Of a stretch of DNA of 64,000 nucleotides, positions 1 through 64,000 are shown one piece after another. The position numbers and the translations under genes are program-made. The notes below the pieces were generated by a model, which did no database searches, was not told the DNA's origin, and worked only from the letters and a program-made list of their open reading frames with translations. Numbering within the stretch: the stretch's first letter is position 1; the number at the start of each line of letters is the position of its first letter. The stretch is from an uncultured delta proteobacterium (GTDB lineage: Bacteria; Myxococcota_A; Polyangia; Polyangiales; Polyangiaceae), in contig CAWGVN010000002.1 in the NCBI GenBank assembly GCA_963826085.1, positions 1 to 64,000 on the forward strand. Reading direction: 5' to 3'.

Positions 1-465
1 GCGGCGTAGTGTCCGGCCCGGCACGCCCGTCGCTGCCCGTGCCTCGCGAAGCGACAGCGCGAGCTGCGCGAACACGCTGCCGAGCACCACCACCGCCTCG
101 ACGTACACCCGGCGTCCGAGAAAACGTAGCGATGGCGGCAACGCCCGTCGACGGCATCCACGCCGCCCGCAGCAGAGCGAGTGGCGCAGCCGCGAGGACT
201 CCCCGGCGCTCGCAAGCAGCCCGCCCCGCGGCTTGCGCAGGTAGTTGCCCCGGTGCAACGGCCCGCCACACCAGGAGCACCCAGCGACTGCCACCTGCTG
301 CGCGATTGCCGCGTCCCAACGGCTGACCAGCGCGAAGAACTCCACTCCCAACCACGATTCGTGCACCATCGAACACCTCCAGGCGTTAGCAACCCGGAGG
401 CGAGCCCCCTCGGAGACTTCTTGCAAGTTTTTCGAGGGGGCTTCGTTTCTTCTCCCTCACGAAAC

Positions 466-2028
466 GTGACCAGGATCGACCGAGAGCCCCTCCATCTGCG
501 TGCGCCTGCTCAGGCGCGTGCGGAGCGGCTTGGCGACACGAACAGCCCGGCGGACGACACGGACAGCACCTTCCTGCTCGGCGAATGCAGAACCGGCTGT
601 GGGGACGCCGACCGCTGGAAGGACAACCCGCGCGAGGCACTGAAGGGCCTGCCCATCGTCGTTGAACAGCACGACAAGAGCGGCAACTACCTGTCGACCC
701 ATGTGACGAGCTACACGCTCCGACAGCTGTACACCGGGCTGGATGGTCGCGGGGTATCGTATGCGTTTGCGAACGGGACTCAGAGCTATCTGTACGACAC
801 TGCGGCAGGTCCAGCCTCGAACCCGCAACTAGCCAGCCTTCCAGTCGTGTCGACGGAGACGGTCGGCGTGAGCGGTAACCCGACAAGTGTGGACCCGAAG
901 GACACGATGCTATCCTTCGAGATCCGTAACCCCACGAACGACGCGGTCCTCACCACAGAGACCACGGTTGATGCGTTCGGAAACCGCATCGACACAACGG
1001 ATCACGGCTGCGCCGCGTGCGGGGACGAGGCCATTACCACGCACACCGCGCCGTTCCTCGTCCCAAACAGCACGACCGGCTGGCTCTGGCGTACGCAGGA
1101 GACCTGGGTCGAAGGTGACGCACATCCCGGCAAGCGTAATGACACCTCCATTTCCTACAACGAAGAAGGCGATCCGGTCTCAACGTCCGCTGTGTTGACC
1201 GGAACGCTTCCTTTGCAGCGCACGGCCAGCACGAACCCAGCGCCAGGCCAGTCTACCGAAGGCAGCATCCAGCTCGACTCGAAGAGCTACACGCAACTCG
1301 GCACCCTCGCGCGGGAAGTATCGCCCAATGCCAGGTGCCGCACCGTCACGTACGACGAACAGTACGGCCAGCTTCCAATGGTCGAGGCTATCCACGTCGG
1401 CACCCAGACCGACAGCTCCGATCCCTGCACCGGCGCGCTCGCGCTGACCACTGCAGCGGCCTACGACCGCGGTTTCGCGCGGCCCGGCAACGTCTTCGAC
1501 ATGAACCTCCAGGCGACGTACGTCCGCTACGACCAGTTCGGGCGAACCGTCGCGCTGTATCGCCCGCCGGCCAATCCCCTGGCGGATCCCGGCGTTCTCC
1601 CGACAGTCAAGATCGAGTACTACCTGCCGGACTGGAGTGCGTCGCCGCTCGACCCGCCGACGAAACGGTACTCCGCGATCCACACGATGACGCAGGACGG
1701 CGCGGACCCGGGCGTCAACAGCTACCTCGAGTCGTGGAGCTTCATCGACGGCATGGGCCGCACCGTCGCCACGCTGAACGAGGGCGAGCAGACCGGCAAT
1801 TGGATCGTCAACAGCCTCGTCGACTACGACGCCAAATCCGCGGTCCGCCGGAAGTACCTCGCGTACTACCTTGATTTCGCGGGTGCGAGCGGGACCAGCG
1901 TTCCATTCCCCTTCACTGCTGCACCCGCTTCGTCCTACGGCCGCCAGCGCTACGACGCATTCGGTCGCCAGCTCGAGACCTTCGACCTGTGGAATTCCCC
2001 CGGTCTCGTGGACAGTGCTCTGGTTTGA
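466..2028 (+). CDS. Rhs/YD-repeat protein, N-terminal portion; reading frame terminates at the edge of an IS3-family insertion (likely disrupted gene)
   Basis: Translation is rich in YD-repeat motifs (YDEQYGQLP, RYDQFGRTVALY, YDAFGRQLETFDLW, VDYDAKSAVRRKYLAYYLD). Upstream of about 466 the frame looks non-coding, with lower-GC promoter-like sequence ttgcaagtttttcgaggggg. A GTG start near 466 is chosen by eye. The stop abuts the IS orfB stop (TGATTA). Confidence 0.55.
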   Translation: MTRIDREPLHLRAPAQARAERLGDTNSPADDTDSTFLLGECRTGCGDADRWKDNPREALKGLPIVVEQHDKSGNYLSTHVTSYTLRQLYTGLDGRGVSYAFANGTQSYLYDTAAGPASNPQLASLPVVSTETVGVSGNPTSVDPKDTMLSFEIRNPTNDAVLTTETTVDAFGNRIDTTDHGCAACGDEAITTHTAPFLVPNSTTGWLWRTQETWVEGDAHPGKRNDTSISYNEEGDPVSTSAVLTGTLPLQRTASTNPAPGQSTEGSIQLDSKSYTQLGTLAREVSPNARCRTVTYDEQYGQLPMVEAIHVGTQTDSSDPCTGALALTTAAAYDRGFARPGNVFDMNLQATYVRYDQFGRTVALYRPPANPLADPGVLPTVKIEYYLPDWSASPLDPPTKRYSAIHTMTQDGADPGVNSYLESWSFIDGMGRTVATLNEGEQTGNWIVNSLVDYDAKSAVRRKYLAYYLDFAGASGTSVPFPFTAAPASSYGRQRYDAFGRQLETFDLWNSPGLVDSALV

Positions 2029-2880
2029 TTATGCCGCCTGAGGCAGCGAGTGGGTCAACTCCATTTCGACGGGCGTGCGGTAGCCGATGGCAGAATGCCG
2101 CCTGACCGCGTTGTAGTAGTTCTCGATGTAGTCGGCGATGGCGTCGTAGGCCTCGGTCCTCGTCTGGAATGCGCAGCCGTGCACCAGCTCCTTCTTCAGC
2201 GTCGCGAAGAAGCTCTCTGCGACAGCGTTGTCCCAGCAGTCGCCGACGCGGCTCATGCTGGCGTCGATGCCGTGCGCCCGCAACCGCTCGCGGTACTCGG
2301 CGCTGGTGTACTGGCTCCCGCGGTCGGTGTGATGCACGAGCCCAGGCGCAGGAGAGCGACGCATGAGCGCCTGGTCGAGCGCAGCCAGCGCGAGCTCGCG
2401 GTCGAGCGAGCTGCGCAACGCCCAGCCGACGACACGACGCGAGTACAGGTCGAGCAGCACCGCCAGATAGGCCCAGCCCTCTGCCGTCCAGATGTACGTG
2501 ATGTCGCCGACCCAGCCTGCGTCCGGCCGTGCGGTGTTGAAGTTGCGCTCGAGGACGTTGGGCGCGACGGGATGGTGCGCTGCGCGCTCGGTCGTGCGCT
2601 TGAAGCGTCGCTTGGGCCTGCATTTCAAGCCGTCTTCGCGCATCAGCCGCTCGACGCGCTTGCGTCCCACACGATGGCCGCGCGCCTGCAGCTCGGCATG
2701 CACGCGTGGGCTGCCATAGCGCTCGCGATGCTCGCTGTGGATCGCCCGGATTTCAGCCTTCAGACGCTCGCACTGCCGCGCTCGCGCCGACGGCTTTGCC
2801 TTCGTCCAGGCGTAGTAGCCGCTGCGCGTCACCTGCAGCACATCGCACAGCAGCCCCACCGCGAACGTCGCCTTCTCCAC
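2029..2880 (-). CDS. IS3-family transposase OrfB (rve/DDE integrase catalytic domain), expected to be expressed as an OrfAB fusion by -1 frameshifting
   Basis: WVGDITYIWTAEGWAYLAVLLDLYSRRVVGWAL ... HHTDRGSQYTS ... GDCWDNAVAESFFATLKKE ... NYYNAVRRHSAIGYRTPVE gives a DDE triad context typical of IS3 OrfB. Confidence 0.8.
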   Translation of the reverse strand: MEKATFAVGLLCDVLQVTRSGYYAWTKAKPSARARQCERLKAEIRAIHSEHRERYGSPRVHAELQARGHRVGRKRVERLMREDGLKCRPKRRFKRTTERAAHHPVAPNVLERNFNTARPDAGWVGDITYIWTAEGWAYLAVLLDLYSRRVVGWALRSSLDRELALAALDQALMRRSPAPGLVHHTDRGSQYTSAEYRERLRAHGIDASMSRVGDCWDNAVAESFFATLKKELVHGCAFQTRTEAYDAIADYIENYYNAVRRHSAIGYRTPVEMELTHSLPQAA

Positions 2881-2900
2881 GTGGATGAACTCGTAGCGCT

Positions 2901-3206
2901 CTACGAATTTTCCTTCGCGAAGAAGGCTGCCGCTTTTTTTAGGATCTCGCGCTCCTGCTTGAGCCGCGCGTTCTCACGCCGCAGACGCTTCAGCTCCTCC
3001 TCCGGCGTCTCGCCACGCTCCCGGCGCACCTGCTCGCTCACGTCGGCGTACTTCTTCCGCCAACTGTGCAGCAGGTTCTCGGCAACTCCGAGGCTCGACG
3101 CCACGTCGCCAACCGTCCGCTCCCCTCGCGTCTCCATCAGACGCACGGCCTCGCGCTTGAACTCGTCCGTGTACTTCTTCCGCTTCTGCTTCTGCTTCGA
3201 TCCCAT
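2901..3206 (-). CDS. IS3-family transposase OrfA (DNA-binding subunit)
   Basis: MGSKQKQKRKKYTDEFKREAVRLMETRGERTVGDVASSLGVAENLLHSWRKKY... is a classic IS3/IS911 OrfA pattern. The internal Met at 3206 is chosen as the start. Confidence 0.8.
   Translation of the reverse strand: MGSKQKQKRKKYTDEFKREAVRLMETRGERTVGDVASSLGVAENLLHSWRKKYADVSEQVRRERGETPEEELKRLRRENARLKQEREILKKAAAFFAKENS
2934..2941 (-). promoter_or_regulatory. A AAA AAG slippery heptamer (programmed -1 ribosomal frameshift site of the IS3 transposase)
   Basis: The plus strand has a run of seven T (cgcttttttta). On the minus strand this reads CTA AAA AAA GCG in the orfA frame, the canonical A6G motif located in the orfA/orfB overlap. Confidence 0.6.
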
Positions 3207-3263
3207 GGCTTGCTCCCGAGGATACCCTCCTCGCGGGGTGTCCATGAAATCGGGGGAGGCTCA

Positions 3264-6200
3264 CTGGACGGCACGGTCACGCTCGCGTCGCGCTACCACG
3301 CCCTGTCCAGCGACCACTGGGACGCAGCGGACCTCGAGCCCGGACCCCACCAAGGCACCTACGCGAGCGTACGCAAGGACGGGCATGGCCGCACGGTCGA
3401 AACCACCGAGCGCATCCACAGTGGTGGCGCGATCGAAGAGCGGTACGTCGACACCCAGTACCTCCCCACGGGCGAGCCCGAGGTCATCAAGCGGAGGCGC
3501 GGTGGCGACCAGGTCACGCGCTGGATGCGGTACGACAGCCTCGGGCGGATGGTTCTCAACGCCGAGCCCGACACCACGGTCAACTTCAATCCAAGCCCCG
3601 GCGCCGATCCGGACACGATGAAGGCGTGGCGATACGCCTACAACGACAATGGCGACCTCGTCGGCACCAGCGATGCCCGCGGCTGCGGCGACGACTTCTA
3701 CTACGACCGCGCCGGCCGCCTGCAAGCCGAGGACTACTTCCCCTGCACGTCGACACAGCCGCCATACTCGCCCCCGGACTTCTCCACGCTATCCGGCATC
3801 GAGGTCTACTACCTCTACGACCAGCTCCCCAGCGGCAGTGCACCCGCGTGGCTGCAGCCGCCGTCCGGGATCTCCGGCGCGTACACCAAGGGCCGGCTTG
3901 TCGGCGTCTTCGATCGCGCGTCAACGACCTGGAGCAGCTTTGACCAGCGAGGCCGGGTCACGCAGTCGTCGGTCCGCGCGGCGAAGCCCTCGCCGACGGA
4001 TGTGTCGGCAGACTTCGCGGACCGGTACGCCTCGCGTTGGTACACCCGGCGCTTCGCCTTCGACGCTGCTGATCGGGAAGTCGGTGCCACCACTGGCGCC
4101 AAGGTGGCCGAACTCCAGGGGCTTCCCGCCTCCGCCGGAGGCATCGCTGGTGACACGAGCCTGGTCACAACGAGCTACACGTCGCGCGGCACGGTCGAGC
4201 AGGTCGGCGGTAGCTACCAGCGCGACTCCGCCACGCCCAACGTCGGCAACATCCAGCGCACCGCCGACGGGCTCATCACGGAGCTCCACTACGGCGATCT
4301 CGCCGACACCACCACCCACTACAGCTACGACAACCGCCGCCGCCTCAGCAGCGTCCAGACCTACCGCGGCCCCCCCAGCGCCTGGAGCGGAGGCATCAGC
4401 GGCGGCACCAGCTATCAGCCCAGCGCCGATCCCAACGGAGCCCCGCTGACCTTCCAGCTGTTGTTGCAGGACACCGACTACACCTACGACCCCGTCAACA
4501 ACCCCACCGAGATCCACGACTGGCGAAACCCCGCCGAATGGCCCGCAGGCGCCAAGCCCGTCACCCAGAAGATCCAGTACGACGACCTCTACAGAGCCAC
4601 CCGCATCGACTACCAGTACGCAGCCGGCGACGACAGATGGACCGACCCGTTCGAGGACGAGGACTCCAGCGTCAAACCCAGCGATACCCGCCGCGCCAAG
4701 CCCAGCCCCCACGTCGGCTTCGACAACCGCGTCCTCTACCAGAGCTACAAGTACGACTGGCTCGGCAACACCACCGCCACCGATGACGACGCCGGCGGTT
4801 TCTATGATCGCTCGCTCGGCACCGTCGAAAACGGCACGCCCGACGCAGGCCCCTACCAGCTGAAGAGCGCCCAGGGCACCGACAAGGGCACCACCGACCG
4901 CAGCGGCTCGCTGCAGACGATGTACGACGCCGCCGGCAACCTCACGCGCCTCGATGTGCGCCGCGCCGGCCCCTGCCTCCCCAAGGGCTCCAACTGCAAT
5001 GAGCGCTTCGACTATCGCTGGGACGAGGTCGGCCGCCTCGTCGAAGCCCTGCGCTGGGACGGCGCCCCCGGCGACATCACCACCATCCCGCCCGACAACA
5101 CCGCCGACGCCCACCTCCGGTACACCTACGACGCCGGCGACGACCGGGTCGTCAAGGAAGCCATCGACCGCACCGGCCAGTCGCGCTACACCGTCTACCT
5201 CTTCTCGACGCTCGAGCTACGCCGCGCGTCCTGGCTCTCTGACCACTACGGAGACACCGCCGCGACCGAGGTCGCCTACCTCAGCGCGCACGGCGTCACG
5301 CTAGGCCGCCTCTGGTACGAGCCCGATGCGAGCGTGCCCACCAACGGCGCCGCCAAGCTCCACGTCTTCTACCAGCTCGGCGACGCGCTCGGCTCGACCA
5401 GCGTCGTACTCGACCAGGCGACCGGGGAGCTCGTGGAGCGGGGGACGTTCGAGGGATACGGCGCGACGGAGAGCGACTACCGGCCTTCGCGGTGGAACGC
5501 GTACCGCGCCGACAGGAGGTTTACCGGGAAGGAAGAGGACGTCGAGGTTGGACTCTACTACTTCGGCAAGCGGTACCTGAATCCGTTCCTGGGGCGGTGG
5601 GTGAGTGCGGATCCGTTGGCGGTGCACGGCCTGAAGGCCGATCTGAACGCGTACGCGTACGTGCACGGCCAGGTGCTCCAGAACGTGGATCCGCTGGGAT
5701 TGGACCCGACGAACGAGAGCTCCCCGCAGGTCCAGAGCAACGAGGACGCCACCGTCAGCAACGCGTATGGCGAGAAGGTAACGGTGCTCCAGGAGGTCAC
5801 CATCACCGGCTCGCCGGCGAGGAGCCAGGCGGTGCCTGCGCCGGATCCGCTCCCCGTCACGTCCGCCCCGAACAAGGGCGGCGGGGGCGGAGCGTCGGGC
5901 ACGGGCGAGGAGTTCGGGCAGGGTGGGAGCTATGGAACCTACCGGGGCAGAGTCCCTGGCTCCGTGATCCCCACGCCGGCATGGCAGATCCAGCTGCTTG
6001 GCAATGGCCCGAAAAGCTTTGTCGACTTCGCGAAGCTCGCGGGGAAGAACGTCGCAGAGGGCGAGGTAATCGCGGTCGGGTGCTTCTACAACCCAAGCCT
6101 ATGCAAGCTGGTCGGCGGCGCGCTGATGGTCAGCTCGTCGCCGTCGACGCCGACCGCACAGGGAGCAAAGGACCGCGAAGCGCAGTTCTGGTTCGGGGGT

Positions 6201-6587
6201 GCGCTGTTCCTGGGAGGGTCGGCAGCGCCGGAGAGTTCGTCGGAATCGCCTGCAGTCGGCGGCACGACGAGTGCCGGAGAGCGAACGGTCGCCATGGGGC
6301 GTAACATGGCCGACAGAGTCATCCCGTACGCACAAAAAAACGGCTACGACTGGTACAAGGGCACGCCCGACTGGGTGCCGCGAGGCGCGATCGAAAAGCT
6401 CTCGCCGAAGGCACTTGAGAGGACAGACCTTTGGTTCAACAAGCGCTGGATCAATCGCGAGATGCGCACCGGCTCGAGGATCATGGACATCGGCGAACCC
6501 CCCGGCTATCCACCGAGCACCTTCTACGACATGGAGCGTCAGCAGGTCAGCGGGTACTGGAACTACTTCTTTGACTTCCAGCCATGA
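3264..6587 (+). CDS. Rhs-repeat protein, C-terminal portion: YD repeats, Rhs core ending in DPLGL, then an unclassified C-terminal (toxin) domain of about 295 aa
   Basis: YD-repeat-rich translation (YDSLGRMVLN, YAYNDNGDLVGTSDARG, YYDRAGRLQAEDYF, YTYDPVNNPTEIHDW, RYTYDAGDDRVVKE). Rhs core hallmark ...YYFGKRYLNPFLGRWVSADPLAVHG...AYAYVHGQVLQNVDPLGLDP at about 5540 to 5705. The tail after that has no recognizable known toxin fold. The ORF-track start (3066) lies inside the IS, so the frame is taken from the IS end. Confidence 0.75.
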   Translation: MDGTVTLASRYHALSSDHWDAADLEPGPHQGTYASVRKDGHGRTVETTERIHSGGAIEERYVDTQYLPTGEPEVIKRRRGGDQVTRWMRYDSLGRMVLNAEPDTTVNFNPSPGADPDTMKAWRYAYNDNGDLVGTSDARGCGDDFYYDRAGRLQAEDYFPCTSTQPPYSPPDFSTLSGIEVYYLYDQLPSGSAPAWLQPPSGISGAYTKGRLVGVFDRASTTWSSFDQRGRVTQSSVRAAKPSPTDVSADFADRYASRWYTRRFAFDAADREVGATTGAKVAELQGLPASAGGIAGDTSLVTTSYTSRGTVEQVGGSYQRDSATPNVGNIQRTADGLITELHYGDLADTTTHYSYDNRRRLSSVQTYRGPPSAWSGGISGGTSYQPSADPNGAPLTFQLLLQDTDYTYDPVNNPTEIHDWRNPAEWPAGAKPVTQKIQYDDLYRATRIDYQYAAGDDRWTDPFEDEDSSVKPSDTRRAKPSPHVGFDNRVLYQSYKYDWLGNTTATDDDAGGFYDRSLGTVENGTPDAGPYQLKSAQGTDKGTTDRSGSLQTMYDAAGNLTRLDVRRAGPCLPKGSNCNERFDYRWDEVGRLVEALRWDGAPGDITTIPPDNTADAHLRYTYDAGDDRVVKEAIDRTGQSRYTVYLFSTLELRRASWLSDHYGDTAATEVAYLSAHGVTLGRLWYEPDASVPTNGAAKLHVFYQLGDALGSTSVVLDQATGELVERGTFEGYGATESDYRPSRWNAYRADRRFTGKEEDVEVGLYYFGKRYLNPFLGRWVSADPLAVHGLKADLNAYAYVHGQVLQNVDPLGLDPTNESSPQVQSNEDATVSNAYGEKVTVLQEVTITGSPARSQAVPAPDPLPVTSAPNKGGGGGASGTGEEFGQGGSYGTYRGRVPGSVIPTPAWQIQLLGNGPKSFVDFAKLAGKNVAEGEVIAVGCFYNPSLCKLVGGALMVSSSPSTPTAQGAKDREAQFWFGGALFLGGSAAPESSSESPAVGGTTSAGERTVAMGRNMADRVIPYAQKNGYDWYKGTPDWVPRGAIEKLSPKALERTDLWFNKRWINREMRTGSRIMDIGEPPGYPPSTFYDMERQQVSGYWNYFFDFQP

Positions 6588-6820
6588 TCCGTATCCGTCG
6601 TTGCCAACCAAGCGCCCTTCTGCCTCGCCATCGCTACGAGGTCGAACTCGTTGATCCCGGGACGGGTGAAGTGACTTGGCGGAGGAAGACCACCACACCT
6701 GTCACGCTCATCGACCGGCACGTCGGCGTGGCAGAAGCCTGGGCCCTGGTCCATGCCGCCGACAGGGCATGGGACGAGGGCTCAAGTCAGTGGATCAGTT
6801 TGCCGGGGTCAGCCGGATGA
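6584..6820 (+). CDS. small ORF immediately downstream of the Rhs toxin (putative cognate immunity protein)
   Basis: A 78-aa ORF whose ATG overlaps the Rhs stop (ATGA), which is the usual toxin/immunity translational coupling. No family recognized; the assignment is by position only. Confidence 0.4.
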   Translation: MIRIRRCQPSALLPRHRYEVELVDPGTGEVTWRRKTTTPVTLIDRHVGVAEAWALVHAADRAWDEGSSQWISLPGSAG

Positions 6821-7086
6821 GTGTGGTCGAGACCGGTGTGAGTGTCCACCGACCTTTCATAGTCGTTTCGAGCCGATCCTGCTTCGGAAAATCCGGTTCC
6901 CCAGGTCGCCGGTCTCGCGCCGGACGACGCTCGATCGCAGGCCAGACGGATCCCGCCAGCCGCATCCATCATGCAGAGGCTCGATGAAACGATGACGCCG
7001 CTCTGTTCAGGCCGCTTCGCGCAATTCGACGACGGGCAGTTCCGCTCGTCCCTCGTGCGACGTGATCACGAGCGCGAGCGGAGCTG

Positions 7087-7506
7087 TCACCTGTCGCCGC
7101 AAGTGCTTTCGGGGCCTTCCCCGCGCCCGCACCTCGAGCGGCGGCCGCCCGGCGGCAGGAAGCCGGCCTTCGAGCACCTCGGCGGGAGTCGCGCCGCCGA
7201 GCGATTCGTGCGGCCGATGCTCGAGAGGGCGACGGCCGCCGGCAGGCTGCCGAGCACCAGCCCGGCCTTCAGCCGGAGCACGCGCCAGCCGGCCCTGGCG
7301 AGCGCGCGGTCCCGCCGCGCGTCCAGCCGCTCCCGCCCGCGATGCCAACCGCCGTCGACCTCCACGATCAACTTCACGGCGGGAGCGGCGAAGTCCGCGA
7401 TGTATTCCCCGACCACGACCTGCCGCCGGAATTGCACGCCGAGCTGCCGCCGGCAGAGCGCGGACCACAGCGCGCGCTCCGAAGCCGACGGCACCGCCCG
7501 CATCTC
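7087..7506 (-). CDS. DUF559 family protein (Vsr-like endonuclease domain)
   Basis: ...ERALWSALCRRQLGVQFRRQVVVGEYIADFAAPAVKLIVEVDGGWHRGRERLDARRDRALARAGWRVLRL is the DUF559 signature (E...D...H...R). Start taken at the internal M (MRAVPSA). The C-terminal tail may be shorter than the ORF. Confidence 0.65.
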   Translation of the reverse strand, partial: EMRAVPSASERALWSALCRRQLGVQFRRQVVVGEYIADFAAPAVKLIVEVDGGWHRGRERLDARRDRALARAGWRVLRLKAGLVLGSLPAAVALSSIGRTNRSAARLPPRCSKAGFLPPGGRRSRCGRGEGPESTCGDR

Positions 7507-7943
7507 TGCAGCGCGCGAAGCGAGCAGTGTGGAACGATCAGTGCCGACAGGACGATGATGACGATGCATGCGAGCCTCCTTCCCGGCGGAGCGGCCGGGC
7601 TACGCCCCCTCCGGCGCAGGCCGCATGACACGCCCCGGATCCGCACAATGCACTCGCAACGCCGCACTGCGCCGCGCACCGCCCGACAGAGCTGGGCGTG
7701 GCGGGCGGCGTGCGCCGCTCCCGCGGAGCCCGGTCGCTCCGCCGGGAAGGGGACACAGCACCTCTATCGACCCTGCTTGGCGCAGGCGTATCATCGTTGG
7801 CGTCCTGCCGCCGAGCTGGACGCGCCCCGCTCTGTGACAATCGGATTGCGACTCCGGGCAGCCGGCACGGACTGGCTGCCCGGCACGCCGGCTCCCCGGC
7901 CTTCGATGCGGCGCGAGAGCGGGAAACGGGGTACTCTTCACCT

Positions 7944-8171
7944 ATGAACGCTCGCAAGATCCGCGTCGAGAACGGTCGCATCAAGCTGGACGAGCCGACG
8001 ACGCTGCCTGATGGTGCCGAGGTGGAACTGGTGATCCTCAGTGGCGACGAGCTCGACGACGAGGAGCGAACTCGACTGCATGCATCCCTGGAGCGTGCGC
8101 TCGACGACGAGGACGCAGGCCGTGTCGTGGACGCGGACGAATTCCTCGCACAAATCCGCGCCGGGACGTGA
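7944..8171 (+). CDS. type II antitoxin (ParD/Phd-like addiction-module antidote component)
   Basis: A 75-aa acidic protein MNARKIRVENGRIKLDEPTTLPDGAEVELVILSGDELDDEERTRLHASLERALDDEDAGRVVDADEFLAQIRAGT. Its stop overlaps the GTG start of the downstream ParE-like toxin (GTGA). Confidence 0.5.
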   Translation: MNARKIRVENGRIKLDEPTTLPDGAEVELVILSGDELDDEERTRLHASLERALDDEDAGRVVDADEFLAQIRAGT

Positions 8172-8464
8172 AGCTCGAGATCCTCGAGGAAGCGCGAGCC
8201 CAGTACCGCAGGCAGAACGCCTGGTGGCGGCAGCATCGCGACGCGAAGACCCTGTTTGCCGAGGAATTCCTCGCAGCGCTCCGGCACCTGCGCAATGCGC
8301 CCGAAAGCGGTTCGCTCTACGCCCGGAAGCGGGGACGGACCATCCGACGCTGGCTCATGCCCAAGACGAAGTACCACATCTACTACCGCTTCGATCGCCG
8401 GCTGGATCTCGTGATCATCTACTCCGTGTGGGGTGCGCGACGGGGTGTTGGTCCGGAGTTGTGA
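8168..8464 (+). CDS. parE: ParE/RelE-family toxin
   Basis: A 98-aa protein with ...ARKRGRTIRRWLMPKTKYHIYYRFDRRLDLVIIYSVWGARR, a ParE-type C-terminal signature. It is coupled to the upstream antitoxin. Confidence 0.65.
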   Translation: MKLEILEEARAQYRRQNAWWRQHRDAKTLFAEEFLAALRHLRNAPESGSLYARKRGRTIRRWLMPKTKYHIYYRFDRRLDLVIIYSVWGARRGVGPEL

Positions 8465-8618
8465 GATTCTCCGCTTGGCGCCGCACGACCGCCCGCAGAC
8501 CGTATCCAGAATGCCAACATCGACGAGCTGGATCGCTGGGCGCTGTGCGTGCTCGACGCGACGAGCCTCGACGAGGTCCTCGCCGACTGACGCTGCTCGG
8601 GGCGCGGCCGTCGCGCCG

Positions 8619-9044
8619 TGAGCCTGGACCTGACCGGTGGCAGGGCGCAGCAGGCCTGCGCCTCGATGGAGAGCGGCACGCTGACGAGCGCCAGGTACTC
8701 GCTCTTCAGCGAGTGCCAGAAGCGCTCGATGACCGCGATCGAGCCATGTTTCCCGAGCGCGCCGAAGCGCGGCCGCACGCCGTGCTTCTCGCACCAGTCG
8801 CGGTACTCCTTCCGGAATTGCACGCCCTTGTCGGAGAGATGTAGCGCGGCGCGCGGCCGGCCTTGTGGACCGCGGCATCGAGCAGCGCGCAGATCTCCTT
8901 GGCCGTCGGCTCCTTCCTGAAAACCGTGAAAGCGATCGGCGCGCGCGAGAAGTGATCGAGCACGACGCCGATCCACCACGCGAAGGGCCAGCTGTTGCCG
9001 TCCAAATTGACGTCGTAGCGCGCAGCCGAATTGCGGTCGTACGA
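8619..9044 (-). pseudogene. DDE transposase (IS3/IS481-like integrase core) remnant, frameshifted and lacking N-terminal HTH
   Basis: Two minus-strand frames carry consecutive integrase-core pieces: YDVNLDGNSWPFAWWIGVVLDHFSRAPIAF...ISPTRACNSG, then (other frame) LHLSDKGVQFRKEYRDWCEKHGVRPRFGALGKHGSIAVIERFWHSLKSEYL. Confidence 0.55.
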
Positions 9045-9119
9045 TTCCGGCCCGGTTGCCGTTCTGTCGTCGTAGGTCGTGCTCCGTGCGGTCCTAGTCG
9101 TCGCGATCGTTACGACGCG

Positions 9120-9230
9120 CGCGGCCGGGCGGGCCGGATAGCCGGTCACACGAACGTGGCGACCACCCAGCGCTACGTGCATGCGAACGCAGGTGACCTG
9201 GTAGCCACCATCAGCAAGCTCCGGAGCTAG
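9120..9230 (+). pseudogene. tyrosine recombinase (phage-type integrase) C-terminal remnant adjacent to tRNA-Pro
   Basis: C-terminal ...RIAGHTNVATTQRYVHANAGDLVATISKL matches the conserved integrase tail (LGH...ATTQRYxH, catalytic Tyr). The upstream part of the ORF is not integrase-like and overlaps the transposase remnant. Confidence 0.5.
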
Positions 9231-9311
9231 TCAGAACTGGTAACGGAGTGGTAACGGCCCCCCCCCGCGTTGTCCAAGTACCTGAAACCCCAGAACAATC
9301 GTCAGAAATAG

Positions 9312-9386
9312 TCGGGGCGAGTGGATTCGAACCACCGACCCCTTGACCCCCAGTCAAGTGCGCTAACCAAACTGCGCTACGCCCCG
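9312..9386 (-). tRNA. tRNA-Pro (anticodon GGG)
   Basis: Minus strand: CGGGGCG-TA-GCGC-AGTTTGGTTA-GCGC-A-CTTGA-CTGGGGG-TCAAG-GGGTC-GGTGG-TTCGAAT-CCACT-CGCCCCG-A. A cloverleaf can be drawn with a 7-bp acceptor, a GG-containing D-loop, anticodon loop CU-GGG-GG and a TTCGAAT T-loop. CCA is not encoded. Confidence 0.85.
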
Positions 9387-9485
9387 ACCGCCCACGGCGG
9401 CCGGGCGGGCCGTCGAGGGTGAGCGGAACGTAGTCGAACGGATTGTGAATGCAAGCCCGGCGTCGGGCTTTGCACGCGGGCGCGC

Positions 9486-10772
9486 TCAGGATGGGATTTT
9501 GGGGCTGTCCGGCGCGTCTTGTCCGTCGTCCGGGGGCGGCGGGGTCAGGGTGCTGCTCCGCTCGAGCCGCGCCAGGTGGCGGGCCAACCGCCGATACAGC
9601 TCCGCCGCCAGAATGGGATCCGCGGCGCAGACCTCCTCGAAGTCGTCGGCGCGCACGCGCAGCAGCCTGGCGGTGCGCGCCACCGTGGGCAGCGGTCCTT
9701 TGCCCCAGACGCCGACCAGCGACTCGGGAAAGAGCAGCGCGCCGGTGCCCACCTGCCGGCCGCTCGTGCCCACTCCCGTCACGATCCCGTCGAGCACGAT
9801 GTACGCGACCAGATCGCTGGCGATCACGCGCGGAACGACGGCGCCCGCCTCGAGCTCGACTTCGACTGCCGCCGCCAGCGCCTCGAGCATCAGCGGCTGG
9901 TCGAGCTCGCTGAGCAGCGGACTCTGCGCGGCGTGCTCGAGATCCGCCGCGCCCAGCCCGCGATCCTCGCCGGGGCGCGTGACGAAGCGATCGCCGATCT
10001 CGATCACGATGGCGGTGGCGTTGTCGCGACCCTTCTGCCCTGCGCGACCGACCAGCGCGCGCGCGGCATCCTCGGGACTGCCGAGCCGAAGCAGCTGCGC
10101 CAGCTCGCTCTCGCCCTCCAGCTGATCGTGGACGCCGTCGGAGCAGAGCAGCAGCCGATCGCCGCGCGCTAGATCGACGAACAGCGCGTCCGCGGCCAGC
10201 GCGTCCGCGATGCCGATGGCGTTGATGAGCCGGTTGTGGCCCTGGGCGCGCCGGCGCGGTTCGAGCTTGCCGTCGGCCTTGAGCGACTCGAGCTGCGCGT
10301 GATCCTGCGTGAGCTGCAGCACCGCGTTCGAGCGCGCGAGGTACACGCGGCTGTCGCCGGCGTGCGCCACGAACGCGTGGTCGCGCGCCAGCCACACCAC
10401 GTCGAGCGTGGTGCCCATGCCGTGGCGCGCTGGATCCTGCTCCGCCTCGCGGCGCACCTTGTCGTTGGCGCGCTCCATCACGCGCTTGAGCCGGGCCAGC
10501 ATGTTGCGGCGCGTCTTCAGATCCGGCCGCGCGCAGTACTGGTCGCAGATCCCCTGCGACGTGGCGTCGGCGATGGCCTCCTTCACCTCGTCGACGGCGA
10601 GCCGCGCCGCGACCTCGCCGGCGGGATGCCCGCCCATGCCATCCGCGACGGCGAACACCGCGAGCCCCGGCTCGAGCAGCGCCACGTCCTCGTGCGTCGA
10701 GCGCGACCGCCCGATGTCCTCGCACACCGAGAACTCGATGCGGAAGTCGAAGCGGGGGACGAGGTGCGCCAT
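9486..10772 (-). CDS. PP2C-family Ser/Thr protein phosphatase with C-terminal cyclic-nucleotide-binding-like domain
   Basis: MAHLVPRFDFRIEFSVCEDIGRSRSTHEDV...FAVADGMGGHPAGEVAARLAV...GMGTTLDVV...LLCSDGVHDQL...DNATAIVIEI are PP2C motifs. A C-terminal block of about 120 aa ends ...DFEEVCAADPILAAELYRRLARHLARL. Confidence 0.8.
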   Translation of the reverse strand: MAHLVPRFDFRIEFSVCEDIGRSRSTHEDVALLEPGLAVFAVADGMGGHPAGEVAARLAVDEVKEAIADATSQGICDQYCARPDLKTRRNMLARLKRVMERANDKVRREAEQDPARHGMGTTLDVVWLARDHAFVAHAGDSRVYLARSNAVLQLTQDHAQLESLKADGKLEPRRRAQGHNRLINAIGIADALAADALFVDLARGDRLLLCSDGVHDQLEGESELAQLLRLGSPEDAARALVGRAGQKGRDNATAIVIEIGDRFVTRPGEDRGLGAADLEHAAQSPLLSELDQPLMLEALAAAVEVELEAGAVVPRVIASDLVAYIVLDGIVTGVGTSGRQVGTGALLFPESLVGVWGKGPLPTVARTARLLRVRADDFEEVCAADPILAAELYRRLARHLARLERSSTLTPPPPDDGQDAPDSPKIPS

Positions 10773-10848
10773 GGTCGATACAGTACTCCTACTCCGGTGC
10801 GATCCGGCAGAGCGCGAGCCGCGGATCCGTGATAAACGCGGCGCCACA

Positions 10849-11514
10849 ATGCGCGTGCTCGGCATCGAGACTTCCGCTCTGCGCGGCAGCGTCGCCCTGG
10901 TGGAGGCCGGCAGGGTCGTCCGCGCCGCGAGCCAGACCGAGCCGAACGCCCACGCCGAGCGCACCCTGCCGCTGGTCGAGCGGGTGCTGGCCGAGGCCGG
11001 CTGGGCGCGGAGCTCGCTCGATCGCGTCGCGGTCGGCATCGGCCCCGGGTCGTTCACGGGCCTGCGGATCGGCATGGCCCTGGGCCAGGGCATCGCGCTC
11101 GGGCTGGGCATTCCGGTGGTCGGCGTGGGCTCGCTCCGGGCCATGGCCGCGGCGGTTCCGGCCGATCGCAGCGGGCTCCGGGTGCCGCTGCTCGACGCGC
11201 GCCGGAGCGAGCTGTTCGCGGCCGTCTACGACGCTGCGGGGCAGGAGCTCGTCGCCCCGCTTGCCCTGCCGCAGGTCAGCGCGCTGTCCACCCTGGAAGA
11301 ACGGGCCCCCGGTGCGCGCGTCCTGATCGGGGAGGTGACGGCAGTGCTGGCCGTCCCCGGCGCGCTGCGCTCGGCGGAGACCGACCTGCCCCACGCCGGC
11401 TTCACCGCGATCGTGGGCGCCGGGCTGGACCCTGCGCTTTCTCCGGCCGAGCCGCTCTACGTCCGCGAGGCCGACGCGATCAAGCCGGACCTGCCGCCGT
11501 CTCCCTTCGGTTAG
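10849..11514 (+). CDS. tsaB: tRNA threonylcarbamoyladenosine biosynthesis protein TsaB
   Basis: MRVLGIETSALRGSVALVEAG...VAVGIGPGSFTGLRIGMALGQGIALGLGIPVVGV is the YeaZ/TsaB fold, at 222 aa. Confidence 0.8.
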   Translation: MRVLGIETSALRGSVALVEAGRVVRAASQTEPNAHAERTLPLVERVLAEAGWARSSLDRVAVGIGPGSFTGLRIGMALGQGIALGLGIPVVGVGSLRAMAAAVPADRSGLRVPLLDARRSELFAAVYDAAGQELVAPLALPQVSALSTLEERAPGARVLIGEVTAVLAVPGALRSAETDLPHAGFTAIVGAGLDPALSPAEPLYVREADAIKPDLPPSPFG

Positions 11515-11545
11515 CCGGTGGCGAAGCCCCCGCGCCTCGTCTAGC

Positions 11546-12268
11546 ATGCCTGGGCACATGGCATCTTCCGCGGATCCGGTGGAGGGCGGCGGGGAGAACC
11601 GACTGCTGGCGCGTTTCGGGCGGCGGTTCTCGGCGGGAGAAGTGCTGTTCAACGACGGCGACGCCGCGAAGGAAGCGTTCCTGCTGCAGGAGGGGCGCGT
11701 CCGGCTGATCAAGAAGGTGGGGGCCGTCGAGCGCAGCCTGCGCGTGCTCCGGCCAGGTGACCTGTTCGGCGAGACGGCGCTGATCGAGGGCGCGCCGCGC
11801 AACTCGACCGCCGTCGCCCTGTCCGACGGCGTGGCCCTGGCGCTGGATCAGGCGACCTTCGAGCAGGTGCTCTCGGGCAATCCGGGCGTGGGCTCGCGCG
11901 TGCTGCACCAGCTGATCAAGCGGCTGCGCGATGCGGAGGACCAGATCGAGATCCAGATGCTGCGCGACTCGCAGTCCAAGGTCGTGGTGGCCTTGCTCAA
12001 GCTGGCCTACCAGACGGCGGGGGCGCACACGACCGGGGCCGTGACGGTGCACATCTCGCCGATGGACCTGTCGACGCGGGTCGGCCTGGACGTGGACACC
12101 GTCAAGCGCAACGTCCAGCAGCTCCGCGAGAGCGGATACATCAACATCTCCGGCGAGCGCGTCGAGATCCCGGACATCGAGGCGCTGGGCGAGCTGTACG
12201 GGTTGCTCGGGGTCAAGGACCAGATCGTCGGCGGCGACGAGAGCTCCGGCCGCTCCGGCTCGCGCTAA
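11546..12268 (+). CDS. Crp/Fnr-family transcriptional regulator (cNMP-binding + HTH)
   Basis: ...VLFNDGDAAKEAFLLQEGRVRLIKKVGAVERSLRVLRPGDLFGETALIEGAPRNSTAVAL... is the cNMP domain. A C-terminal HTH follows (LSTRVGLDVDTVKRNVQQLRESGYI). Confidence 0.8.
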   Translation: MPGHMASSADPVEGGGENRLLARFGRRFSAGEVLFNDGDAAKEAFLLQEGRVRLIKKVGAVERSLRVLRPGDLFGETALIEGAPRNSTAVALSDGVALALDQATFEQVLSGNPGVGSRVLHQLIKRLRDAEDQIEIQMLRDSQSKVVVALLKLAYQTAGAHTTGAVTVHISPMDLSTRVGLDVDTVKRNVQQLRESGYINISGERVEIPDIEALGELYGLLGVKDQIVGGDESSGRSGSR

Positions 12269-12342
12269 CCCTGGAAAATCAGCCACGTAGCGGCCGCGTT
12301 CCGCGTTGACTCGACTGCTGCCGTGCGGTAGGTGGCGGGCAC

Positions 12343-13158
12343 ATGAGGGCAGTGGGTTATCGCCTGGCAGTTGCGCTTTCGCTGGCGCTCCTGCCCCCGC
12401 TGCTGTCGGCCTGCCCGCCCAGCCCGGACAACCCCCACGGCGGAGATCCCGGCCGGATGAGCGATGCCCAGTACGACATGGCTCGCGACCTGTGGCTGCG
12501 GCAGGGCAAGGCGCGCGAGGCGCTGGCCCACGCGCTCAAGGCCGTCGACCTGAACGACGACAACTCGGACGCCGAGCACCTGGTAGCGCTCATCTACCTG
12601 GACTTCTGCGAAAAGAGCCCCGATGACTGCCGGCTGAAAGACGCGGAGAAGTACACCCGCATGGCTCTGGACGCCCGGCCGGAATTCCGCGAAGCCAAGA
12701 ACACCCTGGGCGTCATCCTGATCCACGAGAAGCGCTACGCCGACGCCATCAAGGTGCTCAAGCCGCTCACGGCCGACATCCTGTACGAGACCCCCGAGAA
12801 TGCTTGGGGAAATCTGGGCTGGGCCTACCTGGAGAAGGGGGAGCTCGACAAGGCCATCGACGCCCTCCAGCGCAGCGTGGCGGCGCAGCCGAAGTTCTGC
12901 GTGGGCAACTACCGCCTGGGCCGGGCTTTCGAGCGGAAGAAGCAACTCGAATCGGCGCTGGAAGCCTATTCGAACGCCCTGGATACCGACTCGCCGGCCT
13001 GCAAGCGGCTGCAGGTGGCGTTCGCCGGCAAGGGTCGGGTCGAGCTGACACTGGGCAAGGCCGACCAGGCCAAGGCCGACCTCGAGCAGTGCGTGAAGCT
13101 CGATGAGTCGACCAAGGCCGGAAAAGAATGCAGCTCCATGCTGGGAAAACTCAAGTAG
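12343..13158 (+). CDS. TPR-repeat lipoprotein
   Basis: Signal peptide with lipobox LLSAC, then TPR-like repeats (EALAHALKAVDLNDDNSDAEHLVALIY; AWGNLGWAYLEKGELDKAIDALQRSV; NYRLGRAFERKKQLESALEAYSNAL). Confidence 0.75.
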   Translation: MRAVGYRLAVALSLALLPPLLSACPPSPDNPHGGDPGRMSDAQYDMARDLWLRQGKAREALAHALKAVDLNDDNSDAEHLVALIYLDFCEKSPDDCRLKDAEKYTRMALDARPEFREAKNTLGVILIHEKRYADAIKVLKPLTADILYETPENAWGNLGWAYLEKGELDKAIDALQRSVAAQPKFCVGNYRLGRAFERKKQLESALEAYSNALDTDSPACKRLQVAFAGKGRVELTLGKADQAKADLEQCVKLDESTKAGKECSSMLGKLK

Positions 13159-13173
13159 GCTCTGGGCCCCGCG

Positions 13174-13611
13174 ATGGAAACGGTCGGCCAATACCTCAAG
13201 AGGGAGCGCGAAGCGCGACGCATGAGCATCGAAGAGATCTCGCGCGCGACGCGTGTGCCGATGTCGAGTGTCGAACGCATCGAAGCCGATCAGTTCGACG
13301 AGCTTCCCGGTGAAGTCTTCGTGCGCGGCTTCCTCAAGTCGTATGCGCGTTCCGTCGGCGTGCAGAGCGACGACGTGCTCGCGCGCTACACCGCAAGCCG
13401 TCGCGTTGCGTGGGTGACGCCGCTGCCGATCTCCAGCCCGACGAAGCCGGCGCGCGGCCGGCGTTTCGGCGTAGCGATCGCGTTCGTGCTGCTGCTCATC
13501 CTGTTCACGTTGGCCCTCAGCATCGTGCTCAAGCCGCGCGGCGACGACATGCCGCAGGAGCTGTCGATGCGCGCGCCGGCAGCAGGCACGGTCGGCAGCT
13601 TCACGGGCTGA
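13174..13611 (+). CDS. RodZ-like helix-turn-helix membrane protein
   Basis: N-terminal XRE-type HTH with the RodZ pattern (LKREREARRMSIEEISRATRVPMSSVERIEADQFDELPGEVFVRGFLKSYARSVG), followed by one TM helix (FGVAIAFVLLLILFTLALSIVL). Confidence 0.6.
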   Translation: METVGQYLKREREARRMSIEEISRATRVPMSSVERIEADQFDELPGEVFVRGFLKSYARSVGVQSDDVLARYTASRRVAWVTPLPISSPTKPARGRRFGVAIAFVLLLILFTLALSIVLKPRGDDMPQELSMRAPAAGTVGSFTG

Positions 13612-13618
13612 GCCCGCC

Positions 13619-14350
13619 GTGGCGCGCCCGCGCGCGACATCCGCTGCACGCTCGCACACGACGCGCGCGCTCCTGCTCCGTCGCGTGAGCTACGGCGAGT
13701 CCGATCTGGTCGTGACGCTGTTCACCGAAGCGCTCGGACGCGTGAGCGCGTTGGCTCGCGGCGCGCGGCGCAGCCAGAAGCGCTTCGGCGGATCGCTCGA
13801 GCCGATGCACACGCTCAGCGTGCGGATCGACGAACGCGCGGGTGCGGAGCTGCTCGCGCTCAGGGAAGCAACGCTCGAGACGCCGCGGCATCATCTCGTG
13901 CGCGATCTGGATCGCATGCAGGCCGCGGGGCGCGCGCTCGGTTGGATCCGTCGCGCCGCGCCGCCGCGCACGCCCGAGCCGGACGCGTGGCGTGTGCTGC
14001 TCGAGCTGCTCGATCGCCTGGACGACGAACGCGACGCGCGCGCGCCGCGACTGCACCTCGCCGAGCTCGGCCTCAGGCTGCTGGCCGCGCTCGGCTGGGG
14101 GCTGGATCTAGAGCGCTGCGTCCGCTGCGGAAAACCCTGCGAACCGGGCCGCGCGGCCATGCTCGACGCCGCCCGCGGGGGGCTCGTCTGCCGGGCCTGC
14201 GGCGGGGCTCGCGTGCAGCTGGATGGCGCGGCGCGCGCGCGCCTGGCGTCCGCCGCGGCGGGTCAAAATCCTGGGCTTTCCGCCGAGGATGCCGATACCG
14301 CGCTGGCTCTGGTGGAGGTCGCGCTGCGCGAGCACATGGACATCGAGTGA
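13619..14350 (+). CDS. recO: DNA repair protein RecO
   Basis: LLLRRVSYGESDLVVTLFTEALGRVSALARGARRSQKRFGGSLEPMH matches the RecO N-terminal OB fold. A C-terminal Zn finger is present (CVRCGK...CRACGG). GTG start. Confidence 0.8.
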   Translation: MARPRATSAARSHTTRALLLRRVSYGESDLVVTLFTEALGRVSALARGARRSQKRFGGSLEPMHTLSVRIDERAGAELLALREATLETPRHHLVRDLDRMQAAGRALGWIRRAAPPRTPEPDAWRVLLELLDRLDDERDARAPRLHLAELGLRLLAALGWGLDLERCVRCGKPCEPGRAAMLDAARGGLVCRACGGARVQLDGAARARLASAAAGQNPGLSAEDADTALALVEVALREHMDIE

Positions 14351-14409
14351 GCGACGTCAACGTCCGCCGCTGCGTGGCGGGCGCCGGGCCGGTGTTCTAC
14401 ACTCGACGG

Positions 14410-15210
14410 ATGGCACCGAGGTGGATCGTGGTGGGGCTCTCGGCGGCGTTGCTGGTTCCGGCCGCGGCGTGGGCCGGGTCGTCGAGCCAGCACAAGGATT
14501 CGAGCTCGAAGAGCGACGCCAAGCTGCCGCCGCTGAAGGTGAGCATCGATCGCTCGAAGGTGGATCTCGCGGACCACCACCTGGAAGTGAAGATGTCGCG
14601 CACGGCGGCGTCCGTGCACATCAAGGTGATGGACGAGTCGGGCGACGTGCTCGCCGACGAGGAGCAGGACTTCAAGGGCAAGCCCGCGGGCACGCCGCTG
14701 GTCGTGACGTGGTCGCCCAAGAACGACTCGGCCGTCGCGCGCATCGAGGTGTTCTGTTACGACACGCACGGCTACTACTCGGGCGTCGCGATCGTCCCCT
14801 GGTCGGTGAGCATCCCGCACCAGGAGGTGCTGTTCGACACCGACAAGGCGATCATCAAGGCGAGCGAAAAGCCGAAGCTCGAGGACAGCTACGCGAAGAT
14901 CCAGCAGGCCATCAAGGAGCACAAGGATCTCGGCTCCATCAAGCTCTTCATCGGCGGGCACACCGACACGGTCGGCAGCGCGGCGCACAACCTCGAGCTC
15001 TCGCGCCGCCGCGCGCAGGCGATCGCCTCGTGGTTCCACCGTCGCGGCATCCGCATCCCCGTCTACTACGCCGGCTTCGGCGAGTCGGTCCCCGCGGTCA
15101 AGACCGCCGACAACGTGGACGAGCCCAGAAACCGCCGCGTCGACTACATCCTCGCGATCGATCCGCCAGCGATGAAGAGCGGCAGCAGCGTCGCCTGGCA
15201 TCACGGGTAG
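14410..15210 (+). CDS. OmpA-family protein (periplasmic, OmpA C-terminal-like domain)
   Basis: Signal peptide MAPRWIVVGLSAALLVPAAAWA. The C-terminus has the OmpA_C pattern ...LFIGGHTDTVGSAAHNLELSRRRAQAIASWF...RRVDYIL. Confidence 0.8.
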   Translation: MAPRWIVVGLSAALLVPAAAWAGSSSQHKDSSSKSDAKLPPLKVSIDRSKVDLADHHLEVKMSRTAASVHIKVMDESGDVLADEEQDFKGKPAGTPLVVTWSPKNDSAVARIEVFCYDTHGYYSGVAIVPWSVSIPHQEVLFDTDKAIIKASEKPKLEDSYAKIQQAIKEHKDLGSIKLFIGGHTDTVGSAAHNLELSRRRAQAIASWFHRRGIRIPVYYAGFGESVPAVKTADNVDEPRNRRVDYILAIDPPAMKSGSSVAWHHG

Positions 15211-15526
15211 GGCGGCGCCGGCGTCCGCCGGAGCGTGTCGTCGAGGGACGCCCGCGTCTGCACCTGGGTCATCGGGCGCACCCCACCAGGTCCCGGAGCA
15301 GGCGCGCCCCACACGTCCAAGCAGCTCCCCGGGCGGAGGCGCCGGATAGGGCTGGCAAGCCGCAGCGTCACGGGACGCAAAAGTAGCAAGTGGATTTCAA
15401 AGTCGTTTGCAAGAGATCCCGCAGACCTTGCGAACTGACGCAGATATGGCGGCGCAGCGAGTGGCGGCCGGCCCAAAAATGAACTTGATTTTCATTTTCA
15501 AATCTGCGAGCAATCCGATCCTGGAG

Positions 15527-16498
15527 ATGGGTCGAGCCATGTTGACGTTCCGCCGGCCTCCGGGGCTGGTCGCGGAAAAGCCATCGGGGGCGCGGAATGC
15601 GCTGGGAGACTACCTCGCGCGCGAGGCGCGGATGCTCCTGGCTTCGGCCGAGGCGTTCCGTTCGCTTTCCGACACGTTGTTCGCGGCGGGCGCGCCGTGC
15701 GCGCTGACCGGTCGCGCGGCGTGCGCGGCCAACGATCGCGCGCGCCACGCCGAGGTCGTGACACGACTGGCGTCGCGCTACGGCGGACGGCCGGCTCAGC
15801 TGCGCGTCGCGAGGCCGAAGCCACAAACGCTGCTCGAGCTCGCACTCGACAACGCCGCGGAGGGTTGCGTCCGCGATACGTACGCAGCGCTGCTCGCGTC
15901 GTGGCAGTCCGATCACGCGCGCAGCCGTGCCATCTCGGAGGCGATGGCGATGATCGCGCGCGACGGCACCCGCCACGCAGCGCTCGCGTGGGCGCTGTCG
16001 GACTGGGCCATGCCGCAGCTGCCGCGGCGGGATCAGGCGCGCGTTCGACGCGCGTGCATGGATGCGGTGGCGAGGCTCGAGCGCAGCGTGCGCGAGCCGG
16101 ATCCGTCGCTGGTCCGCCGCGCCGGGCTTCCGACGCGCGCCGAACAGCGGACGTTGATCGCGGAGCTGTGCCGCATGTTGTGGGACAAGCCCGACTGCAC
16201 GCGGAAGTCGAAGAACGCGCGGCGTCCGGAGCTGCTGACCCGGGGCCGGGTAGGCCGTCCGCCGGCGCGTTGGGGCCGGCTGGCGCTCTATGTCGAACAG
16301 CAGGGGCTATCGCGGCAGAGCGTCGCCCAAGAGCTCGGGATTTCCCGCAAGTTCCTCGACAACATCTGCCGCGAGGTGCGGCGCCCGGGGCCCGCGCTGG
16401 CCGAGCGGATCGAGCGGCTCACTCAGGGCAAGGTGAGCGTCGCCTATCTGATGGCGCTGCCGAAACACGACCGCCGCGGCCCCAAGCCGCGGCGGTGA
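15527..16498 (+). CDS. hypothetical protein, ferritin-like/four-helix region with C-terminal HTH-like segment
   Basis: Long ORF preceded by an AT-richer promoter-like stretch. There is an internal helical region with E/H-rich pairs (AEGCVRDTYAALLASW...AISEAMAMIARDGTRHAALAW). The C-terminal LSRQSVAQELGISRKFLDNICREV is HTH-like. Start uncertain. Confidence 0.4.
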   Translation: MGRAMLTFRRPPGLVAEKPSGARNALGDYLAREARMLLASAEAFRSLSDTLFAAGAPCALTGRAACAANDRARHAEVVTRLASRYGGRPAQLRVARPKPQTLLELALDNAAEGCVRDTYAALLASWQSDHARSRAISEAMAMIARDGTRHAALAWALSDWAMPQLPRRDQARVRRACMDAVARLERSVREPDPSLVRRAGLPTRAEQRTLIAELCRMLWDKPDCTRKSKNARRPELLTRGRVGRPPARWGRLALYVEQQGLSRQSVAQELGISRKFLDNICREVRRPGPALAERIERLTQGKVSVAYLMALPKHDRRGPKPRR

Positions 16499-16505
16499 GC
16501 GCAGC

Positions 16506-17156
16506 TCACGGACACTGATCGCTGGTCGGACAGGGCGGCGAGTTGTTCGCACCCGGACAGCACACCCAGACGCAGTCGGCGCTCGAGCCCACCGTCTCCG
16601 TCGTGCTGCTCTTGGCGGACTGTCCGCTTCCCGTGAGCGTGCCGGGATCGCCCGACCCCTGGTCGCCGTCGGTGTCGTGCCAGGGAGCGTTGCCGAGGAC
16701 GAAGCCGGATGCCGCGGTCGCCGCCAGATCGACCTGTCCCGGATCGACGCACACGGTCTGCTTCGCGGCGGTGCTTGCCGTCCCGCCGGCGACCGATACC
16801 GAGCACCAGTTGAGGTAGTTCTTCACGGTGAGCGGAACCTGGCTGCCGGTGCAGCCGCCGCCGCTGCCGCCGGTTCCAGCACTTCCGCCTGCGCCCGAGC
16901 TCCCGCCCGCGCCCGAGCTTCCGCCCGTGGAGCTGCCGGCCGTGCCGCCGCTTCCGCTGCCGCTGCTGCCGCCCGTGGAGCTGCCAGCGGTTCCGCCGGT
17001 GCCGCTGCCCGAGCTGCCGCCGCTGCCGCCGCTGGAACCCCCGGTGCCGCCGCTGCTGCTGCTCTTCTTCGAGCTGCTGCTGCAGCCGACGGTCGTTCCG
17101 AGCGCCAGCACAAAACCAAGAGAAGATACGTAGGCCAGGTTCCTCAAGTTGATCAT
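16506..17156 (-). CDS. Gly/Ser-rich lipoprotein with Cys-rich C-terminal domain
   Basis: MINLRNLAYVSSLGFVLALGTTVGC (lipobox), a GS-rich linker of about 80 aa, then a C-terminal module with 8 Cys. It is the only coding-looking part of the 1150-aa antisense ORF in the track. Confidence 0.6.
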   Translation of the reverse strand: MINLRNLAYVSSLGFVLALGTTVGCSSSSKKSSSSGGTGGSSGGSGGSSGSGTGGTAGSSTGGSSGSGSGGTAGSSTGGSSGAGGSSGAGGSAGTGGSGGGCTGSQVPLTVKNYLNWCSVSVAGGTASTAAKQTVCVDPGQVDLAATAASGFVLGNAPWHDTDGDQGSGDPGTLTGSGQSAKSSTTETVGSSADCVWVCCPGANNSPPCPTSDQCP

Positions 17157-17291
17157 GGTCAAGAGTGTCCTCTCTAGCCCGGAGGCGGTCAACTCCGCGT
17201 CGGGTCGCATCGAACGGACGCGCAAGTACCCGGCAACGCTGCGAATTGTCCGATGAGGTCGGGCCCGGCTCCAATCCTGTAGACTGGGTCC

Positions 17292-20003
17292 GTGAAGCTT
17301 GTCGGGTTCTGGTTGCTGCCGCTCGCCATTGTGCTTTCGGCCTGCTCGAACCTGGGAGAGATCCAGCCCGGCGTCTGCGGCAACGGGATCGTGGATCCGG
17401 GCGAGGACTGCGACGGGCCCGGTGCGGGCTGCGGCACGCTGGCCTCCGACCATCCCTGCCGCTTCGTGTGCGGCGCCGCGGCGGGGAGCTCCAATGCGAC
17501 CTGCCCGACCGGGTACGGTTGCGGTCACGACGGCGTGTGTCGCGCGGCCACCGGAAGTTTCGCGGAGCCGCAGGCGCTGCCCGGCGACCAGACCGTGGCC
17601 TTCTCCGTCGGCGACGTCGACGGCGACGGCAACGACGACATCGTGGGCGTCAACCAGGCCGGGTGGATCGGCGTGGACTATCTCGACGCAGGCGGGCTTG
17701 CCGCCACGGCGCGCTCGCACAGCGTGCAGTTGCCGTTTGCGCTGGGTCAGCTCACCGACGGCGACACGCGAGCCGACGTCGCCCATCTGCCGGGAGCCTC
17801 GGTCGGTGTGCTCACCGGCGGAGCCGATCGCAGCCTGACGCCGCAGGCCTACGCCGGCTTTGCAGTTCCCGCTTCCGGTTCCGGCAGGACGATCCTGTTC
17901 ACTCTCGACGCTGCCTACGTGCGGCCCGGGGAACAGGACTTCGAGAAGTTCGGCGGTCAGGAGTTCCTGGCCTGGACCGGTTCGCTGCTGTTCGTGCCGA
18001 TTGCGAACCAGAATCTGTTCTCCGTGGACGAGGCGAAGAGCACGCTCGCGCCCCGCCTCGCCGCGGGAGCCGTCCCCACCGGAAACATCGACGAGCGGGA
18101 GCAGACGTCGCCGTGCGACGAGTTCGTGCTCGCGGACCAGGGGTCGCCGGAAGTGTCGGTGTACACGCCGTGCAGTGGACCGGGCGAGCAGTGGAACACG
18201 GATCCGCACGCCTATCCGAAGGTGGAGCTGCCCGGTGGGGCGAAGGTGGGCGAAGGCGCGCTGCTCACCCGGATCAATCCGGGCGACAAGCACCTCGACC
18301 TGGTCATCGCCAGCCAGCCGTATCCCAACCCCGACCCGAGCAGCCCGATCTCGCAGGTCGCCGACATCTACGTCGCGTTCGGCGTCGGCGACGGCACGTT
18401 CAACAGCACTCCGCCGCCGGTCACGACGCCGGACCAGACGGCTGCGCTGCTGTTTCCCGGGATGTCGGGCCTGCCGCTCGCCACCGGGGATCTGAATGGC
18501 GACGGCGTCGACGACTTCGTGTTCCCGGACAGGGTGGTGGAGAGCGACCTGAAGACGTGCGCGGGGTGCTGGACCACCGTGCTGTCCGGTGAGGGATGGG
18601 CCCAGGCGCAGATCGCCGACTTCAACGGCAACGGCATCCCCGACTTCGTCACTGTCCCCATTGCAGGGCGCTACGTCGAGTTCTTCAACGGCACCGGCGG
18701 ACCGCTGTTCAACAAGTCCGAGATCCAGACCAACGGATACCCCAACGCGCTGACCCAGGGTGACTTCGACGGCAATCTGATCCCCGATATCGCAGTGGCG
18801 GAGGCCGGCGGCGTCGACGCTTGCCCTGGCACCGATCGCTCGGATTCCGTGTCGATCCTGTTCGGAAACGTGGGCGGGCCGCTGGGCTCTCCCCAGAGCA
18901 TGGGAAAGCTCGACTGCATTTCCCAGTTCGTGGCGGGCAACTTCTTCTTCGCCGCCGGAGTCGACTGGACTTCCGATCTCGCGGCGCTCGACGTGGCAGC
19001 GGACGGCAGCGAGCATGTCGCGCTGTTCGGGGGCTCGACCGCTCGCCAGCTCAGCGCGCCATTTCCACTCGATTCGACGGATTCGGTCAATTCCGATCTG
19101 GGGATCTCCATCCAGGCCGGCCAATTCGACAGCGACAAGTCGCACAGCGATCTGGCAGTGCTGGCGCTCGACGGGGCTCCGCCCCGCAAGCCGCGGCTGT
19201 GGGTGCTGCCGTCCACCGGAACCGCCAATCTGGAGAACGGATATCCCGCTCCGAACCTGGACCCGAAGACCGTACCGCTCGACGTGTGCTCGGCGCTCAC
19301 CGCGGAAGCCGACTTCGACGGCGATGGGATCGACGAGATGGTGCTGCTGGGGCGATCGTCCAAGGCGGGCGGTCTGGTCGCGATCGCCAAGGTCGATCCG
19401 AAGACCAAGGAGCTCCACATCGCCGCCACCCATCCGGTCTCCGACGTCGACTTGATCCAGCCCTCCATCTTCCGCTTCCAGTGCGCCGTCCGTCGCGATC
19501 CCCAGAATCCGGGCGTCGCGGACGCTCTGGATTCCACGCAGGTCCAGGTCACCGACATCGACGGAAAGAAGCAGATTGTCGTTCTGGGCGCGGCCGGCGG
19601 TTCGACGCCGCAGTCTGGACACGTGCTGCGCGCATTCTCCTGGCAGGGCGCCGGGCACGACATCGTCGAGTCGACCATTACGGCGCCGTCCGGTGTCGAT
19701 CCGCTGGGCTTTGCGGTCATGAACGCGGACGCCGACCCTGGGCCGGAAGTCGTGCTGGTGACTATCGACGGCGTGTTCGTCTCCAATCTGCAGGTCGCCT
19801 CCGACGGGTCGATGAAGCTCGGGCCGCTGTACTCGCCGGCGGGTGGCGAGCCGATCGCGCCGAACATGGTCATGCCGGGTATCGGCATCGAGGGCGTGAT
19901 CGGCGTCCGTCCGGGCGACTTCAACGGCGACGGCGTCCCGGATTTCGTCGTCGGGCACCAGACCGGGTTCAACGTCTACTACGGAGCTCCGGAGGTGCCA
20001 TGA
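17292..20003 (+). CDS. FG-GAP/VCBS-repeat lipoprotein with N-terminal Cys-rich repeat
   Basis: Signal peptide plus lipobox (IVLSAC), then Cys-rich GVCGNGIVDPGEDCDGPGAGCG (myxococcal Cys-rich repeat-like). Multiple FG-GAP-like Ca-binding loops follow: GDVDGDGNDDIV, GDLNGDGVDDFV, ADFNGNGIPDFV, GDFDGNLIPDIAV, ADFDGDGIDEMV, GDFNGDGVPDFVV. Confidence 0.8.
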   Translation: MKLVGFWLLPLAIVLSACSNLGEIQPGVCGNGIVDPGEDCDGPGAGCGTLASDHPCRFVCGAAAGSSNATCPTGYGCGHDGVCRAATGSFAEPQALPGDQTVAFSVGDVDGDGNDDIVGVNQAGWIGVDYLDAGGLAATARSHSVQLPFALGQLTDGDTRADVAHLPGASVGVLTGGADRSLTPQAYAGFAVPASGSGRTILFTLDAAYVRPGEQDFEKFGGQEFLAWTGSLLFVPIANQNLFSVDEAKSTLAPRLAAGAVPTGNIDEREQTSPCDEFVLADQGSPEVSVYTPCSGPGEQWNTDPHAYPKVELPGGAKVGEGALLTRINPGDKHLDLVIASQPYPNPDPSSPISQVADIYVAFGVGDGTFNSTPPPVTTPDQTAALLFPGMSGLPLATGDLNGDGVDDFVFPDRVVESDLKTCAGCWTTVLSGEGWAQAQIADFNGNGIPDFVTVPIAGRYVEFFNGTGGPLFNKSEIQTNGYPNALTQGDFDGNLIPDIAVAEAGGVDACPGTDRSDSVSILFGNVGGPLGSPQSMGKLDCISQFVAGNFFFAAGVDWTSDLAALDVAADGSEHVALFGGSTARQLSAPFPLDSTDSVNSDLGISIQAGQFDSDKSHSDLAVLALDGAPPRKPRLWVLPSTGTANLENGYPAPNLDPKTVPLDVCSALTAEADFDGDGIDEMVLLGRSSKAGGLVAIAKVDPKTKELHIAATHPVSDVDLIQPSIFRFQCAVRRDPQNPGVADALDSTQVQVTDIDGKKQIVVLGAAGGSTPQSGHVLRAFSWQGAGHDIVESTITAPSGVDPLGFAVMNADADPGPEVVLVTIDGVFVSNLQVASDGSMKLGPLYSPAGGEPIAPNMVMPGIGIEGVIGVRPGDFNGDGVPDFVVGHQTGFNVYYGAPEVP

Positions 20004-21220
20004 AGCGGCGCGCGGCTATCCTCGGGACTCTTCTGCTGGCGCTGGCCTCGCCGGCGCGCGCCGACACGGCGCGGGCGTACTTCGACATCGGCGCCAAGGC
20101 GTACGAAGCTGGCCGCTACCTGGACGCCGCGCACGCGTTCGAGGAGGCCTACCGCCTGTCGAAACGGCCGGGCCTGCTGTTCTCGCTCGGACAGGCGAAC
20201 CGCATGGAGTTCTTCGCCAGGAGCGATCCCGCGCGGCTGAGGGACGCGGTCCATTACTACAAGCTCTACGTCCAGCAGGCTCCGTCCGGGGACCGCGTCA
20301 AGGATGCAACGGCCGCGCTGACCACGCTCGCGCCCCTGCTGGAGAAGCTGGGCGACGCAGCGTCCTCGCCGTACGCCCCGGCCGCGTCCGGCAAGCCGCG
20401 CGTGATGATCTCGTCGCCGACCGAGGGCGCGCAGATCACGTTCGACGGCAAGCGCGTGAGCGACCCGTACATGGCCGAGGTCGCCGCCGGCAAGCACCAG
20501 GTCGTGCTTTCTGCGCCGGGATACAAGGACTACCGGCGGGAGATCGTCGTGGACGAGAAGAACGGCGTGCCCCCGCTCGATATCGCGCTTGAAGAGAAGC
20601 CCGCTCGGCTCGTCATCAACGCGCCGGAGGGCGCCGACGTGACCATCGACGGTCGGCTCCAGGGTACGACGCCGCTTCCGCCGCTCGGCGTGGCTTCTGG
20701 AACGCACTTCATCGCGGTGACTCTCAACGGTCACGGGGCGTTCAGCCGGACTGTCGCCCTCCAGCGCGGCGAGCAGAAGACCCTCGACGCCGAGCTGCAT
20801 GTTACCGGGCAGCGCACGGCGAGCTGGGTGCTGATGGGCGTTGGCGCGGGCGGCATCGTCGCCGGCGGCGTGCTCGGCTACGTCGCGCTGAAGAAGGATT
20901 CGGATGCCAAGGCGATCCAGAACGCCGACTCGTCGCAAGGCAATCTGCCGCCCGGCGAGCTGGGCCGCTACAACTCGCTGCGCCAGAGCCGCGACAACTT
21001 CCGGCTCGCTTCCGTCATCGCTTTCGGCGCCGGCGCCGGCGTGGCCGCAGTCGGCCTGGTCCTGCACGCATTCGACCAGCCGAAACCGCCGCTGCCTCCT
21101 CTCGAGCAGACGACGCCCGGTGCGCCCAGACGCACCACTCCCGAGCCCGGCTTCGAGATCAGCGCCGCGCCGCTCTGGCAGCCGGGGTTTGTCGGCGCGT
21201 CGGCGGGCGGGCGGTTCTGA
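20000..21220 (+). CDS. PEGA-domain protein with signal peptide and C-terminal TM helix
   Basis: The start overlaps the upstream stop (ATGA). Signal peptide MKRRAAILGTLLLALASPARA. Two PEGA-like modules (VMISSPTEGAQITFDGKRVSDPYMAEV...LSAPGYKDYRREIVV; LVINAPEGADVTIDGRLQGTTPLP...GTHFIAVTLNGHGAFSRTV), then a hydrophobic helix (WVLMGVGAGGIVAGGVLGYVAL). Confidence 0.75.
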   Translation: MKRRAAILGTLLLALASPARADTARAYFDIGAKAYEAGRYLDAAHAFEEAYRLSKRPGLLFSLGQANRMEFFARSDPARLRDAVHYYKLYVQQAPSGDRVKDATAALTTLAPLLEKLGDAASSPYAPAASGKPRVMISSPTEGAQITFDGKRVSDPYMAEVAAGKHQVVLSAPGYKDYRREIVVDEKNGVPPLDIALEEKPARLVINAPEGADVTIDGRLQGTTPLPPLGVASGTHFIAVTLNGHGAFSRTVALQRGEQKTLDAELHVTGQRTASWVLMGVGAGGIVAGGVLGYVALKKDSDAKAIQNADSSQGNLPPGELGRYNSLRQSRDNFRLASVIAFGAGAGVAAVGLVLHAFDQPKPPLPPLEQTTPGAPRRTTPEPGFEISAAPLWQPGFVGASAGGRF

Positions 21221-21223
21221 ACG

Positions 21224-22138
21224 TCAGGCGATCACGTCCGAGAACAATCCGCTGGAGACCCCGTTCGAAAACCAGGTCATGACGCGCGCGGCCGCCTCCG
21301 TCTCGCTGGCCTCTCCGAGCAGCGGAGCGACGCGCTCGAGCGCATCGCCGAGCGATTCGCCCGCGGCGAGCGCTTCGAACAGCGCCGCCATCGCCGGCTC
21401 GAGCTCCATGCGCCATATCGTCGCGCCCGTGCGGTAGACCGCAACGCTGGTAGCCCCAGCGGCGGGAACCGCGGGCGACCCGCCGCTGCGGAACGCCTGC
21501 AGATAGGCGTTCGCCGGATAGTCCAGCTTCAGGATCCGGAGCGAGGGATTGGCGACCAGGCGCGCCTCTCCCCAGGCGTCCGCGGGCACGCGCGCCAGAT
21601 CTTCCGGCGTGATCACGCTCGAGGTCGGCGCGTGGATGACGAGCACGATCGCCCACTCCAGGCTCGCGAGGTCCGCGGCGAAGCCGAGTTGCTCGTCGCG
21701 ACACAGCCCGGACATGTGCTGCCCGAACACGTTCAGGTTCGGCCCGGTCGACGGGAAGCGCGCGATGTACCTCCTGCACAGCGCGTTGAAGCGCTCCTCG
21801 CCGAGGTGGTGCTGGAGCACCGGGTAGTCGTCGGCGAGGCAGTCGACAAGCCGCGCGTGATAGCCGCGGCGGTAGATCTCCAGGCGCTCGAGCGAGCTGA
21901 GCGCTCTGCTGGGCGTCACGAGCGCGGCGGCAGAGCGGTCGTCGACGGGCGCCGGCTCCGACTCCGCCGTGGTGATGATCGCCTCGAACCACTGCTGCTG
22001 CGCGCGCAGGTCGAGCTTTGCCGGGAGCCATGCCGGAGCCGAGCCGTGGCGGGCGTGTGCGGGAACCTCGAGGTGCGCGGGCGTGGCGCTCGCGCGCTCG
22101 TGCGTGCCGATCGAATCCGCGGTGGCCTGCCGCTTCAC
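21224..22138 (-). CDS. DUF2063-family protein (MbnC/HvfC-like partner of DUF692)
   Basis: GTG start overlaps the DUF692 stop (GTGA). The N-terminus has ...LDLRAQQQWFEAIITTAESEPA...ERLEIYRRGYHARLVDCLADDYPVLQHHLGEERFNALCRRYIARFPS, the pattern I recall for DUF2063 N-terminal domains that always follow DUF692 genes. Confidence 0.7.
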   Translation of the reverse strand: MKRQATADSIGTHERASATPAHLEVPAHARHGSAPAWLPAKLDLRAQQQWFEAIITTAESEPAPVDDRSAAALVTPSRALSSLERLEIYRRGYHARLVDCLADDYPVLQHHLGEERFNALCRRYIARFPSTGPNLNVFGQHMSGLCRDEQLGFAADLASLEWAIVLVIHAPTSSVITPEDLARVPADAWGEARLVANPSLRILKLDYPANAYLQAFRSGGSPAVPAAGATSVAVYRTGATIWRMELEPAMAALFEALAAGESLGDALERVAPLLGEASETEAAARVMTWFSNGVSSGLFSDVIA

Positions 22139-22965
22139 GCGCTCGCTCCGACGAACTCGTGCGCCCGGAGCGCCTCCGCGTGGGTCTCCTCGAGGGACGG
22201 GATATCCACGTCCCACTCCAGCAGCACGCTGGCTCCGCCGGCCCGCTTGTGGGCGACGGCGAGCAGCTCCCACACCGGATCGATGACGGGGCCGATGTGC
22301 GAATCGATGATGTGCGTGCCGAAGTCCGTGTGGCCCGCGACGTGGAACTGGATCACCCGCTCGTAGGGTACGGCGTTCAAGTACTCCATCGGATCGAAGC
22401 CGTGGTTCTTCGAGGAGACGTAGACGTTGTTCACGTCGAGCAGGATCGCGCAGTCGGCGTCTTCCGCCAGGCGTCCGAGGAATTCCCACTCGCTCATGCT
22501 GGCGCCGGTAAGCTCGGCGTACGTGGACGGGTTCTCGAGCGCCAGCGGCGCGCCGAGGAAATCCTGGACCTCCCGCACGCGCGCTGCGACGTGCGCGAGC
22601 GCTTCCTCCGTGTAGGGCAGGGGAAGCAGATCGTGCGTGTTCCTGCCGGCGACGCCCGTCCAGCACAGATGGTCGGAGACCCAGAGGGCGCCGACGCGGT
22701 CGCGCAGAGCACGGAGCTCGGCGAGATAGTCGCGATCGAGCGGATCCGTCGAGCCGATGGACAGCGACACGCCGTGCATCACGACGGGATACGCGCCGGC
22801 GATCGCGTCGAGGTAGTCCAGCGGGCGGCCGGACGTGTGCATGTAGTTTTCGCTGATGATCTCGAAGAAGGCGACGGGCGGCCGATCCTCGACGATGCGC
22901 TGGTAGTGCTTCGTCCTCAGGCCGAGCCCGGCTCCGAGATCGGGCAGATCGAATCGCTTCTTCAT
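22135..22965 (-). CDS. DUF692-family protein (MbnB/HvfB-like multinuclear non-heme iron enzyme, TIM-barrel)
   Basis: MKKRFDLPDLGAGLGLRTKHYQRIVEDRPPVAFFEIISENYMHTSGRPLDYLDAIAGAYPVVMHGVSLSIGSTDPLDRDYL...WVSDHLCWTG...LALENPSTY...ILLDVNNVYVSSKNHGFDP...IQFHVAGH are hallmark DUF692 blocks. Confidence 0.85.
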   Translation of the reverse strand: MKKRFDLPDLGAGLGLRTKHYQRIVEDRPPVAFFEIISENYMHTSGRPLDYLDAIAGAYPVVMHGVSLSIGSTDPLDRDYLAELRALRDRVGALWVSDHLCWTGVAGRNTHDLLPLPYTEEALAHVAARVREVQDFLGAPLALENPSTYAELTGASMSEWEFLGRLAEDADCAILLDVNNVYVSSKNHGFDPMEYLNAVPYERVIQFHVAGHTDFGTHIIDSHIGPVIDPVWELLAVAHKRAGGASVLLEWDVDIPSLEETHAEALRAHEFVGASA

Positions 22966-23033
22966 GGGGCTCGAGCCGGACCGCACCGGCGTCTCCGGTG
23001 CGGTCCGTCCCGGATGCGATCAGCCGATGCCGA

Positions 23034-23309
23034 TCAGTTGCCGCCCGAGTCGCCGCCGCCCGTGTCGCTGCCGCCGCTCGAATCGTCGCCGCCGCTCTTC
23101 ATGCCCGTGCAGGAGTGCTTCTCCGGTGCCGGGGCCGGCGCTGCTCCCATTCCGCTGCCCGTGCAGGAGTGCTTGGCCGGCGCGGCCGCGGGTGTCGCGT
23201 CGCTGCCCGAGGGCGTGTTCGGTTGCGGGGTGGCGCCGCCGCCACAACCCGTGGCTCCCGCCAGGATCCCGCCGACTGCCGCCGTCAAAAGAGCATTCTT
23301 GATGTTCAT
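23034..23309 (-). CDS. small Cys-motif lipoprotein, candidate DUF692 substrate/precursor peptide (paralog 2)
   Basis: A 91-aa protein. Signal and lipobox MNIKNALLTAAVGGILAGATGC are nearly identical to paralog 1. The core carries two KHSCTG motifs (AKHSCTGSGMG...EKHSCTGMKSGG) and a Gly/Asp/Ser tail. It lies immediately upstream (same strand) of DUF692. Confidence 0.6.
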   Translation of the reverse strand: MNIKNALLTAAVGGILAGATGCGGGATPQPNTPSGSDATPAAAPAKHSCTGSGMGAAPAPAPEKHSCTGMKSGGDDSSGGSDTGGGDSGGN

Positions 23310-23558
23310 GTTCCCTCTTGTCAGGTTGCGTGAGTGCGCGCTCCGGCTTGGAGCTTGCCCCGGTATGTACGGGCCAGGCGGCAAGCCGTTACATCTGATC
23401 TCGCACTTCTCGTTCGATTCGAGGCTTGTCCAACGATTGACGCCCGTCAATCTGTATCTGATCTGGCGCCGCCTGCGCGCGGGGCGCCGGAGCCTGGGTG
23501 GTGGCGCCTGGAGCGCCGAGCACGGAGCGCGGCGCCCAGGCGCTGGAGTCGGAGGCGA

Positions 23559-23819
23559 TCAACCGTGGCAGCCGCCCTGGCCCTTGCAGTCGTTCATGCC
23601 CTTGCAGGCATGCGAGTCGGTCTTGCAGCCGCCCTGGCCCTTGCAGTCGTTCAGGCCCTTGCAGGCGTGCTTGGCGGGTGCTGCGGCCGGTGCCCCGGCG
23701 GGAGCGGCGGTGCCCGCGGACGGCGCGTTCGGCGCTGGGGTGGCGCCGCCACCGCAACCCGTAGCTCCGGCGAGGATTCCGCCCACAGCCGCTGTCAACA
23801 GAGTGCTCTTGATGTTCAT
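23559..23819 (-). CDS. small Cys-motif lipoprotein, candidate DUF692 substrate/precursor peptide (paralog 1, DUF2282/HvfA-like core)
   Basis: An 86-aa protein MNIKSTLLTAAVGGILAGATGC..., with core AKHACKGLNDCKGQGGCKTDSHACKGMNDCKGQGGCHG. That core is two tandem HACKG-x-NDCKGQGGC units and resembles the conserved Cys block (..CyG.akaGkNDCa...sCaGq..) of DUF2282 peptides that pair with DUF692/DUF2063. Confidence 0.7.
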   Translation of the reverse strand: MNIKSTLLTAAVGGILAGATGCGGGATPAPNAPSAGTAAPAGAPAAAPAKHACKGLNDCKGQGGCKTDSHACKGMNDCKGQGGCHG

Positions 23820-23963
23820 GGAGTTTCCTCTTCAGTTGATGAGGCAAGAATCCGCCTCGTGTCCACTTGTCTACGCAGAAGATGCTTATGCGGATCGCCC
23901 GGAGCCGTTACAGGGGACGCTCTGCATTCCGGCTGGCGAGGCTCGCCGCGGCCGCGGGAGCCG

Positions 23964-25400
23964 TCAATCCGAACGCGGTGAGACGATGGCTTTGCGGATC
24001 TTCGCGTCGGGCGCGGAATCGTCGAAGACAACCGCCTTGCCCGCCGCGCGCACGCCCAGCTTCTGGAACAGGGCACCCAGATCCGCGCTGCCCGGCGAAA
24101 GCGCGAGCCGGGCGTACAGATCGCGCAGCACATGGGTGCCCGTGGCCCGGTCGCCGACCTCCAGCACCTTCGAAATATCCCAGTAGTTCTGGTTGGTAGC
24201 GCCGGTCGCCCCGATGGCTCTGAGCACCGTGTCGAGCGAACGGGTGTTGCGCGTGCGCTCGCGGATTTCCACGTCCGCGAGCAGACAGAACAGCGCGCCT
24301 CCCCAGTAGGTGCGGCCCCAGGTCCGGGTCTTTTCCAGGCCCTGATCCCCCGGTCCCGGCAGGCCCTGGGGCAGCCCCTCGACCAGATCTCCCCACACCT
24401 TCTGCGGCGTCACGAGCCCGACACGTACGCGTGCGATGGGCTCCACGTACGTCGCCAGACCCTCCATGAGCCAGGCGTGCCGCCAGCCGAGGTCCGGGAA
24501 ATTCACGTGCAGGAGCTCGTGCGTCACGACCCAGTCGTCGCGCGTGTTGTCCGCCGTGACGCCGTCGCCGACGCGGATCAAGGTTGCGGGTCCTCCGCCG
24601 CCGAGCGTCAGGCCGCGCGTCGGCCCCTTCGAGCCCTTCATCACGAGGATGAGGGCGCGGTGCGCCGGCGGATGTCCGAGGTAGTACTTCGCGACCGCGC
24701 CCGTCGAGGCGTGGACCCACGAGAACACGTCGCGGTCGCTGAGCGGGAGGCGCGCCGGCGCGATGCCGACCTGGATCGTCGCGTCGCCGGCCGCGACGCT
24801 GCCCACGTGCACGGGACCGAACGCCGCAAAGCTCGAATCCTCCATGTCATCGACGTCCATCTCGAAGCCGTCCCCGCCGCGATGCACGCCCGTGATGAAA
24901 TGCGAGCCGGCGCCGGGGCTCACGTAGAACTCGAATTCCGAACCGCTCGGCGCCCGTGACGGATGGAGCAGCCACGACGACGGGGGCGCGAACACCACGT
25001 TGCCCGAAGCTATCGCGGTGTCGGGCGCGTCGATCGTGTCCGCTGCCCGCATGAGATCGAATCGATAGCGGACGCGGCAACCCTGCACGCACGGCACGGG
25101 CCACGCGGCGCCGCGACGCGCCACGGGGATCCAGCGCGATCCGCTTGCCACCGCGACGTCGTGCACGAAGGGTTGCGAGTCGGCGTCGATGGCGAGGCCG
25201 GGCGCCGGAGCGGAGCCGAAGCTCGCTTCCACGGCCAGCTCCTGGGCTTGCCGGGCGCTGACGGCATAGCGCCATGCCACGTGCGGCCCGGCAGGACGTG
25301 GTGGGTCGCGTGGCGCCCTGCTCGTGCAACCCAGCGTCACGACGACCAGCCCGGAAACCAGGAGGCCCCGGGCCGTGCGCTGTAACGCTCTCTTGCCGGC
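23964..25400 (-). CDS. putative zinc metallopeptidase lipoprotein (HExxH...E)
   Basis: The motif THELLHVNFPDLGWRHAWLMEGLATYVE (HExxH + Glu) sits in a roughly 480-aa ORF. An N-terminal signal-like KRALQRTARGLLVSGLVVVTLGC carries a lipobox. No canonical start codon was found just upstream of the signal peptide, so the 5' end is uncertain. Confidence 0.5.
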   Translation of the reverse strand, partial: AGKRALQRTARGLLVSGLVVVTLGCTSRAPRDPPRPAGPHVAWRYAVSARQAQELAVEASFGSAPAPGLAIDADSQPFVHDVAVASGSRWIPVARRGAAWPVPCVQGCRVRYRFDLMRAADTIDAPDTAIASGNVVFAPPSSWLLHPSRAPSGSEFEFYVSPGAGSHFITGVHRGGDGFEMDVDDMEDSSFAAFGPVHVGSVAAGDATIQVGIAPARLPLSDRDVFSWVHASTGAVAKYYLGHPPAHRALILVMKGSKGPTRGLTLGGGGPATLIRVGDGVTADNTRDDWVVTHELLHVNFPDLGWRHAWLMEGLATYVEPIARVRVGLVTPQKVWGDLVEGLPQGLPGPGDQGLEKTRTWGRTYWGGALFCLLADVEIRERTRNTRSLDTVLRAIGATGATNQNYWDISKVLEVGDRATGTHVLRDLYARLALSPGSADLGALFQKLGVRAAGKAVVFDDSAPDAKIRKAIVSPRSD

Positions 25401-25442
25401 GGCGTATGGACAGGAGACGCTCCTCCAGAAGAGGGAACCACC

Positions 25443-25934
25443 ATGGGACTCAAGAAGATCGCAGACACGCTGGTAGAAAAGCTCGAGAGCATCGGCTGGG
25501 TGGCGCCGTTGTTGGGCCGCCTCTCGGTGGGGCTTCTCTTCCTTTCCACCGGATGGGGGAAAGTGCATCACGTCGACAAGATCACGCACTTCTTCCAGAC
25601 CCTTGGTATTCCCGCTCCGGGGTTCAACGCGGTGTTGGTAGGCTATAGCGAGCTCATCTGCGGTTCGCTCCTGGTTATCGGGCTCCTCACGCGACTCGCT
25701 ACGATTCCGCTCATCGTGAGTATGATCGTCGCGATCCTCACTGCCAAGCTCAAGAGCATCCACGGTCTATTCGATCTGGTGGGGGCCGATGAATTCACGT
25801 ATCTGTGCGTGCTCATCATGGTCGGCGTGATCGGCCCCGGGCTCTTGTCGCTCGATCATCTGGTCGCCAGGCGCCTCTGGCCGAAGTCCGGGGCTGCACC
25901 GGAGCGGGAGCCGGAGCGGCAGCAGGCGGAGTAG
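25443..25934 (+). CDS. DoxX-family membrane protein
   Basis: MGLKKIADTLVEKLESIGWVAPLLGRLSVGLLFLSTGWGKV... has four predicted TM helices typical of DoxX. Confidence 0.8.
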   Translation: MGLKKIADTLVEKLESIGWVAPLLGRLSVGLLFLSTGWGKVHHVDKITHFFQTLGIPAPGFNAVLVGYSELICGSLLVIGLLTRLATIPLIVSMIVAILTAKLKSIHGLFDLVGADEFTYLCVLIMVGVIGPGLLSLDHLVARRLWPKSGAAPEREPERQQAE

Positions 25935-25935
25935 C

Positions 25936-27510
25936 TCACGGCATCGGCCTCGAGTGTGCGGACGGCGCTTCCGGCACCGACGGCCAGCCGCCGCTCCACT
26001 CCACGGTATCGACGAGCATCAGACGCTGGTCGCCGGGGCCGTTCACGTGGCCGCTCTGCCAGGCGTGGTAGACGATGTAGGTGTCGGTCGGTGTGTCGAG
26101 CACCGAGCAGTGTCCGGGCCCAATCCACCGGCTGCTGCTCGAGAGGATCGGTCCGCCCTTCTTCTGGTACGGACCGAGCGGCGAGCTCGAGCGCGCGACG
26201 CCGACCGCGTACGTCGCGTTGTAGTACGCGTTGCCGCTGTAGAAGAGGTAGTAGTAGCCGCCGCGCGCGACGACCCACGGCCCTTCCACCACGCTGCCTT
26301 CCCAGCCCTGGTTGTTCACGATGAGCTGGACGCGCGAGCCGGTGAGCGCCGTGCCGTTCGCCGAGAGCTTCTGGCCGTAGATGGGCGTCGGCTTTCCGAG
26401 CGCGTTGCCATCCGCCTTCCACACCAGGTACGGCGTTCCGCTCGAGTCGGTGAACTCGCTTGGATCGATCATGCCCATCGACGCGTCGTGCACCAGCGGC
26501 TGTCCGATGTCGGTGAACGGGCCGAGCGCGCTCGACGCGGTGGCGGCGCCGACCGAGAGCTGCCCGTCCTGGGCGCGCGCGGTGAAGTAGGCGACGTAGT
26601 GGCTGCCTACCTTGTGGATCTCCGGGGCCCAGAAGTCGCTCTTCGCCCACGACGGCTTGTTTGCCGACGGGAAGATCGAGCCGGCGGAGGTCCAGTGCAC
26701 CAGATCGGGCGACGTCCTGATCGGGAACGCGTTGGTCGCGTTGCCGCTCGTGCAGACGACGACGTACTGGTTGCCGTCGTGAAGCACGCCCGGATCCGCG
26801 CAGCCGGTGGGGATGACGGGGTTCTCGTACAGGCCGCCGCATCCCTCGTAGCGGAACGACATTGCGCAGCTGCCGTTGAAGTGCGGCGCCCAGCCGTTGG
26901 AGAGTGTGGCGTACGACGTGGCGCCCTGGTTCGTGCAGGAGCGGTTCCAGAACACGCGCCGGCCAACGTCGTCGTACTGGGCGGGATGGTTCTGCGGCGG
27001 GAGCCAGTCGCTGCCGTATGTGATGCGCGTCGTGCATTGGGTTGGACCGCCGCAGGTGGTGTCGAGCGCGATCACGCAGGCGCTGTGCCCGGAGAAGACC
27101 GGCTGCCAGCCATTGGAGAGCGTGGCCGTCGAGTTCTGTCCGCTGTCCTGGCATGAGCCGTCCCAGGTGACGCTGCCTTTCACCTCGTCGAATTGATCGG
27201 GGTGATTCGACGCATGGATCCAGGCATCGCCGTAGGTGATGCGCGTGGTGCAAGGCGTCGCGCCGCCGCTGCCGCCCGATCCGGCGTTGCCGCCCGATCC
27301 GGCGGCGCCGCTCGTGCCGCCGGCGCCGCTGTCGGCGCCCGCCTCGGCGCCGCTTCCTCCGCCGCCCGAGTCCGTCGCTGCAAAGCCGGCCGTGGAGACG
27401 TCCCTGTCCGTGGATGCGTCACTCGCGGAGCGCGAGCTGGTCCCGCTTCCGCAGCCGTACGCGAAGGCGACTGCGAGGGCAGAACAAGCGGCGATTCGAG
27501 TCGTGCGCAC
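25936..27510 (-). CDS. glycoside hydrolase family 43 lipoprotein with two N-terminal Cys-containing repeat modules
   Basis: The C-terminal half has the GH43 five-bladed propeller pattern (...GCADPGVLHDGNQYVVVCTS...DFWAPEIHKVGSHYVAYFTA...MIDPSEFTDSSGTPYLVWK...EGPWVVARGGYYYLFYSG). Lipobox AFAYGC. Two repeats of about 70 aa begin CTTRITYG. Confidence 0.75.
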   Translation of the reverse strand: MRTTRIAACSALAVAFAYGCGSGTSSRSASDASTDRDVSTAGFAATDSGGGGSGAEAGADSGAGGTSGAAGSGGNAGSGGSGGATPCTTRITYGDAWIHASNHPDQFDEVKGSVTWDGSCQDSGQNSTATLSNGWQPVFSGHSACVIALDTTCGGPTQCTTRITYGSDWLPPQNHPAQYDDVGRRVFWNRSCTNQGATSYATLSNGWAPHFNGSCAMSFRYEGCGGLYENPVIPTGCADPGVLHDGNQYVVVCTSGNATNAFPIRTSPDLVHWTSAGSIFPSANKPSWAKSDFWAPEIHKVGSHYVAYFTARAQDGQLSVGAATASSALGPFTDIGQPLVHDASMGMIDPSEFTDSSGTPYLVWKADGNALGKPTPIYGQKLSANGTALTGSRVQLIVNNQGWEGSVVEGPWVVARGGYYYLFYSGNAYYNATYAVGVARSSSPLGPYQKKGGPILSSSSRWIGPGHCSVLDTPTDTYIVYHAWQSGHVNGPGDQRLMLVDTVEWSGGWPSVPEAPSAHSRPMP

Positions 27511-27651
27511 CGCGATCAGGGTCGGCGGTGCGCACCGCCGGTGTCAAGCAATACGCGAGGCGACCTCGCGCTGCGACAACCCGTGCGACGAAATAAAAAA
27601 TTCGAGCACCCGCCTCCGCCGGCGTGTGCCGGCGGAGGCGGGCCCCGACGC

Positions 27652-28755
27652 TCAGCTCGGGAGCTTGCCCTGGCCGAGCAGGTCGGCCGGAAGCAGCGCC
27701 TTGAGCGAATCGGCGCCGACCACGAGGCGCACCTCCTGGATGCGGCTCGCGATCTCCTTGATGCTCTCGAGCTCCTTCAGGCGCAGCAGCACCGGCTGCT
27801 CCGCCATGACGCGCGCGGTGTTCGCGAGCGAACGGGTCGCGGCCGTCTCCTCGCGACGGAGGATGACGTTGGCCGCGGCCTCCTTCTCGGCCTCGATGAC
27901 GCGGTTGAGAAGAGTCTTCATCTCACCCGGCAGGACGATGTCCTTGAGACCGACGCGCTCGATGCGCACGCCCAGCCGCGCCGCCTTCGGCACCGAATCC
28001 TCCTCGAGGAATCGGGTCAGGGCGTCGCGGCCCTCGAGCAGCTCGTCCAGGGTGACGCCCGAGACGAACTGACGCGCGGCGAGCTGCACGACGAGGTAGA
28101 CCGCATCGCGCACGTTCGAGATCGAGGTCACGACCTTGGCCGGGTCCTCGATCGCGTACTCGACCGTGAGCGTCAGGCGCAGGCTCACCTTGTCACGGGT
28201 GAGCAGCTCCTGACCCACGAGCGACACCTGCTCGCTGCGCATGTCGACGGCCGACAGCTGGACCTCCGCGCCCGGGTGCGACCAGAAGGCGTAGCGACCC
28301 GGCTCGAGCACGCGCTCGAGCTTGCCGCGCACGAACATCAGGCCGCGCTGGTGCGCGATGACCGTGACGAGAGCGTACTCGCTCTTCGGCACGACGGCCT
28401 TGAGCTCATCGGTCAGCTCCGGCATCGGCTCGTCGACGCGGTACACCTCGAGCGATACCTCCGGATCGACAATCCAGTAGCGGTGCGTACCCGGACGCAG
28501 GAACACGGCCGGCACGCCGTCCTCGTACAGGACGCCGCGCTCCAGTGCGCCGAGCGTCACCTCGGCGTACCAGTCGGCCGGCAGGAGCGCGCGCACGGCC
28601 GGCTCGGCACGGAACACGAGCTCCCTCACGTTGAAGCGCACCTCGCCGAGGCGCGCTCCCCACACGCGGTGGCGGCCCGGGCCGAGTGCCCTGAGCGGCA
28701 CACCGTCCTTGAGCACGACCACACGCTCGAACAGACGAACATCATAGTGCTTCAT
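27652..28755 (-). CDS. SPFH/Band-7 (slipin/HflC-like) domain protein
   Basis: MKHYDVRLFERVVVLKDG... with a central SPFH block (LLTRDKVSLRLTLTVEYAIEDPAKVVTSISNVRDAVYLVVQLAARQFVSGVTLDELL...) and a C-terminal coiled-coil. Confidence 0.8.
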   Translation of the reverse strand: MKHYDVRLFERVVVLKDGVPLRALGPGRHRVWGARLGEVRFNVRELVFRAEPAVRALLPADWYAEVTLGALERGVLYEDGVPAVFLRPGTHRYWIVDPEVSLEVYRVDEPMPELTDELKAVVPKSEYALVTVIAHQRGLMFVRGKLERVLEPGRYAFWSHPGAEVQLSAVDMRSEQVSLVGQELLTRDKVSLRLTLTVEYAIEDPAKVVTSISNVRDAVYLVVQLAARQFVSGVTLDELLEGRDALTRFLEEDSVPKAARLGVRIERVGLKDIVLPGEMKTLLNRVIEAEKEAAANVILRREETAATRSLANTARVMAEQPVLLRLKELESIKEIASRIQEVRLVVGADSLKALLPADLLGQGKLPS

Positions 28756-29269
28756 GGCTCGAAGCCTCCAAGCCGGAACCGCCGGCATGCGGGGAGACAC
28801 GGGGTCTCCGTTGATCGAGTTCATCCCTGGGGACCGCGAGCGCGAGCGAGCCCGCGATGAGCGAGTCGCCGCCCGGAGGGCGGCGCAGCGAGTCGCGTCG
28901 GGGGTCCGGGGGCGGTGAGCCCCCGGCGGAGGATTACGGCGGGGGTGGGTGGGTGGGATGGAGAAGGGGGTCCTGTCGGCAGGGTCGCCCGATGGGCTCG
29001 TCCGCACCGCGCCGGCGCGCGCTTCACGAAGCGCACGCGTTTGCGAAGAGAAGAGCGCCATCACGGACCCGGCGCGGCGCGGGAAAGCGGGGCTCCGACG
29101 CAGGGACGGTGGCGGTCGCCGCGACGATGGTCGCCGTCCGTACGAAGGAGCGCTGCTGTCCCGGGCACGCGTCGGGGATCACCGCGAGCGCGCGAGCGCG
29201 CTCCGGCGAAGGGGCTGGCCTGCCGACCGGGACCGGTTTGCGTGAAGACGTTACAGGTCTTCTGGCTTT

Positions 29270-29342
29270 ACGGATTGTCATTCCGTTGCTCTACCTGGCT
29301 GAGCTACATGCGCTCTCGCACATGGCGGGATTCGAACCCGCG
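29270..29342 (-). other. tRNA-Val(GAC)-like locus with permuted/rearranged order: T-arm + 3' acceptor strand directly followed by 5' acceptor, D-arm and anticodon arm
   Basis: Minus strand: GCGGG-TTCGAAT-CCCGC-CATGTGC-G-AGA-GCGCATG-TA-GCTC-AGCCAGGTA-GAGC-A-ACGGA-AUGACAA-TCCGT. The 5' half is a clean tRNA 5' half (anticodon GAC) but no T-arm follows it. Instead a perfect T-arm plus a 7-nt 3' acceptor strand complementary to the 5' acceptor (with G3-U70) precedes it. Confidence 0.4.
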
Positions 29343-29727
29343 GCTGGTCGACATCCCGCGGAACGCACCGGCCCGATACCAAAGGCAAGAACGCATTGCG
29401 CGCAGCCCAGGGCAGGGTGGTGTGCCGTGTGTCGAGATGCCGGAGCGACGAGCGGGAATTGCACCCGCATCCCCGGAGTGGCGCTCCAGGATCCTTCTGG
29501 TTGGACGATCGTCGCAGCGGCCGTCGAGACGCGAACGCGCTCTGGCGCACGCGCTCACGGCGGCGGCGGAAGCAGGAGGAGTCGCACCCCACACCTCGCA
29601 GTGCGCACCCGCTGATGGCGGGGCCCGCCCCTACGGACGGATCTGACCAGCGCCAACAGCGCGAGCACGCAAATCGTCAACGCGCGCATCCGCAGCAGTG
29701 AAACCGCGACGGCGACGCGAGTCAACG

Positions 29728-29757
29728 AGGTGCGGGGCCGGAGAATCGAACTCCGCT
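29728..29757 (-). other. orphan tRNA 3'-end-like fragment (T-arm + acceptor strand)
   Basis: Minus strand CGGAG-TTCGATT-CTCCG-GCCCCGC-A-CC. No matching 5' acceptor (GCGGGGC) was found within the upstream 90 nt, so it is not a complete tRNA. Confidence 0.35.
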
Positions 29758-29849
29758 TTTTCCACCTTGTCGCCGCTGGCGAGCTGCAGCGTCCCGGCCA
29801 TCGGGGTGGCGGCACATAAGAGGAGAACTCGGCTACTCTAGGGGCGCCG

Positions 29850-30338
29850 ATGGCGGACGTGGACAAGGCCCTGCTGATCGAGGCGGCTGTCGCGCGGCTG
29901 CGCGAGGAGGCGGAGGCGCTGCGCGAGTCGGCGCGCCAGACGCGCGAGGGCGCCATCCACGAGGAGAGCCGCGCCGAGAACGACAAGGACACGCGCGGCC
30001 TGGAGGCGAGCTACCTCGCTCGCGGGCAGGCCGCCCGCGTGGAAGAGACCGAGGGTGCGGTCACGAAGCTGTCCTATCTCGAGCTGCGATCCTTCGGTCC
30101 GGACGATCCGATCGCGCTGTCGGCGCTGGTGACCACCGAAGTCGACGGCGCCGAGCGGCGCTATTTCCTCGTGCCCGATGGGGGCGGCCAGCGCTTGAAG
30201 GTGGGCGGGGTCGAGGTCCAGCTTCTGACGCCGGTGTCTCCGGTGGGGCGCGCGCTGATCGGCAAGCGCGCGGGCGACAGCTTCGAGCTGAAGCTGGCCG
30301 GTGGCCTCAGGGAGTACGAGATCGTCGAAGTCCGCTAG
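29850..30338 (+). CDS. GreA/GreB-family transcription elongation factor-like protein
   Basis: N-terminal coiled-coil (LIEAAVARLREEAEALRESARQTREGAIHEESRAEN) and C-terminal FKBP-like domain (RRYFLVPDGGGQRLKVGGVEVQLLTPVSPVGRALIGKRAGDSFEL). Confidence 0.7.
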   Translation: MADVDKALLIEAAVARLREEAEALRESARQTREGAIHEESRAENDKDTRGLEASYLARGQAARVEETEGAVTKLSYLELRSFGPDDPIALSALVTTEVDGAERRYFLVPDGGGQRLKVGGVEVQLLTPVSPVGRALIGKRAGDSFELKLAGGLREYEIVEVR

Positions 30339-30343
30339 GGCCG

Positions 30344-31186
30344 GTGTCGTCGAACCACTTCGCGGCGAAACCGGCTTCCGGTATCGTGCGCGGCGTGTCG
30401 AACAGAAAGACAGCGATTGTCACGGGAGCGTCCAGCGGGATCGGGGCCGAGTGTGCCCGCCTGCTTGCGGGGCGCGGCTACGACGTAGTGATCGTGGCGC
30501 GGCGGCTCAAGCGGCTGGAAGCGCTCGCGAAGGAGATCGAGTCCGCGCATGGCGTCCGCGTGACGCCGATGCAGCTCGACATCTCCGTAGCGGGCGCGGC
30601 AGAGGAGCTGTTCGCGCGGACGGAGGGCGCGGGCATCGCCATCGAGGTGCTCGTCAACAACGCCGGCTTCGGCACACAGGGGTTCTTCCCCGACATCCCG
30701 TGGGACAAGACTGCCGAGCAGCTCCAGCTCAACGTCGTCTCGCTCACCGAGCTCACCCAGCGCTTCACCGCGGCGATGCGCGCCCGCGGCGCCGGCTACG
30801 TGCTGAATGTCGCCTCCATCGGCGCCTACATGCCGGTGCCCGGCTACGCCACCTATGCGGCGGGCAAGGCGTATGTCCGCAACTTCTCCGAAGCGCTCGC
30901 CCACGAGCTGCGCGGCAGCGGCGTCCAGGTGTGCTGCCTGTGTCCGGGGCCGACCGAAACCGAGTTCATCGCCGTATCCGGGCAAAGCGTGCCCGCGTGG
31001 CAGAAGATCGCGTTCATGAGCGCGGGGCGCTGCGCGCGCATCGGCATCCGCGCGCTCTTCAGCGGGCGCCGCCTGGTCGTGAGCGGCTTCGTGAACACGC
31101 TGATGATGTGGTCGCTGCGCTGGTTGCCACGGCGCCTCGTCACCTGGTCGGCGGCCCTTTTCATGGAAGGGCCGCGCCCCGCGTGA
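30344..31186 (+). CDS. SDR-family oxidoreductase
   Basis: TAIVTGASSGIGAECARLLAGRGYDVVIVARR...VLVNNAGFG...YAAGKAYV is the Rossmann TGxxxGxG plus YxxxK catalytic motif. Confidence 0.8.
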   Translation: MSSNHFAAKPASGIVRGVSNRKTAIVTGASSGIGAECARLLAGRGYDVVIVARRLKRLEALAKEIESAHGVRVTPMQLDISVAGAAEELFARTEGAGIAIEVLVNNAGFGTQGFFPDIPWDKTAEQLQLNVVSLTELTQRFTAAMRARGAGYVLNVASIGAYMPVPGYATYAAGKAYVRNFSEALAHELRGSGVQVCCLCPGPTETEFIAVSGQSVPAWQKIAFMSAGRCARIGIRALFSGRRLVVSGFVNTLMMWSLRWLPRRLVTWSAALFMEGPRPA

Positions 31187-31296
31187 CGCCGCGGGAAGAT
31201 AGTGCCCGTTTTGCGTCCGGGCCAGACGGGCGACGACTCGACGATGCGCGGGGATGCTTGGCTTTCGGGAACAGCCGCGCAGAAGTCGTCGCCGGG

Positions 31297-31827
31297 CTAG
31301 GAGATGCCTGCGCGGGCAGTGCCCGCACAGAAGTCGCGCCACTCGATCGGCGCCGTCGTCGGATCGACGAGCGGAGCCGTGAGCGGCAGTGAGGCCGGGC
31401 GCCACGGCGGCTTCAGGGGCCGCATGCGCGCCTCGTCCGGTGTCTTGTCTGCCTTCCGCGCGTTGCACGGATAGCAGGCGGTCACGATGTTCTCCCAGAC
31501 CGTTCGGCCGCCGCGCGAACGCGGCAGCACGTGGTCGTAGGTGAGCTTCGACATCGGCAGCCGCGTACGGCAGTAGGCGCAGGTGAAGTTGTCGCGCAGG
31601 TAGACGTTGAAACGCGAGAACTTCACGCCACGCTTCACTGCCGCGAGCCGCCCCTTGAGGCGGATCACCGCCGGCAGCCGTATGACCGTGGACGGCGAGC
31701 GGACCTCGTCGTCGTAGTTGGCGATCACGTCCACCTTCTCCAGGTAGACGAGCGTGATCGCCTCCTGCCACCCGATCACCTTGTGCGGGAAGTACCACGG
31801 AGTGAGCACGAGCGTTCGCGCGGTCAT
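31297..31827 (-). CDS. HNH endonuclease-domain protein
   Basis: ...FTCAYCRTRLPMSKLTYDHVLPRSRGGRTVWENIVTACYPCNARKADK is the HNH motif (C-x2-C ... H-N...N ... C-x2-C). Confidence 0.75.
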   Translation of the reverse strand: MTARTLVLTPWYFPHKVIGWQEAITLVYLEKVDVIANYDDEVRSPSTVIRLPAVIRLKGRLAAVKRGVKFSRFNVYLRDNFTCAYCRTRLPMSKLTYDHVLPRSRGGRTVWENIVTACYPCNARKADKTPDEARMRPLKPPWRPASLPLTAPLVDPTTAPIEWRDFCAGTARAGIS

Positions 31828-32198
31828 GGGTCACCTGCCTTGTCTTGGGGTTTCTGTGTGTTCTCCTTTCGCTGGGCCTCCCTGCCTGGAGTTGAACCAG
31901 GAAACCCGGTTTCGTAGACCGGGGCCTGCGTCCGGCAGGACAGGGAGCGGGTGTGGCGCAGCGAACGTGCTTGCGCCGATGGCGCCCGCGAAGGGAATCG
32001 CACCCTCCTCACTGGATCGACAATCCAGCCGCTTCACTAGATGCGTACGCGGGCTGCCGGGCAGCCGTGGCGGGCTGCCCGTGGGAAGCGCGCGCACCAA
32101 CGCGTTGGCGGTGATGGACGCGCTTCCCGTCGCACGGATTGTCAGAGAACAGGGCGCACCACGGCGCCGACCGCACAGGGCCTGGTCCTGATCCGGAC

Positions 32199-32250
32199 CT
32201 CGAAATGCAGAAAAGCCGCCTGGGAGGACCCGAGGCGGCTTCTCGAACGC
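32199..32250. repeat. conserved hairpin motif, copy 1 (CGAAATGCAG-AAAGCCGCC...GGCGGCTT-CTCGAA)
   Basis: cgaaatgcagaaaagccgcctgggaggacccgaggcggcttctcgaa has an 8-bp stem AAGCCGCC/GGCGGCTT flanked by conserved CGAAATGCAG and CTCGAA. It lies in a 0.9 kb region with no convincing CDS. Confidence 0.4.
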
Positions 32251-32488
32251 TGCAATGAGCGACGATGCCACCTACGTGATCATCACCTCCAGGCTTCCGC
32301 CAGCCGCGAAATCAGGGCGCAGTGCGGTATGCGACAACACGCACTTGTCCTGGACCGCGACAAGCAGATACGGAGTCCGCTGCAGAGCGGATTGTCGGTT
32401 CATGGGTCGTGTCATATGTCCTTCGGGTTCGAGGGTGAGGGGTGGGTTCTGCTTGGGCTTCCCGGCGCCGGCGGCGTCTCGAAAGGGC

Positions 32489-32545
32489 CGAAATGCAGCG
32501 AAGCCGCCGGGATTTCCGCGGCGGCTTCGAGAATACCCGCGAGGG
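32489..32545. repeat. conserved hairpin motif, copy 2
   Basis: ccgaaatgcagcgaagccgccgggatttccgcggcggcttcgagaa has the same flanks and stem (AAGCCGCCG/CGGCGGCTT) with a different loop, about 290 bp downstream of copy 1. Confidence 0.4.
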
Positions 32546-32755
32546 GTATGCTGTCCGGAGCCGCCTATCCGGAATCGCCTCCGACCGCCTGGGGGCGGAG
32601 GTTCAACGCAGCGCGCCACTCGGTGCGATGCGTATCGAGGATTGTAGAACTGGTCTTCATGTAACGGTGTCTGATGGGTACGCGATGATTCAACGTCTGT
32701 CAACGCTCGAAGTTTCAATTTTTCTTTCGTCGAGTTGTCCGTCTCCTGGTCAGCG

Positions 32756-33480
32756 TCACGACGCCGCCGGTACCCCGCGCTCTGGTTGGGGGCGCTCTTG
32801 TTCGAACTGGGCGTAGTGCCGGTACCAGAACCAGAACGACAGCGCGCCCAGGAGGTGCCAGGCAGCGTGGCCCGTGAAGATGTGGTTGTCCGGATTGCAG
32901 GCGACACCGAGCTTGTCGAGCCACCACAGCGTGTATGACAGCACGAAGGTGATTCCCACCGCGATCAGCGCGCCGTAGCGCGTCTGTTTGCGGTAACGGA
33001 ACGCCGCCGCCAGCTCGAGCGACAGGAACACGACGACGTGCGCGATGAACAGCACGATGCCGGCGCTCGTGAAGAGCAGGAGCAGCGCTGCCGAAGCGAC
33101 GACGAGCGCGGCATAGATGGCGATTTCCGTGCGCGGCCGCAGCGGCCGGAGCCGGGCGATGTTCAGGGTGATGAACAGGCTCGACTCGAGGAACATCACT
33201 CCCTGGTCGAGCATCTGCCCGAACAGCGTGCCCGTCGCGTGCAGCGCAGCGGAGGCGATGCCGGTCAGGATCGCGATCGGCCCCAGCCATCCGGCGCGGG
33301 GCGTGCTCGCGTCGCGACGCCCAGATCACGACCACGCCGGCGACGACGAAGCCCAGGTTCGACCAGGTGTTCGCCGGCTGGGTCACCCACGCGCAGAGAT
33401 CGCGCTCGCAGAAGTGGAGATTGGCCGGCGCGAAGCCGCTCCACGGGCACATCCCGGGCGCATGCACCGCGCCAGAGTGG
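32756..33480 (-). pseudogene. ceramidase-like polytopic membrane protein with apparent frameshift
   Basis: An N-terminal segment in one frame (...FCERDLCAWVTQPANTWSNLGFVVAGVVVIW) has a ceramidase-like start. The remaining TM helices plus IFTGHAAWHLLGALSFWFWY are in another frame (ORF 32756..33214). The switch is near 33220 to 33300. The family is a tentative guess. Confidence 0.4.
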
Positions 33481-33510
33481 CCGTAGCGCCGGAGTGCGGC
33501 AAGCGGGATC

Positions 33511-34449
33511 GTGCTAGGTGCAGGGGCGATGGCTCGCTGGTGGTGTGCTGCCGTGGCGCTCTGGGCGAGCGTGGCCTGCTCGAAGGCCCACAAGTCGCCC
33601 GCGCCAACGGCGTCGGTCGCGACAGTCGCGAGCGTGCCGGCGTCGGCCAGCGCGGCTCCTGCAAAACCTTCCGCACCGGCCAAGCGCCTCGCGCTTCGCG
33701 TCGAACGGCGCATCGGAAACGGCCGCGACGCACTGTCCGCCACGTTGTACCGCTACGCCGGCGCCGCGACGCATGGCCACCTATGGGTCGCGCGCATCCT
33801 ACCCGCCAAGGCGAGCTTCGAGGTTCTGCCTGCGACGCATCCGCGCCCGCTGGCCGTGATCCTGAAAGGCCACGAGCCGCTGGGCGACTACGTGGCGATA
33901 AACGGCGGCTTCTACGATGACGAGAAGCCGATGGGGCTCGTCGTCGCCTCGGGCAAGCTCGTCGCACCGCTCCGCAAGCATGGCGGCTCGGGCGTGTTCC
34001 TGCTGGAGTCCGGGCGTCCTTCGATCGTCGCGCGCGACGACTACCGGCCGCACTCGGCGCTGGCGCTGCAGAGCGTCGACCGGCTCGTCGACAAGGGCAG
34101 CGTGCTCGTGCGACCGCGTCCGGGCCTTCGCCGCGATGCGCGCTCGGCCGTCGCCATCGATGCCGACGGCGCGGTGTTGTTCGTGGTGGCGTTCGACGCG
34201 CGCGCTGCGTTCCCGTTGTCGGACGACGCGATCCGCATGAGCGCGCCCTGCACGACCACCGGTCCGACCCTGCTCGAGTTCGCGCAGCTGCTCGCTCGCG
34301 AACTCGGCGCGCGCTTCGCGCTGAACCTCGACGGAGGCTCGTCGACGTCCATGCGCATGCGCATCGGCAAGACGCAGCTGGACGTGGTCGCGCACCGCGC
34401 GACAATCAATGCGCTGGTCGCCTCCAGACCTGGCCCGGCGCCGAAATGA
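33511..34449 (+). CDS. secreted phosphodiester glycosidase-like (DUF2233/NAGPA-like) protein
   Basis: Signal peptide. Motifs ...YVAINGGFYDDEKPMGLVVASGKLVAP... and ...RSAVAIDADGAVLFVVAFDARAA...FALNLDGGSSTSM resemble the DUF2233 family. Confidence 0.55.
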   Translation: MLGAGAMARWWCAAVALWASVACSKAHKSPAPTASVATVASVPASASAAPAKPSAPAKRLALRVERRIGNGRDALSATLYRYAGAATHGHLWVARILPAKASFEVLPATHPRPLAVILKGHEPLGDYVAINGGFYDDEKPMGLVVASGKLVAPLRKHGGSGVFLLESGRPSIVARDDYRPHSALALQSVDRLVDKGSVLVRPRPGLRRDARSAVAIDADGAVLFVVAFDARAAFPLSDDAIRMSAPCTTTGPTLLEFAQLLARELGARFALNLDGGSSTSMRMRIGKTQLDVVAHRATINALVASRPGPAPK

Positions 34450-34504
34450 GCGAGCCCACCGTCCCTTGTCGCGACGGTGGGCTTCCCTTCATCGGTCGTG
34501 ACGC

Positions 34505-34819
34505 TCAGCGACGGAAGCGTCCGCCGCCGCCGCCGCGACCACCGCCGCCGCCGCCGCCGCCGCCGCGCGCCGGGCGATCGTTCGCCTCGTTGACGCGGAT
34601 GTTGCGGCCGTCGAGCATCTGCCCGTCCATCTCCTCGATGGCGCGCTGGGCGGACCCGGCGTCGCCGTACGTGACGAAACCGAAGCCGCGAGAGCGACCG
34701 GTCTCGCAATCGGTGACCACCTTCGCCTCGACGATTTCGCCAAAGCCTTCGAACGCCTCACGGAGACCGTGATCGTCGGTCCCCCAGGCCAAACCACCTA
34801 CAAACAACTTGTTTCCCAT
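34505..34819 (-). CDS. RRM-type RNA-binding protein with Gly/Arg-rich tail
   Basis: MGNKLFVGGLAWGTDDHGLREAFEGFGEIVEAKVVTDCETGRSRGFGFVTY carries the RNP-2 (LFVGGL) and RNP-1 (RGFGFVTY) motifs. The C-terminus is a GGGGRGGGG tail. Confidence 0.8.
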   Translation of the reverse strand: MGNKLFVGGLAWGTDDHGLREAFEGFGEIVEAKVVTDCETGRSRGFGFVTYGDAGSAQRAIEEMDGQMLDGRNIRVNEANDRPARGGGGGGGGGRGGGGGRFRR

Positions 34820-34876
34820 GTCTCTGCTCTCTTCTCTCTCTCTCACCCGGACGATTCGCACGCTGCAACGACAGCG

Positions 34877-35188
34877 CTACCCCTCGTCCGTTGGATCCTT
34901 GCCGTAGCTCTTGCCCGCGCGGCTGCGTCGGGCGTTCCGGCTCGCGTTCCAGGAGCTGCGTGCAGCGGCATAGACCGCCCGGGCAACTTCTTCGTGCGCG
35001 TCATCGGGGGTCATGTGCTCGCCGATGATGCGGATTGCGAGGGTACGCGCTTCCGACAGCGTGCCCGGCCACATCCCCACGTCGCGTCCGTCGGCCTCCA
35101 GCCCGATGCGGACGGCATCGGCCCATGACTTCCCGGCCGCTTGTGCGGCGAGAGCGATAGCGCTGGGAGCGTTGGTGCGGGACATCGA
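34877..35188 (-). CDS. hypothetical small protein
   Basis: The C-terminal 103 aa of a longer ORF (MSRTNAPSAIALAAQAAGKSWADAVRIGLEADGRDVGMW...EVARAVYAAARSSW) look protein-like; the upstream part looks non-coding. Confidence 0.3.
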   Translation of the reverse strand, partial: SMSRTNAPSAIALAAQAAGKSWADAVRIGLEADGRDVGMWPGTLSEARTLAIRIIGEHMTPDDAHEEVARAVYAAARSSWNASRNARRSRAGKSYGKDPTDEG

Positions 35189-35725
35189 GCGAGCAGAGCA
35201 CGCTTCGTCCACACACACTGAGCGACCGGATAGTGGGCGAAGGAGGGCGGACCCTCCACGGCTTCGTCGAGCAAGGTGTGACACGGGGGCCCCGGGGGTG
35301 CAACGCGAAACGACGCAGGTCAGAATTGCCGGCTGACGGACAGACTGCACCCGGCGGGCGAGCAGGCCGGCGTGGCACTCCAGCCAACCGCCCAGAGCCC
35401 GCGCTCGTCCTGGCGCGCCGCCGACAAATCCTCCAGGCCGAGCCAGAGCGAGAGGCTGCCCATGCCAATGGCGAGTCCGCCTGCAGAGATAGGCCCGCCC
35501 CTCCGGATGGCCGAGGCGGAGCGTCCGCCGCATCGCTGGAAGCACTACTGAATCCGATCCGGTCGTCCGGATCGGAGCGCGGGACGCAGCCCGTGCACGC
35601 GACTCCGGCCGCGACGCATCGGGTGCGCACCGGGCGTGGCGTGACGCGACAACGGGACATGCGCGTCGCTGGCGCGCGCTTTGCACCTGCTCGCGCACCC
35701 AACCCTAACAGAGGGGGACTACGCG

Positions 35726-37246
<1,521 letters not shown>

Positions 37247-37251
37247 GAGCA

Positions 37252-37593
37252 ATGACGGTCGAGCCACAGGTCGTGGCGACTGAAGCCGCCGTCCGGCTGA
37301 TCCGGAAGCTGAGGGACGAGCATGGTCCTCTCATGTTCCATCAGTCGGGCGGCTGCTGCGACGGCAGCGCCCCGATGTGCTTCGCGCAAGGCGAGTTCCG
37401 CATCGGGGCGCGCGACGTCCTGCTCGGCGAAGTCGACGGCACGCCCTTCTACATCGGCGGCGACCAGTACGAGCTCTGGAAGCACACCAGGCTCACGCTG
37501 GACGTCGTTCCCGGCCGAGGCGCGGGTTTCTCGCTGGAAGCGCCGGAGGGAATGCGCTTCATCATCCGATCGGACGTGTGCGCGACGGGGTAG
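37252..37593 (+). CDS. DUF779-family protein (ALDH-associated)
   Basis: MTVEPQVVATEAAVRLIRKLRDEHGPLMFHQSGGCCDGSAPMCF...GTPFYIGGDQYELWKHTRLTLDVVPGRGAGFSLE shows the Cys-Cys-Asp-Gly pattern of DUF779 proteins found downstream of ExaC-type ALDHs. It starts 5 nt after the ALDH stop. Confidence 0.7.
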   Translation: MTVEPQVVATEAAVRLIRKLRDEHGPLMFHQSGGCCDGSAPMCFAQGEFRIGARDVLLGEVDGTPFYIGGDQYELWKHTRLTLDVVPGRGAGFSLEAPEGMRFIIRSDVCATG

Positions 37594-37699
37594 GGGCGGG
37601 CGCCTGGGCCGCCGCACGTGGACGCGCCGCCGACGCCGGGAGTTGAATATCCCACGCCGCTGATCCATGTATCGGCCCTGCATTCGATCGGAGGCGGGC

Positions 37700-38605
37700 A
37701 TGACGGAACAGGACGGGCGGGAAAGGGAAGTTGCGATCATCAGCGGCGGCGCGTCGGGGATCGGTCTGGCGCTGTCGAAAGAGATGGCGCGGCGCGGGTT
37801 CGAGGTGGTGATGGCGGACCGGCAGCTGGAGCAGGCCGAACAGGGGGCCGCGGCGATCCGCGATGCGGGCGGACGCGCCACAGCCGCGAAGCTCGACGTG
37901 CGCGACGCCGACGCCTTCCAGCGCCTGGCCGACGAGACGGTGCGGCGCGCGGGGCGCATCGACTACCTGTTCAACAACGCTGGCATCGGCGTCGCCGGAG
38001 AAATGGACTCGTACAGTCGTGAGGACTTCGACAACGTCATCGACGTGAACCTGCGCGGCGTGGCCTACGGCATCCTGGCGGCGTATCCGCACATGCAGAG
38101 ACAGCACAGCGGGCATATCGTCAACACGGCTTCGCTCGCGGGGCTTCTGCCGGAAGCGGGCATGGGTAGCTACACGGCCACGAAGCATGCCGTGGTCGGC
38201 CTTTCGAAGGGACTGCGCCTGGAGGCGAAGCGCCATGGCGTGAAGGTGTCGGTGCTGTGCCCCGGCGTCATCCGCACGCCGATACTCGCCGGCGGTCGTT
38301 ACGGTCGGACAAGCAACGTTGCCGCCGACGCCAAGCAGATCGAAGCCTGGTGGGAGCGCCTGCGGCCGATGGACCCCGACGAGTTCGCGAAGAAGGCACT
38401 CGCGCAGGTCTTCAGGAACAAGGCGGTCATCGTTGTGCCGGGCTGGTGGAAGGCGCTCTGGTACCTCGACCGCCTCTCTCCGGCGCTAGGCATGGTGCTG
38501 GCGGCCAAGTCGCTCGAAACCATCCGGCAAATGGTCGAGCAGGCGTCGGAGGAGCCCGAGGCACGCCCCGGGGAAGTCGAGCAAACCGCAGCCCGCATGA
38601 ACTGA
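37700..38605 (+). CDS. SDR-family oxidoreductase
   Basis: VAIISGGASGIGLALSKEMARRGFEVVMADR...YLFNNAGIG...YTATKHAVVGL. Confidence 0.8.
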   Translation: MTEQDGREREVAIISGGASGIGLALSKEMARRGFEVVMADRQLEQAEQGAAAIRDAGGRATAAKLDVRDADAFQRLADETVRRAGRIDYLFNNAGIGVAGEMDSYSREDFDNVIDVNLRGVAYGILAAYPHMQRQHSGHIVNTASLAGLLPEAGMGSYTATKHAVVGLSKGLRLEAKRHGVKVSVLCPGVIRTPILAGGRYGRTSNVAADAKQIEAWWERLRPMDPDEFAKKALAQVFRNKAVIVVPGWWKALWYLDRLSPALGMVLAAKSLETIRQMVEQASEEPEARPGEVEQTAARMN

Positions 38606-38665
38606 CCGCATGCCCGCAATTGCGCGCGCGTGCCGCCGTGCCGCGCGATGCTATGTTCCGCGCCG

Positions 38666-40105
38666 ATGCGCAGCCTGCTTGCATCCGGAATCGCCATCGT
38701 TGCGCTCGCGGGGTGCGCGTCGCGCGGACCGCGGGCCGAGCCACCGGCGCGATCGGCTGCGGGCGATGCGGACATCCGCAAGCTGGTACTCGATGCCGCG
38801 GCCGGCAGCGGGACCTGCGAGCGGCTGCGCGATCGCTTCATCGGGCTTCCCGCGGGGCAGGGTGCGACTGTTGCATCCGCCGGCATCACGCCGATTGTGG
38901 GACGCTGGTGGATCCGCGGCTGTTCGGTCGCGCGCGACGGCGACGCTCTGCGCCTCGAGCTGTCGGGTCCGGCGTGGTACCGCGTCGACCGGGTGCGGAG
39001 CGGCTATGCATTGCACCAGTACGTCTACTTCGACGTCGATGCCACGCTCGAGGGCGCGCTGGACATCGGCTACGACCCGCACGCGCGGCTGGCTTCCGTC
39101 TGGTTCACGCCGACCCAGGGCGCGGGCGTGAAGCTGCGATCGCTGGGCAAGCTCGATCTGCATGCTCAAAGCCTCCTGTCGTGGCTGGCTCTGCCCGTCG
39201 CCGACGAGCTGGCGACGGGCGAGGTCGTCTCCGAGGGCGAGGCGAAGTTCCGGCGGCAGCTCGACGCGGGCGTGACGCTCACGGTCGACCTTGCGCACGG
39301 CGCGCAGGTGGATCTGGTGCCGGGGCAGCTTGCGCGCGGCCAGGCGCCGGAGCGCCCATACAGCGATGGAAAGCCGTGGCTCGCGAACGAACGTGTCGAG
39401 CTCTTTCCCGGTGGGCTCGGCGTCGACGGCCCGTTTCCGCCCCAGCGCACCAGCATCGACGAGCAGCTCGAGAGCGGCGCCGGGCTCGACTATTCGCTGG
39501 TGTGCTCCCGCGATCTAGAGCTCGCGTTCAATGCCGTGACAGGTGGCGATGCGCCGAAGCTGCCGCCCAGCGCGGTGTTCCAGCGCGGCCGCCTGTCGCT
39601 CGCGGCGAGCGTGCCGGTCGTGGCGCAGTGCCCCTGGTACCTGGTGACGGCGACGAGTGCGCCGCGGGCGCTGGCGGTGTTGCGCGTCCGGGACGGTCAG
39701 CCTCTGACTGGCAGCGCACGCTCGGTCGTGGTGCGCCTCACGCTTGTGTCATTCGACGTGAACCGGACCGATCCACACGGCGACAGCTGGGACCCGCTGG
39801 ACGGCGCGCCCGATCCGGAGATCGACTTGAGGCACGATGGCCACCGCACGCGGCTCTTTTCCGCGTCGGACGTTTATCGAGCCACGCCGGACGTCGCCGC
39901 GCCCGATCCGTTCGAGCTCACGCCCGGCGCGCCCATTTCCATCGTCGCCGTCGATCAGGATGCGGTGTTCGACGATCCGATCGGCACCGCGACGCTACGC
40001 TTCGCGAATGGCGTCAGGAGCGGCGTGCGGGAGCTGCCGCTGCGGCTCGACGGCAAGACGACCGGGCACGTGCGGGTGCAGGTGGACATCGTAGGGAAAT
40101 GGTGA
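38666..40105 (+). CDS. hypothetical lipoprotein
   Basis: MRSLLASGIAIVALAGCAS (lipobox) followed by about 460 aa with protein-like composition. No family recognized. Confidence 0.55.
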   Translation: MRSLLASGIAIVALAGCASRGPRAEPPARSAAGDADIRKLVLDAAAGSGTCERLRDRFIGLPAGQGATVASAGITPIVGRWWIRGCSVARDGDALRLELSGPAWYRVDRVRSGYALHQYVYFDVDATLEGALDIGYDPHARLASVWFTPTQGAGVKLRSLGKLDLHAQSLLSWLALPVADELATGEVVSEGEAKFRRQLDAGVTLTVDLAHGAQVDLVPGQLARGQAPERPYSDGKPWLANERVELFPGGLGVDGPFPPQRTSIDEQLESGAGLDYSLVCSRDLELAFNAVTGGDAPKLPPSAVFQRGRLSLAASVPVVAQCPWYLVTATSAPRALAVLRVRDGQPLTGSARSVVVRLTLVSFDVNRTDPHGDSWDPLDGAPDPEIDLRHDGHRTRLFSASDVYRATPDVAAPDPFELTPGAPISIVAVDQDAVFDDPIGTATLRFANGVRSGVRELPLRLDGKTTGHVRVQVDIVGKW

Positions 40106-40510
40106 CGACGGACGTTGCGTCGGGCGCATGATATCGTGCCATCACGATGCGGATTTCGAGCTCGTCCTCGATCCTGCTATCGACAAGGTCAACGACCCGC
40201 CAACGCTGTTCGGCGCACCGTCGGGGGACTCCCTGCTCGCTTCGTGGGACGCGCAGACGGACCAGGGCGGAGCGGTCGAAACCCATCGCCTCGACTGCGT
40301 CCAGGCGAACTGAGTCGCTTGGCCCAGGGCCGGAAAAGCGTCGGATTCGCTCCGCGGCTCGTCGTTTGGCCGCTTTGGTGCTACAAATGCCCTGTCGCCT
40401 CGGGATTCGGTCGCAGGGCCGCGCGCGTTGGCGACGCAGCGATGTCCCCGCCCGGCGCATGCCGCGCCCGGTCGGCCGCGCGCTGTCACGTGGCGAAGGA
40501 AGGTCCTCGC

Positions 40511-41491
40511 ATGACCCATGCAACATCCGATAGCTCCAATCTAGCCGTCTACCAGCACAAGAAGCGGCGCGAATGGGGCCTGGCCGTCCTGGCCTGGGAG
40601 CACCGCGACAAGCGCGGTTACGTTTTCGAGAACGGTCAGCTTCGTGTGCTCGTGCAGGACTTCTTCCCGATGATGCGCCAGGTGGATCGCCCCACCGACG
40701 AGGTCCGGGCGCTCCACGAGACGCTGCGGCCAGAGCTCGACGCCGCCCGCGCCGAGGTCGGTGCAGCCGCCCAGCCTGCGCTCCGCAAGTCGACGTCGCC
40801 GCTCTCGTTCGATGACCAGCTCGCGCGTTTCCACGCCCTGTTCCCTGCCGGGTTCGAGGACGCGGCGTGGGTGGAGCAGCAGCGTGGAGCGACGGCATCC
40901 CGGCGACTGGGCGCCCACCGGGATCCTGCCATCGCGGAAGCGCAACAGATGCTGGGCGCCGCGGTGCTGGACAAGAGACTGGCGGGCGACGAGTACCGGG
41001 CCATCTACGAAAGCGCGCTTTCGCTGCTCGAGCGCACGGATCTCGTACCCACCTCCGAGCTGAAAGTGATTCGCGATCTGGATGCCCGCGGTCAGCGGGA
41101 GCTGTCGCTCATGATCGCGGAGCTTCTACACGGACCCGGCGAACGCGGCACACGGCTCGAACGCTTCAGCACGGCTTTCCACGACGTGTTCGGCGCGCCG
41201 CCCGGGTGGCGGCTTGCCACGGCGTTGCCGGCTCTGGTCGCGCCGGAAGAGTGCATCGTCATCCGCCCCGCGACGTTCCGCACGCAGGCGAAGCGCACGG
41301 TCGCCGGGTTCTCGCTTGCCAAGTTCCCGGTCGTTGCCGGCTATCGGCGCTGCCTGGCCGTGGCGGAGGTCGTTCGTGCCCGGCTGGTGGAACACGGTGA
41401 GAAGCCGCGCGATCTGATGGACGTGTACGACTTCATCGTCGTGACGCTGACAGCCACTTCTTCGAAGCGAGCTGCTCCGAAGAAGAAGTAG
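40511..41491 (+). CDS. hypothetical protein
   Basis: ATG start MTHATSDSSNLAVYQHKKRREWGLAVLAWEHRDKRGYVFENGQLRV... gives a coding-like 326 aa ORF. The region upstream of this ATG in the long ORF looks non-coding. Confidence 0.5.
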   Translation: MTHATSDSSNLAVYQHKKRREWGLAVLAWEHRDKRGYVFENGQLRVLVQDFFPMMRQVDRPTDEVRALHETLRPELDAARAEVGAAAQPALRKSTSPLSFDDQLARFHALFPAGFEDAAWVEQQRGATASRRLGAHRDPAIAEAQQMLGAAVLDKRLAGDEYRAIYESALSLLERTDLVPTSELKVIRDLDARGQRELSLMIAELLHGPGERGTRLERFSTAFHDVFGAPPGWRLATALPALVAPEECIVIRPATFRTQAKRTVAGFSLAKFPVVAGYRRCLAVAEVVRARLVEHGEKPRDLMDVYDFIVVTLTATSSKRAAPKKK

Positions 41492-41496
41492 TCAGC

Positions 41497-41853
41497 TCAT
41501 TGGGCGTCGACGACCTCGGTGCGCACTTCGTCCAGCATCGCCGACAGTTCCTGCTGCGCCTTGGCGCGGCTGGAACCGGCCGCCTTCAAGTACGCCCGAT
41601 AGGCGGTCTCGAGCCTGCGCATCGCGTCGGTGATCGTGCTGACGCGCTCCGCATCCCTGGGATTTCCGTTGAACACGCCGGAAGCCAGGCGATCAGCAGC
41701 GCCCAGCCGGCTCATGAGCTGGGATGCACTGTTCTTGAGCGGCTGGGGCGCAACTTCCGAGGAATCCCACGACGAGACGCGCAGCGTGGCGTCCAGGGAC
41801 TCGACCAGCTCCTCCAGGGAATTGCGGAAAACCGTGACTCGTCTGTCTTTCAT
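41497..41853 (-). CDS. hypothetical small protein
   Basis: MKDRRVTVFRNSLEELVESLDATLRV...AMLDEVRTEVVDAQ is 118 aa and helical-looking. Confidence 0.35.
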   Translation of the reverse strand: MKDRRVTVFRNSLEELVESLDATLRVSSWDSSEVAPQPLKNSASQLMSRLGAADRLASGVFNGNPRDAERVSTITDAMRRLETAYRAYLKAAGSSRAKAQQELSAMLDEVRTEVVDAQ

Positions 41854-42034
41854 CTGGCTCCTGTGGGCTGGCTCCCGGCCGTTCGTGTGTGGAAGGTGCG
41901 GAAGAATCGTCCGCATCACGCCGGGGCATCGTCCCCCCGCAGGGGGAGCCACGTCTTCGTGAAGGACTGCAGTCTAGCGACAACGCCCGACTCCGCAAGC
42001 GTTCATGCCGAAGCGGCGCGATCTTCTGCGCGCG

Positions 42035-42751
42035 TTACCCGAGCGTCGCCGCCGCGGTGCGGACCATTCCCGCCGCATCGTCCGTGACCATCGCGCCATG
42101 CGAGACGATCACGCGCGCGAGATCCGGCGTGTCCGCCAGGCGTTCGAGGTGCGTCCTGAGCGCGCGCCGGTCCTTGGCGACGAACCAGCGCACGATGCGC
42201 GAGACACGCGGCCCGCCCGTGGACTGGGTGATGCGGCGGAGCACGAAGCCGGTGAAACCCGGCAGGTTTTTCATGTTGAAGATGACGTCATTGAACACGA
42301 GCGTAGCGCCGCCGCCGCTCTTCACGATCATCACGCCCTCGCGCTCGGCGGTGCCGTCCAGCGTTGCGAACGAAACCGCGTCGTCCGTGGGGAAGTCGTC
42401 GTAGGTTCCGTCGACGCGCACGACTTCCTCGACCTTCTTCCGCGCGCCTGCCGGGCAGTAGACGCGCGCGTCGGGGTAGCGCCCGGCAAACGCCGGCGCG
42501 TCCAGCCGGTGGTAGCCGTTCGGGACGACCAGGGCCGTCACCTTGCCCCAGCCGTCGAGCCGCTTCATGGAGGCGTCGTCCAGCGGCACGGCGTTGTGCA
42601 CGACGATGCCACCGTCGGCGCGCTTCGCGAGCGTCATGACGCGCTTGAGCGGCATGTTGCCGAGCGTGCCTTCCACGCGCCACAGGTTGTCGTCCAGCTC
42701 CTCGATCGGCTGGTGCGGGAGCACGGTCCAGGTGCGGTTTGCCTTGGGCAT
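42035..42751 (-). CDS. DUF4336-like protein
   Basis: ...WRVEGTLGNMPLKRVMTLAKRADGGIVVHNAVPLDDASMKRLDGWGKVTALVVPNGYHRLDAPAFAGRYPDARVYCP... resembles DUF4336. The family is assigned from memory. Confidence 0.55.
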   Translation of the reverse strand: MPKANRTWTVLPHQPIEELDDNLWRVEGTLGNMPLKRVMTLAKRADGGIVVHNAVPLDDASMKRLDGWGKVTALVVPNGYHRLDAPAFAGRYPDARVYCPAGARKKVEEVVRVDGTYDDFPTDDAVSFATLDGTAEREGVMIVKSGGGATLVFNDVIFNMKNLPGFTGFVLRRITQSTGGPRVSRIVRWFVAKDRRALRTHLERLADTPDLARVIVSHGAMVTDDAAGMVRTAAATLG

Positions 42752-42793
42752 GGGCGGAGCGTAGCCGCATCGTTCCAGGCTTGCGAGCCGCGC

Positions 42794-43510
42794 CTAGAAC
42801 GTCTGGTTCGCGTAACGGAACAGCAGATACGTCGGATTCTGCGACGTGGGGTCCACGACGATTGCGCCGTCCGGGTAGCCGTCGTTGCGGTGGATCTGGT
42901 GGGCGCTGCTGGGCTCGCTGCCGTCGGAGTAGGCGAAGACGGAGACCCTGGCGCCGATCGTCATGTGGTTGCAGATGAACGCGACGCCCTGGTCCAGCGT
43001 GACCGTCGTGAAGTCTTTGCTGTGCACGCCGAGATACGACGGGTAGTCGAGGTTCATGTTCACGTGCCAGCCCTCGGCCCAGGGCGGGCCGAGCAGCGCC
43101 GCGCTCGCCGTGTCGACGGCGACGCCGTTGACCGACACGACCATCCGCTGCACCTGCCCCTGCATCGACAGCTCCAGCACGACGTGCGTGCTGTTCGGCA
43201 TCGCGCACTGCTGGTCCACCGGGCGCACCAGCGCCACCAACGTGCCGTCGGCGCGGCCGTCGCTCTTGGTGATCAGCGATCCGAAGGTGTCGGCGCAGGT
43301 CTTGGCCTTGTCGTCGCAGCTGACTGGCGCGGCGTCGGCGTCGGCAGCGGAGTCTGCAGCGGCGTCGCCAGGCGACGACTCGGCGCCGGAATCGCTTGCA
43401 GCGGTATCGGATCCGCCATCGTGCGCCGGCGGCGTCGCGTGGGAGGAAGGCGTCGAGCCGCAGCCCGCCGCGGCGAAGAAGAGTGGCAAAACCAGCGTGC
43501 GAGGAAGCAT
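42794..43510 (-). CDS. hypothetical lipoprotein
   Basis: MLPRTLVLPLFFAAAGCGS (lipobox), an Asp/Ala/Ser-rich linker, then a globular C-terminal part. Confidence 0.5.
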   Translation of the reverse strand: MLPRTLVLPLFFAAAGCGSTPSSHATPPAHDGGSDTAASDSGAESSPGDAAADSAADADAAPVSCDDKAKTCADTFGSLITKSDGRADGTLVALVRPVDQQCAMPNSTHVVLELSMQGQVQRMVVSVNGVAVDTASAALLGPPWAEGWHVNMNLDYPSYLGVHSKDFTTVTLDQGVAFICNHMTIGARVSVFAYSDGSEPSSAHQIHRNDGYPDGAIVVDPTSQNPTYLLFRYANQTF

Positions 43511-43607
43511 GACGGGGCCCGGAACGTACCACGGGTGCCGGTGCAGGAAAGGGTCTGGTCGCGTGGCGGCGTGCGACGCGGCGTGATATGCGCCGGCGCG
43601 AGCGGAG

Positions 43608-45068
43608 GTGCCCTTGAGCTGGTCGAGATACCTGTTGTGTGCGGCGGCGATGCTGCTTCCGGCGTGCGGCTTCGTGAAGATCACCACGCCCGGCGAGTAC
43701 CAGGCCGGCAGCGGTCGCTACAGCGGCAAGGAGTGCAAGAAGAACTCCTGGAAGACCGACTCGGCAGAGGACAACGTGCTGCGCAGGGTCTGCGATCGCT
43801 CGTTCCTGTACGCCGCACCGGTGGATGCCGCCATGGCCGTGCAGAGGCGTCACAAGAAGTTCGATGACCGGCACCCGGACATGCTCGCCGCGGCATACAA
43901 CGTCATCGACTGCTCGCGCGAGTGCGACGCCTTCCCGCTGGCAATGGGCGTGAGCTCGTACTACGCGGGGATCCTCGACAAGGCCGCGCTCACGAAGCAG
44001 ATCGCGCCTCTGGAGCTGTCCGCCGACGCCAAGTCGGCCTTCGTCGACGCCGCGATCGACGCGAAGCAGAAGGTGCTGGCCGCGGCCGCCAAGCTCGATC
44101 CGCGCCGGGAGCACATGTACGTCGAGACCGTCGCCAGCGTGGTGAAGGAGCGGAACGCATACTTCGAGGCGCACCGCGACCTGTACAGCAGGCTGGACGC
44201 TCTGGAGGCGCAGGCCAAGACCGCACGCGCGGCGGCCAAGGCGCCCGCTGATCTGGTCGACGGCTTGCAGAAGCTCCGCGCGGAGTACTTCTCGACGTGC
44301 AAGAGCGACGAGTGTCGATTCGATCCGTTCGTCATCGAGACCACGCGTCAGCTCGTGTTGCTCTACATTGCTGCGGGCGACGAGCTCGGCGCCCGTGCGG
44401 AAAATGGGCTCCTCGCCGAGAAGGCGGCGGGTCGGCACCTGTTCAGCGTCGAGACCGGAACCGCGGTCTACAAGGCGATGCAGGAGGAGCGCCACGCCTG
44501 GGAGCTCTACACGAAGGCCAAGGATGCCGGCCTGGATGCGGTGACGCTGAAGACGCGCTTCGGAGATCCGCCGCCCATCCAGGTCGATCCGTCGAGCGAC
44601 TACGTGGGCTCCGACAACCTGCCGGATCTCACGCAGGCGCTCGGCACGGACGAAGGGCGGAGCGCGATCCACGTCGAGGGTGGCATCGTGGCGGGCGTGT
44701 CGCCGACGAACCGTTCTTCGCGCGGCGCCAAGCTCTCGCGCGTCGCGTTCCGGCCCAACGTGTCGCAGGAAGACGTGGAAAACTGCTACCACACAGGACG
44801 CGTGAGCGGCGTGCGCTTCGACGGCAACAGCGCCGAGCTCGAGTACGAGACCGTTTGCAACGTCGTCGGCAGCCGGACGCACGTCGACAAGGTGGAGCCT
44901 CTGTTCGTGCCGTCGAGCGAGGTCGCGCGCGTGCGCCCCGGCGAAAACCTCGAGGCCATGGTCGACGGCAAGCACGAGGGCCTGGTGGTCCGTTCGCTCG
45001 CCCGCCACACGGGCAAGTCGAAGGCGCCCACGCGGGTGCTGCAGATCCGCGGCGCGCGGCTGCCATGA
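43608..45068 (+). CDS. hypothetical lipoprotein
   Basis: MPLSWSRYLLCAAAMLLPACG (lipobox), 486 aa, coding-like. Confidence 0.55.
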   Translation: MPLSWSRYLLCAAAMLLPACGFVKITTPGEYQAGSGRYSGKECKKNSWKTDSAEDNVLRRVCDRSFLYAAPVDAAMAVQRRHKKFDDRHPDMLAAAYNVIDCSRECDAFPLAMGVSSYYAGILDKAALTKQIAPLELSADAKSAFVDAAIDAKQKVLAAAAKLDPRREHMYVETVASVVKERNAYFEAHRDLYSRLDALEAQAKTARAAAKAPADLVDGLQKLRAEYFSTCKSDECRFDPFVIETTRQLVLLYIAAGDELGARAENGLLAEKAAGRHLFSVETGTAVYKAMQEERHAWELYTKAKDAGLDAVTLKTRFGDPPPIQVDPSSDYVGSDNLPDLTQALGTDEGRSAIHVEGGIVAGVSPTNRSSRGAKLSRVAFRPNVSQEDVENCYHTGRVSGVRFDGNSAELEYETVCNVVGSRTHVDKVEPLFVPSSEVARVRPGENLEAMVDGKHEGLVVRSLARHTGKSKAPTRVLQIRGARLP

Positions 45069-45119
45069 GCGGCATCGGGCGGCGGGAAGCCAGGCGCGCG
45101 CCGCCGCGTAGAACGCAGT

Positions 45120-46001
45120 ATGCGGAGGTTCATCCTGATCGCGGGGTGCGCGGTGCTCTTCCGCAGCGCGCCGGCACGGGCCTGGGAATGCCCGCACAAG
45201 CCGGCGGCCGAGCTCGAGAGCCCGCAGCGGGCGAAGGCGCCCTTGAACGCGCACCTGCGCGTGCGCTTCACGATGATGCCGACGGCGGCCGACCTCGCCG
45301 AGATCACGCTGCGCCGCGTGGGCGGCAAAGCCGTGCCGTTCCGGGCGCGGGCGCTGCCGGAGCACGCGCCGGAGAAGCCCGTCGCCGGCTACCATCCTTC
45401 GGTGCTGATGGAGCTGGTGCCGCTCCAGAAGCTCCGCGCCGACTCGCACTACGAGCTCGCGTGGAAGATGAGCGAGCGGGCGCTTGCGGTCTGGCGGAAT
45501 CCGTGGCGGGGCAACGTGCTGTCCGTGGGCAAGTTCACCACCAGCAGCAGCGTCGACGACAAGCCTCCCACGCTGCCCGCGCAGCTTGCGACTGCGTTTG
45601 TCGACCGCGGCTACGTCTGGCACACCTACAAGAACGACGATCCCGGTTACGTTCCCCCGACGCGGCTCAGGGCCTGGCCCCAGGGGCTGGTCGATGTCGC
45701 GGGTGTCAGCGACGACCAGACGCCGTCCGACGAGCTCTACTATCTGGCGTGGCGCGTGGGCGAGGAGAAGACGGCGTTCCTGCTCGGGCGCCGGGAGTTC
45801 TACTCGCACGTTTTCGAGATCGGCGACGGCGAGCCGCCCTACGAGTGCCAGACGAGCTATCAGTTCCCGTTCCCGAAGAAGGAGCGGCGCTTCTCGATGG
45901 CCGTGGTGGCGATCGATCTCGCCGGCAACGTCAGCGCGCCGCGCTACTTCCTGCTCGACCGCAGCCACATCAAGCGCAAGGTGCCGAAGTCCTTCCAGTG
46001 A
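45120..46001 (+). CDS. hypothetical secreted protein
   Basis: Signal peptide MRRFILIAGCAVLFRSAPARA, 293 aa. Confidence 0.5.
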   Translation: MRRFILIAGCAVLFRSAPARAWECPHKPAAELESPQRAKAPLNAHLRVRFTMMPTAADLAEITLRRVGGKAVPFRARALPEHAPEKPVAGYHPSVLMELVPLQKLRADSHYELAWKMSERALAVWRNPWRGNVLSVGKFTTSSSVDDKPPTLPAQLATAFVDRGYVWHTYKNDDPGYVPPTRLRAWPQGLVDVAGVSDDQTPSDELYYLAWRVGEEKTAFLLGRREFYSHVFEIGDGEPPYECQTSYQFPFPKKERRFSMAVVAIDLAGNVSAPRYFLLDRSHIKRKVPKSFQ

Positions 46002-46007
46002 GCGTGC

Positions 46008-47132
46008 TCACGGCGCGCACGGATCCGGCGGCGGGGGAACCGGCGGCGCCACCGCGCCCAGCTTGACCGCGGAGCCCTTGAAACCGAGACCGATGCTGAT
46101 GGCGTTGCAGGTCTTGCCCGGATCTCCGTTGGTGCCGTCGGACATGATGTCGCTGGCGGCCCTGATCTGCTGCGCGATGCTGTCGAAGTTGAAGCCGTTG
46201 CACAGGCTGGGGTCGAACGAGCCGGCGATCCTCTTCAGCTCGCTCACGAAGGCTTCAATATCGATCACGCCCGCGATCACGCCGTTGAAGGCCGCCGCCT
46301 GCGTGCCGGCGCCCTTGAGCTGCATACTGAAGATGGCCTGGCTGATCGGCAGGTTCATCGTGTACCCCTGCACCATGAGCGGGAGCACGAACTGCGCCTC
46401 GCTGCCGGAGACCCAGACGCCGCCGCTGACGTAGCTGTTGGGGAACTTCACCTTGGGAGCGTTCAGGTTGCCGTTGTTCACCGACTCGTAGGTGACGGGC
46501 CACACGTCCGTGCCGTTGAAGAGCGCAGGCGAACCCTTGTTCGCGCCGGCGTACAGCGCTCCTGTGACGCCGTTCTGGTCCGGAGCTGTCGTGAGCTTGT
46601 CGAGCCTGAACAGCTCGGTAGACGAGCCGTCCGAGATCGCCCCGTTCGTAGTACCCGCGGGGGTCGCGGCCTCGGAAGTCATCAGCGGCATCAGGTTCGC
46701 GCCGAAGGAGTTGTCGATGCCTCCGTTGCCGTCGGTCTCGACGTCGAGCGGATTGGCGCCGGGCTGCAGCTTGCAGTGGTTCGTGTCACCCGGCTTCGAG
46801 AGCAGGCCGTCGAGGTTGTAGCCGATGGACTTCCAGGCGTTTGGATCCGGCTCTCCCTGCAGGTTGACGTTGCCGAGGAAGAAGTAGCTGATGGCGATGA
46901 CGGTCTCGGTACCGCTCGTGTTGGGCTTTGCCGAGCTGGCGAGCGGAGGTGTGATGCCCGCACCTCCCCCGGTGGAGCCGGCGTACCCGCCTCCGGTTCC
47001 GGAGCTGCCGCCAGTGCCGGGGCCGCCGCCGGTACCGGTCCCGCTCGTCACGCTGCCGCCGCACCCAATCGCCGCCGTGCCCGCGACGAGCATCGCCAGC
47101 GTTAGCGATACCCCTGCGCGAAGATAGGTCAC
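46008..47132 (-). CDS. Gly-rich hypothetical lipoprotein
   Basis: ...LTLAMLVAGTAAIGCGGS lipobox, a Gly/Thr/Ser-rich linker, then a large globular domain ending ...PPVPPPPDPCAP. The start is placed at a GTG at about 47132. Confidence 0.55.
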   Translation of the reverse strand: MTYLRAGVSLTLAMLVAGTAAIGCGGSVTSGTGTGGGPGTGGSSGTGGGYAGSTGGGAGITPPLASSAKPNTSGTETVIAISYFFLGNVNLQGEPDPNAWKSIGYNLDGLLSKPGDTNHCKLQPGANPLDVETDGNGGIDNSFGANLMPLMTSEAATPAGTTNGAISDGSSTELFRLDKLTTAPDQNGVTGALYAGANKGSPALFNGTDVWPVTYESVNNGNLNAPKVKFPNSYVSGGVWVSGSEAQFVLPLMVQGYTMNLPISQAIFSMQLKGAGTQAAAFNGVIAGVIDIEAFVSELKRIAGSFDPSLCNGFNFDSIAQQIRAASDIMSDGTNGDPGKTCNAISIGLGFKGSAVKLGAVAPPVPPPPDPCAP

Positions 47133-47166
47133 AAGCTCTATCTCTATCGGAGCGCGGCGCCGGGCG

Positions 47167-48999
47167 CTACTGGATCGTCGGCACCACAACGTCGTTGATC
47201 GGTGCGACGCCCGCGCCGGCTGGATAGGCGTAGCTCACGTACTGGGAGTAGAAGCCCTTCAATTGCGTGCCGGTCTCGGCGGAGCCCCAGCCCCAGACGG
47301 TGACGCCGAACGAGTCCTTGCTGCTGATCACGTGGCGGCCGTTGTCACAGCCGTTCTGCCCCTGGAAGTTGTGCCGCGACAGATCGATGCGCGTGTACTC
47401 GTACTTCCCGGACTTGCCGACGGGCTGCCAGCCCGTCAGATTGCCGGCGCAGTCGAGCTTCACGTCGGAGAAGCCCTTCTTGCCCTTGATGCGCACTACC
47501 ACCAGGTTGGTCTCGGGGTAGGTCGGGTCCGTGAAGAAGATGTACTTCTGCAGGTACTCGCCGGGCGGGACGATATTGACGAACTCGGCGTCGCCGCGGC
47601 CATCGCTGTTGCCCTGGGGGTCCGGGTCGTATAGCCCGGCGCCCGTCATGTGCGCCGACATGTAGAACGGATGCTTGGCGTCCTGGCTCTTGACGACGTA
47701 CGGGCCGGGCGCGTCGAACTGCGCGACCTGGCCGCGGTTCAGGGTCTTCGGTGCGCCAGTCGGCGCGGCCGGATCGTAGCTGAGCTGGGTGCCGTCGACC
47801 GCGCCGATCATGCGCCAGGGAGGCGACTCTTCCTGGCCGTCGTAGCGGTTCCGGTAGCGCACGGCGACGTATTCACTGCCCAGCGCCTTGACCGGCGGGA
47901 TCTGCTGGTGAGCGCTGTCGTCGCAACACGCCTCGACGCTGTAGGTGGTCATGCCGCTCCACAGGCCCACCGGCACGTTGGACTGGATGACGCTTCCGGC
48001 GAGGTCCGCGATCTGCGTGAGCTGCAGTACCTGTCCCTTGTCGAGGTTGTAGATGGTCTGCTGGCCCTTGGGTCCGGCTGCCACGCCGGCACCGCCCTTG
48101 ATGGCGTTCACCGGGTTGATCTTGATTGCGGTGTTGTCCTGTGCCGCGACGATCTCCGTGAAGGGCGACAAGCCCGGACCCGGGTCCGCGGCGAGGTAGT
48201 TGGTCCCCCAGGCCGAGGTCGGAAGCAATAGCGTGGCGCTGGTAAGCGCGCTCTGACCGCCGCCGTAGGGATAGATGTCGTAGCCTGTGACTGGAACGGA
48301 CGTGATGATGTGGAACGCCTTGCCGATCCCCGTGCCGTGCGTTGCACCATCGGCGTTCAACATCTTGTTCACGCCGGCAGGGCACTTGATGTTGGTCCCG
48401 GGGGTGATGAGGTTCGGCTGCTGGCTCAAGAACAGGATGGCAACCTGTCCCGCCGGAATCGCGTTGCCCTGGAGCGGCGTGTAGGTGATGGAAGGGCCGG
48501 TCCCTTTCGGGATGTACCCGAACTGCGACACGTCGTATTGCTGGCCGCCGTATTCGACGAGCACGCTTGCCGGCGCGTTCCAGGTGTTGACGACGTAGGC
48601 AGCGAAGCACCCGCCCGTCGCGCCGAACGCGATGTCCGGCTCGACCGAATAGTAGTCGCAGCCGAAGGTGCTCTTGTTCGCGACCGCGCTGTCGCATGCC
48701 TTCACGCACTTGCCGCCCGGTACGCAGCCTTGATCGCTGGGGCAGCTCTTGAGCACGTTGCCGTCGCAGTCGACGTAGTCGTGCAGATCGCTCGAGCAGT
48801 GCGGTCCCGTGCAGGTGCCGGGATTGCCGAACGCGCCGAATCCGCCGCTGCCGCCCGTAGCGCCGATCCCGCCCGATCCGCCGGACGAGGAGCCGCCGCT
48901 GCCGGTGTGCTGATCGTTGGTACCGGATGCGGAGCAGGCGCCGCCAGCGACCAGCGCCAGTGCGGCGAGCGTTCCAAGCAGTGCACGCGTCAAGGACAT
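47167..48999 (-). CDS. large hypothetical lipoprotein (Cys-rich N-terminal module plus beta-rich domains)
   Basis: MSLTRALLGTLAALALVAGGACS lipobox, GS-rich linker, a Cys-rich block (CTGPHCSSDLHDYVDCDGNVLKSCPSDQGCVPGGKCVKAC), then about 450 aa beta-rich. Confidence 0.55.
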   Translation of the reverse strand: MSLTRALLGTLAALALVAGGACSASGTNDQHTGSGGSSSGGSGGIGATGGSGGFGAFGNPGTCTGPHCSSDLHDYVDCDGNVLKSCPSDQGCVPGGKCVKACDSAVANKSTFGCDYYSVEPDIAFGATGGCFAAYVVNTWNAPASVLVEYGGQQYDVSQFGYIPKGTGPSITYTPLQGNAIPAGQVAILFLSQQPNLITPGTNIKCPAGVNKMLNADGATHGTGIGKAFHIITSVPVTGYDIYPYGGGQSALTSATLLLPTSAWGTNYLAADPGPGLSPFTEIVAAQDNTAIKINPVNAIKGGAGVAAGPKGQQTIYNLDKGQVLQLTQIADLAGSVIQSNVPVGLWSGMTTYSVEACCDDSAHQQIPPVKALGSEYVAVRYRNRYDGQEESPPWRMIGAVDGTQLSYDPAAPTGAPKTLNRGQVAQFDAPGPYVVKSQDAKHPFYMSAHMTGAGLYDPDPQGNSDGRGDAEFVNIVPPGEYLQKYIFFTDPTYPETNLVVVRIKGKKGFSDVKLDCAGNLTGWQPVGKSGKYEYTRIDLSRHNFQGQNGCDNGRHVISSKDSFGVTVWGWGSAETGTQLKGFYSQYVSYAYPAGAGVAPINDVVVPTIQ

Positions 49000-49161
49000 G
49001 GGGACCCTCCAGCGCGCTGCGGCGCGGCAGCGCGCGGAGGCATTACGCCACGGAAAACCAGCCTCGTCCACGATTATTTCGGCGGGCCGGCCGGAAGCGG
49101 CGTGTCACCGTCGCGCTGCGCGTCCAGCTGCAACGCGTCGAACGTTGGCGGCGTTGACAGC

Positions 49162-52146
49162 ATGCGCGTGCCGGGCCAGTGGCCGCGTATGCGCGCTTGG
49201 CCCATCGCTCTGACGGTCGTGCTAGCGGCCTGTGGAGGTCCGCGGGCGACGCACTTCCCGCCGGCAACACCAAAGACACCCGCGACAGCGTCCGACGCGC
49301 GTGCTCCGCAGCAGACGGCGCCGGTCGTCGATCCGCTCGCGCCTCTGCCACCCGGGGCCGTTGCTCGCTGCGGCACGGCGCGCCTGCGCTTCCTGTCGAA
49401 GCCCATGTCCGCGTCGATCGACAATCGCGGCCGGATCCTTTCGATAGAGGACGTCGACGGACAGCGCGTGCTGCGCGACGTGGTCAAGGGAACGGTCGTC
49501 AGGACGCTTCCCGATTCGGCAGTAACCCAGCTGACCCCGGATGGAACCCGGCTGGTGTCGATCCGCCCAGGCCAGCACCAGGGCCAGCTCGTGCTGGTCG
49601 TCTCGCCGGCATCCGGCAAGGAGTCGGGACGCGTCGGGCTCGAGCTGCCGCCGGAGCCGGAGCAGCGGGCGCCGGGCGTTGTCGATCGCCTGCAGATCAC
49701 CGCCGACAGTCGTCGCGCCCTGGTGATCGCCGGCACGACCTTGTTCGCCGTTGCGCTCGACACGCCGCGCATCGAATGGAAGAAGACGCTCCAGGGCGAC
49801 AGCATCGAAGCGCTGAGCGGCGACGGAACGCGAGCGCTGGTGCTTACCCGGTTCCGGAAGGAAAACCGGGGAATGCTGGGCGTCCTTGCCGCGACCAATC
49901 GAAAAGGCGTGCTCTCCCTCGTCGACGCGCAGAGCGGCCGCACGCTGCGCGCGCTCGGCACGCCCAAGGCTCCGTTCGAATACTCGGACGCGGCGCTCTC
50001 GCACGACGGGACTCGCGCGTTCATCGGCAAGGTGGATGGCCTGGATGTGATGGACGAAAAGACCGGCACGCTGCGCCCGTTCGTCCACATCGTGGCTCAC
50101 GGTCTCGGCGGGCTATCGGTGGGCCGCGGTCGGCTGCTGGTCTCCCCCGACGACAGCCGCCTGACGTACCAACAGCACGGCGTGTTCCTGATCGACGCGA
50201 AGAGCGGCCGCCTGCACAAGTTGCCGGAGAAGGCGAGCCCGCTCGCGTTCTCTCCGGACGGGCGCCTGCTGCTCTACCGCGTCGTCAGTGCGGCGCGCGT
50301 GCAGGGCAAACACTACCGCGTTCCTGCGGGGCACCGCGGGCCGGTCACCACGCTCGCCTTCACCGACGGCGGACGGCGTCTGGTCTCGGCGGCCGGCTCG
50401 GTGCGCACCTGGGATTTGCGGACTGGAGCCCCGCTCGGAGCGAGGGACCTGGACGGCGTCGACGTGCGCGTTGCCGCTTCCCCGCGCGGAGGTACGGCCA
50501 TCGCGGCGGGTGACCTGGTGCTGGCGCGCGGCGGTCGAACCCTCCGCATCGGGGCGCCCGATCGCCTGTCGCGGATCGCGTTCGCGCCCGACGGCGAGCT
50601 GTTCGTGGGAACGCTGAACGAGTTCAGCGCGTTTCGCTCGCACGCCGCAGGGGTCAGGTTGCAGCCCGGCCGCACGCTGTTCCGGCTCTCGCCCGAGGGT
50701 CGCACTCTGGCCTCCGCGAACGTCGGCGACGTGGTCGGCTTGGCCGTCGCCCCTCACGGCAAGCGCATCGCCGTCTACGCGCGGAGCTTCGCCTTCAACC
50801 GACAGCGCGGCAGCGTCGAGCTGCGCGATGCGGCGACGCTCGACCGGCTAGAGCCGCTGCCCGGGCTCGAGCGGTACAACACGGCGCTCGCGTTTGCGGG
50901 AGCAGGGCGGCTGATCGCGTCGAGCAGCGCCGAGGGCGCCGCCCTGTACGAACTGGCGTCGCACAGTATCACGCGGCGCTTTGCGCTCGGCCACTGCTGC
51001 GGGGCGTTGGCGGTGTCGCCGGACGGCAAGCTGTTGGCGCTCGGCGCCGACGCCGACGTGCAGCTCTGGGATATCGACCAGCGCGAGCTCCGTGGCGTGT
51101 TCCGTGGTCACTCCGGCGATGTCGATGCGCTGGCGTTTTCTCCGGATGGAAAGCTGCTCGCGTCGGGCAGCCGCGACACCAGCGTGTTGGTCTGGGACAC
51201 CGGCAGAGCTCCCCCTCCGCCGCATCCGCCAGCGCCGGCGATTGACGAGCCCGCCGTCCCGTCGCTCGCCGCGCTTGCGCGTGGCCGTCGCGGCGAGCGC
51301 ATCGCGATGCTGTCGCACGGCAAGCTGGCGGCTCCAGGCGAGAAGCTGCCGCGGCTGCCGGCAGGCCTGCTGGCGGTGTCGCGCGGCCCGGCCGCGAGCT
51401 GCGTCATCACCGCTGCACGCAAGGTGATGTGCTGGGGCGGCACGCTGGGCTCGAAATCGACGGCACTGCGACTTGTACCGGGCGTTTCCAATGCGCATCG
51501 CATCGCGGTCGGCCTGGCCTACGCCTGCGCCATCGACGGCGCCGGCAGGCTGAGCTGTTGGGGCTCGCTCGGCGGAGCGGTCAGCGACCAGGCGCCTGCG
51601 ACGCTTGCGCTGCCGGGGAAGGTCCGCGACATCCAGATCGGTCTCGCGCACGCGTGCGCGCTAATCGACAGCGGCCATGTGCTGTGCTGGGGCGACAACA
51701 ACGCGGGACAGCTCGGCATCGGCATTGCGCCCTACGCGCGCACTCCCACCGAGGTTGTGGGGATCTCCGACGCCGTGGCGATCGCGGTCGGCCAGCAACA
51801 CAGCTGCGCGCTCGGCCATGCGGGCAGCGTGCTGTGCTGGGGCGACAACGGCTCGGACCAGCTCGGCGACGGAACGGGGGTCGCCAGCCGTGCGCCGGTT
51901 CGTGTGCGCGGCCTGCGCCCCGCTTCTTCAATCGCTGCGGAGCAGAGCGCCACGTGCGCCGTCGTCGATGCCCGCGTCATGTGCTGGGGGCGACTGGCCG
52001 GTTTCCGCCGCAGCGAGGTGCACTTCGTCGAGCCCACCGCGGTCGACGCTCTGGGCAAGGCCTCGACGGTCCGCCTGGTGGCCGATCACGTCTGCAGCGA
52101 AGACGGCGCGGCGGTCCGATGTGCGCGCTTCCGTCGCCGGCTATAG
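49162..52146 (+). CDS. WD40/beta-propeller + RCC1-repeat lipoprotein
   Basis: Signal and lipobox (IALTVVLAACGG). The middle region has WD40-like repeats (FRGHSGDVDALAFSPDGKLLASGSRDTSVLVWD; GHRGPVTTLAFTDGGRRLVSAAGSVRTWDL). The C-terminal third has RCC1-like repeats (CWGDNNAGQLGIG; CWGDNGSDQLGDGT; HSCAL/HACAL). Confidence 0.7.
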   Translation: MRVPGQWPRMRAWPIALTVVLAACGGPRATHFPPATPKTPATASDARAPQQTAPVVDPLAPLPPGAVARCGTARLRFLSKPMSASIDNRGRILSIEDVDGQRVLRDVVKGTVVRTLPDSAVTQLTPDGTRLVSIRPGQHQGQLVLVVSPASGKESGRVGLELPPEPEQRAPGVVDRLQITADSRRALVIAGTTLFAVALDTPRIEWKKTLQGDSIEALSGDGTRALVLTRFRKENRGMLGVLAATNRKGVLSLVDAQSGRTLRALGTPKAPFEYSDAALSHDGTRAFIGKVDGLDVMDEKTGTLRPFVHIVAHGLGGLSVGRGRLLVSPDDSRLTYQQHGVFLIDAKSGRLHKLPEKASPLAFSPDGRLLLYRVVSAARVQGKHYRVPAGHRGPVTTLAFTDGGRRLVSAAGSVRTWDLRTGAPLGARDLDGVDVRVAASPRGGTAIAAGDLVLARGGRTLRIGAPDRLSRIAFAPDGELFVGTLNEFSAFRSHAAGVRLQPGRTLFRLSPEGRTLASANVGDVVGLAVAPHGKRIAVYARSFAFNRQRGSVELRDAATLDRLEPLPGLERYNTALAFAGAGRLIASSSAEGAALYELASHSITRRFALGHCCGALAVSPDGKLLALGADADVQLWDIDQRELRGVFRGHSGDVDALAFSPDGKLLASGSRDTSVLVWDTGRAPPPPHPPAPAIDEPAVPSLAALARGRRGERIAMLSHGKLAAPGEKLPRLPAGLLAVSRGPAASCVITAARKVMCWGGTLGSKSTALRLVPGVSNAHRIAVGLAYACAIDGAGRLSCWGSLGGAVSDQAPATLALPGKVRDIQIGLAHACALIDSGHVLCWGDNNAGQLGIGIAPYARTPTEVVGISDAVAIAVGQQHSCALGHAGSVLCWGDNGSDQLGDGTGVASRAPVRVRGLRPASSIAAEQSATCAVVDARVMCWGRLAGFRRSEVHFVEPTAVDALGKASTVRLVADHVCSEDGAAVRCARFRRRL

Positions 52147-52189
52147 AAGAAGTCTTGATCCCCATGGATGCCGACCTACTGTGTCATCC

Positions 52190-53467
52190 GTGGCGGACAG
52201 GGAAAGCCGGATCTCGTTCAAGTCGGTGTTCATCGCGGTGTTCCTGGGCACGGCGCTGGTGGTGGCGGCGATGTTCGTCAACAGCCGCCGCCCCGCGGTC
52301 GAGCGCGGGCAGCCGACTCCGCAGCTCGTGGAGGCCACCGGCAAGTGCGCCGAGTGCCACCGTCACGAGACGTTGGCGATCGTCCACCAGTACGAGATGA
52401 GCCGGCACGCCCGGCAGGGCGTCAACTGCCTCGACTGCCACCGCGCCGCCCCCGGTCAGAAGACCCAGGAGCACAAGGGGTTCACCATCGCCGTGAGCCT
52501 GACCGCGAAGAACTGCGCGCAATGCCACGCGGCGGAATACCGGCAGTACGAGCGCAGCCGGCACGCGGCGCCGGCGTGGGCCGCGGTCAACGGCGCGGAG
52601 GATTTCTCGAAAGGACAGCTCGCGGAGGGCGAGCGCTACCACAAGGGTTGGGTCGACCGGAAACCGAACGCGCTGGCCATGCTGGAGGGCGATGCGGCGA
52701 TGCGGCGGGGCTGCGACAGCTGTCACAGCATCGGCAAGCCCAATGCGGACGGCTCGCTCGGCACCTGCACCGACTGCCACTCGCGTCACGACGCGTCGGT
52801 GGCCACGGCCCGGCTGCCCACGACTTGCGGCCAGTGCCACATGGGGCCGGACCACTCGCAGATCGAGATCTACGACGAGTCGAAGCATGGCGTGCTGTTC
52901 AACGCCGAGCGCGCCAGCATGAACCTCGGGGCATTCCCCGACCGGCTGACCACCAAGGACATGCCCGTGCCGACCTGCGCCACCTGCCACATGAGCGGCC
53001 TGGAGGGGATGGGGGTCACTCACGACATGAGCGAGCGGCTCTCCTGGTACCTGTTCGAAGCCGTCTCCAGGAAGCGGCCGAACTATCTCCAGGGCCAGAC
53101 CAAGATGAAGGAGGTCTGCACGAAGTGCCACGCGTCGAGCGGCGTGAAGCGCTTCTACGACAACGCCGAACGGGTCGTGCAGGACACCAACGCGAAGGTC
53201 CAGAGCACGCTCGCGATCGTGGACGGCTTGAGGAAGGACGGGCTGCTCACGCCCAAGCCCTTCGACGAGCCCATCGAGTTCATGGCGTTCGACCTGTGGC
53301 ACTACTTCGGTCGCACCACCAAGCACGGCGCCTTCATGGGAGGCGCGGACTTCGTGCAGTGGCACGGCAACTACGAGCTGTTGCGACACAAGGTGCAGAT
53401 CGAAGCGGCGGCTCGGGAAATCCGCGCGCGCGCTGCGAACAAGCCGGAGCCGCATGCGACTCCCTGA
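52190..53467 (+). CDS. octaheme c-type cytochrome (eight CxxCH motifs) with N-terminal membrane anchor
   Basis: CxxCH motifs: CAECH, CLDCH, CAQCH, CDSCH, CTDCH, CGQCH, CATCH, CTKCH. N-terminal hydrophobic helix FIAVFLGTALVVAAMFV. GTG start, 52181 or 52190. Confidence 0.75.
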   Translation: MADRESRISFKSVFIAVFLGTALVVAAMFVNSRRPAVERGQPTPQLVEATGKCAECHRHETLAIVHQYEMSRHARQGVNCLDCHRAAPGQKTQEHKGFTIAVSLTAKNCAQCHAAEYRQYERSRHAAPAWAAVNGAEDFSKGQLAEGERYHKGWVDRKPNALAMLEGDAAMRRGCDSCHSIGKPNADGSLGTCTDCHSRHDASVATARLPTTCGQCHMGPDHSQIEIYDESKHGVLFNAERASMNLGAFPDRLTTKDMPVPTCATCHMSGLEGMGVTHDMSERLSWYLFEAVSRKRPNYLQGQTKMKEVCTKCHASSGVKRFYDNAERVVQDTNAKVQSTLAIVDGLRKDGLLTPKPFDEPIEFMAFDLWHYFGRTTKHGAFMGGADFVQWHGNYELLRHKVQIEAAAREIRARAANKPEPHATP

Positions 53468-54317
53468 GCGCCTGCGCGGTCTATCGCCTCACTGGCTGGT
53501 GGAGCTGTTCGCCACGAGCAACATCGCGTTCCTCGCCCTGGACATCTACCTGGCGCATCTGGAGAACAATTTCGCGCGCCATGTGGAGTGGCTGCCGGTG
53601 CTCTTCTCCTGCGTCGCACCGCTGGCGCTGGTGCCGGGGCTGTTCGGCGGGCGCTACCAGCGCGGGGCATGCCGCCGGCTCGGCTACGTCGTCGGCATCG
53701 CGGCGCTCCTGGTCGGCGTCGCCGGCATGCTGCTGCATCTCCAGAGCGCGTTCTTCGAGCTGAGGACGCTCAAGAGCCTGGTGTACACCGCGCCTTTCGT
53801 GGCGCCGCTTTCCTACGTCGGAGTGGGGCTCTTGCTGATCCTCAACCGGATGGAGCCGCGCGCGTCGCCGGACTTCGGTGTGTGGGTGCTGTTTCTGGCG
53901 ACGGGCGGTTTTGTCGGCAACCTGGCGCTGTCGCTGCTGGACCACGCGCAGAACGGCTTCTTCTCCGCGGCCGAGTGGATACCCGTGGTGGCCGCGGCAT
54001 TCGGTCTCGCCTTCTTCTCCACGGCCTTGTTCCGGCGCGGCCGGCCGTACATCAAGCTGTCACTCGGCGTTGCGGCGCTGGAAGGCGCCGCCGGTCTGCT
54101 CGGCTTCGGGCTGCACCTGGCGGCGAACCTCGGCCAATCGAACGCGCCGCTCGGGGACCGCCTCGTCTACGGCGCGCCGCTCTTCGCACCGCTGCTCTTC
54201 ACGGATCTCGCAGCGCTCGCGGCGCTCGGCCTATGGCAGATGTTGCGGACCGCCGCGACCGGTCCTCTCCGCCGCACTACGCCGGTATCGACGGCAGGCG
54301 CCGCACCAGCTCCTTGA
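53454..54317 (+). CDS. polytopic membrane protein coupled to the octaheme cytochrome
   Basis: Overlaps the cytochrome stop by 14 nt. It has 7 to 8 hydrophobic helices. No family recognized. Confidence 0.55.
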   Translation: MRLPERLRGLSPHWLVELFATSNIAFLALDIYLAHLENNFARHVEWLPVLFSCVAPLALVPGLFGGRYQRGACRRLGYVVGIAALLVGVAGMLLHLQSAFFELRTLKSLVYTAPFVAPLSYVGVGLLLILNRMEPRASPDFGVWVLFLATGGFVGNLALSLLDHAQNGFFSAAEWIPVVAAAFGLAFFSTALFRRGRPYIKLSLGVAALEGAAGLLGFGLHLAANLGQSNAPLGDRLVYGAPLFAPLLFTDLAALAALGLWQMLRTAATGPLRRTTPVSTAGAAPAP

Positions 54318-54588
54318 AGTGCTGCCACTCCGTAGCGGGCCAGATCTCGGTCTGCGCGTCGCCGTAGACGCGCACCAGCGCCGGAACCTTGATTGCAGTG
54401 TCGATGTCAGGCGCCTTGAAGATGTCGACGTAGTCGGCCGGTCCGAGCACGGCGAAGCTGCCGATCCACTCGACGCCCGGACACTCCCGCCGGATGGACT
54501 CCATGACCCGACGCTCCACATCCTCCAGGGCATGCGGAGACGGCAGAGATCCGGGAGCCAGGCGCGTCAGCATGATGAATGTGTCCAT
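54277..54588 (-). CDS. GYD-domain protein
   Basis: MDTFIMLTRLAPGSL...VEWIGSFAVLGPADYVDIFKAPDIDTAIKVPALVRVYG matches the GYD family pattern. Confidence 0.6.
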   Translation of the reverse strand: MDTFIMLTRLAPGSLPSPHALEDVERRVMESIRRECPGVEWIGSFAVLGPADYVDIFKAPDIDTAIKVPALVRVYGDAQTEIWPATEWQHFKELVRRLPSIPA

Positions 54589-54701
54589 CGCGGTTCCTCC
54601 TCCCCGTGCACTGGTCATGCACGCGGCGTGCCGGTCGACGGCGTCCGGTGCGGAGCGACGTGGAAAATTGCCACGCCGCGCGGCGGTGTTATCCATGGCG
54701 T

Positions 54702-55205
54702 ATGTCCATTCGGATCGGGATAGCCTTCGGTGCGGCGTGCCTGGCCGCTGCGCCGGGTGTCCGGGCAGCCGGATCGACCACCGATGCGAACCGGACGTCG
54801 CCCACGCGTGTCGAGCTGCGCGTTCCGGTCGAAAGCCGCGCCGATGCCCCCAGCAGCACTCCGGATTGGCCGGCCGTGGGTGGCGGCTTGACGTTGTTCG
54901 GGCTCGGTTACGGGGTCGCGCTGTACGTCGGCGCGCGGCAGGGCTTCCAGGGTGGCGGCGCCTGGCTCGGCGCGCCGGTGGTCGGACCGTGGGCGGCTCT
55001 CGCCGCCCACGTCGATAGCAACGAATGGGGCATCGCCGGCGATGGCGTGCTGCAGCTCGGCGGAGCGCTCATCGCGAGCGCCGGCTTCCTCTATCCGAAG
55101 CGCACGCTGGGGCCGGCGCAGGCGCGCATCGCTCCGTACCTGACCACATCGACGCAGGCGGACCGTCCTGGCGGCTGGTCACTCGGCGTGCGCGGCACGT
55201 TCTAG
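54702..55205 (+). CDS. hypothetical secreted Gly-rich protein
   Basis: MSIRIGIAFGAACLAAAPGVRAAG signal peptide, 167 aa. Confidence 0.4.
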   Translation: MSIRIGIAFGAACLAAAPGVRAAGSTTDANRTSPTRVELRVPVESRADAPSSTPDWPAVGGGLTLFGLGYGVALYVGARQGFQGGGAWLGAPVVGPWAALAAHVDSNEWGIAGDGVLQLGGALIASAGFLYPKRTLGPAQARIAPYLTTSTQADRPGGWSLGVRGTF

Positions 55206-55308
55206 CCCGGCAGGGTTCATGACGGTCGTCATCCCCGCGCTGGCCGACGCGACGCGGCCGTCCTAGGGTGGCTCTTGTTGCGGGTAGGCAGGGCCTCGAC
55301 CCGCCCCG

Positions 55309-56652
55309 GTGTCGCCCATGGTTCTCGATTCGCGACGCAACCGATCACCCGCAGACGAGCGCGAGCAGCGCATCGAACGGCAGCTGCTCGAACGCAACGT
55401 CGAGCTGGAAGTGATCAACGCGGTCTCCATCGCGGTGACCGAATCGCTCGAGCTCGAAACGATCCTCGAGCGGACGCTGGACGCGGTGTTGCGCGTGAGC
55501 GGGCTGGCGCCGTCCGGCGGCATCTTCCTGCTGGACGAGGAGCTGGGCGAGCTCCGGCTCGTAGCCCACCGCGGCCTGAAGCCGGACTTCGCCGAGCACG
55601 AACAGCGCGTGAAGGTGGGCGAGTGCCTGTGCGGTCTGGCCGCGGCGACCGGCGAGTTGATCGGCTCGCCCGATTCCTGCGCGGATCCGCGCCATACCCG
55701 CTGTCGCGATGGCTGCAGCCACTCGCACATCGTCGTGCCGCTCGCGGCGCACGAACGCGTGCGGGGCGTGATGTTCCTGTACCCGCCCGCCGGCCACGAG
55801 CTGGATACCAGTCAGCGTCGCCTGTTCTCGACGATCGGCCGGCAGATCGGCGTCGCGATCGAGCACGCGATCGTCTACCACAGCACCGGTGCGGAGCTCC
55901 GGCGCAAGGTGGTGGAGCTCGGCGCCGCGTTGCAGGAGGCGGAGCGCCATCGCACGCACGCCAGCGAGGTGCAGCGCCTCAAGGACGACTACGTCACGAT
56001 GGTCTCCCACGATCTGCGCACCCCGCTTTCGGGCATCCTGGCGCAGGCGGAGCTCGCCCGCCGCCGCGCCGAGCGCGCCGGAAACACTTCGTGCGCGGAA
56101 GCCGCCGAGGCAATCATCCGCGGCGGGCAGCGCATGAACTCGATGATTACCGACCTGGTCGAGTCCGCGCGGCTGGAGTCGGGCCAGGTGTCGCTCGACA
56201 TCGAGAGCGTCTCGGCGACGACCCTGGTCTCCGACGTGCTGGACATGCTTCCGGCCGTCGACCGCCAGCGCGTCGACCAGGACCTTCCGGAGGTGCTGCC
56301 CCTCGTGCGTGCCGATCGGGCGCGCATCGGCCGTGTGGTCACGAACCTGGTGACCAACGCGCTCAAGTACTCGCCCACCGAAGCGCGCGTGACGGTGCGG
56401 CTGAGCGGCGACGAACGCGAGGTGACCGTGAGCGTCGAGGATCGCGGCATCGGCATCGATCCCATCGCGCTACCCCGCGTGTTCGAGCGCTTCTATCGCG
56501 CGTGCGGCGTGACGGGTCCCGATGGTCTCGGGCTGGGTCTGTACATCACGCGACTTCTGGTCGAAGCGCACGGCGGAAGCATCGCGGCGGATAGCGTGAA
56601 GGGCGAGGGCTCGACGTTCCGGTTCACGCTGCCGGTTGCGGCAGCTCGCTAG
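55309..56652 (+). CDS. GAF-domain sensor histidine kinase
   Basis: The GAF-like region contains CxxC/CxxxC (ECLCGLAA...CADPRHTRCRDGC). H-box MVSHDLRTPLSGI. HATPase motifs N (VVTNLVTNALKYS), G1 (VEDRGIGI), G2 (GLGLGLYITRLLVEAHGG). No response regulator is adjacent. Confidence 0.8.
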   Translation: MSPMVLDSRRNRSPADEREQRIERQLLERNVELEVINAVSIAVTESLELETILERTLDAVLRVSGLAPSGGIFLLDEELGELRLVAHRGLKPDFAEHEQRVKVGECLCGLAAATGELIGSPDSCADPRHTRCRDGCSHSHIVVPLAAHERVRGVMFLYPPAGHELDTSQRRLFSTIGRQIGVAIEHAIVYHSTGAELRRKVVELGAALQEAERHRTHASEVQRLKDDYVTMVSHDLRTPLSGILAQAELARRRAERAGNTSCAEAAEAIIRGGQRMNSMITDLVESARLESGQVSLDIESVSATTLVSDVLDMLPAVDRQRVDQDLPEVLPLVRADRARIGRVVTNLVTNALKYSPTEARVTVRLSGDEREVTVSVEDRGIGIDPIALPRVFERFYRACGVTGPDGLGLGLYITRLLVEAHGGSIAADSVKGEGSTFRFTLPVAAAR

Positions 56653-56892
56653 GCCGCTCGACGCGCGCGATGCCGTAGTCATCCGGACAACGCCGTTCCA
56701 GGCACGGCACCACAATACGCTTCCACCACTCTTCGAGCAGCGAGTGGCGGCGGTCCAGCTGTACTTTTGCGGCGCCGCCGTTTCCTTGAAGTTCACGTGA
56801 CAATGCGGGAACGGAGGAGCATCCTCGCGCGTTGGCCACTGAAGGAGCGCTCGTGCGTTGCGCTCCCGGACCACCTTCCTTGGAGACTGCCG

Positions 56893-58110
56893 ATGAAGCG
56901 GAACGTTGGCGCGCTGTTCGCGGTCATGCTGCTGGGTGCGGGCTGCGGCGCGCAGAGCAGCGGTTCGCCGGGATCAGGTTCTGGCGGCGCGGGCGGCGGA
57001 AGCGCGACCGGCGGCAACGGAGCCGGCGGCAGCGCGGGCAGCGCGACCGGAGGGAGCTCGTCGGGCGGTAGCGCCGGCTCCGGAGGGGGCGCGGGTGGCA
57101 GCGGCACGGGCGGCACCGCGGCGACCGGCGGCGCGGCCGGAGCCCCCGCAGGCGGGGCGGGCGGCAGCACGTCGACGGGCGGAAGCGGCGGACAGGGAGG
57201 CTCGTCGAGCGGCGGAGCGCCCAGCAGCTCGAACCTGGACATCATCGTGGAGCCGAGCGACAAGGGCGCCGCGCTCACGCAGGCGATCAAGAACGCCAAG
57301 CAGTCGGTACACGTGACGATGTACCTCCTGACCGATACCGAGGACATCAACGCGCTCATCGCCCAGCACAAGGCCGGACACGACGTGCGCGTGGTGCTCA
57401 ACAAGAACTTCTACTCGGGGACCGGCAACGGGGCCGTCTACAACCAGTTGAAGAGCGCCGGCGTGCCCGTGCACTGGGCGCCTTCGGGATTCACCTACAC
57501 GCACGAGAAGTGCGTGATCATCGATGGCAAGGCGGCGTGGATCATGACCATGAACGCCACCTACGGCGCGCCGATCTACAACCGCGAGTATCTCGCCGTC
57601 GATCGCGATCCGGCCGACGTGAGCGAGGCGGATACCGTCTTCAAGGCGGACTATGCCGGTCAGGCGGCTACGGTGAGCGGCAAGCTCGTCGTCTCGCCGG
57701 TGAACTCGCGCAGCAAGCTCGACGCGCTGATCAACGGCGCGACCAAGCGCCTCGACATGGAGGCGGAGGAGCTCAGCGACTACGTCCTGGTCGGCGATCT
57801 GGCCAACGCTGCCGATCGCGGCGTGCAGGTGCACATCGTGCTGTCCGACTCGAGTCCCTCCGCCGCGCAGACCAAGTCCGTCGCGACGCTCAAGTCGCAC
57901 GGGGTGAAGCTCGTAACCCTGCACAATCCGTACGTGCACGCCAAGTCGCTGGTTGCGGACGGCAGCACGGCCTACGTCGGCTCGGAGAACTTCACGCAGA
58001 ACTCGCTCATGTACAACCGCGAGCTCGGAATCATCTTCAATAGCGCCACCCAGGTCAGCAAGGTCCTCACCACGACGAACAAGGACTTCGCAAACGGGAC
58101 GGCACTGTAG
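56893..58110 (+). CDS. phospholipase D-like (two HKD motifs) lipoprotein
   Basis: Lipobox (LLGAGCG) plus a GS-rich linker. HKD motifs HEKCVIIDGKAAWIMTMN and HAKSLVADGSTAYVGSENF. Confidence 0.75.
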   Translation: MKRNVGALFAVMLLGAGCGAQSSGSPGSGSGGAGGGSATGGNGAGGSAGSATGGSSSGGSAGSGGGAGGSGTGGTAATGGAAGAPAGGAGGSTSTGGSGGQGGSSSGGAPSSSNLDIIVEPSDKGAALTQAIKNAKQSVHVTMYLLTDTEDINALIAQHKAGHDVRVVLNKNFYSGTGNGAVYNQLKSAGVPVHWAPSGFTYTHEKCVIIDGKAAWIMTMNATYGAPIYNREYLAVDRDPADVSEADTVFKADYAGQAATVSGKLVVSPVNSRSKLDALINGATKRLDMEAEELSDYVLVGDLANAADRGVQVHIVLSDSSPSAAQTKSVATLKSHGVKLVTLHNPYVHAKSLVADGSTAYVGSENFTQNSLMYNRELGIIFNSATQVSKVLTTTNKDFANGTAL

Positions 58111-58232
58111 CCGGGGGCTCGCGGGCGTACGTGGACCGCGAGCGGAACATTGCGCTCACGGCGGTGGGAAAGCGTTGCGGGCGGGCAATTGCCGGGAGCA
58201 TTTCCCGATCCAGAGGGATAGGATTCTCCACC

Positions 58233-59361
58233 ATGCGTGGCTTGGGGCTTGTTTCCGGATTGCTTGCCTGCAGTGTGCTCATGGCGGGATGCGCGGCGGA
58301 GCGGGACGGGACTCCGTCCGACGGTCTCGGCTCCACCGGGCAGGCAGTGAAAGTGTGCGCGGCGGGCCCGACGACCAAGGGCATCGACGTGTCGCACTGG
58401 CAGGGCACCATCGACTGGCAGCAGGTCAAGGGCGACGGTATCCAGTTCGCATTCGCGAAGGCGACCCAGGACACGACCTTCATCGATCCCGAGTTCGCGA
58501 ACAACTGGGCGGGCATGAAGCAGGCAGGCATCCTGCGCGGCGCGTATCACTTCTTTAGCGCGAGCGTGGACGGAACGGCGCAGGCGGATCACTTCGTGCA
58601 GGTGATGGGTCCGCTGGCGGACGGCGACCTGCCGCCGGTGCTCGATCTCGAGACGTTCCGACGGTCAGTCGGCGGCGACGGTGATCCAGCGCGCGAAGGA
58701 TTTCATGGCGGAAGTCCAGAAGCTGACGGGACGCACCCCGGCGCTATATTCCGGGGGTTTCTTCAAGGGAACGCTCGGCAACCCGTCCGGCTTCTCGCAA
58801 TACTACCTCTGGGATGCGAACTGGGGCGTGAGCTGCCCCAACATCCCCGACGCCGGCTGGAGCACGTGGACCTTCTGGCAGTACACCGATAGCTCGAGCG
58901 TGGCAGGCATCGGCAACGGCAACACCGCCGCTGTGGACGCCGACGAGTTCAACGGCACGCTCCAGGATCTCGTCAAGCTCACCTCTCCGGGCACTGGAGG
59001 CAGCGGCGGCACCGGAGGCGCGGGCGGTGCCGGAGGAGCGGCAGGTTCTGCTGGAGCTGCAGGCACGGCGGGTAGCGGCGGCTCCGTGGACGGCGGCGTC
59101 GGTGGAACCGGCGGCATCTCGACCGGCGGCAGCGCCGGCGCGAGCTATGACGCAGGCATGGGCGGAGCGGGCCCCACCACCGACGACGGCGGGCTCGGCG
59201 CGAAGCCGCCGCCGTATCCCGCGTGGTTCGACTCGAGCTGCGCGCTGGCGGACTCGCCGGCAGGTGAGGGGAGCGGCTGGCTCGTCTTCGCCACGTTGGG
59301 CATCGTGGCTGTCGCGCGGCGGCGCCGGCGCGCGCCGCGCGGATGCGCCGCCGAGCGCTAG
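58233..59361 (+). pseudogene. GH25-family lysozyme lipoprotein with MYXO-CTERM-like tail; apparent frameshift near 58660
   Basis: Frame A: lipobox plus GIDVSHWQGTIDWQQVKGDGIQFAFAKATQDTTFIDPEFANNW...PPVLDLE (GH25 catalytic N-terminus). Frame C continues DGQSAATVIQRAKDFMAEVQKLTGRTPALYSG...WTFWQYTDSSSVAGIGN. The tail ends CALADSPAGEGSGWLVFATLGIVAVARRRRRA. Confidence 0.6.
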
Positions 59362-59772
59362 TACTGCTCGAGGCCGACCAGGGAACGGCGTGCGAGCCGC
59401 CGTGCCCAGGCGAGGGTGCGCGCCACATCGAGGAGGGAGGCTGCGACCCGACGCATCATGCTGCGGCGCGCGATGGGTGCAGATGTTTGCATGCTGCTCG
59501 AGGGTGCATGGGGCGTGCCACGCATTGACGCCTGACAAGACCGGCGGAAATCAGCCCCGTGCGCCCGCGTAGGCCCGCGCGCGTGTGGGGATGGCACGCA
59601 CAGTGCAAACCAGTTGTGGCATGTCGAACAAGGCGTGCGCGGTGGAAGCGGACCGCTCCCGCGCGCGCGGTATCTGCGCGAACCTGGGCAAGTGCGGTTC
59701 CCCGTCCGGCGCAGAGCTGGCGCGCTCCGGGAGCGCGCCCGCAAGGCTTGCACGATCCGCGTGGAAACCGCG

Positions 59773-61275
59773 ATGACGGCGCCCATCCCTGTCCCGAAAA
59801 CGAGCGGTCGCGGCCGGCTCGGTCGCTACGACGCGATTGTCGTCGGCAGCGGGGTGGGGGGATCGGTCACCGCAGCGCTGTTGGCGGCGCGGGGCTTTTC
59901 CGTTCTCGTGGTCGAGAAGAACCCGGTGCTGGGCGGCATCCTGGCTTCCACGCGCCGCGACGGTTTCAAGCTGGACGTGGGCAGCCACCTGATCTCGCGC
60001 GGCGAGCGCGGCCCGCTTGGAGAGGTGCTGCGCTCGCTCGGGCTCGACCAACCGCGCTTCATCACGCATCCCATTCCCGTGCGCTCGCGCGGCATGTTCG
60101 AGCTCGCGGCGCCGGAGCGCCGCCGGCAGCTGCCCGCGTACGCGCTGGAGGCGGCGCGGCGCCTCTCCCTGCCGGCCCGCGAGACCATGGCGCTGGGGCG
60201 AATGCTGTTCCAGGTGTTCACGCTGACCGAATTCGAGCTGAGGCGCTGGGATCGCCGCACGCTGGACGAGTTCATCCGCCAGCACAGCGAACACCCGGGC
60301 GCGTACTTCCTGTTCAGCTTCCTGGCGAGCATCTTCTTCGTCCTGCCGCCGTGGAAGGTGTCGGCCGGCGAGGCGATCCGCTGTCTGCGTTCGGTGATCT
60401 CCGCCTACTCCCTGTCGTACGTGGAGGGCGGGATGGACAGCATTCCGCACGCCCTGCTCGGTCTGGTCGGGCCCGCGGGTGGCGATCTGGTCGTGGGACG
60501 TCAGGTCACTGCCATCCGCCAGAACCACTGTGGTCTGCAGGTGGTGACCGACGATGGAGCCGAGTACCGCTCGCCGGTCGTGGTCTGCAACATGGCAGCG
60601 GCCGACGTAGTGGCGCTGTGTGACGGTCTCGACATACCCCCGGAATATGCCGCGCGCGTGGCGGCCATCGAGGGGTCGGGCAATGCCCACCAGCTCAAGC
60701 TCGCCCTGCGCCGCCCGCTGATCGAGGAAGGATGCCTCATCGGCGGCGTGTCGCTGGAGGGCAGGACGCTGGACGACCTGAGCCTGGAGTTGATGCAGAA
60801 CACCGTCGGCGCCATCGACGAGGGGCGCGTGTCCGATCCGCTCGCCATCTACGCCCCGGTGCCGACCAACTACGATCCGTCACTGGCGCCGGAGGGCGCG
60901 CAGCTGGTGGTGGCCAGCATCTACGGGCCGGTGAACCCAGATCCCGCCGACCCGCCAGAAAAGTGGCGCGAGCGGGCGCTCCAGGCTTTCGCGAGCATCG
61001 TGCCGCATCTGTACGACGAGCTCTTGTTCGTCGAGTTCGAGCCGGTGCCGGCGATCGGCGCGTGGATGGGCAAGCACAACCGCGCCGCGATCACCAACGG
61101 CCAGCTCCCCGGACAGGTCGGGCGTGATCGGTTGCCTGTGACGACGCCGATGCCCGGTCTGTACCTGTGCGGCGATGGCGCGGGCGGACGCGGCATCGGC
61201 ACGGAGCTGGCCGCGTCGTCAGCCGTGGAAGCGGTGCAGGCCATCCTCTCGCACGCCAGGTCGGAGGCGGCATGA
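59773..61275 (+). CDS. phytoene-desaturase (CrtI) family FAD-dependent oxidoreductase
   Basis: YDAIVVGSGVGGSVTAALLAARGFSVLVVEKNPVLGGILASTRRDGFKLDVGSHLI is the CrtI-type dinucleotide-binding N-terminus. C-terminal ...LYLCGDGAGGRGIGTELAASSAVEAV. Confidence 0.7.
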   Translation: MTAPIPVPKTSGRGRLGRYDAIVVGSGVGGSVTAALLAARGFSVLVVEKNPVLGGILASTRRDGFKLDVGSHLISRGERGPLGEVLRSLGLDQPRFITHPIPVRSRGMFELAAPERRRQLPAYALEAARRLSLPARETMALGRMLFQVFTLTEFELRRWDRRTLDEFIRQHSEHPGAYFLFSFLASIFFVLPPWKVSAGEAIRCLRSVISAYSLSYVEGGMDSIPHALLGLVGPAGGDLVVGRQVTAIRQNHCGLQVVTDDGAEYRSPVVVCNMAAADVVALCDGLDIPPEYAARVAAIEGSGNAHQLKLALRRPLIEEGCLIGGVSLEGRTLDDLSLELMQNTVGAIDEGRVSDPLAIYAPVPTNYDPSLAPEGAQLVVASIYGPVNPDPADPPEKWRERALQAFASIVPHLYDELLFVEFEPVPAIGAWMGKHNRAAITNGQLPGQVGRDRLPVTTPMPGLYLCGDGAGGRGIGTELAASSAVEAVQAILSHARSEAA

Positions 61276-61940
61276 ACGACCTGATCGCTTCTGTCGTGTG
61301 GCTGCTGGTGCTCGCGGGCGGCGTCGGCTGCTGCCTGCTTCTGCATCAGCTCGGGCTTCGGGCGACCTATGTGCGCGATCTGCTCCATGTTGGAACCGGC
61401 GTGTGGGTGCTGGGCTGGCCCTGGTGGCGCGGAGTCGCCGCGCCGGCATTGATCCTGGGCTTCGCGCTGGCCGTGACGGCGGCGCTGCCGCTGCTGGCGC
61501 GGCGCAGCAGCTGGGCCGCGCTTGTCGTCGGCAGCTTCGCGAGCGGTGACGAGCGCTGGACCGGCCTGACGCTGTACGTGGTCGCGTACGCCGCGCTCAC
61601 CTGCGCGGGCCTGGCCGACCGCGCGTTCGCCGCGGCTGCTGCCCTGCTCGCTCTGTCGCTCGGCGACGGCATCGGCGGCGCTGTGGGCCGCCGTTTCGGC
61701 GCACATCGTTACCGCGCGCCCGGCGGCAAGGAAAAGACACTGGAAGGCTCGCTGGCGGTGGCGCTGGCCGCGGCGGCCGGTGTCGCGATCGCAGCCTGGC
61801 GCTTCGGCGCGCACCCAGGCGCGTCGGGCATCGTCGGGCTCGGACTCGTCGCCGCGGTTGCGGAAGCGCTCGCTCCTCGCGGCAGCGACAACGTGATCGT
61901 GCCGGCGGCCGTGTGGGGCGCGGCCAGATTGTTCACATAG
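61272..61940 (+). CDS. CTP-transferase-1 family membrane protein, polyprenol/phytol/dolichol-kinase-like
   Basis: The start overlaps the upstream stop (ATGA). There are 6 to 7 TM helices. Motif ...SLGDGIGGAVGRRFGAHRYRAPGGKEKTLEGSLAVAL matches the GDGxAxxVGRRFG...K(S/T)xEGS signature shared by phytol kinase, dolichol kinase and CdsA. Confidence 0.55.
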   Translation: MNDLIASVVWLLVLAGGVGCCLLLHQLGLRATYVRDLLHVGTGVWVLGWPWWRGVAAPALILGFALAVTAALPLLARRSSWAALVVGSFASGDERWTGLTLYVVAYAALTCAGLADRAFAAAAALLALSLGDGIGGAVGRRFGAHRYRAPGGKEKTLEGSLAVALAAAAGVAIAAWRFGAHPGASGIVGLGLVAAVAEALAPRGSDNVIVPAAVWGAARLFT

Positions 61941-61949
61941 GAGAGACAG

Positions 61950-62903
61950 ATGGCACACGCAGTGCATCCGGGGACGGCGCCGCACGATCGCGAGCGACAC
62001 GGTAACATCGCACAGGGGATCTGGCGCGTCGCGGATCCGAAGATCACCCTGGCATCGGTCGCGTCGATGATCCTCGGCGCGGCGATCGCGGCGTGGCAGG
62101 GGCCCATTGCCTGGGGCTGGCTCGCGCTGACCGTGCTGGGCGTCTTCTTCTTCGAGGCCGCGAAGAACGCGTCCGGCGAGATCTTCGACTGGGACTCCGG
62201 CACGGACCAGGCCCTCGCCGAGAACGAGCGGACGCCATTTTCCGGCGGCAAGCGCGTGATCGTCGACGGGCTGATGACGCGCCGCCAGGCGGCGTGGATG
62301 GCGGCTGTGTTCTACGCACTGGGCATCGCGGCGGGGCTGGCGATCGTCGCCCTGCGCGAGCCGCGCGTGCTGTGGCTCGGCATGCTGGGCGCCGGGCTCG
62401 CCTTCTTCTACCACGCGCCGCCGTTCAAGCTCTCCTACCGCGGGCTCGGCGAGACGGCCGTGGCGCTGGCGTACGGACCGGTGATCGCGTGCGGCACGTA
62501 CCTGGTGCAGCGCCACGGCGTGTCGCTGGAGGTGCTGGTCGCGTCGCTGCCGCTCGGCGTGGCGATCATGGCGTTTCTCTGGATCAACGAGTTCCCCGAC
62601 GCGCGCGCGGACGAGCTGGCGGGCAAGCGCACGCTGGTGGTGCGGCTCGGGCGCCCTCGCGCGGCGCGCGCGTTCTCGCTGCTCGTGGCTGTGACCTACG
62701 CGGGGCTCTTGGCGCTTCCGCTCGTCGGATTGCCGCTCGGGATCTGGGGCGGCTTCATCGGGTTGCCCTTCGCGGCACGTGCGGCGCGCAGGCTGATGCG
62801 CTTCCCGGAGACACCGGCGGAGCTGGTGCCGGCGCAGGGTCTGACGCTGCTGTCGTTCGTGCTGCTCGCGGTCGGGGCGGCGCTGGGGATGTGGCTTGGC
62901 TGA
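61950..62903 (+). CDS. UbiA-family aromatic/polyprenyl prenyltransferase
   Basis: 8 to 9 TM helices. Asp-rich motifs NASGEIFDWDSGTDQ and NEFPDARADELAGKRTLVVRLG (second DxxxD region) are typical of the UbiA superfamily. Confidence 0.75.
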   Translation: MAHAVHPGTAPHDRERHGNIAQGIWRVADPKITLASVASMILGAAIAAWQGPIAWGWLALTVLGVFFFEAAKNASGEIFDWDSGTDQALAENERTPFSGGKRVIVDGLMTRRQAAWMAAVFYALGIAAGLAIVALREPRVLWLGMLGAGLAFFYHAPPFKLSYRGLGETAVALAYGPVIACGTYLVQRHGVSLEVLVASLPLGVAIMAFLWINEFPDARADELAGKRTLVVRLGRPRAARAFSLLVAVTYAGLLALPLVGLPLGIWGGFIGLPFAARAARRLMRFPETPAELVPAQGLTLLSFVLLAVGAALGMWLG

Positions 62904-63834
62904 GGGCGTACAGAGGCGCCTGCACTTCGTGCTCGGCAAGGGCGGCGTCGGAAAATCGACGCTCGCTGCCGCGCTGGCGCTCGCCGCGAAGCGCCGCGGC
63001 GCGGAGGTGCTCGCGATCGAGCTCGGCGCGCCGGGCGGCTTGTCGCGCGCGCTCGGCGCGGAGCCGGCCCAGCCCGGAGCGATTGTCACGGCGCCGTCGG
63101 GCGTGGCGCTGAGCTGGTTCGACGGCGGGGCGGCGCTGTCCGAGTACCTCGGGCGCGTGGTGCGGCTCGGCCCGCTGCTCGACAAGGTCTTCGCCCATCC
63201 GCTCTACCGCGCGTTCGTCGACGCAGCCCCGGGCCTGAAGGAGCTGATGGCGATGGGCAAGGTGCGCGACGAGTACTCGCTGCACAAGGAGCACGGCCAG
63301 CCGCACTGGGACGTGGTGGTGGTCGACGCGGGCGCTTCGGGTCACGCCATCGAGCACCTGCGCATGCCGGCCGCCGCGGCGGAGACGTTCCACTCCGGGC
63401 GCGTGCATCGCGAGTCGCGCCGCGTCCATGCCCTGTTCGGCGATCCGGCAGAGACGTCGATCTGGGTGGTGGCGACGCCGGAGGAGATGCCGCTCGCCGA
63501 GGCGGCGGAGAGCGTGGCGAAGCTCGGCGACGCGGGGCTCGGCGTGACGCACGTCGTGGTCAATCGCTGCCGGCCGATCGCACCGGACGGCGTAGAGACT
63601 GTGCTCGCCACGATCGAAGCGCTGTCCGTAGCGGATGCCGCGCGACGCGCGGCCCGCGACGGGCTGGTCGTGTCGGCGCGGCGGGCGCTCGGCTGGCAGC
63701 AGATCCAGGAACGCGGCATCGCCGCCCTGGTCGAGCAGACAGGAGCGCGGCCGCTCAGGCTGCCCATCCTGCGGGAGGTGCACGCGCCGGAGCTGGCGGA
63801 GCTCGGCGAGATCCTCTGGGGGGCCGAAGCATGA
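62896..63834 (+). CDS. ArsA/GET3-family P-loop ATPase
   Basis: The start overlaps the UbiA stop. Deviant Walker A FVLGKGGVGKSTLAAALALAAKRRGAEVLAIEL. Switch regions DVVVVDAGASGHAIEHLRMP and ...IWVVATPEEMPLAEA. Confidence 0.7.
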   Translation: MAEGVQRRLHFVLGKGGVGKSTLAAALALAAKRRGAEVLAIELGAPGGLSRALGAEPAQPGAIVTAPSGVALSWFDGGAALSEYLGRVVRLGPLLDKVFAHPLYRAFVDAAPGLKELMAMGKVRDEYSLHKEHGQPHWDVVVVDAGASGHAIEHLRMPAAAAETFHSGRVHRESRRVHALFGDPAETSIWVVATPEEMPLAEAAESVAKLGDAGLGVTHVVVNRCRPIAPDGVETVLATIEALSVADAARRAARDGLVVSARRALGWQQIQERGIAALVEQTGARPLRLPILREVHAPELAELGEILWGAEA

Positions 63835-64000
63835 GCCTGGGCGCGCTGCTCGAGCAACACCGGCTCGTGGTGTGCGTCGGCACCGGCGGCGTCGGCAAGA
63901 CCACGCTCTCCGCCGCGCTGGCGCTGGGCGGCGCGCTTTCAGGGCGGCGCGCGATGGTGCTCACGATCGATCCGGCGCGGGCTCTTGCGCGCGCGCTCGG
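63831..64000 (+). CDS. second ArsA/GET3-family P-loop ATPase (5' part; continues beyond window)
   Basis: ATGA overlap with the previous gene. VVCVGTGGVGKTTLSAALALGGALSGRRAMVLTIDPARAL is the same deviant Walker A. Confidence 0.6.
   Translation, partial: MSLGALLEQHRLVVCVGTGGVGKTTLSAALALGGALSGRRAMVLTIDPARALARAL

Follow-up and report, generated by a model that had tools for sequence, protein, structure and literature searches.

The 3' end of the window (the whole 64,000-nt stretch of DNA that was analysed) carries a real five-gene, co-directional, translationally coupled operon (P1 to P5), which has stayed together across a clade of about twenty species-level genomes from uncultured soil Myxococcota. 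The predicted products are a CrtI-fold flavoprotein, a prenol-kinase-like membrane protein, a MenA/UBIAD1-type prenyltransferase and a pair of BagA/BagB-type ATPases (Table 1). We tentatively propose, at somewhat less than an even chance, that the operon serves to produce or salvage a lipid of the prenylated naphthoquinone type and to alter its tail, BagAB being an accessory driven by ATP. In the literature searched, no paper reported a trio of CrtI-fold, phytol-kinase-like and MenA-like proteins combined with BagAB-type ATPases, in agreement with a preliminary description of this DNA, which knew of no described pathway of such composition.

Table 1. Positions and predicted products of the operon genes, with the region upstream of them
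Feature	Position	Strand	Description
P1	59773-61275	+	FAD flavoprotein, CrtI/amine-oxidase fold, 500 aa, PF1083/3KA7-like subgroup
P2	61272-61940	+	membrane protein, 222 aa, VTE5/FOLK/PolK-type prenol-kinase-like, CTP-transferase fold
P3	61950-62903	+	UbiA-superfamily prenyltransferase, 317 aa, MenA/UBIAD1-type
P4	62896-63834	+	BagA-like Get3/ArsA-fold ATPase, 312 aa, TTG start
P5	63831-64000	+	BagB-like ATPase, N-terminal 56 aa only; gene cut by the window end
Upstream intergenic region	59362-59772	.	presumed operon start; 411-nt gap after the preceding + strand ORF

The preliminary description had placed a translationally coupled operon at 59773-64000, and both its coordinates and its junctions were confirmed. 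Read from the sequence, the junctions from P1 to P5 were -4, +9, -8, and -4 nt in order. The P1 stop overlaps the P2 start in an ATGA at 61272-61275, and the gap between P2 and P3 (gagagacag, 61941-61949) follows a P2 stop that is straddled by GGAGA. P3 and P4 overlap by 8 nt, with the TTG start of P4 at 62896 lying inside TTGGCTGA, and P5 starts in an ATGA at 63831, where P4 ends at 63834. A promoter scan detected no sigma-70-like promoter inside the operon, and no match to the sigma-70 consensus was found in the upstream gap. One terminator-like site was detected inside the operon, which is not above chance expectation. The same junctions recur in related loci, indicating that the coupling goes beyond chance.

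The MAGs with the operon are labelled Polyangiaceae, Kofleriaceae, or Myxococcales. The flavoprotein, kinase, and UbiA genes occurred together in 20 of 40 species-level loci. The BagA gene adjoined the flavoprotein gene in 21 of the 22 related loci carrying the latter (downstream and co-directional in 8, as in the window; upstream and divergent in 12; upstream and co-directional in 1), showing that the ArsA/GET3-like pair pointed out earlier is conserved with the enzymes; besides BagA, no other neighbour was conserved in the flanks of these 22 loci. The 4-nt flavoprotein/kinase overlap was present in 22 of 23 loci, and the 4-nt BagA/BagB overlap was present in 17 of 18 loci with both ends placeable (7 nt in L009). 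UbiA and BagA genes overlapped in all eight co-directional loci, by 8 nt in six and by 11 and 4 nt in the others, and the BagA start was the same TTG in seven of these eight. In relatives with the divergent arrangement, the region upstream of the flavoprotein gene spans 34-186 nt and is common to bagA. In L004 and L005, the most closely related loci, the BagB gene continues for about another 1.1 kb, and the genes beyond it lie on the opposite strand. The adjacency of the five genes outlasts at least two rearrangements, and the flanking genes are wholly different.

The ATG start of P1 at 59773 is supported by its relatives, which are 494-500 aa long and can be aligned with it from the first residue onward. 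P1 matched Pfam Amino_oxidase (3.2e-22, residues 32-492) and NAD_binding_8 (8.8e-15). The top Foldseek matches of its AF2 model (pLDDT 89) were 3ka7, 4rep, 3nrn, 4dgk, and 5mog at 14-20% identity, with E values of 1e-20 to 1e-27 for 3ka7, 4rep, 4dgk, and 5mog. The FAD Rossmann motif and the overall fold of the model thus place P1 in the CrtI/amine-oxidase structural superfamily. In the profile search, the best PDB matches were 3nrn (PF1083; 4e-22) and 3ka7 (3e-17). Matches to NCBIfam carotenoid-enzyme models lay mostly in the N-terminal FAD-binding region (crtI_fam, 54.9 bits versus a cutoff of 238.1; CrtD, 75.3 versus 549.7; carot_isom, 66 versus 586.9), and an assignment as a CrtI, CrtD, or CRTISO carotenoid enzyme was rejected, as P1 was below all subfamily and equivalog cutoffs. 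The fold of the CrtI-family enzyme described earlier was therefore borne out, but not a kinship with carotenoid enzymes. P1 is a divergent family member in an uncharacterised subgroup whose nearest sequence relatives are archaeal.

The CTP-dependent prenol kinases include PolK, VTE5, and FOLK, and the model of PfPolK shows eight transmembrane helices together with an Arg-Lys-x-x-His clamp; the kinases of the phytol-phosphorylation route are treated in the same paper (PMC10849223). P2 resembles these enzymes in fold, topology, and motifs, with about eight transmembrane helices, a clamp (R-D-x-x-H in P2 and R-K-x-x-H in its distant relatives), and the pattern GD...G...K(S/T)xEG. The phytol/dolichol-kinase signature quoted in the preliminary description was present as LGDGIGGAVGRRFG...KEKTLEGS. 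The predicted model is built of about eight long helices, and its fold is similar to those of CarS and CdsA. P2 gave no Pfam or NCBIfam match even at E <= 10, so that neither Pfam CTP_transf_1 nor an equivalent model recognised it; CTP_transf_1 was reached weakly by distant family members only (P0201, 24.9 bits versus 24). CdsA was rejected as an identity, since P2 matched no CdsA or CTP_transf_1 model and the likeness is at the fold level only. As had been suggested, P2 belongs to the phytol/dolichol-kinase (VTE5/FOLK/PolK) branch of the CTP-transferase fold and is a putative prenol kinase.

The P2 profile also reached bacterial fusions of a VTE5-like N-domain with a DUF92 C-domain, which made up at least 7 of the 150 top-ranked representatives of the family. 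We take DUF92 to be the family of the plant phytyl-phosphate kinase VTE6. Because P2-like domains are fused to DUF92, P2 would fit as the kinase that opens a two-step activation of prenols. In other Myxococcota, P2 orthologs stand alone in housekeeping contexts, including beside gap-pgk-tpiA-secG, and the copies from the operon group as a derived clade within these stand-alone orthologs; the role of P2 may thus be a general one in polyprenol-phosphate metabolism. The kinase-like gene is therefore not exclusive to the operon.

P3 matched Pfam UbiA PF01040 (2e-30, 106.3 bits versus a gathering score of 34.2), and both Asp-rich NxxxDxxxD motifs, NASGEIFDWDSGTD and NEFPDARADELAGKRT, were intact and aligned with those of UBIAD1, which argues for membership in the UbiA prenyltransferase superfamily. 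The best PDB match was UBIAD1 (8djk, 9.8e-8). In the subfamily HMM classification, by which an ordinary MenA was checked for, P3 was MenA/UBIAD1-like at 105-118 bits, yet the cutoffs of all nine specific MenA models were missed. The top NCBIfam model was the cyanobacterial/plant MenA TIGR02235 (117.8 bits versus 225), and further MenA models included NF004751 (116.7 versus 264) and TIGR00751 (89.2 versus 102.15). Other UbiA subfamilies scored lower (ChlG, 47 bits; DGGGPS NF009521, 18.5; HPT NF009525, 15.9). Among the acceptors considered in the preliminary description, these scores favour a MenA-type one and lend no support to the ether-lipid (DGGGPS) and tocopherol/plastoquinone (HPT) options. 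Taken together, P3 is an aromatic prenyltransferase of the MenA/UBIAD1 type whose catalytic motifs are intact; DHNA is only the best guess for its acceptor because all MenA equivalog cutoffs were missed. No men/mqn genes were found in the operon, the window (tblastn), or the conserved flanks, and no methyltransferase, prenyl-diphosphate synthase, or DUF92 kinase was found in the operon or the window (tblastn).

The kinase-like/MenA-like pairing recurs independently in another lineage. In two archaeal-looking loci (L047 and L048), a 31%-identical P2 relative is convergent to a 29%-identical MenA-like UbiA gene, and the pair is adjoined by genes for a UbiE/MenG-like methyltransferase and a short-chain prenyl-diphosphate synthase. 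The same convergent pair was found in a myxococcotal locus (L041). Among 80 control loci of distant members of the same superfamily, none had a UbiA, CrtI-like, ArsA-like, or DUF92 neighbour.

P4 matched the NCBIfam BagA model NF053622 (2e-33, 116.2 bits versus a cutoff of 400) and Pfam ArsA_ATPase (5.7e-20), and its best PDB match was Rv3679 (6bs3_A, 2.7e-22). P5 matched the BagB model NF053621 (5.2e-17, 62 bits versus 521, on its first 56 residues only). Its full-length ortholog in a related locus (L002; 372 aa, 82% identical over the common part) matched Rv3680 (6bs3_B) at 1.8e-51. The P-loops quoted in the preliminary description were present, GKGGVGKST in P4 and GTGGVGKTT in P5; the latter is without the signature lysine, as is that of Rv3680 (GAGGVGKTT). 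Neither protein reached the BagA or BagB equivalog cutoff. The two are adjacent paralogs, each best matching its own M. tuberculosis subunit, and are predicted to form a BagA/BagB (Rv3679/Rv3680)-type Get3/ArsA heterodimeric ATPase. The ArsA/GET3 fold first assigned to them was thus retained, but not a generic ArsA identity, since the BagA/BagB type matched best. M. tuberculosis BagA and BagB form a Get3-like heterodimeric ATPase that reportedly protects against glycerol and nitric-oxide toxicity (Hu 2019 and Whitaker 2020, cited in PMC10597346). No mechanistic tie between BagAB and lipids was seen here or, in that source, for mycobacteria.

In the proposed scheme, the operon would build or maintain a membrane lipid of the prenylated naphthoquinone type, comparable to menaquinone or phylloquinone. 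P2 would phosphorylate a free prenol, possibly salvaged or recycled, with CTP. Because a prenol monophosphate is no UbiA donor, a pathway step is missing from the operon; a second kinase, outside the operon's gene set, would yield the prenol diphosphate, a step that relatives may have as the fused DUF92 domain. P3 would then move the prenyl chain onto a DHNA-like head group, and P1 may saturate, hydrate, or cis/trans-isomerise the isoprenoid chain, with either the free prenol or the prenylated product as its substrate. BagAB, earlier proposed as possible chaperones, would spend ATP on a hydrophobic client, either the membrane enzymes while they are inserted or assembled or else the prenyl lipid. 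A bolder version, which we consider doubtful, is that BagAB are dedicated polyprenyl-lipid partners that extract, shield, or hand over the long hydrophobic prenol or prenylquinone among P1-P3, and that P1 is a new saturase or cis/trans isomerase of prenols or prenyl chains. Such an enzyme might, for instance, make prenols salvaged from prey or plants usable as quinone tails, or give a bacterium a lipid resembling dolichol. If true, the long-unexplained stress phenotype of mycobacterial BagAB could be a lipid or quinone phenotype.

The naphthoquinone-type module was weighed against other explanations. P3 could be the housekeeping MenA of the organism, with functionally unrelated passengers kept beside it by recent common ancestry. 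The narrow miss of TIGR00751, the JGI name of P3 homologs (1,4-dihydroxy-2-naphthoate octaprenyltransferase), and their 63-87% identity across Myxococcota MAGs would suit such an enzyme. However, the five genes stay together through the rearrangements while the flanks change, the stop/start overlaps are conserved, P1 homologs are as conserved (60-85% identity) as those of P3, every specific MenA model is missed, and the P2-like/MenA-like pair reappears in an unrelated lineage, so we regard this explanation as quite improbable. A dolichol-like carrier-lipid module, which we judge unlikely, would have P1 saturate or isomerise a polyprenol and P2 phosphorylate it with CTP, the resulting modified polyprenyl phosphate serving envelope glycan assembly, and P3 and BagAB would work on this lipid or alongside it. 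Eukaryotic dolichyl phosphate is made by polyprenol reductase and then the CTP-dependent kinase DOLK, and in retinol the allylic double bond of the alpha-isoprene is saturated by RetSat, an enzyme of the CRTISO clade. P1 and P2 are the tightest pair by their overlap, one locus (L033) keeps BagAB, P1, and P2 without a nearby UbiA gene, and the lone P2 genes beside gap-pgk-tpiA-secG suggest a general role. Furthermore, one of the archaeal relatives of P1 is from Pyrococcus furiosus, which to our knowledge has neither carotenoids nor quinones. Most P2 homologs are named dolichol kinase by JGI, but KEGG-style names are weak evidence for a family without its own model. Moreover, this pathway has no place for a MenA-type aromatic prenyltransferase, an alpha-saturated prenyl phosphate is unusable as a UbiA donor, and P3 gave no decaprenyl-phosphate phosphoribosyltransferase-type match (NCBIfam, E <= 0.01).

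A carotenoid-tailoring cluster of the haloarchaeal CrtD-LyeJ-CruF type also unites a CrtI-family enzyme, a UbiA-family elongase, and a membrane protein, the three protein classes found in a single operon here; P1 homologs bear the JGI name prolycopene isomerase, and 4rep, a gamma-carotene desaturase, ranks high among the fold matches of P1. Against it, P1 is far under all carotenoid-enzyme cutoffs, P2 has a kinase/CTP-transferase fold and matches no Pfam family at E <= 10, that of CruF included, P3 best matches MenA and UBIAD1, and no crtB, crtE, or crtY gene is conserved nearby, which makes this origin highly improbable. Synthesis of isoprenoid ether lipids of the archaeal type, by a UbiA resembling DGGGPS, a cytidylyltransferase resembling CarS, and an enzyme that reduces or hydrates the chain, is hardly credible, given the low DGGGPS score of P3 next to its MenA scores, the ties of P2 to the prenol-kinase branch and DUF92 fusions rather than to CarS (no Pfam CarS match), and the lack of a conserved GGGPS or G1P-dehydrogenase gene near the cluster.

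Compared with known systems, PF1083 (3NRN) and M. mazei 3KA7 were the top sequence matches of the P1 profile and its third and first fold matches, respectively. The three proteins share an N-terminal G-x-H-x-I/L-x-x-G-x-x-GPL stretch, and P1 and 3KA7 also share an unusual C-terminal GDGAxGxG FAD motif; however, identity is only about 19-20%, and P1 is about 80 residues longer. As both archaeal proteins are uncharacterised, this likeness gives P1 no chemistry. For P4 and the P5 ortholog, M. tuberculosis Rv3679/Rv3680 were the best matches in PDB and NCBIfam, the genes here adjoin with a 4-nt overlap, and in both systems the B subunit is without the signature lysine. The scores are nevertheless far under the equivalog cutoffs, and the hosts are Myxococcota rather than Actinobacteria. 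In the myxococcotal operon, the pair is fixed beside isoprenoid-lipid enzymes, whereas we know of no such neighbours at the mycobacterial bagAB locus.

Menaquinone side-chain reductases, MenJ in mycobacteria and AF0648 in Archaeoglobus (PMC10821996), are likewise FAD enzymes paired with a MenA-type transferase and able to change tail saturation, but they are GGR-family rather than CrtI-fold proteins and do not share an operon with MenA, a prenol kinase, and ATPases. The plant and cyanobacterial phytol route to phylloquinone and tocopherol comprises VTE5, the DUF92 kinase VTE6, the MenA/ABC4 phytyltransferase, and the geranylgeranyl reductase ChlP. Unlike that route, the operon has its genes clustered in a non-phototroph without a DUF92 kinase, its flavoprotein has a CrtI fold and is not of the GGR/ChlP type, it includes two BagAB ATPases, and P3 is under the TIGR02235 cutoff. 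Both nevertheless combine a CTP-transferase-fold prenol kinase, a MenA-type prenyltransferase, and an FAD enzyme that would act on the chain, and the likeness extends to TIGR02235 topping the P3 list and to the DUF92 fusions of P2-family relatives.

Direct reading of the sequence confirmed five co-directional ORFs on the plus strand (P1 to P5); all junctions of the operon proposed in the preliminary description were re-read, and every motif quoted there was present. No sigma-70-like promoter was found inside the five-gene block, and its one terminator-like site was within chance expectation. A GC3-based gene caller chose an antisense ORF over P2, and the same artefact (family F22) was seen in relatives. 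The plus-strand frame of P2 is the real gene, because protein conservation, motifs and an AF2 model all support it. A protein identical to P2 is on record in a 331,564-nt NCBI/ENA contig, an exact look-up of P3 gave no match, and the content downstream of the window was inferred from relatives. By eye, the genes upstream of the operon (multihaem cytochrome, histidine kinase, PLD-like protein and GH25-like muramidase) are seemingly unrelated; the apparent split in the GH25-like gene probably stems from a 1-nt assembly error or marks a pseudogene.

Coordinates of the operon genes, of other features in the window and of P2 relatives at other loci
Feature	Sequence	Coordinates	Strand	Remarks
P1, CrtI-fold flavoprotein	window	59773-61275	+	stop overlaps P2 start in ATGA at 61272
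P2, prenol-kinase-like protein	window	61272-61940	+	9-nt spacer with GGAGA-like site before P3
P3, UbiA/MenA-like prenyltransferase	window	61950-62903	+	
P4, BagA-like ATPase	window	62896-63834	+	TTG start inside TTGGCTGA, 8-nt overlap with P3
P5, BagB-like ATPase	window	from 63831	+	starts in ATGA; runs off window end
Antisense ORF within P2	window	61367-61672	-	101 aa; third-position GC content 0.88
GH25-type muramidase-like gene	window	58131-59361	+	seemingly split across two frames (by eye)
GH25-like ORF, N-terminal part	window	58131-58892		to '...LPPVLDLE', then junk
GH25-like ORF, typical C-terminal part	window	58681-59361		'...TPALYSGGFF...WTFWQYT...'
CxxCH-rich ORF	window	51677-54317	+	fits multihaem c-type cytochrome (by eye); 14-nt overlap with next ORF (287 aa), which reads as polytopic membrane protein (by eye)
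IS3-family transposase OrfB-like ORF	window	2029-2880	-	N-terminal resemblance, '...YYAWTKAKPSARA...IRAIHSEHRERYGSPRV' (by eye)
Fusion proteins (VTE5-like prenol-kinase domain + DUF92)	P0192, P0203, P0207, P0212, P0224, P0241, P0259			representatives from P2 profile search
Fusion protein, same type	L044	2207-3655		
P2 directly after gap-pgk-tpiA-secG	L035, L036, L038-L040, L042	~8001-8690 in full-length loci		labelled Myxococcaceae or delta proteobacterium
P2 beside conserved 198-aa gene and carboxyltransferase-like gene	L015, L020, L023, L024, L026			
Archaeal-looking P2/UbiA cluster	L047	2062-8200		two F420-type PPOX-class oxidoreductases nearby
Archaeal-looking P2/UbiA cluster	L048	245-5558		see L047

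Scanning a single genome for each species yielded 40 loci with P2 relatives, all from uncultured Myxococcota MAGs except one weak match in a Clostridia MAG (L043). The flavoprotein, P2 and UbiA occurred jointly in 20 of these 40 loci. BagA adjoined the flavoprotein in 21 of the 22 flavoprotein-bearing loci, the sole exception being L030, where none lay within reach; it was downstream and co-directional, like in the window, in 8, upstream and divergent with a common region of 34-186 nt in 12, and upstream and co-directional in one (L033). The 4-nt P1/P2 overlap was kept in 22/23 loci, the 4-nt BagA/BagB overlap in 17/18 loci with both ends placeable, and the TTGGCTGA UbiA/BagA junction in 7/8 co-directional loci. 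Genes that stay adjacent through rearrangement, amid changing flanks, bear the standard signature of functional coupling. The neighborhood comparison within Myxococcota proposed in the preliminary description found the ArsA-type genes retained. No further gene family was conserved across the arrangements, and in the closest relatives bagB is followed by opposite-strand genes; therefore, the module is limited to these five genes. Two sets of candidate extra neighbors were discarded: V-type ATPase genes, common to Kofleriaceae-type loci, reflect plain synteny, and antisense ORFs are artefacts of the GC3-based gene caller.

The best match of P4 was BagA/Rv3679 of Mycobacterium tuberculosis (NCBIfam, 2e-33; PDB chain 6BS3_A, 2.7e-22), and that of P5 was BagB/Rv3680, with the full-length ortholog from L002 matching 6BS3_B at 1.8e-51. 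Like Rv3680, the B subunit has a P-loop without the signature lysine. The ArsA/GET3 pair noticed earlier is conserved beside the lipid enzymes and is of the BagA/BagB type rather than generic ArsA. PMC10597346 describes BagAB as a Get3-like heterodimer implicated in the glycerol and nitric-oxide tolerance of M. tuberculosis. Its cellular function lacks an explanation in the literature examined, and the conserved genomic link to a prenol-kinase-like protein, a MenA-type transferase and a CrtI-fold flavoprotein offers a concrete, testable idea of the role of this ATPase class.

As first proposed, the fold of P1 is that of CrtI and the amine oxidases (Pfam, 3.2e-22), but the protein fell far under every curated CrtI, CrtD and CRTISO cutoff (e.g., crtI_fam, 54.9 bits vs 238). 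Its confident AF2 model (pLDDT 89) matched Methanosarcina mazei oxidoreductase 3KA7, gamma-carotene desaturase 4REP, Pyrococcus furiosus PF1083 (3NRN), CrtI and plant PDS in fold, at only 14-20% identity. The best PDB sequences for the P1 profile were 3NRN (4e-22) and 3KA7 (3e-17), and the unusual C-terminal FAD motif of 3KA7, GDGAxGxG, recurs in P1. The closest sequence relatives of this divergent CrtI-fold enzyme are therefore uncharacterized archaeal proteins. A carotenoid C50 cluster was rejected, partly on the missed cutoffs. According to PMC10821996, which cites Mori 2015, CrtI homologs can work on non-carotenoid isoprenoid chains, one being responsible for hydroxyarchaeol in Methanosarcina.

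P2 had zero matches in Pfam and NCBIfam, and its profile returned only noise against PDB sequences; Pfam CTP_transf_1 was touched by a few distant family members. Among approximately 280 close homologs, the JGI names are phytol kinase or dolichol kinase. A 24-sequence profile retrieved 3,642 representatives (E <= 0.001), and the best 150 of them included at least seven fusions of a P2-like N-domain to a C-terminal DUF92 domain (the VTE6 family) and approximately 12 further proteins of 441-462 aa with a divergent DUF92-like C-terminus. Further P2-like and fusion proteins were on contigs of <2 kb. The P2 profile aligned by hhalign with the N-domain of one DUF92 fusion, a bacterial protein whose gene has housekeeping neighbors (bamA, ftsY), at 98.5% probability. 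Such fusions could carry out a two-step salvage of prenol to prenyl diphosphate in one protein in prokaryotes. The invariant P2 motifs are R-D-x-x-H, GDGxGGxxG, KxKxxEG and PRxxDN, with R-K-x-x-H in distant relatives; they have parallels in the Arg-Lys-x-x-His clamp and in the eight-helix model of the CTP-dependent prenol kinase PfPolK (PMC10849223). Homolog names, fusions, hhalign and motifs bear out the earlier phytol/dolichol-kinase claim and point to P2 as a predicted prenol-kinase-like member of the CTP-transferase fold; assignment to CdsA or CarS was rejected.

Outside the operon, a P2 ortholog stood alone in 16 other myxococcotal loci, many labelled Myxococcaceae, in either of two surroundings (table). 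In a neighbor-joining tree the operon P2s formed a derived clade nested among these lone copies, indicating that P2 is an older gene that was later recruited to the operon. L041 contained P2 and UbiA only, in convergent orientation. In the archaeal-looking locus L047/L048, a distant P2 relative (31% identity) is convergent to a MenA-like UbiA that is 29% identical to P3 and reaches 147 bits with MenA models. The neighbors include a short-chain prenyl-diphosphate synthase and a methyltransferase of UbiE/MenG type, so that the locus may itself represent a quinone-type cluster not yet described. As a control, a single-protein metagenome scan returned very distant superfamily members only, and none of its 80 loci (36 of them >=5 kb) had a UbiA, CrtI-like, ArsA-like or DUF92 neighbor. 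Hence, the pairing of a kinase-like with a MenA-like protein is specific; it arose or was kept at least twice.

P3 belongs to the UbiA superfamily, with both Asp-rich motifs intact, and its best solved relative is UBIAD1. The NCBIfam MenA models scored 105-118 bits, compared with 47 for ChlG, 18.5 for DGGGPS and 15.9 for homogentisate phytyltransferase, so of the acceptors first offered the ether-lipid (CarS/DGGGPS) and tocopherol/plastoquinone options were dropped and the menaquinone side was favored. P3 was under every MenA equivalog cutoff, the closest miss being TIGR00751 (89.2 vs 102.15 bits). From these scores, our best guess is a naphthoquinone-type acceptor.

The initial interpretation is thus supported in part and narrowed. 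In our leading, still tentative, reading, the five genes serve a prenylated naphthoquinone-type lipid: prenol phosphorylation would provide its tail, at least in part, the flavoprotein P1 would modify that tail, and BagAB would be an ATP-driven accessory. A less probable but serious rival, which the very tight P1-P2 pair would suit, is a carrier-lipid pathway resembling dolichol synthesis. Somewhat less probable still is the plainer explanation, a housekeeping MenA with passengers; the gain would then be modest, namely better annotation of approximately 500 to 2,000 metagenomic proteins.

All five proteins are divergent members of known folds, four of them in branches without a characterized member. 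Their conserved combination, above all BagAB fixed beside isoprenoid-lipid enzymes, appears undescribed: as the preliminary description had supposed, no paper describing it was found in the literature searched. Apart from those of plants and Plasmodium, few prenol salvage enzymes have been identified (PMC10849223). The operon suggests that non-phototrophic soil bacteria, too, salvage prenols and modify the tails, and its main value is as a testable lead on BagAB-type ATPase function and bacterial prenol salvage or modification. By tblastn, the window was negative for DUF92, for a UbiE-like methyltransferase and for a prenyl-diphosphate synthase, and no second kinase, head-group gene or methyltransferase was detected in the operon or the 64-kb window. 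In its logic the module comes closest, among known pathways, to the route by which plants and cyanobacteria phosphorylate phytol for phylloquinone, with VTE5, VTE6, MenA and ChlP.
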